Assembly (NCBI RefSeq): GCF_006345805.1
Contig: NC_043006.1
Coordinates: 806,001-870,000 of the forward strand
Direction of reading: 5' to 3'
Length of the DNA: 64,000 nt
Origin: Octopus sinensis
Taxonomy: Eukaryota
Below the pieces are notes generated by a model, which searched no databases, had not been told where the DNA came from, and saw nothing but the letters and a program-made list of their open reading frames with translations. The position numbers and the translations under genes were made by a program. Each line of letters begins with the position of its first letter. Position 1 is the first letter of the stretch. This document shows, piece after piece, positions 1 through 64,000 of the stretch.

Positions 1-140
1 AATTTCAGCCTGATCACTAGCAATGCTAAGGAGAGCTCGTTACATAATATTGTATAATAAGCTTCTGCTAGTTAAGAAACATATGTAGGTTAAATTTTAC
101 TTGTTCCTTTTCTGAAAATTTTGGCTTATATATATATATA

Positions 141-361
141 TATTTCTTTACTACCCACAAGGGGCTAAACACAGAGGGAACAAACAAAGAGATTAAGTCG
201 ATTATATCGACCCCAGTGTGTAACTGGTCCTTATTTATCGACCCGCAAAGGATGAAAGGCAAAGTCGACCTCGGCGGAATTTGAACTCAGAACGTAACGA
301 CAGACGAAATACGGCTACGCATTTCGCCCGGCGTGCTAACGTTTCTGCCAGCTCGCTGCCT
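141..361 (-). mobile_element. tRNA-derived SINE family A (Nin-domain-like core), full-length copy
   Basis: Minus strand reads GGCAGCGAGCTGGCAGAAACGTTAGC (A-box-like)...GAGTTCAAATTCC (B-box)...GAGGTCGACTTTGCCTTTCATCC..GGGTCGATAAA (Nin-like core)...GCCCCTTGTGGGTAGTAAAGAAAT tail. Many near-identical copies occur in the window. Confidence 0.85.
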
Positions 362-383
362 GTTGGCTTATATATATATATAT

Positions 384-415
<32 letters not shown>

Positions 416-434
416 GAGAGAGAGAGTGAGTGTG

Positions 435-488
<54 letters not shown>

Positions 489-1044
489 CATATACATGTA
501 CGTATGTATGTATGTATGTGTGAATGTGAGTATGTTCCGGAAGAGTGTATTTTAAGTAGAAGTTTTCTTCAATGAGATGCTATTTACCTTAAAATAATAC
601 CTTAATAAGCTGATAAGAACTTGTCGCTAAATATCAGAAAGGCGTTTGGAGAACACTTGCCATAATTTATTGGTTTTCTATTGATGCTAACACTATTTGA
701 CTTCTGTGATATCTTCTATTTCATTAAGCGAAAGCTACATCAGCGACTTCCAACCGTTTCTCTACTAAGGATCAATTTCATGCATCCACACACTGGATGC
801 GTAAAACACAATAAATTGTGTAATAAATTAATTAGTACACATATAATACCCACACATATTACATATATTGTACATATACAAAATGCAAAAACACTCGGCA
901 TACTGCGATATCCTTTATCTTTTATTTTATCTGTTTCAGTCATTAGACGATGGCCATGCTGGAGCATTGCCTAGTCGAACAAAACACAAAGACACTCACA
1001 CACGCAAACACACACTCGCACACACAATACACATACAAGCACGA

Positions 1045-1102
<58 letters not shown>

Positions 1103-1103
1103 T

Positions 1104-1137
<34 letters not shown>

Positions 1138-1236
1138 GTTAATCCAAACAAGAAAACACAAAAAAAACACAGCAACGCGAGGACGTGGAACAAATAAAGT
1201 ATTATTGGACGCTCAGGAAAGAAGGGAAGAAGGAGG

Positions 1237-1299
<63 letters not shown>

Positions 1300-1300
1300 A

Positions 1301-1770
1301 AAGACTCAAGAGATTAAGACTCTATTCCTTAGAGCGTAGGCGAGAAAGATATGCCATAATATACACCTGGAAAATCCCAGAAGGACTTGTCCCAAACTTT
1401 AGCATCGAGAGCTACACAAATGCTAGAACTGGGCGCCACTGCATAGTGCCAAGGACTCCAAATTTGCCATCAAGATGTAGGACAAGATACTGTGATAGCC
1501 TGGGCTTCAGAGGCCCACAGCTCTTCAATATCCTCCCGAAGAACCTGAGAGACCTGCATGGGGTAGATGCAGATGTCTTTAAAATAAAACTGGATCTCTT
1601 CTTGTCAGGTATCCCAGATGAACCAACTTCACGGCAGGAGGTGCAGATGAGGGCAGCCGCATCGAACTCTCTCATGCACCAAATGGCAATTGCTAAAAAG
1701 CTTCCGTGAAGTAAAACCATGTAGCAACACCAAATGGCGGTGCCCCAGCATGGCCACAGCTCAAACTAGA
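1301..1770 (+). mobile_element. 3' fragment of CR1/L2-type LINE (same family as 26110-28322)
   Basis: ORF 1446-1709 (SLGFRGPQLFNILPKNLRDLHGVDADVFKIKLDLFLSGIPDEPTSRQE) matches the C-terminus of ORF 27634-28260. It ends in the tail GGCGGTGCCCCAGCATGGCCACAGC followed by (ATCA)n. Confidence 0.85.
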
Positions 1771-1794
1771 ATCAATCAATCAATCAATCAATCA

Positions 1795-1898
<104 letters not shown>

Positions 1899-1931
1899 GA
1901 TATATATATATATATTCCACATATTTTCGAC

Positions 1932-1965
<34 letters not shown>

Positions 1966-1974
1966 GGTATACGA

Positions 1975-2135
1975 TAGGCTTCTTTCAGTTTCCGTCTACC
2001 AAATCCTCACGCAATGCTTTGGTCAGTCCAAGGCTATAATAGAAGACACTCGCTCAGGATGCCACGCAGTGGGATTGACCCCGGAACCATGTGGTTGGGA
2101 AACAAGCTTCTTACCACACACCCACACCTGCTCCT
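1975..2135 (-). mobile_element. tRNA-derived SINE family B, 5' part
   Basis: Reverse complement matches copies at 29175, 42020, 44340 and 52145 (GGTAAGAAGCTTG..CAACCACATGGTTCCGGG..CCCACTGCGTGGCA..GGATTTGGTAGACGGAAACTGAAAGAAGCC). Confidence 0.8.
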
Positions 2136-2423
2136 GCGATAGCTATTAAAATAAGAATGAAATTTAAACATTTATCCTTTCCATGTGGCGCACTGCCAGT
2201 CCGTGGCTCGGTGGTTGGGGACCCCTGCTACACATATGTGTACATGTACCAGTTTACAGGTTTTGATTATGAATGTTTCTGCTTATCTCATCGTATGGTT
2301 GTCTTGTAATTCTACAAGATCTTTTCAGGTATGAGCTAATGCTTCTTTTCTGTGGCTATTTCACAATTCTGTCACAATTTCCAAAATATCAAAGCTCCCA
2401 TTATGCATTACCTATGAGCTGGC

Positions 2424-2610
2424 AATATTTCGTCTGCTCTTACGTTCTGAGTTCAAATTCCGCCGAGGTCGACTTTGCCTTTCATTCTTTCGGGGTCGAT
2501 AAATTAAGTACCAGTAACACACTGGGGTCAATGTAATCGACTTAATCCGTTTGTCTGTCCTTGTTTGTCCCCTCTATGTTTAGCCCCTTGTGGGCAATAA
2601 AGAAATAAGA
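2424..2610 (+). mobile_element. SINE family A, 5'-truncated copy
   Basis: GAGTTCAAATTCCGCCGAGGTCGACTTTGCC...AGCCCCTTGTGGGCAATAAAGAAAT. Confidence 0.85.
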
Positions 2611-3242
2611 TATATATTTTAAAAAACCGAAACAACGGTGACTATTTCTTTCTTTCCCACTTGCACTTATTCCGCAATTCCTCAAAATATTCGACTCTAT
2701 ACCACGCTTTTAGCAATGACCGATGGGAAGGTTCTGATCACGTGCTGTAATTAAGTATACTTCAATCTTAGACGTGTGTCCTGCGCTTTTTAGACATCAC
2801 TGCGATTTCTTTTGTCTCCACGCAGCTAAATTGTTCCACTTGTTGACTACACAAAAATCGTTTTTGGTCATCATTTTAGTATGGCATACCAAGTTTCCGT
2901 TTTTAGCCTAGTCTCGTTTTTGCTTTCTCTTGTAGCTGTTATCACAATTTCAGCTTACTCCTCCTTTTCCCCTCATAATATATCTATTACTTCTTTTTTG
3001 TATTATTGTCTTCCTCGAAGACAGAAAACACGTTTATTTTTGCCTTCTTCGTGTTTTATCCTTCTTTATGTTAGTTCTTCATTATTCTTTGCTAGATAGT
3101 TTTTCTGGTGCTGTTGTAGATATGTTATAATAATTTTCTAGATGGAAAAGACCATCAATTTCCTTCATTCAATCGAAATATCATTATTCTGTTGAGAAGT
3201 TTGGAAGATGCAATCCAGTCATTTGAATTATTATTATTGTTA

Positions 3243-3289
<47 letters not shown>

Positions 3290-3439
3290 TATTATTATTA
3301 TTATTGTTTTATTATTATTATTATATTATATTATATTATTATTATTTTATTATTATTATTTATTATTATTATTTTCGTTTGGCTCAGGTTCGGTCTTATT
3401 CATGGTAGGAATTATGTGGATAGCGGGTTACTACATGTA

Positions 3440-3605
3440 ATCTTAGGCATCCACAAGTTTTCAGCAGTGTTTCAAGTGCTTAGAACCATCCTGATAATCC
3501 TTGTTGTCTCCAAGAGATAAACTTTCCGTAGGAGCTCTACCGCGCATTATGCTTCAACCTCATTCAGCCACTTATCTATATCTTGGCTTACTGTTCTCAA
3601 CTCAT
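3440..3605 (-). mobile_element. Dong/R4-type LINE C-terminal remnant abutting (AAT)n
   Basis: Minus-strand translation IDELRTVSQDIDKWLNEVEA*CAVELLRKVYLLETTRIIRMVL resembles the IVGALGMI...IQKIALLGTAHILRRTL terminus of ORF 62842-63207. Confidence 0.6.
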
Positions 3606-3637
3606 CAATGATAATAATAATAACGATAATAATAACG

Positions 3638-3723
<86 letters not shown>

Positions 3724-4692
3724 AAACGAACTACTCTTTTGCTGGAAGTAAGAGGCTGAAAATTTCCACTTAATCGGTCGAACTGCTAAAATTAAGAGCC
3801 GAACCATTTCCAGTTCATGATCTGCAGTCCTGTTTTTCTAAGGACAACCTACTGAGCGAACGTTTAAGATCGGAGACCTCTACTTTGCCGGTCGATATGC
3901 TAAAAATAATAGACAAACCACACGGTTACTGGACGTATGAAACTGAGAACGTTTGCTTTGTCGGTTGACCCCCTAAAATAACTGCCGAACCACTCCCAAA
4001 TTATAATCCCTTTAAAAGGGGTGACATATCGGATAGTGCTACTTGAAAAATCTGCTTGAAAAGGTTGGGTGATTATTACCTGAATGTCTTTGATTACACA
4101 GCTACTCGATTTGAGATAAACTGGAGCTAAAAAGCAACAAAACATATTGAATATATTTATTGATATAAACCATAATTTGTGCGACGGGCTGACAGAATCG
4201 TTAGCATGGCGAGCAAAATGCTTTCAAGGCATTTTGTCCGTCCTTACTTTCTGAGATCAAATTTCTCTGCGGCGGACTTTTCCTTTTCGGATCGATAAAA
4301 TAAGTACCAGTTGAGCACTAGAGTCGATATAGCCTGCTTACTCTCTATCCGAAATTGCTGGCATTGTACCAAAACATGAACCATAATAATTTTAATTTCA
4401 TCTTTAGCTGCGGTGAAGACCGAAATAAGTTTTTTCATTTACTGAGTTAATTTGGTAAGATGTTAGAAGTTTATTGTATTCACGCATCCAAAATGGTGTC
4501 CTTGTGAATTATTTCTCGTTGTTCTTCTCTGAAAGCTCTCAGGCAAAATGAAAAATTGCTGCTGTCACCTAGGTAACTATGGATCATTCTAATATATAAA
4601 CTGAAAACTGAACAAGAAAGGTGTCCATAGTTGCAGCAGCCTTACAATGAATTTTACTCGATCAATATTAACACATAGAAACACATATACTT

Positions 4693-4764
<72 letters not shown>

Positions 4765-5175
4765 GCGTGTATAGAGGAATAACTTAAGGGTAATAAGTAG
4801 TATTACATCCAATAAAAAGAGAACTCGGTACACGTTTTGTATTAAAAGCTTGAGATCATTACGGAAGCTGATATACATACATAACTACATACCTGCCTGG
4901 CTAACCGAACATACAAACAACACACACACACACACACATAAATTTATATATATGTATATAAGATGCATAAAACTGTCTGAACATCAGTAATGAAATATTT
5001 ATTAGATACCTTTATGTGGAAAACATTCCAACAACCCTGTGGTAAAATCTACCATCACCAGTGCGACTGATAGTACTTATGTATGTATGTATGTATGTAT
5101 GTATGTATGTATGTATGTATGTATGTATGTATGTATGTATGCATGTATATATGTATCTATTCATATATATATTTG

Positions 5176-5217
<42 letters not shown>

Positions 5218-5265
5218 AATGTATACATATATATACATATGTATACATACATGCATATATATATG

Positions 5266-5308
<43 letters not shown>

Positions 5309-5329
5309 AATAATAGTAATAGTATGACA

Positions 5330-6640
5330 ACAAAAGAATGAATGAGACCTCGATATGATGCAAATAGAGGAATTTATCTGTAAAATAATGTGACAATTAT
5401 TCCGTTACCATAATAAAACTCCGAGTTTCGGATGTCAGGGCGAAAATCTGCTCAGGCATCTCGTCAGTTATTAAGACAAAACAAAAATGCTATCTTTTTT
5501 TATAAAAAAATTTATATATAAAAATATGTAAAATATATATTAAAAATATAGAGAGATAAAATGCTTGTAGGTGGACACAGTATAAAAATCAGGTTCTATC
5601 TGTGTTCTTGGGGGGGGGGGACCAAAAATGTAACAAATATTTACCCATATATGGACATTATCCCAAAAGTTCAGTTCTTGAATTTAGACGTGTAGTGAAA
5701 TCTAAGGAACTTTTCCAGATGAGCCATCTTTCCATATCACAAAGACCGCACTTTCCACTGCTGTTGGTGTAAGGCTTGCACCTAGCTAAGATCTTCCAAT
5801 GGATGTTGTAACTGACACTTTTATCTTTTAATGACGATATATGACTGGATAATTTGGTTGTTTTTCTTTTTTCCCAGTTCCTGAAGCTCAAGGTGTGATT
5901 GTTGAACCTAGCTTTAAATTTCACCTCTGTGAGACTCACTTATTTCTTTGATGAAACTATGTCCTTAGTGGTCTCTGATATGCAAGCTCCCTTTAGCGGG
6001 CACACATTTTTATCCCTGCACGAACAGATGGTTTCGTTTTGTTGTTTTTGTGTGTTATGTGCGACTGTAATTATGACTGGTTGGAAAATGCCTATCTATA
6101 AGTGATAAAAATTATTTACATATATTAAAGGTCACTTCGGGGGAGTAAGGGTGTGTGAACCAGACAGTTTTCCTATTCCTATGTTTCCTCTTCTTTATTA
6201 TTGGACTGGTAACAGGTGCTCAGGCTATTTCCTCGCTAAAACCACTATCTTTTAGAGCCACAATTAAAAATGTCACGATCGGAGGAGAGGCTAGAAATGT
6301 TTTCAACTAAATTTTTAAATACTATGGAGGGATGGCAGGAACCTACATTAATATAACTAAGTCTATTGTTGGGCTTCCTATAAGGTTTGTAAATATTCTT
6401 ATTTAAATCTAAGTATACATCTAGGAAATTGACAACCGTCAGGTTGGTATCTGTATTTATGCTAAGACCGAAAGTTTTCATCATTTGGACAATGTCCTTC
6501 CTAAACTGATCTTGTGCTGGTCCATTGGTATTTGTGATTAGAGCTAGAGATTCTTCTTTGTAAATGGCGAAATATACGTAAGGAAAAGTCTTGCACAACG
6601 TATCAAGGTTATGGCAACGGAATAATTGTCACATAATATT
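5330..6640 (-). mobile_element. Penelope-like retroelement, 5'-truncated and decayed (RT C-terminal part + GIY-YIG endonuclease + pLTR)
   Basis: ORF 6245-6598: FRKDIVQMMKTFGL..TNLTVVNFLDVYLDL...YKPYRKPN...SCHP (Penelope RT/thumb). CSCRDKNVCPLKGAC linker near 5980-6025. ORF 5658-5939: SLTEVKFKARFNNHTLSFRN...LSSHI...HWKIL...KCGLCDME (GIY-YIG). A hammerhead motif lies downstream. Confidence 0.85.
5411..5473 (-). ncRNA. Type I hammerhead ribozyme motif in Penelope pLTR
   Basis: Minus strand: TAATAA-CTGACGA-GATG(...)CATCC-GAAA-CTCGGAGT-T-TTATTA. Stem I is TAATAA/TTATTA, core CUGACGA/GAAA, short stem III, GUU triplet. Confidence 0.75.
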
Positions 6641-6657
6641 TTGCACCTCCCACACAC

Positions 6658-6773
<116 letters not shown>

Positions 6774-7359
6774 TATATATATATAAAATCAGGAGCAAAT
6801 ATTCAGGATTGAATATTTATATAGATATTAATAATGCCATTAGTTTAAACGAGGGTTTTAGCTCTCATTTCTAGCAGATAGACGTATGCGTATGTCCTTA
6901 TGATACACACACACACGCACACACACATACATATACATATATACGTGTGTGTATGAGTATGTGTATGTGTGTATGTATGAACATATATATATATGAATAT
7001 TATATACATATACAAACATATATGTAGTTATTCGTGCCACAGAATCTCCCCAAACTAGATACCAATATCTAAGCTTTATTCAAGTCTAATAAGATTATCC
7101 AAGAAGAAGAATAACTAATATCAATCTCAGTAATCGCTATAACCCATGAATCCACAAACACTTTCCACTTTACTAGAATGAAGGACAACGTAGAATAACA
7201 AGCAAACATAACACATATGCATTTCCGTCATCAGCTGCCACGCACACACTGTATGCGCAATATATGCACACGCTTTTACGCACGCATATAGATGCAATTT
7301 TTTTTTGACAGTCAAACTTTCGGCTGCGTCGTCGACTGCTGATGAAATTATCCAATACT

Positions 7360-8560
7360 GGAGTCCGTGGAAAGTTACTGTATTTGATTAAATGTTTCCT
7401 GACAAACAGAATCCAACATTTTATTGGCCGCAGAATTTACTCAGTATTAGAAAGAAGTCATTAGTGATGTCCTCTATCCTACTGTGTTTAGAACCACGTC
7501 TGCTTGTATTTGCATAAATGACATTTCAAATGTCGTAAAACAATAAAATAAAAATCTTTGCTGCTGACTCAAAGTTCTATCAAATTCAGCGAGCGAATAT
7601 GGGGACCGAACACAACTTCAATCCATTCTATACGCAGTGGTTCGAGAGGAACCTCACGAAAAGAAAAAAACAGAAAACTTTAAAAGAAGCAAGAAAATCC
7701 TTAATTAAGCAATATGCTGCTTAACAAAGAAAAATCTGAGTTCGTCTACTTTGGAAAAGAGAATTACTTAAATAGCCATATTTTCTCTCCTCAGTAGAGC
7801 AACTCGTAACGTCGTATAATATCACAGACTTAGTTATCACTCTGGACAACAGCCTTAGCTGGAGTGCAAATATCAAACGATAAGTATGAATGGCTCGCAG
7901 AATGGGCCCATAGATATTCAGAACCTTCCCGTCAAGAGATTGTAACACCATCATCCTTTTCTTCTCTATGATTGCTAGATGCAATTCGAATATTGCTATG
8001 GACTATGGTCTCCTCTCTTTAAAACAAAACCTTATGAGAATTGAAGCATCCAAGAAGTCAATGACAAAATGAATAAATAAGTAACTGACATGGCAGGCCT
8101 TATTCTCTGAATGGCTTCGAAAAGCTCAAATGCACCTCTCTCCAACGCCACCATGAATTCTATTATTTGTAGAACGTGGAAAATATTTCCCCAACTCTGT
8201 TCAAACGATGTTAGTATCGACTTCACGCATCACCCAAGTCTTGGTCTCAGTACTCTATGTCCCTTACAAAAATCGAGTTCATATAACCTATTAACATTGC
8301 AATACAACAATTATCACATTTACTCCTGTTTTATTGAACATTATCCTGAAAAATATCAAAAGAAAAAGACCCCATAATATTCAAACGATACCCGGACAAA
8401 TTTCTCCAAGAAATACCAGACAAACCATAGACACCCGGATATATCTCGGTAAACCCCTCCATCCTTATTCGAGTGAGTTATGAGGTCCTAAAATGATTTG
8501 AAAGACTACTCCAGATGGTGCTTTTGAGAAGTTAGACGTGGCCTGAACTAGTAACGGCCA
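7360..8560 (+). mobile_element. Highly decayed CR1/L2-type LINE (second family; same as 43817-44220)
   Basis: Frameshifted remnants GKLLYLIKCFLTNRIQ, INDI, KIFAADSK (FADDSK-like) and WKIFPQLCSNDVSIDFTHHPSLG. The 3' tail CCAGATGGTGC..AAGTTAGACGTGGCC resembles 44160-44215. Confidence 0.65.
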
Positions 8561-8561
8561 A

Positions 8562-8760
8562 AATCTGATCTTCTGCATCAAATGCCCGAATTATGAATAA
8601 ATATATATTGGCCGGACAAGAACCTCGTCTAATGCACGTGTGTACATCGGCAACAAATTTGGGACTAAACACTCATTTACAAACGTGCTGTTAGCAACTG
8701 TCTTTACGATTCAAGAGGAAAGAATCTTATTAACACACTTAAACCCGTTCTAAATAGACA
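8562..8760 (+). mobile_element. Decayed Penelope-type GIY-YIG fragment
   Basis: Translation NLIFCIKCPNYE*IYIGRTRT, then (frameshifted) VHRQQIWD and LINTLKPVLN, fitting the PLE GIY-YIG pattern NLIYxIxCxxCxxxYIGxT...HxQQI...KPxLN. Confidence 0.55.
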
Positions 8761-8783
8761 ATGATATGAAAAGGAATAATACC

Positions 8784-9017
8784 TATTTCTTTACTACCCA
8801 CAAGGGGCTAAACACAGAGGGGACAAACAAGGACAGACAAACGGATTAAGTCGATTATATCGATCCCAGCGCGTAACTGGTACTTATTTAATCGACCCCG
8901 GAAGGATGAAAGGCAAAGTCAACCTCGGCAGAATTTGAACTCAGAATGTAACGGCAGACGAAACACGGCTTCGCATTTCGCCCGCGGCGTGCTAATGTTT
9001 CTACCAGCTCGCCACCT
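8784..9017 (-). mobile_element. SINE family A, full-length copy
   Basis: Near-identical to 141-361. GAATAATACC occurs on both flanks (possible TSD). Confidence 0.85.
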
Positions 9018-9448
9018 TGAGAAAGAATAATACCACTATTGATTTAAATCAAATTTTACATAAAAACTGTAGTGATATTGACAATATTAATAAACTGAAG
9101 TTTCTCCGATTGGTTAAGATGTTTCTAAGGATAAACGCAGTCAATGCCGAATGTGTTGCCGCGTTCAGCAAACCGTCACGGCTTTAAAGAAACACACGGG
9201 CTTATCATCACAGTTGACAAATATGAAGCATATTAGGTGTTTGTTACTGCTCCTGCTACATAAGCATTTACATGAAGATTGCAAATATCAAGAAAATATA
9301 TTCCTTATATTTGAAACATTGTATGTTTTACTTTGAAGCTTCTATAAGACATGAAAGTACTTGCGATATTGGAATACGGAATATTGTAAAATTGTAAAAA
9401 TGCCCAAAATAAAACGCGAAAATCAGACTCTGATGGAATTCAATTACT

Positions 9449-9760
9449 TTGTATGTATGTATGTATGTATGTATGTATGTATGTATGTATGTATGCATGT
9501 ATGTATGTATGTATGTATGTATGTATGTATGTATGTATGTATGTATGTATGTATGCATGCATGCATGTATGTATGTATGTATGTATGTATGTATGTATGT
9601 ATGTATGTATGTATTGTATGTTATGTATTATGTAAGTATGTATGTATGTATGTATGTATGCATGTATGTATGTATGTATGTATGTATGTATGTATGTATG
9701 TATGTATGTATGTATGTATGTATGTATGTATGTATGTATGTATGTATGTATGCATGTATT
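9449..9760. repeat. (ATGT)n microsatellite, about 300 bp
   Basis: Direct reading. Confidence 0.95.
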
Positions 9761-9998
9761 ACAAACGTGCATACATACATATACATACACTAGCATATAT
9801 ATTGTATGTTTATGTAATGTATATAGGCATATGTATGTATGTATGCATGTGTATATATTATATATATATGTGTGTGTGTGGTGGGGTATTTTGTGTGTAT
9901 ACATATATATGATATATATTCAAGCAAACATGCATACTTATAAACATGCTTCATACGCCCACACACGCATGTGTGCGCGCACACGCACACACACACGC

Positions 9999-10057
<59 letters not shown>

Positions 10058-10407
10058 TATACAGCAAGGGAGAAAGAGATAATTATACATACGAAAGAGA
10101 AAGAGAGAGAGAAAGAGAGAAAGAGAGAAAGAGAGAGAGAGAGAGTGTGAAGGAGAAAGTTACCTAACTATAGGAAAATTAAAATCACAGATCACAAATT
10201 AAATACATAGGATGTTGTGCAGTGAAGGAGTTGTGGAAGCGCAGTAATATAATTATTGATTTCTCTTTTAATTAGGTTACTTCTCAGTAACATCTTCGGA
10301 AAAAAATATAAAAAGAAAGCGGAAAAAATCTTAAAATTCTGACTCACAGCTATCCTTAGTACATATTTATGTTTACTCATACACATACATACGCAAGCAC
10401 AAATGCC

Positions 10408-10507
<100 letters not shown>

Positions 10508-10571
10508 CCCATCCCTCCATCCATCCATCCATCCATCCATCCATCCATCCATCCTTCTATCTATCTATCTA

Positions 10572-10814
<243 letters not shown>

Positions 10815-10838
10815 CATTCATCCATCCATCTATCCATC

Positions 10839-10886
<48 letters not shown>

Positions 10887-11309
10887 TAAGCTCGTAGATA
10901 CACGTTCTGCGAATCATGTTCGCTCACATGATTATTGGTAAATTGTTTTACTCCAGTTTACATCGCTGCTAAGCTTAGTGCAGGTTGATGTTTTGCTCTG
11001 AAACGTGACACAGATTTGACAGGAGTCAGAGCACCGAGCCTACGTCCTGTTGCTATCTCTTATTCATCGTATTGGTCGATTGAGACATTTTTGCTGCTCT
11101 CAGAATATTTCTTTATATTTTGGCTTTGTTTTTTTTAAATTAAAAATAAAATAGCGTTTAATCTCCGGTTTTAATCTACGAATGTCTATCTCGTAGCAAT
11201 TAAAACCAGGAACAGATTGTAATTAATTGATGGTATTGTCAAGAAAGTGCCATAATCGAATCGCAGCAATGTCTTTAGGGGACGTACAGTTAATAACGGT
11301 GGCGGTGAT

Positions 11310-12437
11310 GATCCTTTTTTTAATTTCTGGCAAATTGCTAGCAATTTTGAGGGGTGGGGAGCGTCAATTACTTCGACCCAATCTTTGATTAGTACTTATC
11401 TTGTCGACCCCGAATAGACGAAGGGAGAAGTTGAATTTGAACTTGGAATTTGAACTTGGAACGTATAGCCGGAAGAAATGCCGCTAAGCATTTTGTCCGA
11501 CGCGGTAACAATTCTGCCAATTCGCTGTTTTAATAGTTCTTTTTGCTATGGGCAAAATGATGGTGATGATGATGATGATGATGATTTCTATGTTGGAAAG
11601 TGGATCTCCTCGGAATTTGAACTCAGAAAATAATGAGCCGGAAGATAAGTCTTTAAGCATTTTGATCAACGCACCGGCAGTTCTGCAAGTTCGCCAGCAA
11701 TTTCGGAGAAGGGTGAGTCGGATGAAATGAGCAACTGTGATTTATTTCATCGATCTCGAAAGGATGAAAGGCAGATTAGACCTCGGCGAGATTTGAACCC
11801 AGAACATAAGGCAGGACGAAATGGCGTTAATCCTTTTGTCGGGCGCGGTAACAATTCTGCCAGTTCGTTACTTTAATTTTAATAACACTGATACTTTCCA
11901 CTTCCGGCACAAGGCCAGCAATTCTTACGAAGAGTGGGTAAGTCGGTTACATTGGATCCACGGCTAAACTGATTGTTATTTTATCGAACCTGAAAGAATA
12001 AAAGACAAAGCGGATTTTCACCACAGAACTTAATGAATCGGAAGAAATAGCACAGGGAGTAATTTTGGGGGCGTGCTAACGATTCCACCAGCTTGATGGT
12101 TTCTATCGCAGGCACAAGGCCAAAAATTTGGCGGAGAGAGAGCGAGTCGATTACATCGAGTCCGCAACCGGTGTTTATTTCATCGATTCCAAAAGAAGGA
12201 CGAAAAGCCGCTAAGGACTTTTCAGGACGCGCTAAGGATTCGGTAGCTCACTCGAAGTTCCGAGTAACAGGCTAGTCGATTACATCTACAGTAGTACTTC
12301 CCTGATGTCATTTCATCGAGCTGGACTGGAAATAAGGCAAAGTTAATCTCGGTGAAGTTTGACCTCAGAACGTAAAGATGATCGAAATGTCATTAACATT
12401 TTGTCCAGCATGCTAACGATTGTGCCAGCTCGACACC

Positions 12438-12440
<3 letters not shown>
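11310..12440 (-). mobile_element. Cluster of about 5-6 old, diverged SINE family A copies
   Basis: Repeated GAATTTGAAC(T/C)CAGAAC...AAGCATTTTGTCC..CGCG.TAACAATTCTGCCAG motifs near 11450, 11615, 11790, 12030 and 12360. Confidence 0.65.
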
Positions 12441-12510
<70 letters not shown>

Positions 12511-12512
<2 letters not shown>

Positions 12513-12714
12513 GAAACATGGGTGGTTCTTTCAACATCCCCACCTGCAAGGTCATATGCTGTTTATCTTGATATGAGATCACCATGTCGCGCACATATGG
12601 TTGTGATGCATGTGCCTGGTGTACCCTTATCAGACGGGTAGTCATGATGGGTATACTGGGCTTCGTATATTTTACCCCAGTGTCACTTTGATGGTATGTA
12701 CTGCTCTCTCACCC
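12511..12714 (+). mobile_element. Truncated copy of the (AAT)n-associated non-coding element seen at 63458-63990
   Basis: CCCACCTGCAAGGTCAT...GAGATCAC..GTCGCGCACATATG..GTGATGCATGTGCC...GGGTAGTCATGATGGGTATA..GGGCTTCGTATATTTTAC...CTGCTCTCTCAC is shared. Both copies are flanked by AAT repeats. Confidence 0.8.
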
Positions 12715-12724
12715 AATAATAATA

Positions 12725-14427
12725 TGGTTGTAAAGATCAGCTACATATCCATAAGATGATGCTGGAAGATTGTCACAAACGACACAAAAACTTGTCGATA
12801 GCCTGAGTAGACTACAAAAAGCTTTTGATAGTCTACCACATAGCTGGATCAAGAAATGTCTGGAAATGTATAAAATAGCACCTACTCTGCGAAACCTCTT
12901 GCCTGTAAACGGTAATCTTGACCAGCAGAATGTCACAAAAGAGTTAGAACCAGCGGAGAGCTATAAATACCTAGGGGTATTTGAAGGTGATGGAATCAAA
13001 CATTCAATGATGAGAGGAAGGATCAGAAGAGAATGTTATCGCAGGGTAAGGGCAGTACTCAAGACAGAGCTGAATACAAGAAACAGGATCGAAGTGATCA
13101 ATACTTTAGCCTTACCGGTCGTGACTTTGAATATCATTAACTGGTCAATTACTGAAATATATAATCTTGATAGAAAAATACGAAAATTGTGGACAATGCA
13201 TAGAATGCATCACTCTAAAGCAGATATAGAACGACTTTACCTGCCAAGAAAAAAAGGTTGGCCGTAGACTTTCACAACTAGAACTAACAATGAAGACTTA
13301 CAATTAGCCTCAACACCTACCTGAAAAACTCTGATGACTGGATGTTAAAACTTGTTTTAAAGCATGAAAACAAGAAAGCATCATACTCAATAACAGAATA
13401 AGCAAAAGAATATCTAAGTGAATTCCAAATACAGCGAATTTAGACGTACTGGAATCAAGCACAGAGAAAGCTAAGCGCATGAAAACCCGTACCAAAACTG
13501 CTGCCTTAGATATTCTTACTGATAAATGGCAAGAAAAACCTCTCAAGGGCAAATACCCAAAGAAAACTAATAATGCCGATGTTGACAAAAAAGCCCTTAT
13601 CCATCAGTGGTTAGTGTTTCTGGATTAAAATCAGAAACAGGAGAGTTTATCACAGTAGCCCAAGATCAATGCCTACCTGCAAGGAACTACCAGGCCAACA
13701 TATTAAAGAACAGCAGTAGCCCAACATGTCGTGTATGTCAACAACAAAATGAAACCCTTGATCATTTTGTCTCCAAGTGCAGTCTTCTTGTGCCTACAGA
13801 GTATCTCAACAGGCATGATAGGGCGGCACAGTATATTCACTGGGTAATTTGCAAAAATATGTACTTGCCCCATGATAAAAACTGGGAACACAAACCTCCT
13901 CCAGTGCTTGAAAATGATCCCATCTCACTCCTCTGGAACTTTACCATTCAAACTGACAGAAAGATAGCTGCGAATAGACCAGACATTATATTGAAAGACT
14001 TCAGGCAAAATTTATGCCTCCTCATTGATATGACTGTCCCAATCGACATAAACGTATCTGTCAAGACCTACCAAAAACTGAGCAAGTATAAAGATCTGGA
14101 TATAGAAATTGGCAAAATGTGGAATCTCAAGACTAAAACAATACCTGTTGTCATAGGTGCCCTAGAAATGATAGCAAAAGGGGCCGATTCCAACCTAGTT
14201 CAGACATCAGGAAACCCCAAAATTGCAAAAATTCAAACGATAGTGCTCATAGGAACTGCCCATTACCTACGTAAAATACTATGTAATCTCAAAAGTTTAA
14301 AAGAAACTAATAATTTTCTTGTTTCTTAAACATTCTCTAGAACAATACTATGTGCAAAACCAAATATATGACACCCTAGGCATAACACCAGCATGAACTT
14401 CTAACTTGTTGTATCTCGAGGTCTCTG
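12725..14427 (+). mobile_element. Dong/R4-clade non-LTR retrotransposon with restriction-like endonuclease (5'-truncated, internally deleted, frameshifted)
   Basis: ORF 12770-13267: QKAFDSLPHSWI, YKYLG, ERLYLPRKKG. ORF 13607-14329: CRVCQQQNETLDHFVSKC (CCHC knuckle), RHD, NRPDIIL..IDMTVP..KLSKYKDL (PD-(D/E)xK-type RLE). Confidence 0.9.
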
Positions 14428-14625
14428 TATGTATGTATATATATATATATATGAAAGAAGGTTTGAAAATGCAAACATCTTTTAAAATTGCATTTTGAAA
14501 CCTTCTTTCATATATATTTCCACTCGTGTGGTACCTTACAACTTCACTTTGTTATATATATATATATATATTATATATATAAACACACATACGCCATGAT
14601 TTTTATATCTGCATATCTATATCTG

Positions 14626-14718
<93 letters not shown>

Positions 14719-15080
14719 TATATATATACATACATACATGCATATATACATGCATTCATAGATAGGTAGATAGACAGGTAGATAGATAGGCAAACTGATG
14801 GTCACATAGTTAAACAGGTAAGCAAAGACAGACATTTAAATAGTTGTCCAAAGAAACAAAGTAATAAAAAAAAACAAAATGCAGCGTTCGTTAATAAGAG
14901 CCAAAAATAGAAAAGATGCGATCGTGATGAGTCGAAGATATAAACGAATTTCAAAAATATTGTTATTTGTGTGTTCGACTAATAAACAGTCTATATTGCA
15001 GCTCACGTGGTGTGTGAACTTAGCAATCTGTTTGTCATTTGCAATAGCAACAAACATTAAACTACTATTAAAAGTAGTAT

Positions 15081-15084
<4 letters not shown>

Positions 15085-15119
<35 letters not shown>

Positions 15120-16148
15120 CTGCGGTGGCAGCAGTAGCGGTAATAGCAATAGTAGCAGCGGCAGCGGCTCGGGGTGTCACAGTCAATGACATCAACGATG
15201 ACAGTGTTAGCGCAGTAGCGGCAGTGATGTAATAACAAGGACGAGTGATGCAGTAGCAGTTGCCAGGAGTAGGGAAGCTGCAACTGATGCTGATGTTGCA
15301 GCAGTTGTCGGTATTGAAACAATAGCAGTTGCGGTAGTTCTTCTAAACATCCATGGCTGCGGTGGTGGCGATGGCAATGGTGGCGGTGGTGGTGGTGGTG
15401 GTGGTGGTGGTGGTATTACTATCGGTAAAGGTAACGGTGGGGGTGATGGTTGTAGTGGTAATGGTGGTGGAGACTATGCTTGTAGTAATATTAGTATTAG
15501 CAGTATTAGTAGTAGGGGTGGTGGCGGTAGTGGTATCTGTGGTAGTGTCTGTGGTGGTGGTGGTGGTTGTGTTGTTGGTGGTGGGATTATACTTGTGGTA
15601 CTTGTAGTAGCAGTGGTGATGGTGGTGGTTGAAACAATGGTGGTAGTAATAGTAGTGGTGATGGTGGTGGTTGAAACAATGGTGGTAGTAATAGTAGTGG
15701 TGGTGGTGGTGGTTGTGGCAGTGGTGTTATTAGTGGTGAAGGTTGTGACGGTGGCGGTAGTAGTAGTAGTAGTGGCGGTGATGGTGGTGATGATATCAGC
15801 AGTAGCGGTAATAGTACTGGTAGTTGTATTAGTGGTACTACTGGTGGTGGTGGTGGCGGCGGAGGTGGTAATATTAGCGAGAGTAGTGGTAGTAGTGGCG
15901 ATGGTTGCTGTGGTGATGGTTGTAGTAGCAACGAACGGGAGTGCTGGTGACGTTAGTAAAAGAAGCGGTCTCGGTGATGGTTGTGGCGGTGGTGGTGGTG
16001 GTGGTGGTAGTAGAGGCGGAAGAAGGAGGAGGAGGAGGAGGACTAATTATAAAAGTGGTGGTAGATGTGGTAGTGAGTGCTGGAATTGTTGCGGCAGTAG
16101 TAGCAGCAGCAGCAGCAGCAGGTGTTATGAATAATAATAATAATAATA

Positions 16149-16181
<33 letters not shown>

Positions 16182-16370
16182 GTGGCGGTGGTGGTAGTGG
16201 CGATGCAGGTGATGACAAGGTTAGAGATGGTGGTGGTGATGATGTTGATGATATTGATGATAATGCTGATGATAACGGTGATAGTGACGACGACGACGAC
16301 GACGATGATGATGATGATGATGATGGTGGTGTTGGTAGCTGTCGAGTGTTGTAGCATTTCTCTGTATGAC

Positions 16371-16410
<40 letters not shown>

Positions 16411-16433
16411 TAATAATGGTAATAATAATAATC

Positions 16434-16497
<64 letters not shown>

Positions 16498-17160
16498 CAA
16501 CAACAACAACAACAACAACAATAATAATAATAATAATAATAATAACAATAACAATAACAATAATAATAATAAAGCCAACAGTATAGGTAGTAGTGTTTTT
16601 GGTGGTGGTAGGCTAGGTAGTGGTGGTGATATCAATTTAGATTATGGTATTTATAATGGGTGGGCGGGTGGAGGTGTAAGGATTAGCTGTGGGTGTTAGA
16701 GTGATGAAACTCGTGACAGCGTGGGTGGTAGCAGTGGTAATTGTCTCACTGGTTAAGGTAGTGGCTCTGGTGATAGTTGTGACAGTTACACTACTGGTTA
16801 TTGTGGTGCTGGTGCTAGTACATGTAGTGGTAGCTGTAATAATCAATCATAACAGCGGAGGTGGTTGCATTAATGCTAAACGTAGTAGTGGCGGTAGTTA
16901 TGTTAAAGTAGTGGTTGTGGTATCTGTACCATTGGTTATGGTAATGGTACTGGTAGTAGTATTGTTAGTATTAGTAGCTAAGGTGGTTGTTGTTATATTC
17001 GTGATAGTAGTGATGATAGTTGTGGTAGTTGTATCACTGTTTATGTTGTTGTTGGTGGCGGTAGTAATAGTAATAGTTGTAACTATCGTAATGGTGGTGG
17101 TGGTAGTGGTTGCACCACGGGTTATGGTGGTGGTGGTGGTAGTGATGGAGATGTTGATAA
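15085..17160. repeat. About 2-kb compound trinucleotide low-complexity tract (GCA/GTG/GTA/GAT/AAT/AAC)
   Basis: Direct reading. It produces spurious poly-V, poly-P and poly-I ORFs. Confidence 0.9.
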
Positions 17161-17520
17161 TCCTTTCTACCCCAGGTACAAGGCCTGGAAATATAGGAGA
17201 AGGGTCCAGTCGAATACATCTGCCCCAGTACTCGACTAGTTATTTATTTTATAGACCCCGAAAAGATAAAAATACAAGGTCGACATCGGCGGGATTTGAA
17301 CTCAGGACGCAAAGACAAGCGAAATACTGTGTTTAGCCCCTTGTGGGCAATAAAGAAATAGGTATTTCGTCTGTCTTTACGTTCTGAGTTCAAATTCCGC
17401 CGAGGTCGACTTTGCCTTTCATCCTTTCGGGGTCGATAAATTAAGTACCAGTAGCGTACTGGGGTCGATCTAATCGACTGCCCCTCCACCCAATTTTCGG
17501 GCCTTGTGCCTAGAGTAGAA
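17160..17520. mobile_element. Adjacent SINE family A fragments in opposite orientations
   Basis: Minus copy ~17160-17330, a plus-strand tail piece ~17330-17360 and a plus copy ~17363-17520 with the B-box and Nin-like core. Confidence 0.75.
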
Positions 17521-18304
17521 ATAAAAAAAGATGCTGATGCATCTGGTGATGGTGGTTGAAAGGGATAAGGCTGTTGGATATTACATAATTATTTCTTGAG
17601 ATTATTACACAGAATTAGTGGAGGCGGACAGGTATATATCTATATGGAAATATTCAATTTTATTAAGATACCACACACACAAAAAGTAATAAGACATCGC
17701 TAACTTGTCACTAAGTCTTATAACCCCTTGGCACACAGCAGTTAACAGTGAAAACTTTGTATTTACAGAATGTATCTTATGTAGGCTAGTCTGTGAAACA
17801 TCTTTTTAATTTACGCAACGCCTACGGAAGAAGATGAACTCAGTACCACCAATTAATGAAACACTAGTTGCATTCGAATCCGCGTTACTTAGATCTGTGA
17901 GCTGTTTAATCATGTAGTTCATATTTAGCGGTAAGTGGATTCATGTGTTTAGAGAATGCTTTATAGCTGGTAACTGAGTTCGAACTATCGATTCTGCGGC
18001 TCGTACTCTACAACACAATCGACATGGCTAATACATATTTTAAAACTAGAAATCAGTTCCTCGCCTTGGGAACAAGAACTAACGTGATTTTGGCTAAATC
18101 ATTCACGGTGAGGTCTAATTGTGGATAACCCTTCGAATTAAACCCCCAAATCTCATAAAAGATAAAACTCCTTCTTTATTCACAAAAGGATACATTCGTA
18201 GCGAGGCCCCTGCTGAATTCTGAACCATCGCTCTCAGGTTTCGCTGCTCTGGACCACGACTTGTATCACAATAAAAGGTATTAACTCCTAGGCGAATATG
18301 GCTC

Positions 18305-18450
18305 GGCCAATCAGCATTGGCTGAATTGCTATGGTTGAGGCGGGGAACTTCAAAAGAAGTGTGCGAGTTTTCCCGCCAAATAATGCGATCGAAAGTCACA
18401 GAAACTTTTCATCACAATTATAAAATGTTGGCGAATTCACTTTCAAATGG
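18305..18450. promoter_or_regulatory. Candidate promoter-like motif cluster (CCAAT x2, E2F-like sites, CHR-like TTCAAA)
   Basis: CCAAT 18307-11, ATTGG 18316-20, GGCGGGGAA 18339-47, TTCAAA 18349-54, TTTTCCCGCCAAA 18368-80, then TTGGCGAA...TTCAAA near 18428-18447. No linked gene was found. Confidence 0.3.
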
Positions 18451-19479
18451 AATTGCTCAGTATTCCATAGGGCACTATGTCACTTTGCCCGATTCGATGG
18501 ACTCTCACCCTCTTCTACTTTTCCTTAGTTAACATGCTTGTGCTGTGTGCGACAATGGTTCCGACCTTGAGTTGAAATGTTGGATCATACACACATTACT
18601 CATATGCAGTAATTCTAACTCTTTCTATTTATTCCATTTCCAATAACTATGAACTACTTTCATAATATTATCTAGCATGTTGTATGACAAAAATCTTTAA
18701 CGATTAAGTTTATATCATGAATGCCATCTCAGTAAACCAAATATTTGTATACATGCAAATATAAACGATATGGGTTAATAAAAATGTATGAAAACTTAAA
18801 TAAATATTAGCAAGATCATTCTCATTTTCACTCGCAGCTTACCTAAAACTAGGAACTGCAACGAATGAGTTAATAATGAAAACCCACACAGAACACTCCT
18901 AAAATATAGAAATAGAGAACAAGCTTTTCACCGGTTGAGACAGAAGACTATTCAAGTTTTCATTTTAATGTTTCGGTTCGCAATCGAAACCCAAAGAATT
19001 TTGTTTTCTAAAGAGCGATAATTACACCTTGGATAATTCTGAATAGTTGTTATAGAATTATTATTTTATGTGTCTAAGCGTCCCTTAGCTGTAACCCTTG
19101 TGGCAAATATAGAATCCATTATTGCGCTAAATCACTTTAAGTAACTAAATGAAGGTTCTCTCATTTAATGTTCAAATTCTTAACAAAAGTCGTCAACGTT
19201 AAACTTTTACCATGACCATCGCGAAGAAAATAAATAGTTACTTTAAGAGTCTAAGTAGGAAGACGCTACCAGTCTTGTCGTTCTTGAGATCTTAAGGATC
19301 AAGCTATTAGTACGAATGCGATAAAGTTACCGCTCTTACGGTCTAAATTTACTGAAGCGATCACTCTGAATCTCCTACTCCACAATTATTTGTTTGCACT
19401 TCAAACCTGGAGTTAATAAAATAAAAGGTATATTTCGAGTTGTTACAATCAACCCTACAATTTCCTGGAAGTACTTATT

Positions 19480-19706
19480 GTTTTTGCATTCAACTTCCAC
19501 GAGAAATTGTTATACAGGCTGTGACAAAAAGACTTAAAGACTTCTGCTGCACCTTGCCAATTGTGAAACTAGGAAGGTGGCAAAGGTGTCTTCACGTAAC
19601 TTTTACCGCTTTCTTTTTCAGTTAAGAACGGTGCACACCGTGCTTTTTGTGTGGAAATGTTTATTTAGGAATCTAAATCTGAGAGGTTCTTTTACCACAC
19701 CCTGTA
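19480..19706 (+). mobile_element. Possible 3' end of a Tc1/mariner element
   Basis: Ends in CACCCTG-TA (reverse of the TA-CAGGGTG terminus also seen at 32926). It is preceded by LPREIVIQAVTK..., loosely like mariner C-termini. Confidence 0.35.
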
Positions 19707-19944
19707 TTTCTCTATCGAAGCAGAAGTTCCTATCGAACGAAATCCATAATCCTAGTTTTATTCTTGGTTGAAGCTATTCGACTTCATTTATGCAGCTCGG
19801 AAAAGATCCAATAATTTTAATTATGACTCTGTTTAAAAAAAGGTTTTCTTGAATCTATATTAAAATATGCATTTCCGACCCATTTTCCAACTAAAACATT
19901 TCCTATCATTTAAAACGCTAATTCTTTTTAATGTTTAGTCAGAG

Positions 19945-20028
<84 letters not shown>

Positions 20029-21369
20029 TAGAGAGAAAGGAGGAAGTTATCTGCGAAATATTCCTTACTCTCTGTTAAGTTATACTCAAGGGTCAGGTAA
20101 CACCATCGTGAACTCGACAGAAACACTTGTTGCTGTTTAATTACAAGTGAACACTGAGTAGACTTTTCAGTTCTGAGAATCCCTTGTTTTATCAAGCATT
20201 AGGCACCCCCGACTACGCTATCTAATAAATCGTTTTTTAAGACGGTAGATTGTGTTTTGAGGAAGGTCTCTAATGCTATTTCATGTAGGTCGAACGACTA
20301 CGTGGAGACTCCTTAGTTGGCTTGATACGAATTTGATAGAAAATATACTGGGGACGTGCTCGGAGTCTCTGGATGATAGCGATCTAAGTTATTTAGCAAA
20401 ATATCTCGATGAAAACATATCCCGCTAAGAATGCATGTATTGAAAAGTTTAATCGAGAAAACGGAAAGAGAAATTAAATGCATGAAAACAGATGGTTTGT
20501 ATTTATGGAAAAGGAAATAACAACAGTATCAAAAAAAAAAAAAAGAAACAGAAAGAAAATGAATCGAAACCCACCATCAAATCATAGAAATGTCCGCTAT
20601 TGAATAAAGATGAAATCATTATTTTCATATGATCATTTCATTGTTGTCAATAAGATGAAGCAACAACAATAAATTCACACGGAGCAAACAACTAGTTTTG
20701 CTATACAACACGATAACACTACAAAACCAAACATTACAACGATACATAGAACAATATCAGTCGAGAAACACAATCACAATGTATAGCCACGGATCATCAT
20801 ATGAAATCACATGAGCCATTCGGAAAAGCAAACTGTTTATCAATGAGCACACTCGAAATTCAATCACGCATCAAACGTCATCAAACAACTTGTTCGATGA
20901 GGTAAAAGAATACGTTTACTTTATTTGACAACTTTTAGGCGACCGACAGTTCTATAACTTTTGTAATAATGTACTAGAATTAAGCTAATGTAGTGGAAGC
21001 ATATATTATACACTTCCAATGACGAACGAATCACGTGAGAAAACCCATGTGCAAACCCCAATCCAAGACCCAGATTCTAAAAGTGCTTCAGCCAAACGAA
21101 GCTGAATGCACTTTAGCTAAGACCTATATTTGAATGAATTCTGTAATTGAATTTTGGTCGATGGTTCCAAAATAAATATTTCGATTCCCTCACAAAGAAC
21201 AATTGCCGACATTGTTAAATTGTTCGACTTCATCAGTATTCTTTTATTTAACGTAGTCGGAAAAACATCCGTGAAACTTAAGTTCTTTTATTACTGAAAG
21301 TACTTACTGTACTTTTGGTTAATAAATAAGTACTATAAGGAAGAAAGCAGAGTGTTATTATAGAAAGCA

Positions 21370-24300
21370 TTAATTATAACATGACTATAATGCATCTATT
21401 CAAAACTTTGAACAACAAAACCGAAAGACACTGGAATATGTATTCTGACTCGCCATTGGCGTCACCGGCGGGTTCCAACGTCACAGCTTTAATATTACGA
21501 TTGAATGCTTCTTCCACTGAGATGTTGATGCGTTTCAGAAGTTCTTTTACATGATTCAGTTTAATAGATTTTATTAGTATCAATTGTCTTATGTACAACT
21601 GACACGTTACTACAGGGAATTGCAGCTTCAATTGAAAGGACGCCTCTTTTGTCTCTTTATTGTATGAAACACATTAAGGCACCACTCTCCCGATATTAAG
21701 TTTCGGTATTGTAGGATTTCATCTCTTTAAATAGGACTCCTCTGATACTTGTCAAGTCAGTGGCTGCTTTTATAATTGCTTCTGATCTACCTTGTAATGT
21801 TTCATCTTTGCAACTAATATGCCATCATCTTCCATGATATCAGTTTGAAGGTTTTCGGCATCAATTACAGTGAATAAATGCCGATGCTTTCTGTCTTTTA
21901 TTAGCAATAATCATTCTGGTGGCTTTCTGCCTCTGTCCTTTTTCATTTTCTTATGCTCTCTCTTCAACCAAAGTCTCTAACGCAAGCCGTTCGGGTATGA
22001 CTTGGTATAGACTAATTGAGGTAATTGACAATAATCTCGTCCAGCATTGCAGTGACACTAACTTGTAAATATACAATAATATACAGATCGGGATTCTATG
22101 AAAGAAAAAAAAAAGAAACAATCTAAAACCCACTTTCTAGGGGACATACAGAACTTTCTGTTATTACAAGGAAGTAACGACAGGTGCCGAATCCAGGAAT
22201 AATACAACATCACCAAGCATTTAAAATACTCAGAGTTACAACACTGATTAGTTCATTCATTTACATCGTCATCGGTGCACAAATTAGGAATTTCTCGTTG
22301 CCCTTTATAATCCTCTTCATCAAATATAATTAGTCGTCGCAGGTATTTTCTTTCCAAATGCAATCACTTTTATGTTATCTCACTGTCAGTGAAATCACCT
22401 CTACGTCACTGCTATGCGTATTTAAAAAATATTTATACCATTTTTGAAGTCGAAGACGTTTTACATTAAATTTACTCCTTTAATGTCATCAAAGAAAATC
22501 AGTTGTGCACACAGTTATAATTCTCAGTTGTAGGATAATATATGGAATAGCTTCTGTCCAGCTTGCTTTGTACGGAGGAGTCGACTTATTGTAGGTGTAA
22601 GAAAGGCAGTAATACACCGAACAAGGTAGATATTCGGTGATATCTGATCTCTTATTTTGTTTAATGATTTCAAAATGACTTCCATATTCAGTAACTCATC
22701 AATGTCTTTACTACTGTACGTAGTTTCTTCTTCTCTTGTAACAGATCTGGCAAAGCTATATGATTGATGTCAAGTGCCGTCCAAGGATGAATTTCGAGAA
22801 AAAAAAAAAACAATAGCATGACATATTCCAAACTATCTAATGTACAACTCATTAATTTGGAGCTATCATGTTCAAATTTGAGCTCAAGCATATTTATTTA
22901 ACTTAGAGCAAGACAAGTTAAGACAGCTCCTACGCTATGGCCGATGCAAATGTCTTGCAATTAAATTTATACACTACATCTCTCTCTATATAAAGCTGAA
23001 GTTGTCTGTGTATGGCAGGTTTGGTAGCCTTCAACTAACGCTATCTTCTCCGAGACCCTGCGACTCAAGTTGACCAAAATTGAGATTATGATAGAAGAAG
23101 GCTTGCTCTTCCTTCCGTAGAAGAAAGAATTCAAATCGGACCATGTTAACATCAAAAATTATTTACACCAAAAAGTGTTTTTTTTTTCTATGAAAATCCC
23201 CATTTTTTACGATTTTTTGACTGCTTTGTCGCCATTTTTCTGTGTATTTCAACCAGAAAAATGTTCACTTAAAGAGAATAACAAGCTACATAATGCAAAA
23301 GTTTTACTTTTCAAAAATTCCAATTCTAAAGGGTCGAAACAAACCCGAGCAACGCCGGATATAAATATATTTTGCAAAACAGCACTGCAAGAAACTGGGC
23401 ATCATGAAGCTACTCTATCAATAGTTATGTTGATGAAGTAAATTAGTTAACAACACATTTGACTGAGAGAGAAGTATTCAGCAAGATTGAGCTTTTTACA
23501 TTCCAACACTTCACTATTTCTGTTCCACTCGTCTCATTTTTGTTGTTTTATAATTCTATGTTATACGTAGCAGAGTCACAATGATTCTGAGTGATTGATG
23601 CAGAATTCTCTTCAGTTCTAGATTAATTTCAATTCAGTAAGTCTGTAACTTACTGAATCAGTCAGTAGAAACATATTGATTGTAGCAGCATGATTGGCAG
23701 TATATAGTGTTATACATTGTTCCTGTACGATTCTAGATATGGTAAAAACAGTTAATATCATTTGACTTATTCTAACTTTTGAGTTGAACCAATTAGTATC
23801 ACAATGACTAAGTTGGGCTCAACGAAAAATCAGATCATTAAAAAAAAAAAAATTCTGTGAAGTTAGTTCTTTTGCATAGCTCTTAGCCTAAGTTTTTCCT
23901 CTTTCATTCTTCCTCTTTGAAACAGTACGCTTTTTCTTTTTGGTCCCGGATTTAATTTTTTGTCCAGTAATGTTGCTTTATTCGACTTCAGTATGGCCGG
24001 TCATCACCAAAGTATAATATCACCTGATTATATTATTGCATGTATTTTGACCAATTTTCCGACAGGTACAATTTGCGCTACATTGTTGATCGTAACTACA
24101 TTTATTGCAATAAATTTCCCACAGTTGGTAAAAGGCCAGTCTTAGTTTCTTGGCTGAGGGACAGTTCTCATAGCTTTCCTTTGGCTCTGAAGTGAATATC
24201 AAATTGTTCATATTTCCCATCCTATAAATTCATTGAAAATTATTCGAAAGTCCTTGAAATTATCTCCCCTCCTCATTCAGAGTTGTTAACAGTCACCGTT

Positions 24301-24420
24301 AGGCTATAGTTTCCCTTCTCTCTTTACGAAACCATTTTTTTTTAAAGTTGAAAATTTGTCATGCGCAGCATTACAGCATTCAGCAAACCTGTCATGTCGA
24401 CTTTGTTATTTGAATACACA
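21370..24420 (-). mobile_element. Heavily decayed KRBA2/Ginger-like integrase-element C-terminal remnants (tentative)
   Basis: Minus-strand fragments ENEKGQRQKATRMIIANKRQ, ATDLTSIRGVL, KVDMTGLLNAVML and a Cys-rich CNKCSYDQQCSANCTCRKIGQ (ORF 24020-24220), with many stops. Confidence 0.3.
22979..23360 (+). mobile_element. Non-autonomous Helitron, terminal CTAG missing
   Basis: Starts TCTCTCTCTATATAAAGCTGAAGTTG. Ends ACAAACCCGAGCAACGCCGG, the same subterminal hairpin as 50978-51273. Confidence 0.75.
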
Positions 24421-24461
24421 ATAGTTATCCCTTTGGATTATTTTCTCTTATTGCCTTACAT

Positions 24462-24557
<96 letters not shown>

Positions 24558-24572
24558 GTGTGTGTGTGTATG

Positions 24573-24740
24573 TGGAGGCGCAATGGCCCAGTGGTTAGGA
24601 AAGCGGACTCGCGGTTTCGATTCCCAGACCGAGCGTTGTGTGTGTTTATTGAGCGAAAACACTTAAAAGCTCTACGAGGCTCCAGCAGGGGGTGGCGACG
24701 ACCCCTGTTGTACTCTTTCGCCACAACTTTCTCTCGCTCT
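24573..24740 (+). mobile_element. tRNA-derived SINE (family C-like head), truncated
   Basis: GGAGGCGCAATGGCCCAGTGGTTAGG (A box)...GTTTCGATTCCCAG (B box)...TTGAGCGAAAACAC. Confidence 0.6.
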
Positions 24741-25105
24741 TTCAAGCCTGGCAACGCTTGAAAAGGGCGACGCTTATCGTTTATGGTTATAATATATATA
24801 TACATATATACATACATATGTATGCATGTGTGTACATGCGCATACATGCAATTTAGTGCTACACGTTGAAAACAAAATAGAAAACGCATAACGTAGAGAA
24901 ATCGACGCAATTTAATGGAGAAATAATTGCATTTTAGTAAAATGCTAACTACAGCAGATGTGCACTCGTTTCAAAGAAACCGAAAGGAGTGTACACTCGG
25001 TATAGGCAGCTTTTTACCAAAACAACACGTTTGTATGTGCATGCGTATATGTGTGTATGTGAGCGCATGTTTGTGTATGTGTGTGTGTGTGTGTGTAAGT
25101 GTGTG

Positions 25106-25147
<42 letters not shown>

Positions 25148-26045
25148 GTAATTTTGTTATATCTTCGTTGTTTTATTTCAAACACATTTTATATGTCTGT
25201 TTCTGTATGCGTATCTCTGTATGTATTTCATTTTATATCTACACGTATATAATACATACGCAGAATTTATATTTTTATGAAACTACATTCTTTGTTATTT
25301 AGCGCCATTGTATCGTTGTTCGATTTTTATCAGATGACTTTAAAATGAATGTCACAGTTATCGGGGGCAAACACATTGCAAACACGTAAAATATATAGAA
25401 ATGTCAGTGACTTTGGTACAGGAAATAATACAAAATGTCAATGCTTCAGCTTTTTGTCTTTTTTTCTAATACAAAAAAAAAAAAAAATTATGTCTGATAT
25501 CCTCCGAAACCTTACATACGCTTAAACTGACATATATTATCAAGATATATCATTACTTAACTTAATATCATTGTATATCTCTACAAACATCTACACGAGC
25601 CCTATCGTAAATTCTTAGTTTTTTTCTCAACATTTTAGCAGTCTTTCTTTCTTTATTCTTTCTTCACATATTCTTTTCTAAATCGCTTATGTTTCATCGA
25701 GAATTTTTGTAAACTTCCCCGCCGTCACACCAAAAACTTTAGTCGGTATTCTCTCATGAGTTGGAACGAATATCGACCAAACCTGCGAGGGCTCGCACAC
25801 GATTATTGTTATCGCAACCAATAGATAATATAATTTATGATCAACATGTATACAAATCCAATTACTACAAGTAAGCAACCTCTACTTCTATATATCTATG
25901 CATTAGAAGGGCGCCAGAAAATTGTGTAACAACTAGCAGACGGTCAGCGTCTTCTCCTTAGTTCCTTTGTTAATAAAAAAATAAGGTAACCTTTCAGGAA
26001 GTGGCGACATATTTTTGTGCTGAAGTCAACAGTGCTCTCCTCTCC

Positions 26046-26109
<64 letters not shown>

Positions 26110-26112
<3 letters not shown>

Positions 26113-28322
26113 GTCTCTCCACACCGGACATAAACATGAAACACAAACACTTCATGTCCATAATACAAGCCATATGTGACAAATATGTCCAATGTGCAGG
26201 GCCAGCACACACAAGAACAAAAACAGGATCCCTAGAGAAAGGAGGATTCTTATGAGACGACGGACAAGGATTGCAAACCGCCTGAGCAAGCACACAAAAG
26301 TGGTGAGAAGTCTCGGCTCGAAAGAATGCTAATGGAAACTGAGAAAAGTCTACATCAGTCCCATGAAAAGGAGAGAGCAGATAAAGAAGCTTGTAATAGA
26401 AAATATAAAATCAACCCTAAAGCTTTCTTTAAGCTTGCCAAAGAGACAGCCACAGTGCACCAGAGAATAGGACCTCTCTTCCAAAAAGATGGCTCTCTCA
26501 CAGGAAATCCCACGAGGATAAGTGAAATACTGAACGAACAGTTTCCAAAGTGTGTTCACTACACCTCTAGGACACAGGCAAGTAAACAACCCAGAAGAAT
26601 TCTTTGCCACTTTACCAGCGGCCAAAGAGACAAAAATTGAGTACATCAACATCGAAGATGATGATATCACACTAGCCATTGATGAGATTGACACAAACTC
26701 AGCTGCTGGACCTGATGGATTCCCAGCGATCCTTCTCAAATCGTGCAAACGAGCCCTTGCAAAACCGCTACAGCTTCTTTTTCAGAGCTTTCTTGCAAGT
26801 GGTAAGCTCCCAGTCAAACTGAAAGAGGGGGTAATATGCCCTATCCATAAGGGAGGTAACAGAGCAGATGCTAAAAATTATAGGCCTATCTCTCTGACCT
26901 CACACATCAGCAAAGTCATTGAACGAATAGTCCGTAAGAAACTAATCATGTTCCTTGAAGAAAATGACTTACTGTCTGACACCCAGCATGGATTTCGACC
27001 AGGTAGAGGCTGCCTAACACAGCTCCTGCAACACTATGACTGGGTGTTGAAACAGCTACTAAATGGCTCAAATGTGGATGTAATATATCTCGACTTTGCA
27101 AAAGCCTTTGATAAGTCGACCATGGTATGATCTGTCACAAACTGCGTGGTCTCGGCATAGGCGGGAAACTTGGAGAGTGGCTGCACAACTCCTAAAAGAC
27201 AGAAAACAGGCAGTTGTGAGCAATGGAGCCACCTCCAAGGAACGCAAATAACAAGCGGTGTCCCACAGGGCACTGTCTTGGGGCCACTGATGTTCATAGT
27301 GGCCCTTTCAGACATGCCTTCAGTTGCTACGATGACCACCCTTGCTAGCTATGCAGATGACACAAAGTCTCCCACGCAATACAAACCCTGAAAATATTGC
27401 GCATCTGCAACATGAGCGGACACAATACAAGGTGGGCTGAGGACAACAACATGCAGTTTAATGCAGGTAAGTTCCAGGCCCTGCGCTACTGCACACAAAG
27501 GTAATGACGTGAAGACTGGATACACTGGCCCAGGAAGAATTGCAATCCCTGAGTCAAAATCAGTGCGTGACCTGGGCATTGACATGAGCAATGATGCATC
27601 TTTCCAAATGCATATTGCTAATCTGGTGATAAAATGCAGACGGCTAGCTGGATGGATTCTCCGAACTTTCAGAACAAGAGAGAAGGAGACACTGATGGTC
27701 CTATGGAAACATTCGTCCTTAACCGCTTGGACTACTGCTCCCAACTTTGGTCACCACACAATATAAAACAAACAGCAGAATCGAAGCACCTCAGAGAAGC
27801 TACACAAAGAAAATCGTCTCAATGCAAATGTCAGCTACTGGGAAAGACTGAAGGTATTAAACCTCTTCTCCCTGGAGCGGAGGCGGGAGAGATATGCAGT
27901 GATATACATCTGGAAAATCCTGGAGGGTCTTGTCCCAAACTTTGGGCATTCAAAGTTACTCCAACCGCAGAACGGGGCGCCGCTGCGTGGTGCCAAGGAT
28001 TCCAAACATCACCATCAAAATACAGGTCCAGATACTGCAAACAGCTTGGGTTTCAGAGGACCACAGCTCTTAACATCCTCCCTAAATGCCTGAGAGACTT
28101 ACATGGTGTGGATGTGGGTTTCTTTAAAACTAAACTGGATCTCTTCTTGTTGGGAGTCCCAGATGAACCTACCTCACGACAGGAGACACGGATGCGGGCA
28201 GCAGCATCGAACTCCCTTGTTGATCAAGTGCCACGTATCAGAGGTGGATTCACAAACTAGTGTAGCTTTCAGCGGTGGTGCCCCAGCATGGCCGCGGCCT
28301 TCGGGCTAAAACATTTTTAAGG
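26110..28322 (+). mobile_element. CR1/L2-type LINE ORF2 (reverse transcriptase), 5'-truncated, frameshifted
   Basis: AAGPDGFPAILLK, NYRPISLTSHISKVIERIV, QHGFRPGRGC, YLDFAKAFDK (ORF 26552-27130); SGVPQGTVLGPLMF, YADDTK (27170-27391); RLDYCSQLWSP. Flanked by (TA)n. Confidence 0.92.
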
Positions 28323-28392
<70 letters not shown>

Positions 28393-28422
28393 ATATATAT
28401 TATATACATACATACATATATA

Positions 28423-28576
28423 TTTTTCCTCTCCTTGTTTCTTTCTGTGTCCCTTTTCTGTAGAAGAGCGTAGGCTCGAAACGTTAAATACTTTTTAATT
28501 CCCGACCGTTATACTAATACATCTGTTTATATTTTACACCACCTGTCTTCTTCTTTTGTTTTTTTTCGTGAATTCT

Positions 28577-28580
<4 letters not shown>
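28423..28580 (+). mobile_element. Short non-autonomous Penelope-like (pLTR-type) element with hammerhead-like core
   Basis: TTT-CTGTAGA-A-GAGC-gtag-GCTC-GAAAC-GTT-AAA at ~28455-28488. Homologous to 36350-36500 (-), 51290-51465 (-), 56595-56752 (+) and the truncated 1137-1240 (-). Confidence 0.6.
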
Positions 28581-28613
<33 letters not shown>

Positions 28614-28618
28614 AATAC

Positions 28619-28656
<38 letters not shown>

Positions 28657-28674
28657 CATATCTATTATATATAT

Positions 28675-28721
<47 letters not shown>

Positions 28722-28765
28722 TTATATAATATCATATATATATATATATATATGATATATATATA

Positions 28766-28815
<50 letters not shown>

Positions 28816-28818
<3 letters not shown>

Positions 28819-29044
28819 GGGTTGGCCAAAGTCACCTGACAGTAAATCAAAACCATTTTATTCCAGATTTATTATGTTTAACAACTGAATGAATTTGATA
28901 AAATAAAAAAAATAAAATATGAGACATCATGAAATGGTCCAAACTGAAGTCTTTCTTGGGCGACACATTTTTCCATTTGAGTCAATACAGAATTACTGAT
29001 AGTATTTATGGAATTTGGATTACTGTCGAGTAACTTTTCGCCAA

Positions 29045-29049
<5 letters not shown>
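28816..29049. mobile_element. Mariner-derived MITE
   Basis: About 35-bp imperfect TIRs GAGGGTTGGCCAAAGTCACCTGACAGTAAATC / GATTACTGTCGAGTAACTTTTCGCCAACCCTC. Internal minus-strand MEKCVAQERLQFGPF resembles a mariner C-terminus. TA-rich flank. Confidence 0.7.
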
Positions 29050-29142
<93 letters not shown>

Positions 29143-29174
29143 CATACATACATACACATATATATATATGTGTA

Positions 29175-29570
29175 GGCACAGGAGCGGCTATAGGTACAGG
29201 AGTGGGTGAGTGGTAAGTAGCTTGCTTACCAACCACATTGTTCTGGGTTCAGTCCCACTGCGTGGCAGCTTCGGCAAGTGTCTTGTATTATAGCCTCGGA
29301 CCGACCAAAGCCTTGTGAATGGATTTGGTAGACGGAAACTGAAAGAAGCCTGTCGTACATATACATGTGTGTATCTGTGTGTGTCTGTTCACCCACCATC
29401 GCTTAACAACTGATGTTGGCGTGTCTACGTCCCCGTATCTTAGCGGTTCGGCAAAAGATACCGTTATAGTAAGTACTAAGCTTACAAAGAATAAATCCTA
29501 GAGTCGATTTCTTTGATTAAAGGCGGTGCTCCAGCATGGCCACAGTCAAATGACTAAAAGAAATAAAAGA
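29175..29570 (+). mobile_element. SINE family B, full-length copy with LINE-shared tail
   Basis: tRNA-like head (GAGTGGTAAG..GGTTCAGTCCC), central GGCAAGTGTCTT...GGTAGACGGAAACTGAAAGAAGCC, internal (GT)n, 3' GGCGGTGCTCCAGCATGGCCACAGTC. Confidence 0.85.
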
Positions 29571-29744
29571 ATATGTGTGTGTGTGCGTGTGTGCACATAT
29601 ATATATATGTATATACATATATACATACATGTATTTATGTGTGTGTGTGTGTGCATATATGTATATTAAGTTGATAAGAGAGCCAGAGATATGTAACTGC
29701 CATCATCGAAGGATGTTGCATTTGGGTAAGCTCCAAGTGCTTCA

Positions 29745-30428
29745 CAATTAAAATATTACATCAGTACACATTACAATATTACAACTGTATGCAATTACAA
29801 TATTATGTTTGTATTACGTCTGGACACATTACAATATTTGGTCTGTACATAATTACAGTGTTACGTTTGTACTGGAAAATCATCTGGCCTGAAGCTAAAA
29901 TATTTTGAATTTTTAAAAAATACTGTAAAGTATGCTTTCTCGAGACAAATATCTCAGTTTAGAAGTCTTACAACAGTGTATATGATCTAACTAGTTTGAA
30001 CTAGTATTGCTTCTGCCGTTAATAAAAGATTTTTATTCGGCATATCGGCTAAATACAAAGATGGTGACCTTTCAATCACTGTTTAACTACATCAGCAAGC
30101 AGCTGATTTCCACTTAGCACGCGGTGAATACTTGCTACTGATGAAGCTCAAAAAAGCAGAAATCTGGATTTAACATTGCCACTGTCGCTACTGATCGATT
30201 TTCGCTCTCTGCTTATATATTTCTGTGTTTTTTTCACCACTATAGGTCTACAACAGATGTTTTTTTGAGAGGAATACTGCAGGTTATAAAGCTTTCAACA
30301 GTATACATTTAAATATGATATACAGATCGCTAAGCTACTAGATAACTATAATATTACGCTTGTATAAAATACAATACTATGTTAGTACATAATTACAATA
30401 TTACATCAGTATATACTTTCAATATTGT
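29745..30428. repeat. Degenerate ~24-bp minisatellite (AATTACAATATTAC...GTAC), interrupted; resumes at ~31260-31410 and ~31645-31750
   Basis: Recurrent ATTACAATATTAC units read directly. Confidence 0.6.
30133..30175 (+). ncRNA. Minimal type I hammerhead-like motif
   Basis: TGCTA-CTGATGA-A-GCT-caaaaa-AGC-A-GAAA-TCTGGAT-T-TAACA. Intact CUGAUGA/GAAA core, one mismatch in stem I, near-palindromic stem III. Confidence 0.55.
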
Positions 30429-30709
30429 ATTCCACTGAATTTAGATAAATCATCCTCCGAACAGACGGTCAGTAGCGACGCCTGCTGGGTTCGGCTACTC
30501 TGCATTCATAAAGGGCAAATACCCTGAAACATGTCTGCAGGTGCCTGACCAGCAAGGGGAAGCGGCTGACATCCCCTGTTCGAAGGTTATAATGGACACA
30601 GGTTCGTGTGTCATATAGCTAGCTAGAGGTGATGGCCTCTTGCAGCTAATCTACGGCAGCTTTCGTCCTATATTTATGGACTGCCATATTAGCTTGGCGA
30701 TAACTATTA
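30429..30709 (+). mobile_element. 281-bp structured retrozyme-like insert with degenerate hammerhead, flanked by a 16-bp direct repeat
   Basis: ATACTTTCAATATTGT at 30413-30428 and 30710-30725. Nested long hairpin with CTGCA-ttcataa-AGGG-caaata-CCCT-GAAAC-AT-GTC-TGCAG at its apex, followed by further hairpins. Confidence 0.55.
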
Positions 30710-30724
30710 ATACTTTCAATATTG

Positions 30725-31250
30725 TTTTTACTTGTGTCAGTCAAAGACTGCAGTCATGTTGGGGCAACACCAGGAAGAGTTTTACCCGAACGCTCCCTGT
30801 ACTTCTTCTTTAAAGTTTGGTACTATTTTATCGGGCTCGTTTTGCCGAACCGCTTATGGGGACGTACACAAACAAGCACCGGTCGTCAAGCAGTAGAGAG
30901 GAACAAACACCCAACACACATACATTTGTAAACAAACACACACACACAGGCACAAAAACACACACGAACGAACACACACGCGCTCGCATACACACACGCA
31001 CACGCACACTCACACACACGCATACACACATGCATACATACACACGCACACTCACACACACGCATACACACATGCATACACACATATGTACAACAAGCGT
31101 CTTTCAATTCCTATCTATCAAATCTACTCACACGGCTTTGGTTGACCCGAAGCTATTGCAGTAGACACTTACTCAAGTTGCCATGTGGCGGGACTGAACC
31201 TAGAACCTTATAGTTGTGAAGCAGTGAAGCATATTTCTTACCATACGGTA
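30725..31250 (-). mobile_element. SINE family B, diverged full-length copy with expanded internal (CA)n
   Basis: Shares head and tail motifs with 29175-29570 in reverse. Confidence 0.7.
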
Positions 31251-31412
31251 GACAGTCATAATATTACGGCTATACACAATCACAACATTACATCTCTATG
31301 CAATTACGATATCGTATATACGTGAGAATCACAGAATTAAGTTTGTACATAATAGAATGTTTTATCAGAAAGACAGTACAGTTTTATGCCAATATATAAT
31401 TACAATTTTATA

Positions 31413-31643
31413 AGGCGGCGAACTGGCAGAAACGTTAGCACGCCGGGCGAAATGCGTAGCCGTATTTCGTCTGCCGTTACGTTCTGAGTTCAAATTCCGC
31501 CGAGGTCGACTTTGCCTTTCATCCTTTCGGGGTCGATAAAGTAAGTACCAGTTACGCACTGGGGTCGATGTAATCGACTTAATCCATTTGTCTGTCCTTG
31601 TTTGTCCCTTCTGTGTTTAGCCCCTTGTGGATAGTAAAGAAAT
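31413..31643 (+). mobile_element. SINE family A, full-length with 21-bp target-site duplication
   Basis: ATATATAATTACAATTTTATA at 31392-31412 and 31644-31664 flanks a complete copy. Confidence 0.9.
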
Positions 31644-32126
31644 ATATATAATTACAATTTTATATCTGTAAAGAGATTTCATATAGCAACTGTACTCAGT
31701 ACAATCTATGCATGCAATATTGCGAGCGTACACTATGCAATATCCCGTTCTATATCCAATTCGTCTTAATATAGAGAAATAGTTATAGAGGAGAAATATA
31801 GGTTGAAGTATATTCTCTTTCACACGAAACAATTGTTTTTGTTTTTTTTTTCATTTCGTCAACGTTGCTAACAGCAGAATGGATCAGCCAACTCGCTAAC
31901 ACCTCTCCTCTCTCTAAACATTAATAATGGATTGGATCGGACGCTTTGCCAACGTCCACCCATCATTATATATACATACGATTGTTGCTATTGGCAACCA
32001 AAGCGATAATATCCACTATCACTTCTGCTCTATTATCACCACCATCACTGCCACTGCTACCACCACCATCACCATCACAGATGCCATCATCAGCAAGACC
32101 GCCGCCGCCACCACCACCACCACCAC

Positions 32127-32158
<32 letters not shown>

Positions 32159-32389
32159 TCATAATCAACGGCATTCCTCCAGGTTTCTCAAACGATATAC
32201 GTGGGAAAAAAATTTCAATTCTTATTTCTGCCTTCGATATTTTTTTTCTTTTTATCGATCCTCTAATAGCGCTTCTTTTTATTTTATTCGTTCTCTCTTT
32301 GCTGCTTCACAAACACATAAAACACACGTACTTGCACACGCACGCACAAACACACACACAGCCGCGCACCCACACTTACGCATGTATAT

Positions 32390-32437
<48 letters not shown>

Positions 32438-32664
32438 TATATATATATCTATATATATATATACACACACAAATATATATATACACGTCATATGTACGCA
32501 CAAATGCATATTACATATGTATGTGCATAATTAATGCATATCTCTCTCTATTTCCGTCCTTCCTTCCTTCTTTCTTCCTTTCTTACTCTGTATATACAAT
32601 ACATGCATACATATATATAATACATTACACATATATATATAATATATATAACATACATATACGC

Positions 32665-32733
<69 letters not shown>

Positions 32734-32925
32734 ATATGTATATATATATATGCATACAAATATATACACGCAATATGTACGCACAAATGCATATATTATG
32801 CATGCGTATAACATCTCTATTTCCTTCCTTCCTTCCTTCCTTCTTTCTTCCTTTCTTACTCTGTGCATACATACACACACATACAAACACACACACACAC
32901 ATACACACACACACACATATATATA

Positions 32926-33940
32926 CAGGGTGCGTAAGGTATTTGAGGACATACATTTTTTGGATCATTGCTGTATTTTTTTACTAACTCTGTATAATCT
33001 TTGTTTCAGAAAATAGTAATGGCACACCCTCAGCTTACTCAAGAAATAAAGAGGCATGCTGTTATTGTGGTTATAAAGGCTGAGCAAAGCGATTTAGAAA
33101 TATCTCGATTTTTAAAAGTTGCCAGATCTTTCATCTACATAGTAAGGAGCTAGAGACTGAAGATGGAAATGTATCACCAGTATCAAAGCATAAAAAGCAT
33201 TCTAAATGCTTTGAAATCATCAGAACACCTGACTTTATCCAGCAAATTCAACAGATCATTGATTACAATTCTAGAAAGTCCATGAGGTCAATTACAAAAG
33301 ATCTCAATGTGTCAGAAAGAACAGTCAGAAATGTTGTCCATGAAGACATCAGATATAAGTCTTATATGATGAGGAAAGGTCAATTTGTCAGAAAGAGCAA
33401 AAGAAAATCATTACATAAGATCTAAAATGCTCTTAAACAAACTGAAAAATCCAGCAGAAAAGATTTGATTTGGTTTTTCTCAAATGAGAAAAACTTCGAC
33501 CAAGATCAAAAAGTTAAAAGAAGAAATGACAGATGGTTATGTGCAGACCATTCTGAAGTTCCAAGTGTTATGTATACAAAATTTCATACAACTGTCATGG
33601 TTTCAGATGTCAGCAATGAAGGACATGTGATGCCTCCTTACTTCTTTCCACAAGGAAACTCTGCCACCTACATTGAGGTCCTGGAAATAATTGTTAAGCC
33701 CTGGATAGACTATGTATGCAATAGAAGGCCATATGTGTTTCGGTAAGACTCTGCACTATCACACATGGCTCTAGTAAAACAGGAATGGATGGCTGAAAAT
33801 TTTCATGATCACATAATCCCTAACATTTGACCTCATAATTTCCCAGATCTCATTCCATTGGACTATTTCACGTGGAGCATTGTTGAGAGAGGTCAACGAA
33901 CACGCCCATAACACCGAAGATTCTTGAAAACTGCCATAGT
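32926..33940 (+). mobile_element. Tc1/mariner superfamily DD37D (maT-type) transposase pseudogene
   Basis: TA-CAGGGTG left end. ATG at ~33019 (MAHPQLTQEIKRHAV..HTH-like). WFFSNEKNFDQDQKVKRRNDRWL, GHVMPP, YVFR*DSALSH...FPDLIPLDY, with exactly 37 residues between the last two catalytic Asp positions. Stops and frameshifts present. Confidence 0.85.
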
Positions 33941-34283
33941 CAGGGAGAGGACAAACACAAACACACATACGTTTGTAAACAAACAAACGTGCTAACGATT
34001 CTAACGCCTTATATCTACAAAACAATAATGAAGCTATGGAATAAAAACTTCATCATACAATCAATTCCTTATGAGAGCATGTATGGCTGTGTGATTTAGG
34101 GAGTTCGTTTCACAACCTTGTGGTTCCATGTTCGTGTCTACTGTACGGCACTAAGAGTAAACGTCTCTTACAATACGCTCGGGTCGACCAATATTTGGTT
34201 GGAATTTGGTGGACGGTCATTTCAGACAAAATCCTTGATATTCGAGGTTTGAGTCCTTGTCCTGTTTGTATGACCAAACTTGA

Positions 34284-34315
<32 letters not shown>

Positions 34316-34331
34316 TGTGTGTGTGTGTGTA

Positions 34332-34373
<42 letters not shown>

Positions 34374-35587
34374 ATCGTTTTATATTAGCGTAGATAGTAT
34401 AAGCCCCAAACGAAGCACACACATAACAAACCCATATACGCGCGCACACACAAACACACACACACACAAAGGAACTTTACATTCGAAGCCCCTTTCATCG
34501 AGATGAAAATGTAATAGGTCGAAATCAACAATTTGTCCGTTAGGACCAGAAACATTTTGCGTTATTTTTCACCAATTGGGAAATTGGGATATAAAAACTG
34601 TCACATGACATACTCTAAAATATAGAAGGTAATTTATGATAATTTATGATTACTTCATACTTCTTTTTTGCAACTATAAATACTATTTTTTTTTTTATCT
34701 ATGACAATTTATTCTGGCAATGTGTCGTTTGGCAATTTGTTAATAAATTAACATTATTATACTTCATATTTGATAAAGAATCGATAAAAATCAGCGATCC
34801 AATAAGGTGCAGAATAGTACGGCGTGTAGAGTTCGTCTTCTTAAATAGCTAATTACTTTATACAGACATATGCTGAGTGACTGAAGAGAGTTCATACATC
34901 ATTCATGGAGAATATTCTTTCGTTCTCTCTCTCTTTCTTCCTTTCTTTCTCTCTCTCTTTCTTTCTTTCTTTTTAACTCAGATCTCTTTTTCACTTCAGT
35001 CTTACGTTCACTTCTTGGACTCTCATTACTCCCATCTGATCTTTGAAGTGTTTCAGAAAAAAGTTGTTGTTTTTCTTCCGTATTGTCATTATTGTTGTTG
35101 TTGTTGCTATCGTTGTTGTTGTAGTTATGTTCTTGTTGTTGTTATGTTTCTTATTGTTAATGAAGGCCTCTGTGTAGTTAGCAAATCCTTTTAAAGGAAA
35201 AAAAAAAGCGCTCAAATATCAACGATTAAATACGCATCTGAGAATAATGGCCTCAGGCATAGTTCTACAGTGAAGAACTTTACTTTGGGGCTATGTTATC
35301 GAATTCGATCTCCATTGCATGACACTCTGGGCAAATGACTTTTGCTTCAGTTTTGAGCTCACGCGCCCCTTGTCTTGTGCGCAGTGTTTGGTAAGCGGAA
35401 AAGAACAGAAGCCCAATGCGCGCGCATCTATGTGTGAGTGTGTGTATCTAAGTATATATCTGTATGCATGCATGTACGTATGTATGTATGTATGTATGTA
35501 TGTATGTATGTATGTATGTATGTATGTATGTATGTATGTATGTATGTATGTATGTACGTATGTATGTATGTATGTAGGTGTGTGTGT

Positions 35588-35930
35588 GAAGGCGCATGGC
35601 TCAGTGGTTAGAGCCTCGAGCGTACGATCGTGAGGTTGTGAGCTCGAATCCCGGACCGGGCTGCGCATTGTGTTCTTGAGCAAGACACTTTATTTCACGT
35701 TGCTCCAGTTCTCTCAGCTGTAGAAATGAGTTGTGACGTCACAGGTGTCAAACTGTATCAGCCCCTTTGCATTTCCCTTGGATAACACTGATAGCGTGAA
35801 GAGGGGAGGCCGGTATGCATAGGCGACTGCTGGTCTTCCATAATCAACCTTGCCCGGACTTGTGCCTGGGAGGGTAACTTTTTAGGTGCAATCCCATGGT
35901 CTGTGTCGTGACCGAAGGGGGTCTCAGAGG
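35588..35930 (+). mobile_element. tRNA-derived SINE family C (V/CORE-like central domain)
   Basis: A box TGGCTCAGTGGTTAGAGC, B box GCTCGAATCCC, TGTGTTCTTGAGCAAGACACTT. Related minus copy at 42550-42800. Confidence 0.8.
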
Positions 35931-36349
35931 CATGCATGCATGCATGTATGTATGTATGTATGTATGTATGTATGTATGTCAGGTCACTTTCGAATGCTAC
36001 TGGTAACATGTAACCCAGTACAACCTGTTGCATGGTCGAGTCACATGCACACACACCTGCGCGCACACACATGCACACACAAATGTATATGTATATATAC
36101 GAGTGAATGGACGAAAGAAAGAAGGCACACTCTTTCTCTCCTTCAAGGAGAAATCCTCTGTGCTCAGACCTGAAGAGGGCTGGACTCCGTCAAGTATAGA
36201 AATGCCCAAGACACGCTGTACCCCATCAAGGAGTTATATTCCCATTGCATGGCGACATACATACATACATACATACATACATACATGCATACATACATAC
36301 ATACATACATACATACATACATACATACATACATACATACATACATACA

Positions 36350-36500
36350 TAACGGGAAGCTTTATGAAAATAAACAAAAGACGAAGGCAGGTGGAAAACA
36401 AACGAACAATTGTATTAGTATGGCGCTCAGGAAATATAAATAAAACAATTCTTTAACGTTTCGAGCCTACGCTCTTCAACAGAAAGATACACAGAGAGAA
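36350..36500 (-). mobile_element. Short pLTR-type element with hammerhead-like core
   Basis: Minus strand TCTTT-CTGTTGA-A-GAGC-gtag-GCTC-GAAAC-GTT-AAAGA at ~36450-36487. Confidence 0.6.
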
Positions 36501-36690
36501 AAAAAACACAGAAAGAAAGAGAGAAAAAAAGGAGAGAAAAAAAAGGAGAGAAAAAAAAGGAGAGAAAAAAAAATGCGTGCAGTAGCTAACGAATCAACAT
36601 GGCGATACATACATACATACACCAACGAACTTCTCGCAAGCAAATACCAAATATCCTGAGTGCTAGTTTCTTTCGTTTGTTCCCTTCCTC

Positions 36691-36782
<92 letters not shown>

Positions 36783-37979
36783 CATACAGGTACACGCACA
36801 CGCATATACATAATGCTTTAACTAAAAAGTAAGACATGCACACACACACACACACACGCACACACATATATATACATGTATACATATATATATATATACT
36901 TATATATGTATGTATGTATTATATTATGTTAATTACCAGCAGTATAACTATGTGAGATCTCTCACTTGAAATACGTGCGCATATATGCTCGGCACATAAC
37001 AGGTGAATGAAACGACTTCATTAGCGGACAGCTTCTGAAATGCGAAATATGTGTATGAATGGATATTAACTCCTTTGGATTACGGGTTATCACAGTTCCC
37101 ATACATCAGATGTTACTCTAAAATCAATTATATCATCAAAAAGAATCAACTCGTCTAATTTAAAGTAACACTGAATAGGCTTTTGATAGATTTATTATCC
37201 ACTTCGAAAGATATCTTATGAAACCAGATGTGAACGATAAATTGGTTTTTATTTCTTAAGCCTGGGAAAGATATACAGTCGTCCGTAGCCGTGATGAAAA
37301 AGCGTGGTGTGAAATTGCTAGAGAGGAAGCTGAACATGGTCTTTCATACGATTCAAAAGTAAGAAATCTCATTACATTCATAAAGAACTAGCAGCAAAAA
37401 TATACGCAATGAACGGAGGTGATATCTTTGATATAGCAGACTCGAAAACATATTAATGAATTTGTCAGTCCTTTTAGAGAAATATCACACAGTGTGATTT
37501 TCCTATAGGGTTTGCAAAAGAGGCGATTAGAAATGCTGTCAGATAAGGACAAATATGAAGTAGTTTGCTATATAACCTGCCTTGTCTGCCTCATAAAACT
37601 AGGAAGCCCTTTACGTTGCACGATGCTATTTGTACACTCAAGATGGGTGAGCCCTCGACTAATCCTATGAACTGCATTACTATAATTGACCACATGTTGC
37701 TATTGTAGGAAGATCAACTTCATTTTATTGATCATTGGATATGCTGATATGTAAGGTAATAGCATTCATACAACCGTGGCAATAGTTTTGGTAACAGATA
37801 ATAAAAAAACATATCAATCTATGACTCCAATTCAATGACAGCTGACAAAGCTAACAATTCAAACAGGAACAAGAAAGGCCTTCTTTTTGAAATATTTATT
37901 ATGCTCTAACTATGAACAGTGATAAATTTTGTATTGTTAATTACTAAGTTTTCAACATCAGTGGAGATGTAGATAGGCT

Positions 37980-39260
37980 ATACTTCCCATGTGAGGACGG
38001 TGACCGTGGTTTCAAATCTGTATTGATGTCTTATGAAGCACGTATTGTGACATTGACACATCTTCACCAGAGAAAAGAGACCAGTAACTATCTTGCTCAA
38101 GTTTGTGACCCCGAAACTATCAACACAATTAGAATAGCTTATGAACTTGAAGAGAGGGAAGAAGTAAAAGCTGATACAGAGCCTTCCCCAAAGGGCATTG
38201 GTAAAATCTATTCATCAGAACAAAAGAGAAATAAATGGATAAGTTCACCGAGAAGATAGTATTTGGGTACTTGGCGAGTAAAACACAAACCATTGACAGG
38301 ATTGATCACGGTCAAAAGCTTAGCATGGAGTACTGACAACTTTATGACATACCTATTTCTTTACTACTCACAAGGGGCTATACATAGAAAGGACAAACAA
38401 GGACAGACAAACGGATTAAGTCGATTATGTCGACCCCCAGTGTGTAACTGGTACTTATTTAATCGACCCCTAAAGGATGAAATGCAAAGTCGACCTCGGC
38501 GGAATTTGAACTCTGAACGTAACGGCAGACGAAATACTGCTACGCATTTCGCCCGGCGTGGTAACGCTTCTGCCAGCTCGCCGCCTTAAGTGGTATGACT
38601 TTATGACATATCCCTTTAAAGGCTACATCCATGCAATTCTAGGACAAGAGATCCCCAAGAGGTACCTACAGCATAAAAGGCAGAAAATGGAGGCTTTGCA
38701 AGACCAAGAATGAAGACATCAACTACATTATTGCCAACTGTGAGAGAATGTCATCCAGCTACTGTCTTCCTACGAGGTACGAAACGGTAGCCAGAACAAT
38801 CTGGAACAGGATGACAAAAACGAAAACAGCTATAGACAAAGTTGACAATATTGAGACCGATGGGTTAAAAAAATATTAGTGGAACTTCAAAAGTTAAAAC
38901 AACAACTACCAAGTTAAAATACAATCGGTCATATATTATTGTGTGGGATCACAAAGAAAAGGTATGTTCTGTTGTGGAAATCAGCTGCCCCTGGACACCA
39001 TTGTGGTTAGAAAAATACAAGAGAAACAAGGCATCTATGGACGATTGATAAGGAATTTGCATATCCAGCATCTAAGATATCGTTTCAGCTTCATACCTAT
39101 TATTATTGGAGCAATAGGATACATACCAACCAGTCTGGAGCAAAATATGGCTGAACTTAGGATCTTGGGAAGAGAAGGGAAATCCTTAATTCATACGCTA
39201 CAAAGTGATCACAATACGTGGCACTATAAAAATCTGCGAAACCTTCTTAAGATTTAAAAG
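37980..39260 (+). mobile_element. Decayed Dong/R4-type LINE interrupted by a SINE A copy (38352-38587, minus)
   Basis: LPCEDGDRG (cf. LPRKxGGRG), NRSYIIVWDHKEKVCSVVEISCP (NRPD..E RLE motif), FIPIIIGAIGYIP (ORF 38943-39257). Confidence 0.7.
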
Positions 39261-39280
39261 TTAATGATTAAAACAAGATA

Positions 39281-39505
39281 CCTATTTCTTTACTACCCAC
39301 AAGGGGGCTAAACACAGAGAGGACAGACACACGGATTAAGTTGATTATATCGACCCAAGTGTGTAACTGGTACCTATTTAATCGACCCCGAAAGGGTGAA
39401 AGGCAAAGTCGACCTCGGCGGAATTTGAACTCAGAACGTAACGCAGACGAAATACCGCTAAGCATTTCGCCCGGCGTGCTAACGTTTCTGCCAGCTCGCC
39501 GCCTT
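39281..39505 (-). mobile_element. SINE family A, full-length copy
   Basis: Near-identical to 141-361. Confidence 0.85.
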
Positions 39506-39795
39506 AAGGTAATAGAATCCTGTTGTGTGGACGCCCCCGGACGACGAAGCAGGTGGCTAGCGCAATACGTAGATATAGAGGGAGAAGCCTAGACGTCGGT
39601 AGAACAGAGTAGACTAGAAGAGTAGAATAGGAGTCGAGTTGAGTAGAAGGCACCCGAACGTGCGACAGAACTGAGGCGACGAGAATTTCGTAGCTCACGC
39701 AGCAACTGTGTAGTATTGCGATGTAACAAAACCAAATAGATTTAAATTTATATCGGAAGATACCGTCCAAGCGAACGTGCGTGCGCATGTGTTTA

Positions 39796-39837
<42 letters not shown>

Positions 39838-40526
39838 TGTTTGTGTGTGTTTGTGCGTTATTCGTATTCACAGTTATTTCCTTGTCACGCTAGCCATTGT
39901 AAATGCAGTGAGCCAGTGATTGGTCAGAGGAAATCCGTAACGAGGCTGTTGTTCACACGATAAAAAATGTAAATTAAAAAAATTAAAATACAACCACACT
40001 TGCTTCCCGGTTTCTTTCGGTTTTAAGCGAAATAATTTCACTGTGAAACGAAGGATGAACTTCACAGATTCAAACATCCATTCACAATGGTGTCTTAAAC
40101 GCACTTGCTCTCGAAAATAAGGAAATGAAGTTGGGACCAGTCCCAATTGGAACACAATTGAGTAGGGGATCGAACACAACAGCAACGACAATAACAACGC
40201 TACAAGAACATAGTGTTGATGAGATTATTGATCGAGAATTGCCTTATAAAAGCGACAAAGAACGTGGTTAACAACGAATCAATAGAATGGCTACGTGACA
40301 AACATACTAAGTAAAACTTTCTTTGTCCTTCTATTTGAAAGCTTAGTTATCATTATTAGAAAGGTGTTGTTGTTGTTGTGTATCCTATACACACCTACTG
40401 TTTTCTAACTTCTCCATGTTTGGTTATAATGAAGGTCATACCTTGTTTATCAAATGACTTTCTACCCTCTCCCTCCTCTTCTCGACTCCTATTCCGTCTA
40501 TCTATCTATCTGTCTGTCTGTCTGTC

Positions 40527-40570
<44 letters not shown>

Positions 40571-40764
40571 TTTTTTTATCTGTATGTCTGTCTGTTGTCT
40601 GTCTGCCTGTCTGTCTGCCTGTCTGCCTGCCTGTCTGCCTGTCTGTCCTGTCTGTTTGTCTGTCTGTCTTTCTCTCTGTCTATTTGACTGTCTTTCTCAC
40701 TGTCTATCTCTCTCTCTCTCTCTCTATCTATTCTATGTATTTATCTATATCTATCTATCTATCA

Positions 40765-40803
<39 letters not shown>

Positions 40804-40828
40804 AATCTATCTATCTATCTATCTATCA

Positions 40829-40883
<55 letters not shown>

Positions 40884-42019
40884 CCCTCTTTTCTTCTTTT
40901 TTCATTTCTCTTTTCTTTTGTTCCTTTTCCTTTTCTTTTTTTTATTTTTTCTTTTTTTCTTTTTTTATTTTATTTATTTATTTATTTATTTTTTCTTTTC
41001 TTCCCTTTTACGATCCCTCTTGATCGAAAACCTACGCCACCCCTTTTTTTCTTGTTTCTTTTGTTTTTTGTTTTTTTTTCATCCCCCAAAAGAAAAGCTC
41101 TACCTTGTAACTTGTCCCATCTGTGTGCAGCCCTGTGTGGCCAATAAAGAAACTTATCTATCTTTTTATCTGTATGTCTGTCTGTTGTCTGTTGTCTGTC
41201 TGTCTGTCTGTCCTGTCTGTTTGTCTGTCTGTCTGTCTGCCTACCTGCCTGATTGTCTGTCTGTCTTTCTCTCTACCTGTCTATTTGACTGTCTTTCTCA
41301 CTATCTATCTATCTATCTATCTATCTGCTTATATCAAATACCGCCATGCTATCACCCACACATCATATTTAGATACAGATACAAATTCAGCTTAGTTATA
41401 GTGTAAAGTATTCGCCTACACATATTACCGTCTCTCTCTCTCTCTCTCGCTCTCTCGCTCGCTCTCGCTCTCTCTTTAATCCATTCCCATCTCTCTGTCT
41501 CTATCTTTTTCCCACTCTCTCTCTCCTTTTTCTCTTTATAAGTTTGGTCATATTCTAGAATATCCCCTTCACAGCTGTTCTCTCTTTCTCTTTGTTTTTC
41601 CCTCACTCTCTCTCTCTCCCACTCATATTCCCCTTCGTCATCTCCTTCTCTCTAAAACCCTCTCTATCCCCATATCCTCCTCCTCCTCTCCTACTCCCTT
41701 ATACGTCCTCTTCACTCACACGCACAGCATCCGCCTCCTTTCACTCCCTCCCACTCCCCCTAAACTTGGTAATACTGTATGCTTATCACCTTTACACTTG
41801 ATCTCCCCCCCTCCCATTTCGCTAAACTCATTTGTTTTGTATTGATGGAATTAATAACATCTGATCAATTAATCAATATTTTCTTCCTATAAAAATATTT
41901 TTTAAGGAAACTAACAATATCGATTTCTTGGCATTGGCACAAGGACGAACATACGATGGTTGAGGAAGGTGAGCATAGATCACAAGAAGTTTACTTTGTA
42001 ATTAATAGGGAGTAGGCAA

Positions 42020-42190
42020 CGGCGTGGTTGCGTGGTAAGAAGCTTGCCTCTCAACCACACGGTACTAGGTTCATCCCCTTGTGTGGCACCTTGGGCAAGT
42101 GTGTTCTACTATAGCCTCGGGCCGGCCAAAGCCTTGTGAGTGGATTTGGTAGACGGAAACTGAAAGAAACCTGTCCTACATATATACATA

Positions 42191-42226
<36 letters not shown>

Positions 42227-42230
42227 TGTA

Positions 42231-42305
<75 letters not shown>

Positions 42306-42520
42306 GTGTCTGTGTTTGTTCCCGACCATCGCTTGTAACCGGTGTTGGTGTTTTTACGTTCTTGAAATTTAGCGGCTCAGCCAAAGAGACCAAAAGGGTA
42401 AGTAAAGTATCACGCTTAAAAAAAAGTACTTGGTTCAATTCATTCGATTAAAAATTCTTCAAGGAGGTGCCCCAGCATGGCCGCAGTCTAATGACTGAAA
42501 CAAGAAAAAGATAAAAGACA
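42020..42520 (+). mobile_element. SINE family B, full-length
   Basis: Head, central domain, internal (ATGT)n(GT)n and tail GGAGGTGCCCCAGCATGGCCGCAGTC. Confidence 0.85.
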
Positions 42521-42549
42521 AAATGCATAGTTTATTTATAATATAATAA

Positions 42550-42800
42550 ATGCACCCTTTTCAAGCCTCGCCAGGCTCATGGGCCCGGTTTCCCGGTTTC
42601 TATGGCATATGTGTTCCCCAGCTGGACGGGACACCACTCCATCGCAGCGTTACTCCTTTTTGCCAGCTGAGTGGACTGGAGCAACGTGAAATGAAGTGTT
42701 TTGCTCAAGAACACAACGCGTTGCCCGGTCCAGGAATCGAAACCACAATCTCACGATCGTGATGCTGACACCCTAACCACTAAGCCACGCGCCTCCACAT
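42550..42800 (-). mobile_element. SINE family C copy
   Basis: Minus: GGAGGCGCGTGGCTTAGTGGTTAGGG...GTTTCGATTCCTGGACC...TGTGTTCTTGAGCAAAACACTT. Confidence 0.8.
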
Positions 42801-43501
42801 AGTTTATTTATATAACATCGTTATTCTTCTGGAGGGTATTTTTCTTTAGCTTCAGGTTTGCTTTGGTCAAATTTAACTATGATCAAAAGGCATTCCAGCC
42901 GTAACCATCTCTTCTTGTTCTGTTTTTCAGATACTGTGTATATTGGGCTCCATTACCCAATGGCTTCTTTCATTATTTTTTAAGGGTAGAGTGTAAATTA
43001 AAGGAAATTTTGTGGGTATTTCTAGCAGACCGAGCGACCACGTAAGCAAAAGTTTTCCACCATTCATATTTGAAACCATTCACTGATGAAGTCGCAAAGA
43101 CTCCCTGGGAAAATATGAAGTAGGGATTTGGTACTAGAACAGTAATTTAATTAAGATGTTAATGGTTTAGTCAATCAAATCAACTCCGGTACTTATTTTA
43201 TCGTTCTCGTCTTGTCGAACCGCTAGTTTTACGGGAACATAAAGAGTTCAGCACTCGTTCTCAAAAGGTCACACACACGCACGCACACACGAATGCACGC
43301 ACAAAGGTTGTCGTGTGTGTATGTATATATATACATATATATATATGATAAGTGACCGCATGGGTATAAGCCACCCCCGCCACACATGTCAAGTTTCAAC
43401 AACGTCTGTTGGATAGTCTCGGAGGAGAAAAAGTAACAAATTCACAAACACACAAACTTGCCATTTATTATTATAGATATGTATGTATATATGTATGTAT
43501 G

Positions 43502-43533
<32 letters not shown>

Positions 43534-43635
43534 CATGTATGTATGTATATATGTATGTATGTAAGTACACACACACTCGCACACGCACGTATATATATAT
43601 ATTGTATATATATATATTCAAAGGTAGATATATAC

Positions 43636-43673
<38 letters not shown>

Positions 43674-43674
43674 T

Positions 43675-43706
<32 letters not shown>

Positions 43707-43816
43707 ATATATATATACGTATATATATATATATAAATGTATACTTATATATGTACATAATATATATACCTACATACATACACACACATATATATACATA
43801 TGCATATATATATATA

Positions 43817-44220
43817 TGATGTGGAAAATATTCCATCAGCACTGTCCGAATGATGTTGGCATCACCTTCAAAATACATCCAAGGCTTGGACCACGTGCTA
43901 TCCGTCCACAACAAAAATCTAAATCACATCACATAACAACAATACGGCACAATTATTTCACCTCAATTGGACCCGCTCTCTTCAACATTACACCAGGACA
44001 TGTCAAAACAGAAACTGACCACACAAAATTCAAGAAGTCTTTGGACAAATTCCTTCAAACAGTCCCGGACAAACCACCCACATCCGGATATGTCTCCGCA
44101 AACAATAACTCTCTGCTCGAATGGGCCTCGGTGCCCAAATCCTGAATTGAAAGACTTTGCCAGGTGGTGCTATTAAGTTAGACATGGCCTGGGCCAATAC
44201 TGGCCAAAAACCTTTCTAAG
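43817..44220 (+). mobile_element. 3' end of second CR1/L2-type LINE family
   Basis: [14 protein letters not shown]...GPALFNITP...[16 protein letters not shown]...NSLLEW, a typical LINE ORF2 C-terminus. The tail CCAGGTGGTGCTATTAAGTTAGACATGGCCTGGGCCAA recurs alone at ~56350-56402 (-). Confidence 0.8.
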
Positions 44221-44256
44221 TTATTCTAAGTTATATATGTATATATATATATATAT

Positions 44257-44311
<55 letters not shown>

Positions 44312-45012
44312 TGTAGATATACACGCACACACACATATACACGACGGTCTTCTTTCAGTTTCCGTCTACCAAATCCACTCACAAAGCTTTGCTCGGCCCA
44401 AGGCTTTAATAGAAGACAGTTGCCCAAGGTGCCACGCAGTGGGACTGAACCGAGGCCCTTGTGGTCAGAAGTAAGCTTCTTACACACAGCCACGCCTGTG
44501 CATCTATGTAATGGAATATTCTATTTGCCCCTTCCTCATCTATACGTCAGTATTCTTACCACATAAGCCAAGAAGTGGTGCAAATGAGTGAGCCAGCAAA
44601 GAAGCCTCTTCGTCGTTACTCGATCTACTAGAAATAGCAGCCCGATATCCCTTACAATCATATAAAAGGACACAATGGATAGTAATGTCAGGAGTATACA
44701 ATTCAAGACTCGAATGGTTACTGAAAATAGGCCTTTGTGTCTCTATCACGAATGACCCGGAGCTAAACCATCACCATCACACCCACTCCACACCCACCAA
44801 CACCACCAAATTGTAAAATCTTAATCTGACATTGACATATAGCCTCATATAATAAATCTGCCACGTAATGGTAAAATAAAATCATTTTATAACCCATTAA
44901 TGCGATAAAATTAACAACTTCCGAAAATAGATATAAAGATGGCTTCCGCGACGAAGTAACGTGTTATAGCAGCGATCTTTAGTCCAGTCTACGAACGTAT
45001 TTCGATATCTTG

Positions 45013-45055
<43 letters not shown>

Positions 45056-45234
45056 TGCGTCTGTGTGTTATTATATATTATATATTATATTATGTATATA
45101 TGTACATATATATTAATTAATTTTACCCTTTTATTATTGACTATATATATACATATATATATATAGATATATATACATATATATGTACATATATATATAT
45201 GTATATATATGTATATATATATATATATATATAT

Positions 45235-45279
<45 letters not shown>

Positions 45280-45816
45280 GTAAGAAGTAAAAAGAAAAAG
45301 GATTTAAATCTAAATTTAAATTTAAATTAAATTAAATTATGTAACGATTTACCGGTATAAGATCTATATGTATGTCCTAGGGCGATATTCAATTGCTGTC
45401 TCCGTAAGTAAATCTAGATTTCCATGGAAATAGGTTTTCTTATACAGGTAAATTGTTACATAATTTAATATAAAAATTCAAATTTAAATTTAAATCATGT
45501 ATATACGTGGATCTTTATACATCAATACATCTGTAGTGATTATTAAAATGCTACCTAACCGTACATACTCTTCTTTTTGACTCTTTTACTTTTTACTTTT
45601 TACTTTCTATTTTCACACACGAGGAAAACCTAAGACTAGAATTGGTAGCATACCATAAGAATACTACCGGCTATATAGGAATTCTAAGGGTGATCGAGCT
45701 CTATTTGCACTCTAATATGTCCTTAACAGAACACACCTCAACTATATATAATATATATATATATATATATAATATATATACACACACATATGTATGTGTT
45801 TCTATAAGACACGTTC

Positions 45817-45861
<45 letters not shown>

Positions 45862-45874
45862 CATATATATATAT

Positions 45875-45910
<36 letters not shown>

Positions 45911-46032
45911 CTAGCAGCATAGCCCGGCGTTGCCCGGGTATGTAAGAGCCCCTAGTAGGCAACGACTAATCCCAATGTAGTCCTTTCCCTCCAGGGAACG
46001 AAGGTGCATGTGGACGTTGCAATGTCTTGTCT

Positions 46033-47756
46033 TCACTGGAATACTTGTATATACGATGTTCCTAGCTGTCCGTTTGGGCGAAAACATGAAAACATCATTG
46101 CGCCTCCCAACGCGTGAACAGCCCACGTAGAGTTGACCGTGGGCGAAGCACTGTTCGCCCAAATGTACCCAGCGACTTGTAGCGTTTGGCCTTGGGATTT
46201 ATTGATGGACATTGCGAAGCAGAGTTTAACAGGAAACTGAGAACGCCTGAAGTGGATTGGTAGGTCAGCGCCCGACGGTTGAAGGTGCATCCGTGGAATG
46301 AAGACGTCCTCTCCCTTCCCACAACCGGTAAGTATTGTGGCCGTTATTAAATGTGGTGCCAAATGTTTCACAACCAAACGTGTGCCGTTGCACTGTTTAG
46401 GTGGAACCAAATTCCTGATGAGCATAATGGGCGCACCGACTTTTAACTTCAGGATGTGTGGTGGCAGCCTGGCGGTTCAAGTGAATTCAGGAATTCAACA
46501 GGATAATCGGCAAGCTGGGCGGGATCTGCTGTCCTATCTATAGTTTGTAGACGTGGACATCACCAGGAATAGCTTCAAGTAGCTGGATATTGATGGAGTT
46601 GACGGTTGTAGTTTTGGGTGCGAGAATAGCTCTGCCTGCCAGCCATTTTAGGTCGCGTAAATGTTTTGTAGGTCGTGGAAGACAGCGTCCCGGAGGCTAG
46701 CAGGGGTGTCGACAATGGTGCAAAGTGAGTCCAATTGAACGTAGCCATCCGCATCAGACAGCATCCTATTTTCACCGAGCATAAGAGGTCCCTGGAGAAT
46801 GCAGCGGATCCGCTGTCACCAATTAACTGCGCGCGCATGTTAGTTTGGAGGTGCAAGGGCCGCACATGTGCCCAAAGAGCTGACGACTTAAGGCACGCGC
46901 GCACGGCATCGGCACGGGTTCCTTTTGGAATAACAGGTAGAGTCTGCCTGGAGCCTCCTGAAAGAAGTAAAGTTAATCCTCCCATGGGGGCCGTAGAGTC
47001 TTGCAGGGACCTGTCCAGTGCCTCAAGGGCGCCTTTGTGTGCCATAGTGCACTCGTCCCATACGATGAGTTTGCATCTGCGCAGAATGTCGGCCTGTTCT
47101 GAGTTCTTGGCGATGTTGCAGATAGGTGACTCGGACTTTGCCAGATCGAGCGGGAGTCTGAAGGCAGAGTGGGCGGTTCTGCCACCCGGAAGCAACGTGG
47201 CCGCGATACCAGAGGAAGCTACAGCCAGGGCAATGTCCGTGTTGCGTCTGACCTCTGCCAGAATTAGTTTAGTGACGAAGGTTTTGCCAGTGCCGCCGGG
47301 TGCATCAAGGAAGAAAATCCCCCCACGTTGCTGTCTGACAGAGTGTACGATGGTGTTGTAGGCTATGCGCTGGTCTGGAAGCAGCCGTGGTTCATTATCT
47401 TGGACGTACTGGTGCAGTTCCTCAATGCAGTAGGAAGTTTCGCGTAACAATTCAGCAGACATAACATTGGCGTGTTCACGTGTGGGTGGTGGAAGGCCGT
47501 ACTCTGTTAAAGCAGACCCACCCATATCGATGACAGCGTCTTCGAGTTGAATGAGCGCAAAATTGTAAATGAAGTTGGTGAACGTGATCTCGGCGGAAGG
47601 GCAGTGTTGCTGAGCCGTACGTAAGAAGTCGTGCGACATGTCATCCCTGTATTTCATCCAGAGACTTAGTGGATCACTAAGCTGACATTTTTGAAGAAGG
47701 ATTGCGAAAAGATGTCGTAGGGCCGAATGCGTTTGCAGTAAAGCACCCTCTGCCAT
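46033..47756 (-). pseudogene. Helitron PIF1-family helicase domain (frameshifted)
   Basis: ORFs 46575-47756, 46033-46425 and 45911-46162 carry the SF1B helicase motifs in successive frames. Confidence 0.9.
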
Positions 47757-47876
47757 CGTGGCGTCCCACTGGAGTCATCCTCTAGAAGGCCAAGTCTCAT
47801 ACATGATTCCCTGAAGGTGTCGCACAGAACCCCATTGACGGTACGTATATTGGCGAAACCTGTTGGACCAGTGACC

Positions 47877-48970
47877 TCATGTAGAGGAGACGGAGGTAGA
47901 AGCATTCTTGCTGGTTTGTGGCGGGATGTTGTAAACTCGACCCAGGCAGGAGTCAAACTTGACGCCTGGGAAGCTTTCGACGTTTTTGCCGGATTTCCGT
48001 CGAACCCAGGTGTTTTTTAGACCACACGAAGTACGATGGGACCTGTGGGTACAAAAGCGTTCGAGCGAAGTCATCACGTTGGCATAATTTGAAGAAACCA
48101 GTCAACGTTGTGTCTTTAGGGCTGGTGGCTATCTGCACAGCACTTTGCTCTGTGAAGTAAATCTGCTGTCCATTTTCCAAGTGTACAGCAAGCTGCACCA
48201 CAGCCGGTGTCTCTGATGGAGCGGGAAGCCGTAAATGCGCCAAAACGCTTCGTTGCTGCTGAGGTACCGGCCACCAAGTAGTTGGACACTTCGTCGCGAC
48301 TGGTGGTCCTCTGGATGCTGAACATGGCAGCATCGCTGCCTTTGTTGATATATTTGCAGACATATTGTATTGACCTGATGGAGCTGCAGAACTCAACGTT
48401 GACGTGGGCTTTGAATATCTTCGACAGGAGAGGACAGTAGGGGACAATGTAGCTGTTGTCCACTTGATGTCGCCCAACCGTAATCGTGCGGCCTCCATTG
48501 GCTGGACTCCTTCGTTTGTACAGCGGATACCCATCGCCGCCTGTTTGAGTCCCCAAAGTGAACCGTTTAGGGAATCCCTTTGAGCAGGCTAATCCGTTTT
48601 TTGTAGCATGGTGTGTTGGCGTAATTTGGTCCACAGGGCCCGTGTACCATGGTAGTGCGGACAATTTCGTAGAGTCCGGGGTCCTCATCATCGGGTCAGG
48701 AATCTCGGCGGAAATGAATTTGTCAATGTCATTAGTCTCGATTTTATGAGTGAGCCAAATTAAGATGTGAGCATGTGGCAAGCCCCTCTTTTGCCACTCG
48801 ACCGAAAACATGTGGCACCTGACATGCCCGAAAATCTGACTCTTAACTATCAAATCCTTCATATTGCCCAAATTCAGACGGAAAACCCTAGCAACGATGT
48901 CGTGTCGATGGGTGAGATTGACCCGGGAGGAGTTGGCGAGTGATTTCGTCGCAGCTGGGATTGCAGAGTT
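47877..48970 (-). pseudogene. Helitron HUH Rep domain (frameshifted)
   Basis: CNPxxxEI...RHDIVARVF, EWQKRGLPHAH (HUH motif) and YxxKY in ORF 48116-48871. LAVHLENGQ..TTLTGFF in 47953-48534. Confidence 0.9.
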
Positions 48971-50977
48971 GTGGAGTTTCGGCAGATCGAGCCCTGGCTG
49001 TGTTTGCGGCGTTAGCAGCTTGGCGAGCTCTCCTCTGTTGAGGTGTTTCGGCAGCTTTGGCCATGGTTTGTTTGCGGCGTCAGCATCTTGGCGAGTTCTC
49101 CTCTGCTGTGAGGTTTCGACAGATCGTGTCCTGGCAGTGCTAGTGGCGTTAGCCGCATTCCGAATGGCCCTTTGTTCGGGGTTCTCGCGAGCTCTGCGGA
49201 TGGAGCTCTGCGGATGGAAGCACAGTAAGAAGCCCGCATGTTTTGGCTGGACTGTTGCTCTTTCGTCAACCTCGAGCGGAGGGAAGATCTGTACGCTGCG
49301 ACCCTTGCAAGTCGGGTAGAACGGTCGCTAGTAGTTTCAGATGCCTGAGCAGCGGCATAACGGGAAGCTGTTTGCGAGAGGCGCAAGGCGGTTTCCTCGT
49401 GGGTCTCGCGTGCCCTTCTAGCCCTGGCAGCCGATGCCTTGGCCGTCCGAGGGCTGAGGAGGGTCCTTCTCTTCTTGGGTGGCATTTTGGTGGATAGCAA
49501 TGTGTTTGGCAAAGGTGTAATAAAAAGGAACACGTCGGGTAAGTATTTTGGTGGATAGCAATGTGTTTGGTAAAGGTGTAATAAAAAGGAGCTCGTGGGG
49601 TAAGTATCCGAAAACGTATAAAAATGTACAAAAACGGCCAAAAAGCTGGCAGCAATGTGAGTGACAACAACGAAAAAGTCAAAAGTGATCAAACTGAACA
49701 AACGAAAGGAAAAGTTTTTTGATGCACACGACAAAAGTGGTTTATAATAAACCAAGAGTTTGCAAGTAGCGTCCGAGGACTGTTAGGGTACGCAAAAAAT
49801 TGAAGGTAAAACGTTTGGGGTGGTAGTTATAAAGAAAGTTTAAACCAAAAAAGTATTCGAATAACTTGCGGCTGCAGCAGCTATTAGCAGAAGTGGCGGT
49901 GTTGGGGTAAAGTCTCGAATGTAATTTCTTCCTGGTAGGAATTGGTTGGATCGAATTATCGATAGCTAAAAAGGTCAAGTTGCGTCCCCTAGACAGTCTG
50001 GTTTGTGTTTAATACACAAATTTGTTTGCTATGTGTGCCACATATGATTAAATTAACCGATTTTTTCCAATATGTATCCTATTGGAATAAAAAGAGCTAT
50101 ATAGCTCCTTGGAGCAGACATGATGCTCGTTGTGAAAAAAAAAAGATTCCTGCCAATTTGTGAAAGATATTGTCGAAAATATGTCATCTTGAATTTGAAC
50201 GCGATTTCCCAAAATGGCATGATTTTATCGATTGTTTCTGATGGTAATAGGTATTGCATGGAAAACTAACGTCAGAATTGAGTTTCTTAGGGTAACATTA
50301 AGCTTCACCATGAGTTTGGTGAAAATCGATTGCAAGTTGTGAAAACTACCATAGATAATGCGTTGCATAAAAAAAGCTTAGATTCTCGAGTTGCGTCCCC
50401 TAGACAGTCTGTGGTTCATGTTTATGATTCTCGACCCCATGTCGAATTTATCAATTTTTTTCAGAACTGGGGGAACTTTTCAAAATTTTCGCTGCGTTAG
50501 TTTTGAATTATGACATGGGGCTATGTGTGTGTCAAGTTTCATCAGAATCGGTTGAAAGCCGTGGTCAGGGTGAGGGTACGAGAAAACAGACACACAGAAG
50601 CACGCACAGACAAACTGCCGTTTATATATAGAGATATATATATATATATATATAATATATATACATATTGTCAATAATAAAAGGGTAAAATTAATTAATT
50701 ATTAATTAATTTTACCAGGTAGTGTTCAGTATGTAAAAAGACCATTTACGGTATATATAAAACATTACGTTATATAATTAGGGTTCAGTAAAATAATTTA
50801 CTTTACCACACAGCGAACTTTTAGAAATAGCAGCCAAAACATTTTAGCTAATTCCTCTACTATAAGAAAAGTCTCCCAGACAATGTATACTCAAGAATAA
50901 CTCACACAGGCATAGAGGGAAAAATAACGAAAGATCACACGTACATCGATTACTTGAGAACGCCGTTTATATATATA

Positions 50978-51273
50978 CTAGCAGTATCGCCCGGCGTTGC
51001 TCGGGTTTGTAAGGGAAATAACTATATAAGCATTTTTAGAGAGTTACTTCCCTTATATAATAGCAAAAAATGCATTAAAATGTGAAAAAATGATGGTAAA
51101 TTTTTTTTAAATCGTAGACTCATCGTAGACGCACGCTAATACCCAGAAGGGCTCGATATGAATCATGACTATAAGATACCCGCTTTTGGTTAAACTGCAC
51201 CGCAAAATGTGGGAGGAGTTAGGAATCTAAATCGTAGGAGACAGACGCACAACTTCACTTTTATATATAAAGA
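50978..51273 (-). mobile_element. Non-autonomous mini-Helitron, complete (296 bp)
   Basis: Minus: A|TCTTTATATATAAAAGTGAAGTTG...AACCCGAGCAACGCCGGGCGATACTGCTAG|T. Confidence 0.85.
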
Positions 51274-51289
51274 TATATATACACACACA

Positions 51290-51465
51290 CACAATTAAAA
51301 TAAAACGGAGAAAAAGACAAAGACAACAAGAAAGAAACTACAACGCGAAGACGTGGTACATGCAAAGCATTAATAAGACGGTCATGGTAGGAAAGAAAAG
51401 AAGATGTTTTATGTTTCGAGCAAAGCTCTTCTTCAGGAACAGGAGACAGAGGAAAGTCCAAAAGA
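51290..51465 (-). mobile_element. Short pLTR-type element with hammerhead-like core
   Basis: Minus: TGTTC-CTGAAGA-A-GAGC-ttt-GCTC-GAAAC-ATA-AAACA at ~51405-51441. Confidence 0.55.
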
Positions 51466-51879
51466 TAAGTATGTGTGTATGTATAAATGTGCGTTTGTAA
51501 ATTTGTATGTACGTACGTTCGTATGTATGTATGCATGTAAGTATGTTTGTATGTATATATGTAATTATGTAAGTGTATGTGTGCGCAGTAGGTAAGAGAT
51601 ATATAGATGTTTCACAACTATTATCTAAACCGAGGTAATTTTCTTTTTGCCGAAACACCTCAATAAGAAATTCAAAATTAATTAAATTAGTTAGAGCTAT
51701 GACCATATCCATATGAATAAAACAGAACAGAGCTGAGGAATGTAAACTATACCACAGTTCATTTAGCCTCTATATATTGCCTTACATGCAATATATGACT
51801 TGAGCATCAGCCGACATTCGACGGGGAACTTTCGCAGTATAGTTTAACACTAGGAAATATCAGGGAAATTGGCATACTC

Positions 51880-52280
51880 TCTCTTTTACTCTTTTACTTG
51901 TTTCAGTCATTTGACTGCGGCCATGCTGGAGCACCGCCTTTAATCGAGCAACTCGACCCCGGGACTTATTCTTTTGTAAGCCCAGTACTTATTCTTTTGT
52001 AAGCCCAGTACTTATTCTATCGGTCTCTTTTGCCGAACCGCTAAGTAGTGGGGACATAAACACACCAGCATCGGTTGTCAAGCAATGCTAGGGGGACAAA
52101 CACAGGCACATAGACACGCATATACATTTATATATACATATATACGACGGGCTTCTTTCAGTTTCCGTCTACCAAATCCACTCACAAGGATTTGGTCGGC
52201 CCGAGACTATAGTAGAAGACACTTGCCCAAGATGCCACGCAGTGAGACTGAACCCGGAACCATGTGGCTGGTTAGCAAGC
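51880..52280 (-). mobile_element. SINE family B, full-length (with internal ~26-bp tandem duplication)
   Basis: Head at 52145-52280, tail GACTGCGGCCATGCTGGAGCACCGCC at ~51913. ACTTATTCTTTTGTAAGCCCAGT is repeated. Confidence 0.85.
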
Positions 52281-52499
52281 TAATAATCATGAATTTATTC
52301 TAATTAAATTTCTTGTATAATAGAAAATGATCTCTAATCGTTTACTTGTTTCAGTCACTTGACTGCGGCCATGCTGGAGCATTGCCTTGAATTTTTAGTC
52401 GAATGAATAAACCCCAGTACTTTTTTTAAGAAGTGGAACTTATTCTGTCGGTCTCTTTGCCGAAGCGTAAGTTACAGGACACAAATACATCAACACCGG

Positions 52500-53060
52500 T
52501 ATGTCTTCTACCCTAACCCTGGAAGCACGTATCCCAAGGTATACGGGTAGAAGCATCACTTCATCAGTTCTCAACGGTGTTGCTGAGTGCAGACTGGCAG
52601 TAGCTACCTCCCGACACCGCACCTCTACTGACCCAAATCTCCTTCCTTTGGCAAGGTAGGAAATTCCTTGCCAGATTGGTCTAAGCGCTCTTTCCACTTG
52701 AGCCGTCGTCATGATTTCAATCTTCCTGGCTGCTACCGAGTCCGTTCTGTAAATTACTGTTTTCTCATCTCTTTCCCTTAACACTTCTTTGTGTGTGGCG
52801 GGGAAGCACCTTCACATCATTCTCCTCCCTTTCAATAATTTCCTTGAATTTACTTATATTCTCCAGCCTCACGTCTTCGCTTTTTTTCTTTCATCGCTTC
52901 TACATAATTTTTTGCCTCCATTACTTCATCAATATTCTTCAAACACTCTACCATTTCTTCCTCAGACGACATAAAGTCTGAAGAAGGATAATTCAGATCT
53001 TCACAACTCCTCGTCCGACGCCCCCTCCAATAAACAAGAGGGAAAACGTCGCACCGCCAT
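52500..53060 (-). mobile_element. Probable ORF1 remnant of a Tx1/L1-like non-LTR element
   Basis: Non-repetitive coding-like ORFs 52850-53164 (MSSEEEMVECLKNIDEVME..) and 52440-52784 (KTVIYRT...GRRFGSVEVRC...LPVYLGIRASRVRVEDIP), resembling LINE ORF1 RRM-like regions. Abuts SINE B pieces. Confidence 0.45.
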
Positions 53061-53169
53061 GACAGCCGAAAGAAAAACACGTGGGTTACAAACAAAACCA
53101 ACAATTCGAGTGACAAACGATACACATGAAGCAAGCTTCTTACCACGCAACCACGCCTGCGCAATGAAT

Positions 53170-53269
53170 NNNNNNNNNNNNNNNNNNNNNNNNNNNNNNN
53201 NNNNNNNNNNNNNNNNNNNNNNNNNNNNNNNNNNNNNNNNNNNNNNNNNNNNNNNNNNNNNNNNNNNNN
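53170..53269. other. Assembly gap (100 N)
   Basis: Direct reading. Confidence 1.
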
Positions 53270-53589
53270 TTAAATATAGTAAAGTCCACAAATAGTTACT
53301 TATATATATACTGAGATGTCCTCAAAATGTACACATATTACGAATTCATCCTCGGTAATTTTAAATGATATATATTGGTGCAAGCATAGCTGTGCGGTTA
53401 GGAAGTTGGCTTTGCAACCATATGGGTTTGGGTTCAGTCACACTGTTCAGCATATATCCTCGGATCGACCAATGCCTTGGTAGTGAATATGGTCGACGGA
53501 AACTGTGTAGAAGCCCGTCGTATAAATATGTGTGTGCGTGTGTGTATGCATTTAATATATATATATATATATATATATCAAAATAAGCA

Positions 53590-54470
53590 ACAAGAATAAC
53601 TTCGGTAATGTGGTACGATCGTTTCACGCTACATCATTTTATTAAATGTCGTAAGTATTACAACAGTTTTAAAATGTTGAGCAATCATCAACCATTAATA
53701 GAGGTTTTCCATTAATACATAATTTTCATATCAATTGATAACATTATAGAGAAGTTAGATATATAGACAAAGATGTCGATTTAAATTTTAAGAACATTAA
53801 GGTAGTAGAGTTTATCGACTGACTGAAAAATATTCAGAATATTCAGTCGTTTTGAACTGCTAGAAGGTTTGGGAAGAATGATCAATTGAAAGGAGATAAG
53901 AAAGATTTTCAATTTATAGAAATAGGGGTGAAATAGATGTCAAAGTTCTATATAAAGAAATTAAGGTAGAGAGAGGGTTGTAATGCTACAGAGGCTGTTT
54001 ACTACTATTTGGCAAACAGAATATGTATTAGGAAAACTAGGTCAATGTCAAATGGTCACAGTGGCCATTTATAGAGAATGGAGAGATTCTTTTATACTTA
54101 TATACATCGCATTTATGCTTAGCTGGTAGATTTTGAATATCTTGATACGTTGGATTAAAGAAGAAATTATAAATGTAATATTTATTCATTTTGGAGAAAA
54201 ATCTATCACTTATTATGAGTAGGCATAATACTCATTAACTGAGGACAAAATTCTTATTAATCAAGTGAATATATTAGGGGTCAAATATATATAACAAGAA
54301 AACTAGAAGAGAAGTAATCAAGAAGAAAGGTTTTCATACGTTTAGTAGGTGATTTATTTTTATGAAGTGAAGTAATTAAGAAGAGTAAATTAATCAGATT
54401 TCGTAGATAGTGAAATGTTATTAATGAATTAAAATATAGAATCTGTTAGACATAATATTTACTACCCGCG
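53590..54470 (-). mobile_element. Very old Penelope-like remnant ending in a hammerhead motif (53607-53696)
   Basis: Minus: GG-TTGATGA-TTGCT(~50 nt)AGCGT-GAAAC-GATC-GTA-CC. Upstream sequence has weak GIY-YIG-like remnants. Confidence 0.4.
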
Positions 54471-54472
54471 GA

Positions 54473-54508
<36 letters not shown>

Positions 54509-54515
54509 CCGCGGA

Positions 54516-54587
<72 letters not shown>

Positions 54588-55508
54588 ATTTATAAATGCA
54601 TAGACACACCACACGCACACACATACAATATATATATAGGCTAAACCAAAAACAGACTACGTCAAAGGATGGCTCTACATAGGTCCCAGATCAAACTTTG
54701 GGAATACAGAAAAATAGCATTCAGCGAACAACCCACCTTATCTACATACATATTGATAGCTATGCATGTGTGCATTTCAGAAAATCTCTAGAGATAACTC
54801 TTACAAAATGTAAGTCTTTTGTGTTTTTCCTCAAATCATTTGTAGCCGGTGTTGGATTATTTACTTCTCCGTATCGTAGCGGTTCGTCGAAAGAGAGTGA
54901 TAGAGTAATTAGTGGATTCGATTTCTTACATCAAACTCTTCAGTCCGATGTTCCAGCATGGCGGCAATTCAGCGAATGAAACAAGTAAAAATTAAAGGAT
55001 ATAGTATCTCTATCATTAGTGCAACACTTCTGTTCAAAAGGAAATTACTGTATGCATAGTCATACATTATATAACTCTCATCATGTGTATATATTTAGGG
55101 ATTCACTTATCGATACACCTTCAAGTACGGTGAATTCTATACTTCACCGGGGAGGTCTCGTAAGACTTGGCCCGAGGTTGTCTCCCGTGTTTGTCGAAAT
55201 GCTAACAATAGTATTTAGCTATTCAGCTAATGTCTGTTATATTTGCCTCATTGCATAAGTATCACTAAATGCATATTTAATGCTTACTGCATTAAATATC
55301 CATAAATTCATTATCGTTAAGAAGTTGTCATAAGTTACTTATGTCAATGAACTTGTGCAAGGGAAACTTTATGCTACTGGTTTCTAAGACTGTCTCGGTT
55401 GGAATCGGGTTGTGGTCGCCAAACTTGTTTGCTAATACAAAAACACCATAAAAAGGGGAAAATGTATAAACAAACATACATACATACATATATATATATA
55501 TATATTAT

Positions 55509-55548
<40 letters not shown>

Positions 55549-56008
55549 TGATCAAGAATAAATTGATACAGATATTAATAAATTGTTGACCACTATATCT
55601 ATAAGGCTGGTTACAACTAATCAATATGTATTTATTCTCTGGCACAAATGCATACATACGTATGCACACACACAGAAACATAGACACATAGACGCACACA
55701 AATACACACACACAAGCACCCACAATATGCGTCCATTCAAATAAATGGGACTGTAATCATTTTGATAGAAATGTAGAAGTAGATGAATAAGTATCCATTT
55801 CAGTTCGACGCTAAACGAGTTTGGTTTAATAATTACTAGTGAAATTGAAGAGACCGGTTTTAGAAATGTTCACTGCAGGAATAATGGACACCTTCTGAAT
55901 GCTTTATTTATCAATGTAAATTTCTCTCTCTCTCTCTCCCTATCTATGTATCTGTCTATGTATTTATCTACCTATCTATCTATCAATCTCTCTCTCTCTC
56001 TCTCTCTG

Positions 56009-56042
<34 letters not shown>

Positions 56043-56068
56043 ATATATATATAATATATGTATATATA

Positions 56069-56148
<80 letters not shown>

Positions 56149-56266
56149 TACATATTCAAATAGATACATGCAACACCACACAACGCACATACTCTTATAT
56201 ATAAGACATCTAATTATTGAAATGGAAAATTTATCAGCAATAATTGCTTTTTTCAAATATATATAC

Positions 56267-56301
<35 letters not shown>

Positions 56302-56494
56302 TCTATGTATATATATAAGTATTTATGCATATACTTTGATACTTTGATAGGTTTCGGCCATTATTGGCCCAGGCCATGTCTAACTTAATAGCACCACCTG
56401 GTGCTATATAATAGATACATAAATACATACAAGCTTATATATATAAATATGTATACTTACATGCTTATTTCTACACATAAAGTATGCATTATAT

Positions 56495-56531
<37 letters not shown>

Positions 56532-56542
56532 GTATATATATG

Positions 56543-56578
<36 letters not shown>

Positions 56579-56594
56579 TTGGTTTGCCACTAAA

Positions 56595-56752
56595 GCGTTT
56601 TTATTCTCCCTCTGTTTATTTCCTCGTGTTCCTTTCTGTTGAAGGGCGTAGGTTCGAAACGTAAAAGACTTTCTCACCTTCCCGAGCTTTAAACTAATAC
56701 ACCTGTTTGTTGTTTACACTCCTGTCTTCGTCTTTTGTTTATAAATTCCAAC
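56595..56752 (+). mobile_element. Short pLTR-type element with hammerhead-like core
   Basis: CTTT-CTGTTGA-A-GGGC-gtag-GTTC-GAAAC-GTA-AAAG at ~56632-56667. Confidence 0.6.
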
Positions 56753-57256
56753 TATACATGCACACACACACACACCGACACACACAGACACACACACACA
56801 TGTATATATATCCATTTAAACGAAGGAAAGAAAAAATGGAGATAAGGAAGTTAATATTTGTTTATTATTAACAAACGAGTCATCAATTCTTACAGCCGTT
56901 TCAATTAATGATGACTAATTAAATTTACAAATTTGTAATTAAATCATTGAGTATTAAGTGAAACAGCGAAGATGACCAATTTGTTAAAAGTAAACACTGT
57001 TTAACTTTCTCATCTCTATTTTCTTTTCTTTTAAATCGATACAAATTATATGTTTAATATATACCTATTGTCTTAAGGGAATTTCATTCCCCCCAAATAT
57101 TAGGTATTGAACCAGTATTTCCTTGGATGCATCAATCCCTTCATGAGATTAACGTATCCTCTACTGAAATATATATATATGTATATATATATATAAATAT
57201 GTATATGTATATATATATATATATACGCGAGAAAGAAGCAACAAGAATGGATAGGT

Positions 57257-57347
57257 TTTTAGTACAATCGTTTCATACAAGGACAGGCTTTATTAAAAGT
57301 TGCAAAAATTACAGCATATAAACGTGTCCCGTACTCATCAGCTAAAA
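57257..57347 (-). ncRNA. Type I hammerhead ribozyme motif, canonical core
   Basis: Minus: TTTTAG-CTGATGA-GTACGGGACA(loop)TGTCCTTGTAT-GAAAC-GATT-GTA-CTAAAA. 6-bp stem I, about 10-bp stem II, GUA triplet. Confidence 0.75.
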
Positions 57348-57453
57348 TACATGTGAGTTCTCTAGACATCCTAGTGGTTGAGGCTATACTCATGAAGTAA
57401 TGTAGATAATTAAGTAACATAAACAGATTTCCAAAGTTCATTAAAGTTCTTTA

Positions 57454-57766
57454 AAGATGATGTACAGTCTTATCACAGAATTTAAAAAAAATATGAAATT
57501 CCTCTTCATTTCTCTGGAAATTTACATCTACACCATTGGAAATTGTGCATCTATACAAAGGATTAATTCACCCTCTCTGTAATGCTAATAAGCAGGAATT
57601 GAGACCCACCTCGTTGTGATTAACAATGGATAAATTTGTCTTCTGTGAGTATGTAATCCCTCATCATATCTCTGGAAATTCATATGTGCACTATGGATTT
57701 GGTCACCTTCTCTGTGATGCTATTAAAACTTTTTTAAAATTCTGTGATAAGACTGTACATCATCTT
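57454..57766. mobile_element. MITE with ~30-bp terminal inverted repeats
   Basis: AAGATGATGTACAGTCTTATCACAGAATTT ... AAATTCTGTGATAAGACTGTACATCATCTT, with internal direct repeats (TCTCTGGAAATT; TCACC.TCTCTGT.ATGCTA). Confidence 0.75.
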
Positions 57767-58023
57767 AGCTTCCTTCTTTGTTGCTTTTTGGCAGATCGTT
57801 AGTAAGAAGAGACACACAAAATGAAAGAAGAAAGCAAAGGACAACTGATGAGGTCACAGAAGTGTGATGTAATGACTCTGGCCGAAATTTAATTAACATA
57901 AAATAAAACTGAAGCAAGTGAATGCGGAATATATAGTGCGTGTGTTTTCACTGTCAACATGACCGTCCCCAAATACAACAATATCTGTTTCAACACACGA
58001 ATTCACTTCAAGAATTTTGCAAA

Positions 58024-58072
<49 letters not shown>

Positions 58073-58077
58073 CATAC

Positions 58078-58108
<31 letters not shown>

Positions 58109-58759
58109 CATACATACATACATACATACATACATACATACATACACATATCTTAAAGCTACGATGACTCAGTGTTTTAGAAAAAGAAGTTCTAAGCTAA
58201 ATCCAGTCTACGTCTTTCTGAGCAGAAACTGATTACATCATTGTAGCTTCGTTATAAAACGGGCAATAAATAATGAACAGCTATGGTAAAATATATTGAT
58301 TTGCTATCAGGATTGTGAATCAATCTACAAGGTGTACAGACTTCTCAATAGGTATAAATAGCTTTGCTGGTTCACAATACTATACAGAAGCTTTACAAAA
58401 GAAAGATACTTGTGAAATATTTATGAGATAAAACGTTTTCGATTTATTCTCGCAGCTAGTATGATCCAAGTATTAAGGACATGTTCTAAAAGAGATGAAG
58501 GTAGGCGGCTCATAAAGTTTATATGATCCTAGGGTTTGTTACTTAAACAGCTACGGCTTACACATTCTGCAGATAATACGATTATATTTATAACGTGTTT
58601 GCGTATATCTAGTTTGAAATTTATGGGCATATTGCAGATACACACCTTATATATATATACATTTACATATTCACAGACACACACGTATGTATACGTGTGC
58701 ATATATATATATATATATATGTGTATATATGTATATATATATATTATATATATATATAT

Positions 58760-58766
58760 ATATATG

Positions 58767-58809
<43 letters not shown>

Positions 58810-59105
58810 TTATGTCTGTTTGTGTTTGTGCGTGAGGCTATACATATAAGCATATACATGTAACACATGGCCGAATAAAGAGGCCTATTAACATTAGGAA
58901 CATTATAATCCAAAGAGCCTACTTTAATAGGTGTTGTTAAGTAGCTGAGTAGCAATAACTCTGTATTAGAAATTCGTAAATGCGCCAGATGGCGCAAAAG
59001 GCTTCGAATGGTTTTATAGTTTTATATTTCTCCAAATGATTTTCTACTTCAATATTTTCATTTAATAGAATACGCATTTAATTACTTTCGTTCTATTTTT
59101 GAATT

Positions 59106-59138
<33 letters not shown>

Positions 59139-59289
59139 ACAGCCTGTAACATACATACGTATATAAATAATACATACGTTCCTGCCTGCCTGCCTGCCTA
59201 CCAACATACATACATACATGTATATATACATGTATATATAACATACATACATATATATATATATATATACATATATGAAGATGTGTGTG

Positions 59290-59329
<40 letters not shown>

Positions 59330-59349
59330 TATATATATATATATATATG

Positions 59350-59392
<43 letters not shown>

Positions 59393-59682
59393 TTATGTCT
59401 TTTGTGTTTTGTGCGGGAGGCTATACATATAAGCATATACATGTAACACATGCCGAATAAAGAGGCCTATTAACATTAGGAACATTATAATCCAAAGAGC
59501 CTACTTTAATAGGTGTTGTTAAGTAGCTGATAGCATAACTCTGTATTAGAAATTCGTAAATGCGCCAGATGGCGCAAAAGGCTTCGAATGGTTTTATAGT
59601 TTTATATTTCTCCAAATGATTTTCTACTTCAATATTTTCATTTATAGAATACGCATTTAATTACTTTCGTTCTATTTTTGAA

Positions 59683-59713
<31 letters not shown>

Positions 59714-59822
59714 TCTCTCTCCCTACACCTGTAACATACATACGTATATAAATAATACATACGTTCCTGCCTGCCTGCCTGCCTACCAACATACATACAT
59801 ACATGTATATATACATGTATAT

Positions 59823-59853
<31 letters not shown>

Positions 59854-59873
59854 CATATATGAAGATGTGTGTG

Positions 59874-59912
<39 letters not shown>

Positions 59913-59915
59913 CGT
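58760..59915. repeat. Tandem duplication of a ~590-bp unit
   Basis: 58800-59300 is repeated at 59385-59880 (e.g. GCGCCAGATGGCGCAAAAGGCTTCGAATGG in both), differing mainly by small indels. Confidence 0.9.
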
Positions 59916-60604
59916 GTGTATATTTATACACTCACACGTACACACATTTAAGTTTTTATGTGTGTGTGTGTGTCTTTTATGAGCAATTTACTTACAAATA
60001 ATAAATTCGATAACCTTTCAGATTTTTACATCGTTTTATTCTCACGTTTGAATAATATAATATACAATATAACAAAATATATCGTAATATAGTGTAATAT
60101 AATGTGTTAAATGGTTATTTTAATTTAAAGCTCTTTTAATTGCGTACTCGGAGTTTATTTCAGCCCGGTAATTTTCGGCAATATCAGTAAATGTCCTATT
60201 CACAACGTATTTATCGGCTGATCTTACGTTTCCCATTTCTAAAATAACTAAACATTTCTGGAAGAATATTGCTGCTAGAATATTGTGTATAAGATATATA
60301 CTGAATGCCTTATTCTATTCTTACTGTATCATTATACAACCAATAATATATCTATAGAGAAAGTTTGTAGAAAGAATGGAGTACCGGCTGTATAAAGTAG
60401 CCATCTATGAACAATGCTAAAAAAATACAAATAATAATATTAATAATAGTAATAATAATAATAACAATAATAATAATAATAATATTAATAATAATAATAA
60501 TAATAATAATAATGATGATGATGATGATGATAATATTAATATTAATAATAATAATAATAATAATGATGATGATGATAATAATAATAATATTAATATTAAT
60601 GATA

Positions 60605-60660
<56 letters not shown>

Positions 60661-60894
60661 AATATTAATGATGATGATAATAATAGTAATAATAATAGTA
60701 ATAATAATAGTAATAATAATAGTAATAATAATAGTAATAATAATAATAATAATAGTAATAATAATAATAATAATAATAATGAACATCTCAACAAATTTGC
60801 TGAATGAAGAAATAGGGAAAAAGATGAAGAAAAGCAAAATAGCACCATAGATATGGACCTCCATCACAAGCAAAGAAATCACGTACACAATTAA

Positions 60895-61495
60895 TTCGGT
60901 TTATTGGCCACAAGGGCTTACATAAAATTACATTAAAACACCTACAGCAACATAAAAGACAAAAACAGGACGGTACATGGGTTTTACAACGTGTAAACAA
61001 TATATATAACGATTCAAAATTAAACAATTTAAAACTTCCAATGTGGGTGGCGCTTTAAGGACTTCGTGGAAAACCCCACAAAAGCCTCGAGTGCCTGAAC
61101 AACAAGGCAAGAGCCCTTCTTTTGTTTATAGGTGCACGCTCAGAATTGGTCCTTCCACACTGGCCATTCTTCCAACATTCACCCACCTTTCAACAAACTT
61201 GCTACAAGGCAGCACTTTCCTCTCCACCCTCAACTTCCTTTTCAAGTGAAACTTGAAAAAGTTGATGAGGGCTTGGCCAAACGGGTTCACTATACTACCT
61301 CTTAGGCTACAACCAACCACTAGACAAATAAAAATTGCCTTCCCCTCCCAGCCAAAAGAGGGCGAAAGAAAAACTAATAACTAGAAAATACTAGAGACAG
61401 GTCCCGATCTTTTAGCTGAAACACCTCACCAGTACCGATGCTCACAGGTTCGCATAGTTGGGGCCCATTCGCGTTCCCATGGCCACTCCCGAGAA
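60895..61495 (-). mobile_element. 3' end of a Tx1/L1-like LINE
   Basis: ORF 61126-61320 GQALINFFKFHLKRKLRVERKVL...FVERWVNV resembles a Tx1/L1 ORF2 C-terminus. The 3' UTR ends GCCCTTGTGGCCAATAAAC. Confidence 0.55.
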
Positions 61496-61699
61496 GTGTT
61501 ATCATGTACATCAAAATTTAACATAATAATAGAAAGCCAGAATCGACATGAAACTGGATGCTGAAAGGGCAAACCACGCTAATACTCAAAAAGGAATAAC
61601 ACCGTACACCCACAGAACTAAAGGCCAATGATATGACTCTGAGCAACTTATAAAATCCTTATATCAGTTATCTAACCGACTTGTAACACATCTAGAAAA

Positions 61700-62045
61700 A
61701 AACCCCATAAATGTTTTAATTAAGAAGGAAGGCAAAAGAAAAAAGAAAAGAAAAAGGACATATACAATCCTGCTAAATACGAGATAGCCCGTGTATGGAA
61801 AACGAAGGTGAAAATAGTGTCAATAAATGTAGGGTGCTTGCAGACTGTATCGGAAGGCATCGAGAAAAATATAAAGGAAATCGGAATATGGTATCCAGTA
61901 GAACTGTTACAAAACGTTTGCTCCCCTTTCGCACAGTCAGAAAGTATTAGCTATTTGAACAGAACAGAATGCATGGTACCGTAGGCTGCAGGCAGCAAAC
62001 CCGCTACTCATGCAATACTCTAGGAGTTTAAACAAAATCTGAGTT
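61700..62045 (+). mobile_element. Decayed Dong/R4-type 3' end followed by (AAT)n
   Basis: EIARVWKTKVKIVSINVGCLQTVSEGIEKNIKEIGI...VELLQNVC matches the RLE-LINE C-terminal pattern. Confidence 0.6.
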
Positions 62046-62060
62046 AAAATAATAATGATG

Positions 62061-62124
<64 letters not shown>

Positions 62125-62125
<1 letters not shown>

Positions 62126-63291
62126 TGACATAGAAAGACTATATATACAACGTATAGAAGGTGGTAGAGGCCTTATACAGCTGGAAAACTACTATAAAAT
62201 AACCACCATAGGACTGCAAAAATATCTACTTCAGAAGGAAGGAAAACTGATCCAGATAGCGGCAAAACACGAGCAAAACAAAAGACCGTTCTCAGTATTT
62301 AAGGAAGCTGACAAATACAAACAAGAAATCATACCACCTAATAAACATGAAGAAGAAGAAGAAGATGAAGAAACAACACAAGCTATAAAACAAATGAAAT
62401 CCAAACAAAAAATAGAACAGCAACGAACCATGATAAAACGATGGCAAGAAAAGCCCCTTCATGGTAAATACTGGACTAAACTAAACGCAAAAGAAATAGA
62501 CAAAGAAAAATCCCAGCAATGGTTGAGAAGCTCAGGAATCAAAGCAGAAACAGAGGGATTTTTAATTGCAGCACAAGACCAAGCCTCCCCACCAGAAATT
62601 ACCAAAAACATGTAATGAAAAGAAATATTACAAGTAACTGCAGAATATGTGGAGATGGACAAGAACAATAAATCATATTATCTCTAGCTGCCCAGTCTTG
62701 GCTAAGAAGGAATATATTCACAGACATGACAGAGTTTGAACCTACATACATTGGAAGCTATGCCAACATTATGGAATAACAACAGAAAAAAGATGGTATA
62801 GGCACACACCAGAAAAGGTCACAGAAAACAAGAAAGCAACCATGCTCTGGGATATGCCGATACATACAGATAGAGAAATTAAGGCCAACAGACCAGATAT
62901 AGTTGTCAGAGATCATGAAGAAAAAAAATGCTTTCTAATTGATGTATCAATACCGGCTGATGACAACGTGTCTCTAAAAGAAATGGAGAAACTCTCAAAA
63001 TACAAAGACCTGGAAATAGAGGTTACTAGAATGTGGAATCTGAAAACAGAAACAATTCCTATCATAGTAGGTGCATTAGGCATGATAAAAAGATATTCAG
63101 ACAAATACATAACAAAAACACCAGGACTTACAAACACATATACCATACAGAAAATTGCACTACTAGGCACTGCACACATCCTACGCAGAACACTTTCCAT
63201 ACAATAACCATCAGAGCATCACAACAAATCACAGCACATACCCAAGGCACACAGAGCTGTGCTCGGTCACGCTATAAAAATAAAACTACTG
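62125..63291 (+). mobile_element. Dong/R4-clade LINE, 5'-truncated, inserted in (AAT)n
   Basis: DIERLYIQRIEGGRGL, KPLHGKY, KAETEGFLIAAQDQ, CRIC..HIISSC, RHD, LWDMPIHTDREIKANRPDIVV..IDVSIP..EKLSKYKDL. (AAT)n on both sides. Confidence 0.9.
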
Positions 63292-63457
63292 AATAATAAT
63301 AATAATAATAATAGTAATAGTAATAATAATAATAAATAAAAGAGAGTACTTTCGTCGAGTGAGAAAAATACTAGCTTTAAAGCAAAATGTTTGATACATA
63401 ATTTCAAGCACTTAGCTTGAACATAAAAAACAACAACAACAACAATAATAATAATAT

Positions 63458-63990
63458 ACCCTGATGCAGTACCAGGCAGTGGCTCTCATAGATTCTGATC
63501 TTAACTGATTGGAAGTGTTATCATGTACATTGTTTTGTCTTGGTATAAAAGATGGGCTACAGCAAATATTCTGGTCAATTGTTTGACCATAACCAGTTGA
63601 ACATGAACCTTAGTAGCTGACGATTTGTGCGTCTCTGACCACGAGCAGAACTAGTAGAGGAGCATCACAGCCATGTGTTGAGAGGGATTTTTTGAGGTTT
63701 GAATAATTCACCTCTGGAAACATGGGTGTTTTATTCAACATCTTTAAACATCCCTTATTCAGGGACCTTTTGAGCAGGACGGGTTACTCGACCAGAAGAA
63801 AAAATTCTAACTAGGCCCCACCTGCAAGGTCATGTGCTGCTTATCTTGACATGAGATCACTATCTCGCGCACATATGTTTGTGATGCATGTGCCTACTGT
63901 ACCCTTATCAGGCGGGTAGTCATGATGGGTATATTGGGCTTCGTATATTTTACTCGTGTCACTTTGATGGCATGCACTGCTCTCTCACTC
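63458..63990 (+). mobile_element. About 530-bp non-coding repeat flanked by AAT repeats (putative Dong-mobilised element or Dong 3' UTR)
   Basis: Begins after (AAC)n(AAT)n and ends CTCTCTCACTC(AAT)n. Second partial copy at 12511-12714. No ORF and no obvious Pol III boxes. Confidence 0.65.
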
Positions 63991-64000
63991 AATAATAATA

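What the first reader, a model, noticed from the sequence alone, without database searches (positions are those of the whole stretch)
30413..30725. 281-nt retrozyme-like insert: long rod hairpin with a hammerhead fold at its tip, bracketed by a perfect 16-bp direct repeat
Seen: ATACTTTCAATATTGT flanks both sides (30413-28, 30710-25) of a relatively GC-rich non-coding island inside an AT-rich minisatellite. Nested complementarity: CGAACAG/CTGTTCG, GTCAG/CTGAC, GCTGG/CCAGC and GGC-AC-CTGCA/TGCAG-GT-GCC close a type I hammerhead topology (stem II AGGG/CCCT, GAAAC, palindromic ACATGT stem III, GUC triplet). The core reads UUCAUAA instead of CUGAUGA. Downstream are further hairpins (GACACA/TGTGTC, AGAGG/CCTCT, GCTAAT..GGCAG/CTGCC..ATTAGC). 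Known: metazoan non-LTR retrozymes are non-coding units of a few hundred nt with type I hammerheads that yield circular RNAs, usually in tandem arrays. Inference: this is a solitary, apparently TSD-bearing member of a possibly undescribed retrozyme-like or structured-RNA mobile family, with either a decayed or an atypical catalytic core.
Basis: partly seen in the sequence, partly recalled or inferred. Interest (0 to 1): 0.75.

Follow-up and report, generated by a model that had tools for sequence, protein, structure and literature searches.

The report
Penelope-spread retrozyme copy, broken ribozyme
This is one shortened copy of a 361-base non-coding jumping repeat, present in over a thousand places, that carries a predicted self-cutting hammerhead RNA (likely disabled here by one base change) and is likely pasted into AT-rich DNA by Penelope-type retrotransposon enzymes, a known kind of element whose insertion ends make the copying mechanism testable.

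Summary
The insert and the 16-bp repeat are real. The element (30426-30712) is 287 nt of a ~361-nt unit. Its 3' 27-mer has 1089 exact matches in this genome, so it is not solitary. The family core is UUGAUAA, the published U3-A8 swap; this copy's UUCAUAA is a rare G5C change that likely kills cleavage. A sister family (52% identical) keeps the same fold with the canonical CUGAUGA core and a fully compensated stem I. A contig from another organism label lacks the element at this site and holds the repeat region once, supporting a target-site duplication. Copies show the Penelope footprint: TA-rich targets, 5' truncation, head-to-head arms and two fixed 3' ends. All 30 distinct scorable two-armed insertions pair one short end with one long end. 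Cleavage, expression and circles were not testable, and no autonomous partner with matching ends was found. Verdict: a new member of the animal non-LTR retrozymes, working like a non-autonomous Penelope-like element. The scan found the same kind of element before, in this and other genomes.

The parts
30426..30712 (+). 5'-truncated single-arm copy (unit positions 1-287 of ~361) of a non-coding retrozyme family; ends at the family's short 3' site
   Evidence: differs from its subfamily majority at 10 of 287 positions
30413..30428 (+). left copy of the target-site duplication (last 3 nt shared with the element's start)
   Evidence: empty site in run X20
30710..30725 (+). right copy of the target-site duplication (first 3 nt shared with the element's end; likely priming microhomology)
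30454..30587 (+). long predicted rod (extended stem I) that carries the hammerhead at its tip
   Evidence: same predicted shape in the 52%-identical sister family
30499..30541 (+). type I hammerhead fold: core 30505-11 (UUCAUAA; family UUGAUAA, G5->C at 30507), stem II 30512-25, GAAA 30526-29, 2-bp palindromic stem III, predicted cut after 30535
30595..30612 (+). conserved hairpin GACACA/TGTGTC, also in the sister family
30616..30648 (+). conserved two-part hairpin (TAGCT/AGCTA around AGAGG/CCTCT) with compensatory changes between families; candidate protein-binding element (inferred)
30339..30425 (.). degenerate 23-24-nt AT-rich minisatellite forming the left flank and target

Best explanation
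This is a truncated copy of a ~361-nt non-coding hammerhead repeat (an animal non-LTR retrozyme) that is likely inserted by the reverse transcriptase and GIY-YIG endonuclease of a Penelope-like element acting in trans. Shown: dispersed family, unit length, two fixed 3' ends, 5' truncation, head-to-head arms, TA-rich targets, an empty orthologous site, and a conserved fold with a C3-G8/U3-A8 swap. Inferred: the enzyme cuts AT-rich DNA and starts cDNA inside the RNA at one of two sites about 57 nt apart; in two-armed insertions one DNA end is primed at each site; the template is uncut multimer or circular RNA; the hammerhead works as a dimer through its palindromic stem III. The window copy is a single arm primed at the short site, and its G5C change likely arose after insertion and likely stops cleavage.
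For: Family: 42 near-full matches at 92-100% among 40 scored of 2478 candidates; 1089 exact hits to a 3' 27-mer, control 0. Ends: 98 of 108 arms from 62 loci end at unit 280-291 or 333-353. 31 of 31 scorable head-to-head pairs join one short and one long end (30 after removing a duplicate; 9 further pairs had an unclassed end and were dropped); 8 of 8 in the sister family (5 dropped). Target: TATATA within 20 nt of 74 of 98 ends versus 81 of 1240 control positions. Empty site: one 358-nt contig of run X20 joins 30425 to 30725. Core: U3 and A8 in 100 of the 100 listed hits of 443; position 5 is non-G in only 8 hits genome-wide. Covariation: 6 of 6 stem I pairs and the 3-8 pair change on both sides, slid controls 0-2 pairs. 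Template: 45 of 98 arms run through the cut site, 2 stop near it, 14 exceed one unit. Helpers exist: RT plus GIY-YIG ORFs of 775-883 aa. Literature: two internal start sites and extension of both strands by a Penelope protein in vitro (PMC11167929); inverted arm and one-ended tail (PMC8557442).
Against: No autonomous element with matching ends was found in 50 GIY-YIG loci: profile hits there were only separate insertions of the clan, and the best end match had 7 mismatches in 26-27 nt. The two arms of an insertion are not more alike than the best outside copy (8 of 22), so copying from one RNA molecule is not shown. Non-simple duplications of 9 nt or more were seen in 10 of 37 two-armed inserts but 0 of 27 single arms of the unbiased sample (control 2 of 186), so the window's type is a minority. 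The empty site rests on one contig and has 15 other letters where the window has 2. Covariation counts reflect mainly two lineages. Cleavage was not tested; only 1 of 9 Xenopus dimers cleaved in the 2026 preprint.
Confidence: 0.85

Rival explanations
1. The units are only detached terminal repeats (pLTR stubs) of an autonomous Penelope-like element that I did not sample, not an independent non-coding lineage.
For: Same footprint as autonomous elements; most hammerheads of such elements occur as solo stubs (PMC4209133); only 150 of 5029 GIY-YIG candidates were scored.
Against: Unit position 361 joins straight to position 1 in tandem copies, up to about 3.2 units (L031); no RT-like ORF lies in the 50 loci scanned; several subfamilies keep this head-to-tail non-coding joint.
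Confidence: 0.08
2. Head-to-head arms come from fold-back (self-primed) second-strand synthesis rather than priming at both DNA ends.
For: Self-priming was proposed for palindromic junctions in rotifer elements (PMC3846280); 3 of 30 pairs have 5' ends within 5 nt.
Against: 27 of 30 pairs have unequal 5' ends, uncorrelated (rho -0.08), and either arm can be the longer (16 versus 11).
Confidence: 0.15
3. A SINE-like or DNA-level repeat in which the hammerhead look is incidental or long dead.
For: No cleavage or expression data; no pile-up of 5' ends at the cut site; no Rfam hit.
Against: The core letters stay fixed between families while stem I is wholly replaced with compensation; the stem III hexamer is a palindrome in 73 of 91 copies, including two double-change variants.
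Confidence: 0.06

Closest known systems
Animal non-LTR retrozymes (Cervera & de la Pena 2020, PMC7229834; mussel units 350-390 nt; Li et al. bioRxiv 10.64898/2026.07.22.740005)
   Same: Non-coding ~360-nt unit, GC under 50%, type I hammerhead with short palindromic stem III, strong predicted self-pairing, tandem copies, long duplications when present, Penelope-like elements in the same genome.
   Different: U3-A8 core; mostly dispersed sub-unit or head-to-head copies rather than long arrays; two fixed 3' ends, which the parts I read do not describe ('tail' and 'target site' 0 hits in the preprint; 'inverted' and 'truncat' 0 hits in PMC7229834). Circles and cleavage are shown for those, not here.
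Penelope-like elements and their pLTR hammerheads (PMC4209133, PMC8557442, PMC3846280, PMC11167929)
   Same: 5' truncation, inverted 5'-truncated arm, tail on one end only, AT/microsatellite targets, optional 8-10-bp duplications, U3-A8 core known from Schistosoma Cercyon elements.
   Different: No ORF; tail about 57 nt (46 in the sister family) against 30-40 nt; no sequence match to a sampled autonomous pLTR.
Natural U3-A8 hammerhead variants (Perreault et al. 2011, PMC3088659)
   Same: Compensatory swap of the tertiary 3-8 pair, reported active in vitro.
   Different: Here fixed in a high-copy animal family whose sister family keeps C3-G8.

Membership tests
Animal non-LTR retrozyme | Type I hammerhead in each unit | tested here: met
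   Family core UUGAUAA...GAAA...GUC with covarying stems; predicted, and this copy has G5C
Animal non-LTR retrozyme | Non-coding unit of about 170-400 nt, GC under 50% | tested here: met
   361-365-nt units, 47% GC, no RT-like ORF in 50 loci
Animal non-LTR retrozyme | Head-to-tail tandem copies | tested here: met
   Partial tandems up to about 3.2 units (L031, L035, L157); most arms are under one unit
Animal non-LTR retrozyme | Self-cleavage in vitro | not testable with these tools
   needs transcription assay
Animal non-LTR retrozyme | Expressed as linear and circular monomers | not testable with these tools
   only contigs of runs not on record as RNA were available
Non-autonomous Penelope-like element | Two internal 3' end sites (tail) and inverted 5'-truncated arm | tested here: met
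   98 of 108 arms, 31 of 31 scorable pairs
Non-autonomous Penelope-like element | AT-rich or microsatellite targets, optional duplication | tested here: met
Non-autonomous Penelope-like element | Sequence homology to the terminal repeat of an autonomous partner | tested here: inconclusive
   none in 50 GIY-YIG loci out of 5029 candidates; only the core letters and stem III palindrome are shared with the dominant family
Autonomous Penelope-like element | RT plus GIY-YIG ORF | tested here: not met
   no such ORF in or joined to the copies

The most novel reading that the evidence does not exclude
One dimeric Penelope enzyme primes both cut DNA ends at once, one at each of two fixed sites on a circular retrozyme RNA, which explains the mirror-image, one-tailed insertions of Penelope elements; and this family switched its hammerhead to the UUGAUAA core and ACAUGU palindrome of the genome's dominant autonomous element, so that parasite and helper ribozymes could pair and cleave as mixed dimers.
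Probability: 0.15. Interest if true: 0.65.

Novelty: new member of a known kind. Interest (0 to 1): 0.38.

Why it matters
The class and the U3-A8 core are in print. What this family adds is integration-footprint evidence that an animal retrozyme is moved by Penelope machinery, a link so far argued from co-occurrence and terminal-repeat homology in the parts of the papers I read. The strict short-plus-long pairing of arms turns the open question of how Penelope elements build inverted, one-tailed insertions into a direct test with a 361-nt protein-free template. The window copy itself is a likely inactive fossil.

Tried and rejected
Rfam scan: no hammerhead hit on the insert. Expression: no RNA holder listed on record; contigs of four runs guessed to be RNA cover the unit but cannot show ends, strand or circles - no evidence either way. 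'The 16-mer is only a minisatellite unit': rejected (empty site). 'G5C marks a mobile sub-lineage': rejected as a major lineage; 4 C, 3 A, 1 T among 8 non-G hits, two of the C hits 3 kb apart; the 4 of 91 come from the hits ranked by likeness to the window. 'Template is the cleaved linear monomer': rejected (45 of 98 arms cross the site). 'Both arms share private variants': not supported. Partner search by blastn, profile and end matching: negative. The retrozyme copy near the ORF in L091 sits in a TA tract on the opposite strand and is a separate insertion. Lead from earlier notes that a second retrotransposon lands in the element: no shared flank at 19 atypical 3' ends; my sample was not built for this, so it is no real test. 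Two stem checks (GTCAG, TAGCT) picked the wrong partner strand and are not used. Sequence look-up in earlier findings returned nothing.

Full report
Observation. The 16-mer is at 30413-28 and 30710-25 and nowhere else in the window within 2 mismatches. The insert folds far better than shuffles on both strands (z -4.5 plus, -5.2 minus), so the strand is set by the hammerhead and the fixed ends, not by energy. It is 47% GC; the left flank is a 23-24-nt AT-rich minisatellite and the right flank is other sequence of 45% GC. Rfam found no hammerhead on it.

Family. A search of the window's own genome (G000, 2.7 Gb) gave 2478 candidates; 40 were scored and gave 42 near-full matches at 92-100%. An exact 3' 27-mer pattern has 1089 hits, control 0. 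Homology ends sharply at 30426 and 30712. Tandem copies show a further 74 nt, giving a unit of about 361 nt whose end joins its start. Clustering 91 copies gave groups 74-94% alike. Four contig sets under four organism labels (C, A, D, E) hold the family.

Core. The family reads UUGAUAA: 76 of 91 aligned copies, 89 of the first 100 of 187 hits, 96 of the first 100 of 443 hits, with U3 and A8 in all 100. None of these listed hits has CUGAUGA; one of 91 has C3 alone and one has G8 alone. This is the C3-G8 to U3-A8 swap, reported as natural and active in vitro (PMC3088659, passage) and in Schistosoma Penelope-like elements (PMC4209133, parts 1-2 of 4). The window copy adds G5C at 30507; only 8 hits genome-wide have a non-G there. 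That G5 is needed for cleavage is recalled, not from a call.

Sister family and covariation. A weak hit in L077 led to a second family (3269 candidates) with CUGAUGA and an ACCCGGGU palindrome. It is 52% identical. Folded separately, 77 of 97 predicted pairs of the window's subfamily have a counterpart within 2 columns, against at most 11 in 60 shuffles. On 31 natural copies (19 + 12), all 6 stem I pairs change on both sides and the 3-8 pair is UA in 17, CG in 12, other in 2; slid controls give 0-2 such pairs. These are essentially two lineages, so the counts are not independent events. The sister family mostly lacks a standard pair at the base of stem II. The stem III hexamer is palindromic in 73 of 91 copies, fitting the dimer model of PMC4209133.

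Insertion footprint. I took 70 loci from the first 100 listed hits (all on contig C1), dropped 8 overlaps and mapped 62. Selection forces one arm per locus to reach unit 282 but does not force where it stops. Of 108 arms, 44 end at unit 280-291 and 54 at 333-353; 5' ends are scattered. Of 40 head-to-head pairs, 31 had both ends classed and all were short plus long (binomial p about 1e-9), 30 after removing a duplicate. The sister family gives 8 of 8 among 13 pairs from its 25 best-scoring loci, and both end sites align to the same columns in the two families. TATATA follows 74 of 98 ends versus 81 of 1240 controls. Non-simple duplications of 9 nt or more flank 10 of 37 two-armed inserts, 0 of 27 single arms and 2 of 186 controls; simple-repeat targets hide others, and single arms L009 and L023 among the best hits have 11-12-nt repeats.

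This site. One 358-nt contig of run X20 (organism E) joins 30425 to 30725 with 15 other letters between and 131 nt on the shorter side. It lacks the element and holds the repeat region once. Contigs of X15 and X17 cross the filled left junction; X15 may be the source sample. This supports insertion with duplication of 10-16 nt, 3 nt at each end being shared with the element, but it is one contig and not a clean empty site.

Mechanism. Published Penelope-like elements show 5' truncation, an inverted arm and a 30-40-nt tail often at one end only (PMC8557442 and PMC3846280, passages). A purified Penelope protein cuts and extends both strands of AT-rich DNA, starts at two internal RNA sites that bound the tail, is predicted to be a dimer, and does not need hammerhead cleavage (PMC11167929, parts 1-2 of 4). 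The family matches each point that a genome can show. 45 of 98 arms run through the cut site, 2 stop near it, and 14 exceed one unit, so the template is uncut multimer or a circle; my data do not separate these. Arm 5' ends are uncorrelated, which argues against simple fold-back, but the arms do not share private variants beyond outside copies (8 of 22), so a single RNA molecule is not shown.

Helper. The genome holds many GIY-YIG elements (147 matches, 150 scored of 5029), with RT plus GIY-YIG ORFs of 775-883 aa; RVT_1 passed its cut-off in 1 of 3 and GIY-YIG in 3 of 3. The dominant family (18 of 30 loci) carries UUGAUAA...GAAACAUGU downstream of its ORF, the same core and palindrome as this retrozyme, while the sister family and a third relative in L083 have CUGAUGA. 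Its ends do not match. The partner is unidentified; the shared core may be chance.

Comparison. It meets the sequence-level features of animal non-LTR retrozymes (PMC7229834, passages and section 14); cleavage and circles were not testable. A 2026 preprint argues from co-occurrence and homology that such retrozymes derive from Penelope-like elements (parts 1 and 3 of 5 and passages). Paper searches listed no paper on this family. I read no supplements; those of PMC4209133 (invertebrate hammerhead lists) and the preprint's species table, which is closed, may bear on novelty. Earlier scan notes, read after my analysis, reach the same reading on other DNA; they are not independent support. Two leads from them, a partner with matching ends and a second element landing in the repeat, were checked in part and not seen.

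Verdict. New member of a known kind; confidence 0.85; interest 0.38.

Noticed in passing
window 29870-30333 (hammerhead-like motif about 30119-30193): An older, separate repeat family (341 candidates, 67-78% identity, fixed 3' end, some inverted partners) with a CUGAUGA hammerhead-like motif lies in the same minisatellite, 100 nt upstream.
   Followed up: partly
L085:674-4374, L089: The young dominant Penelope-like family has a 479-aa upstream frame of no Pfam family overlapping the 781-aa RT/GIY-YIG frame, a CxxxxCxxC linker, and a U3-A8 hammerhead in its 3' region.
   Followed up: partly
L077:140-415, L171-L195: Sister retrozyme family, about 360 nt, CUGAUGA core, mostly mismatched at the base of stem II, same two end sites.
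   Followed up: yes
L083:5954-6273: A third clan member with CUGAUGA and a ACUCGAGU palindrome, inserted in a TA tract.
   Followed up: no
L031:2371-3779: Divergent subfamily array of about 3.2 near-identical units plus an inverted arm, with U7C and an ACGCGU palindrome.
   Followed up: partly
window 26534-28260: Broken LINE-type reverse transcriptase frames, judged by eye from the translation.
   Followed up: no
window 31409-31644 and 31033-31216: High-copy SINE-like repeats found beside many unrelated loci.
   Followed up: no
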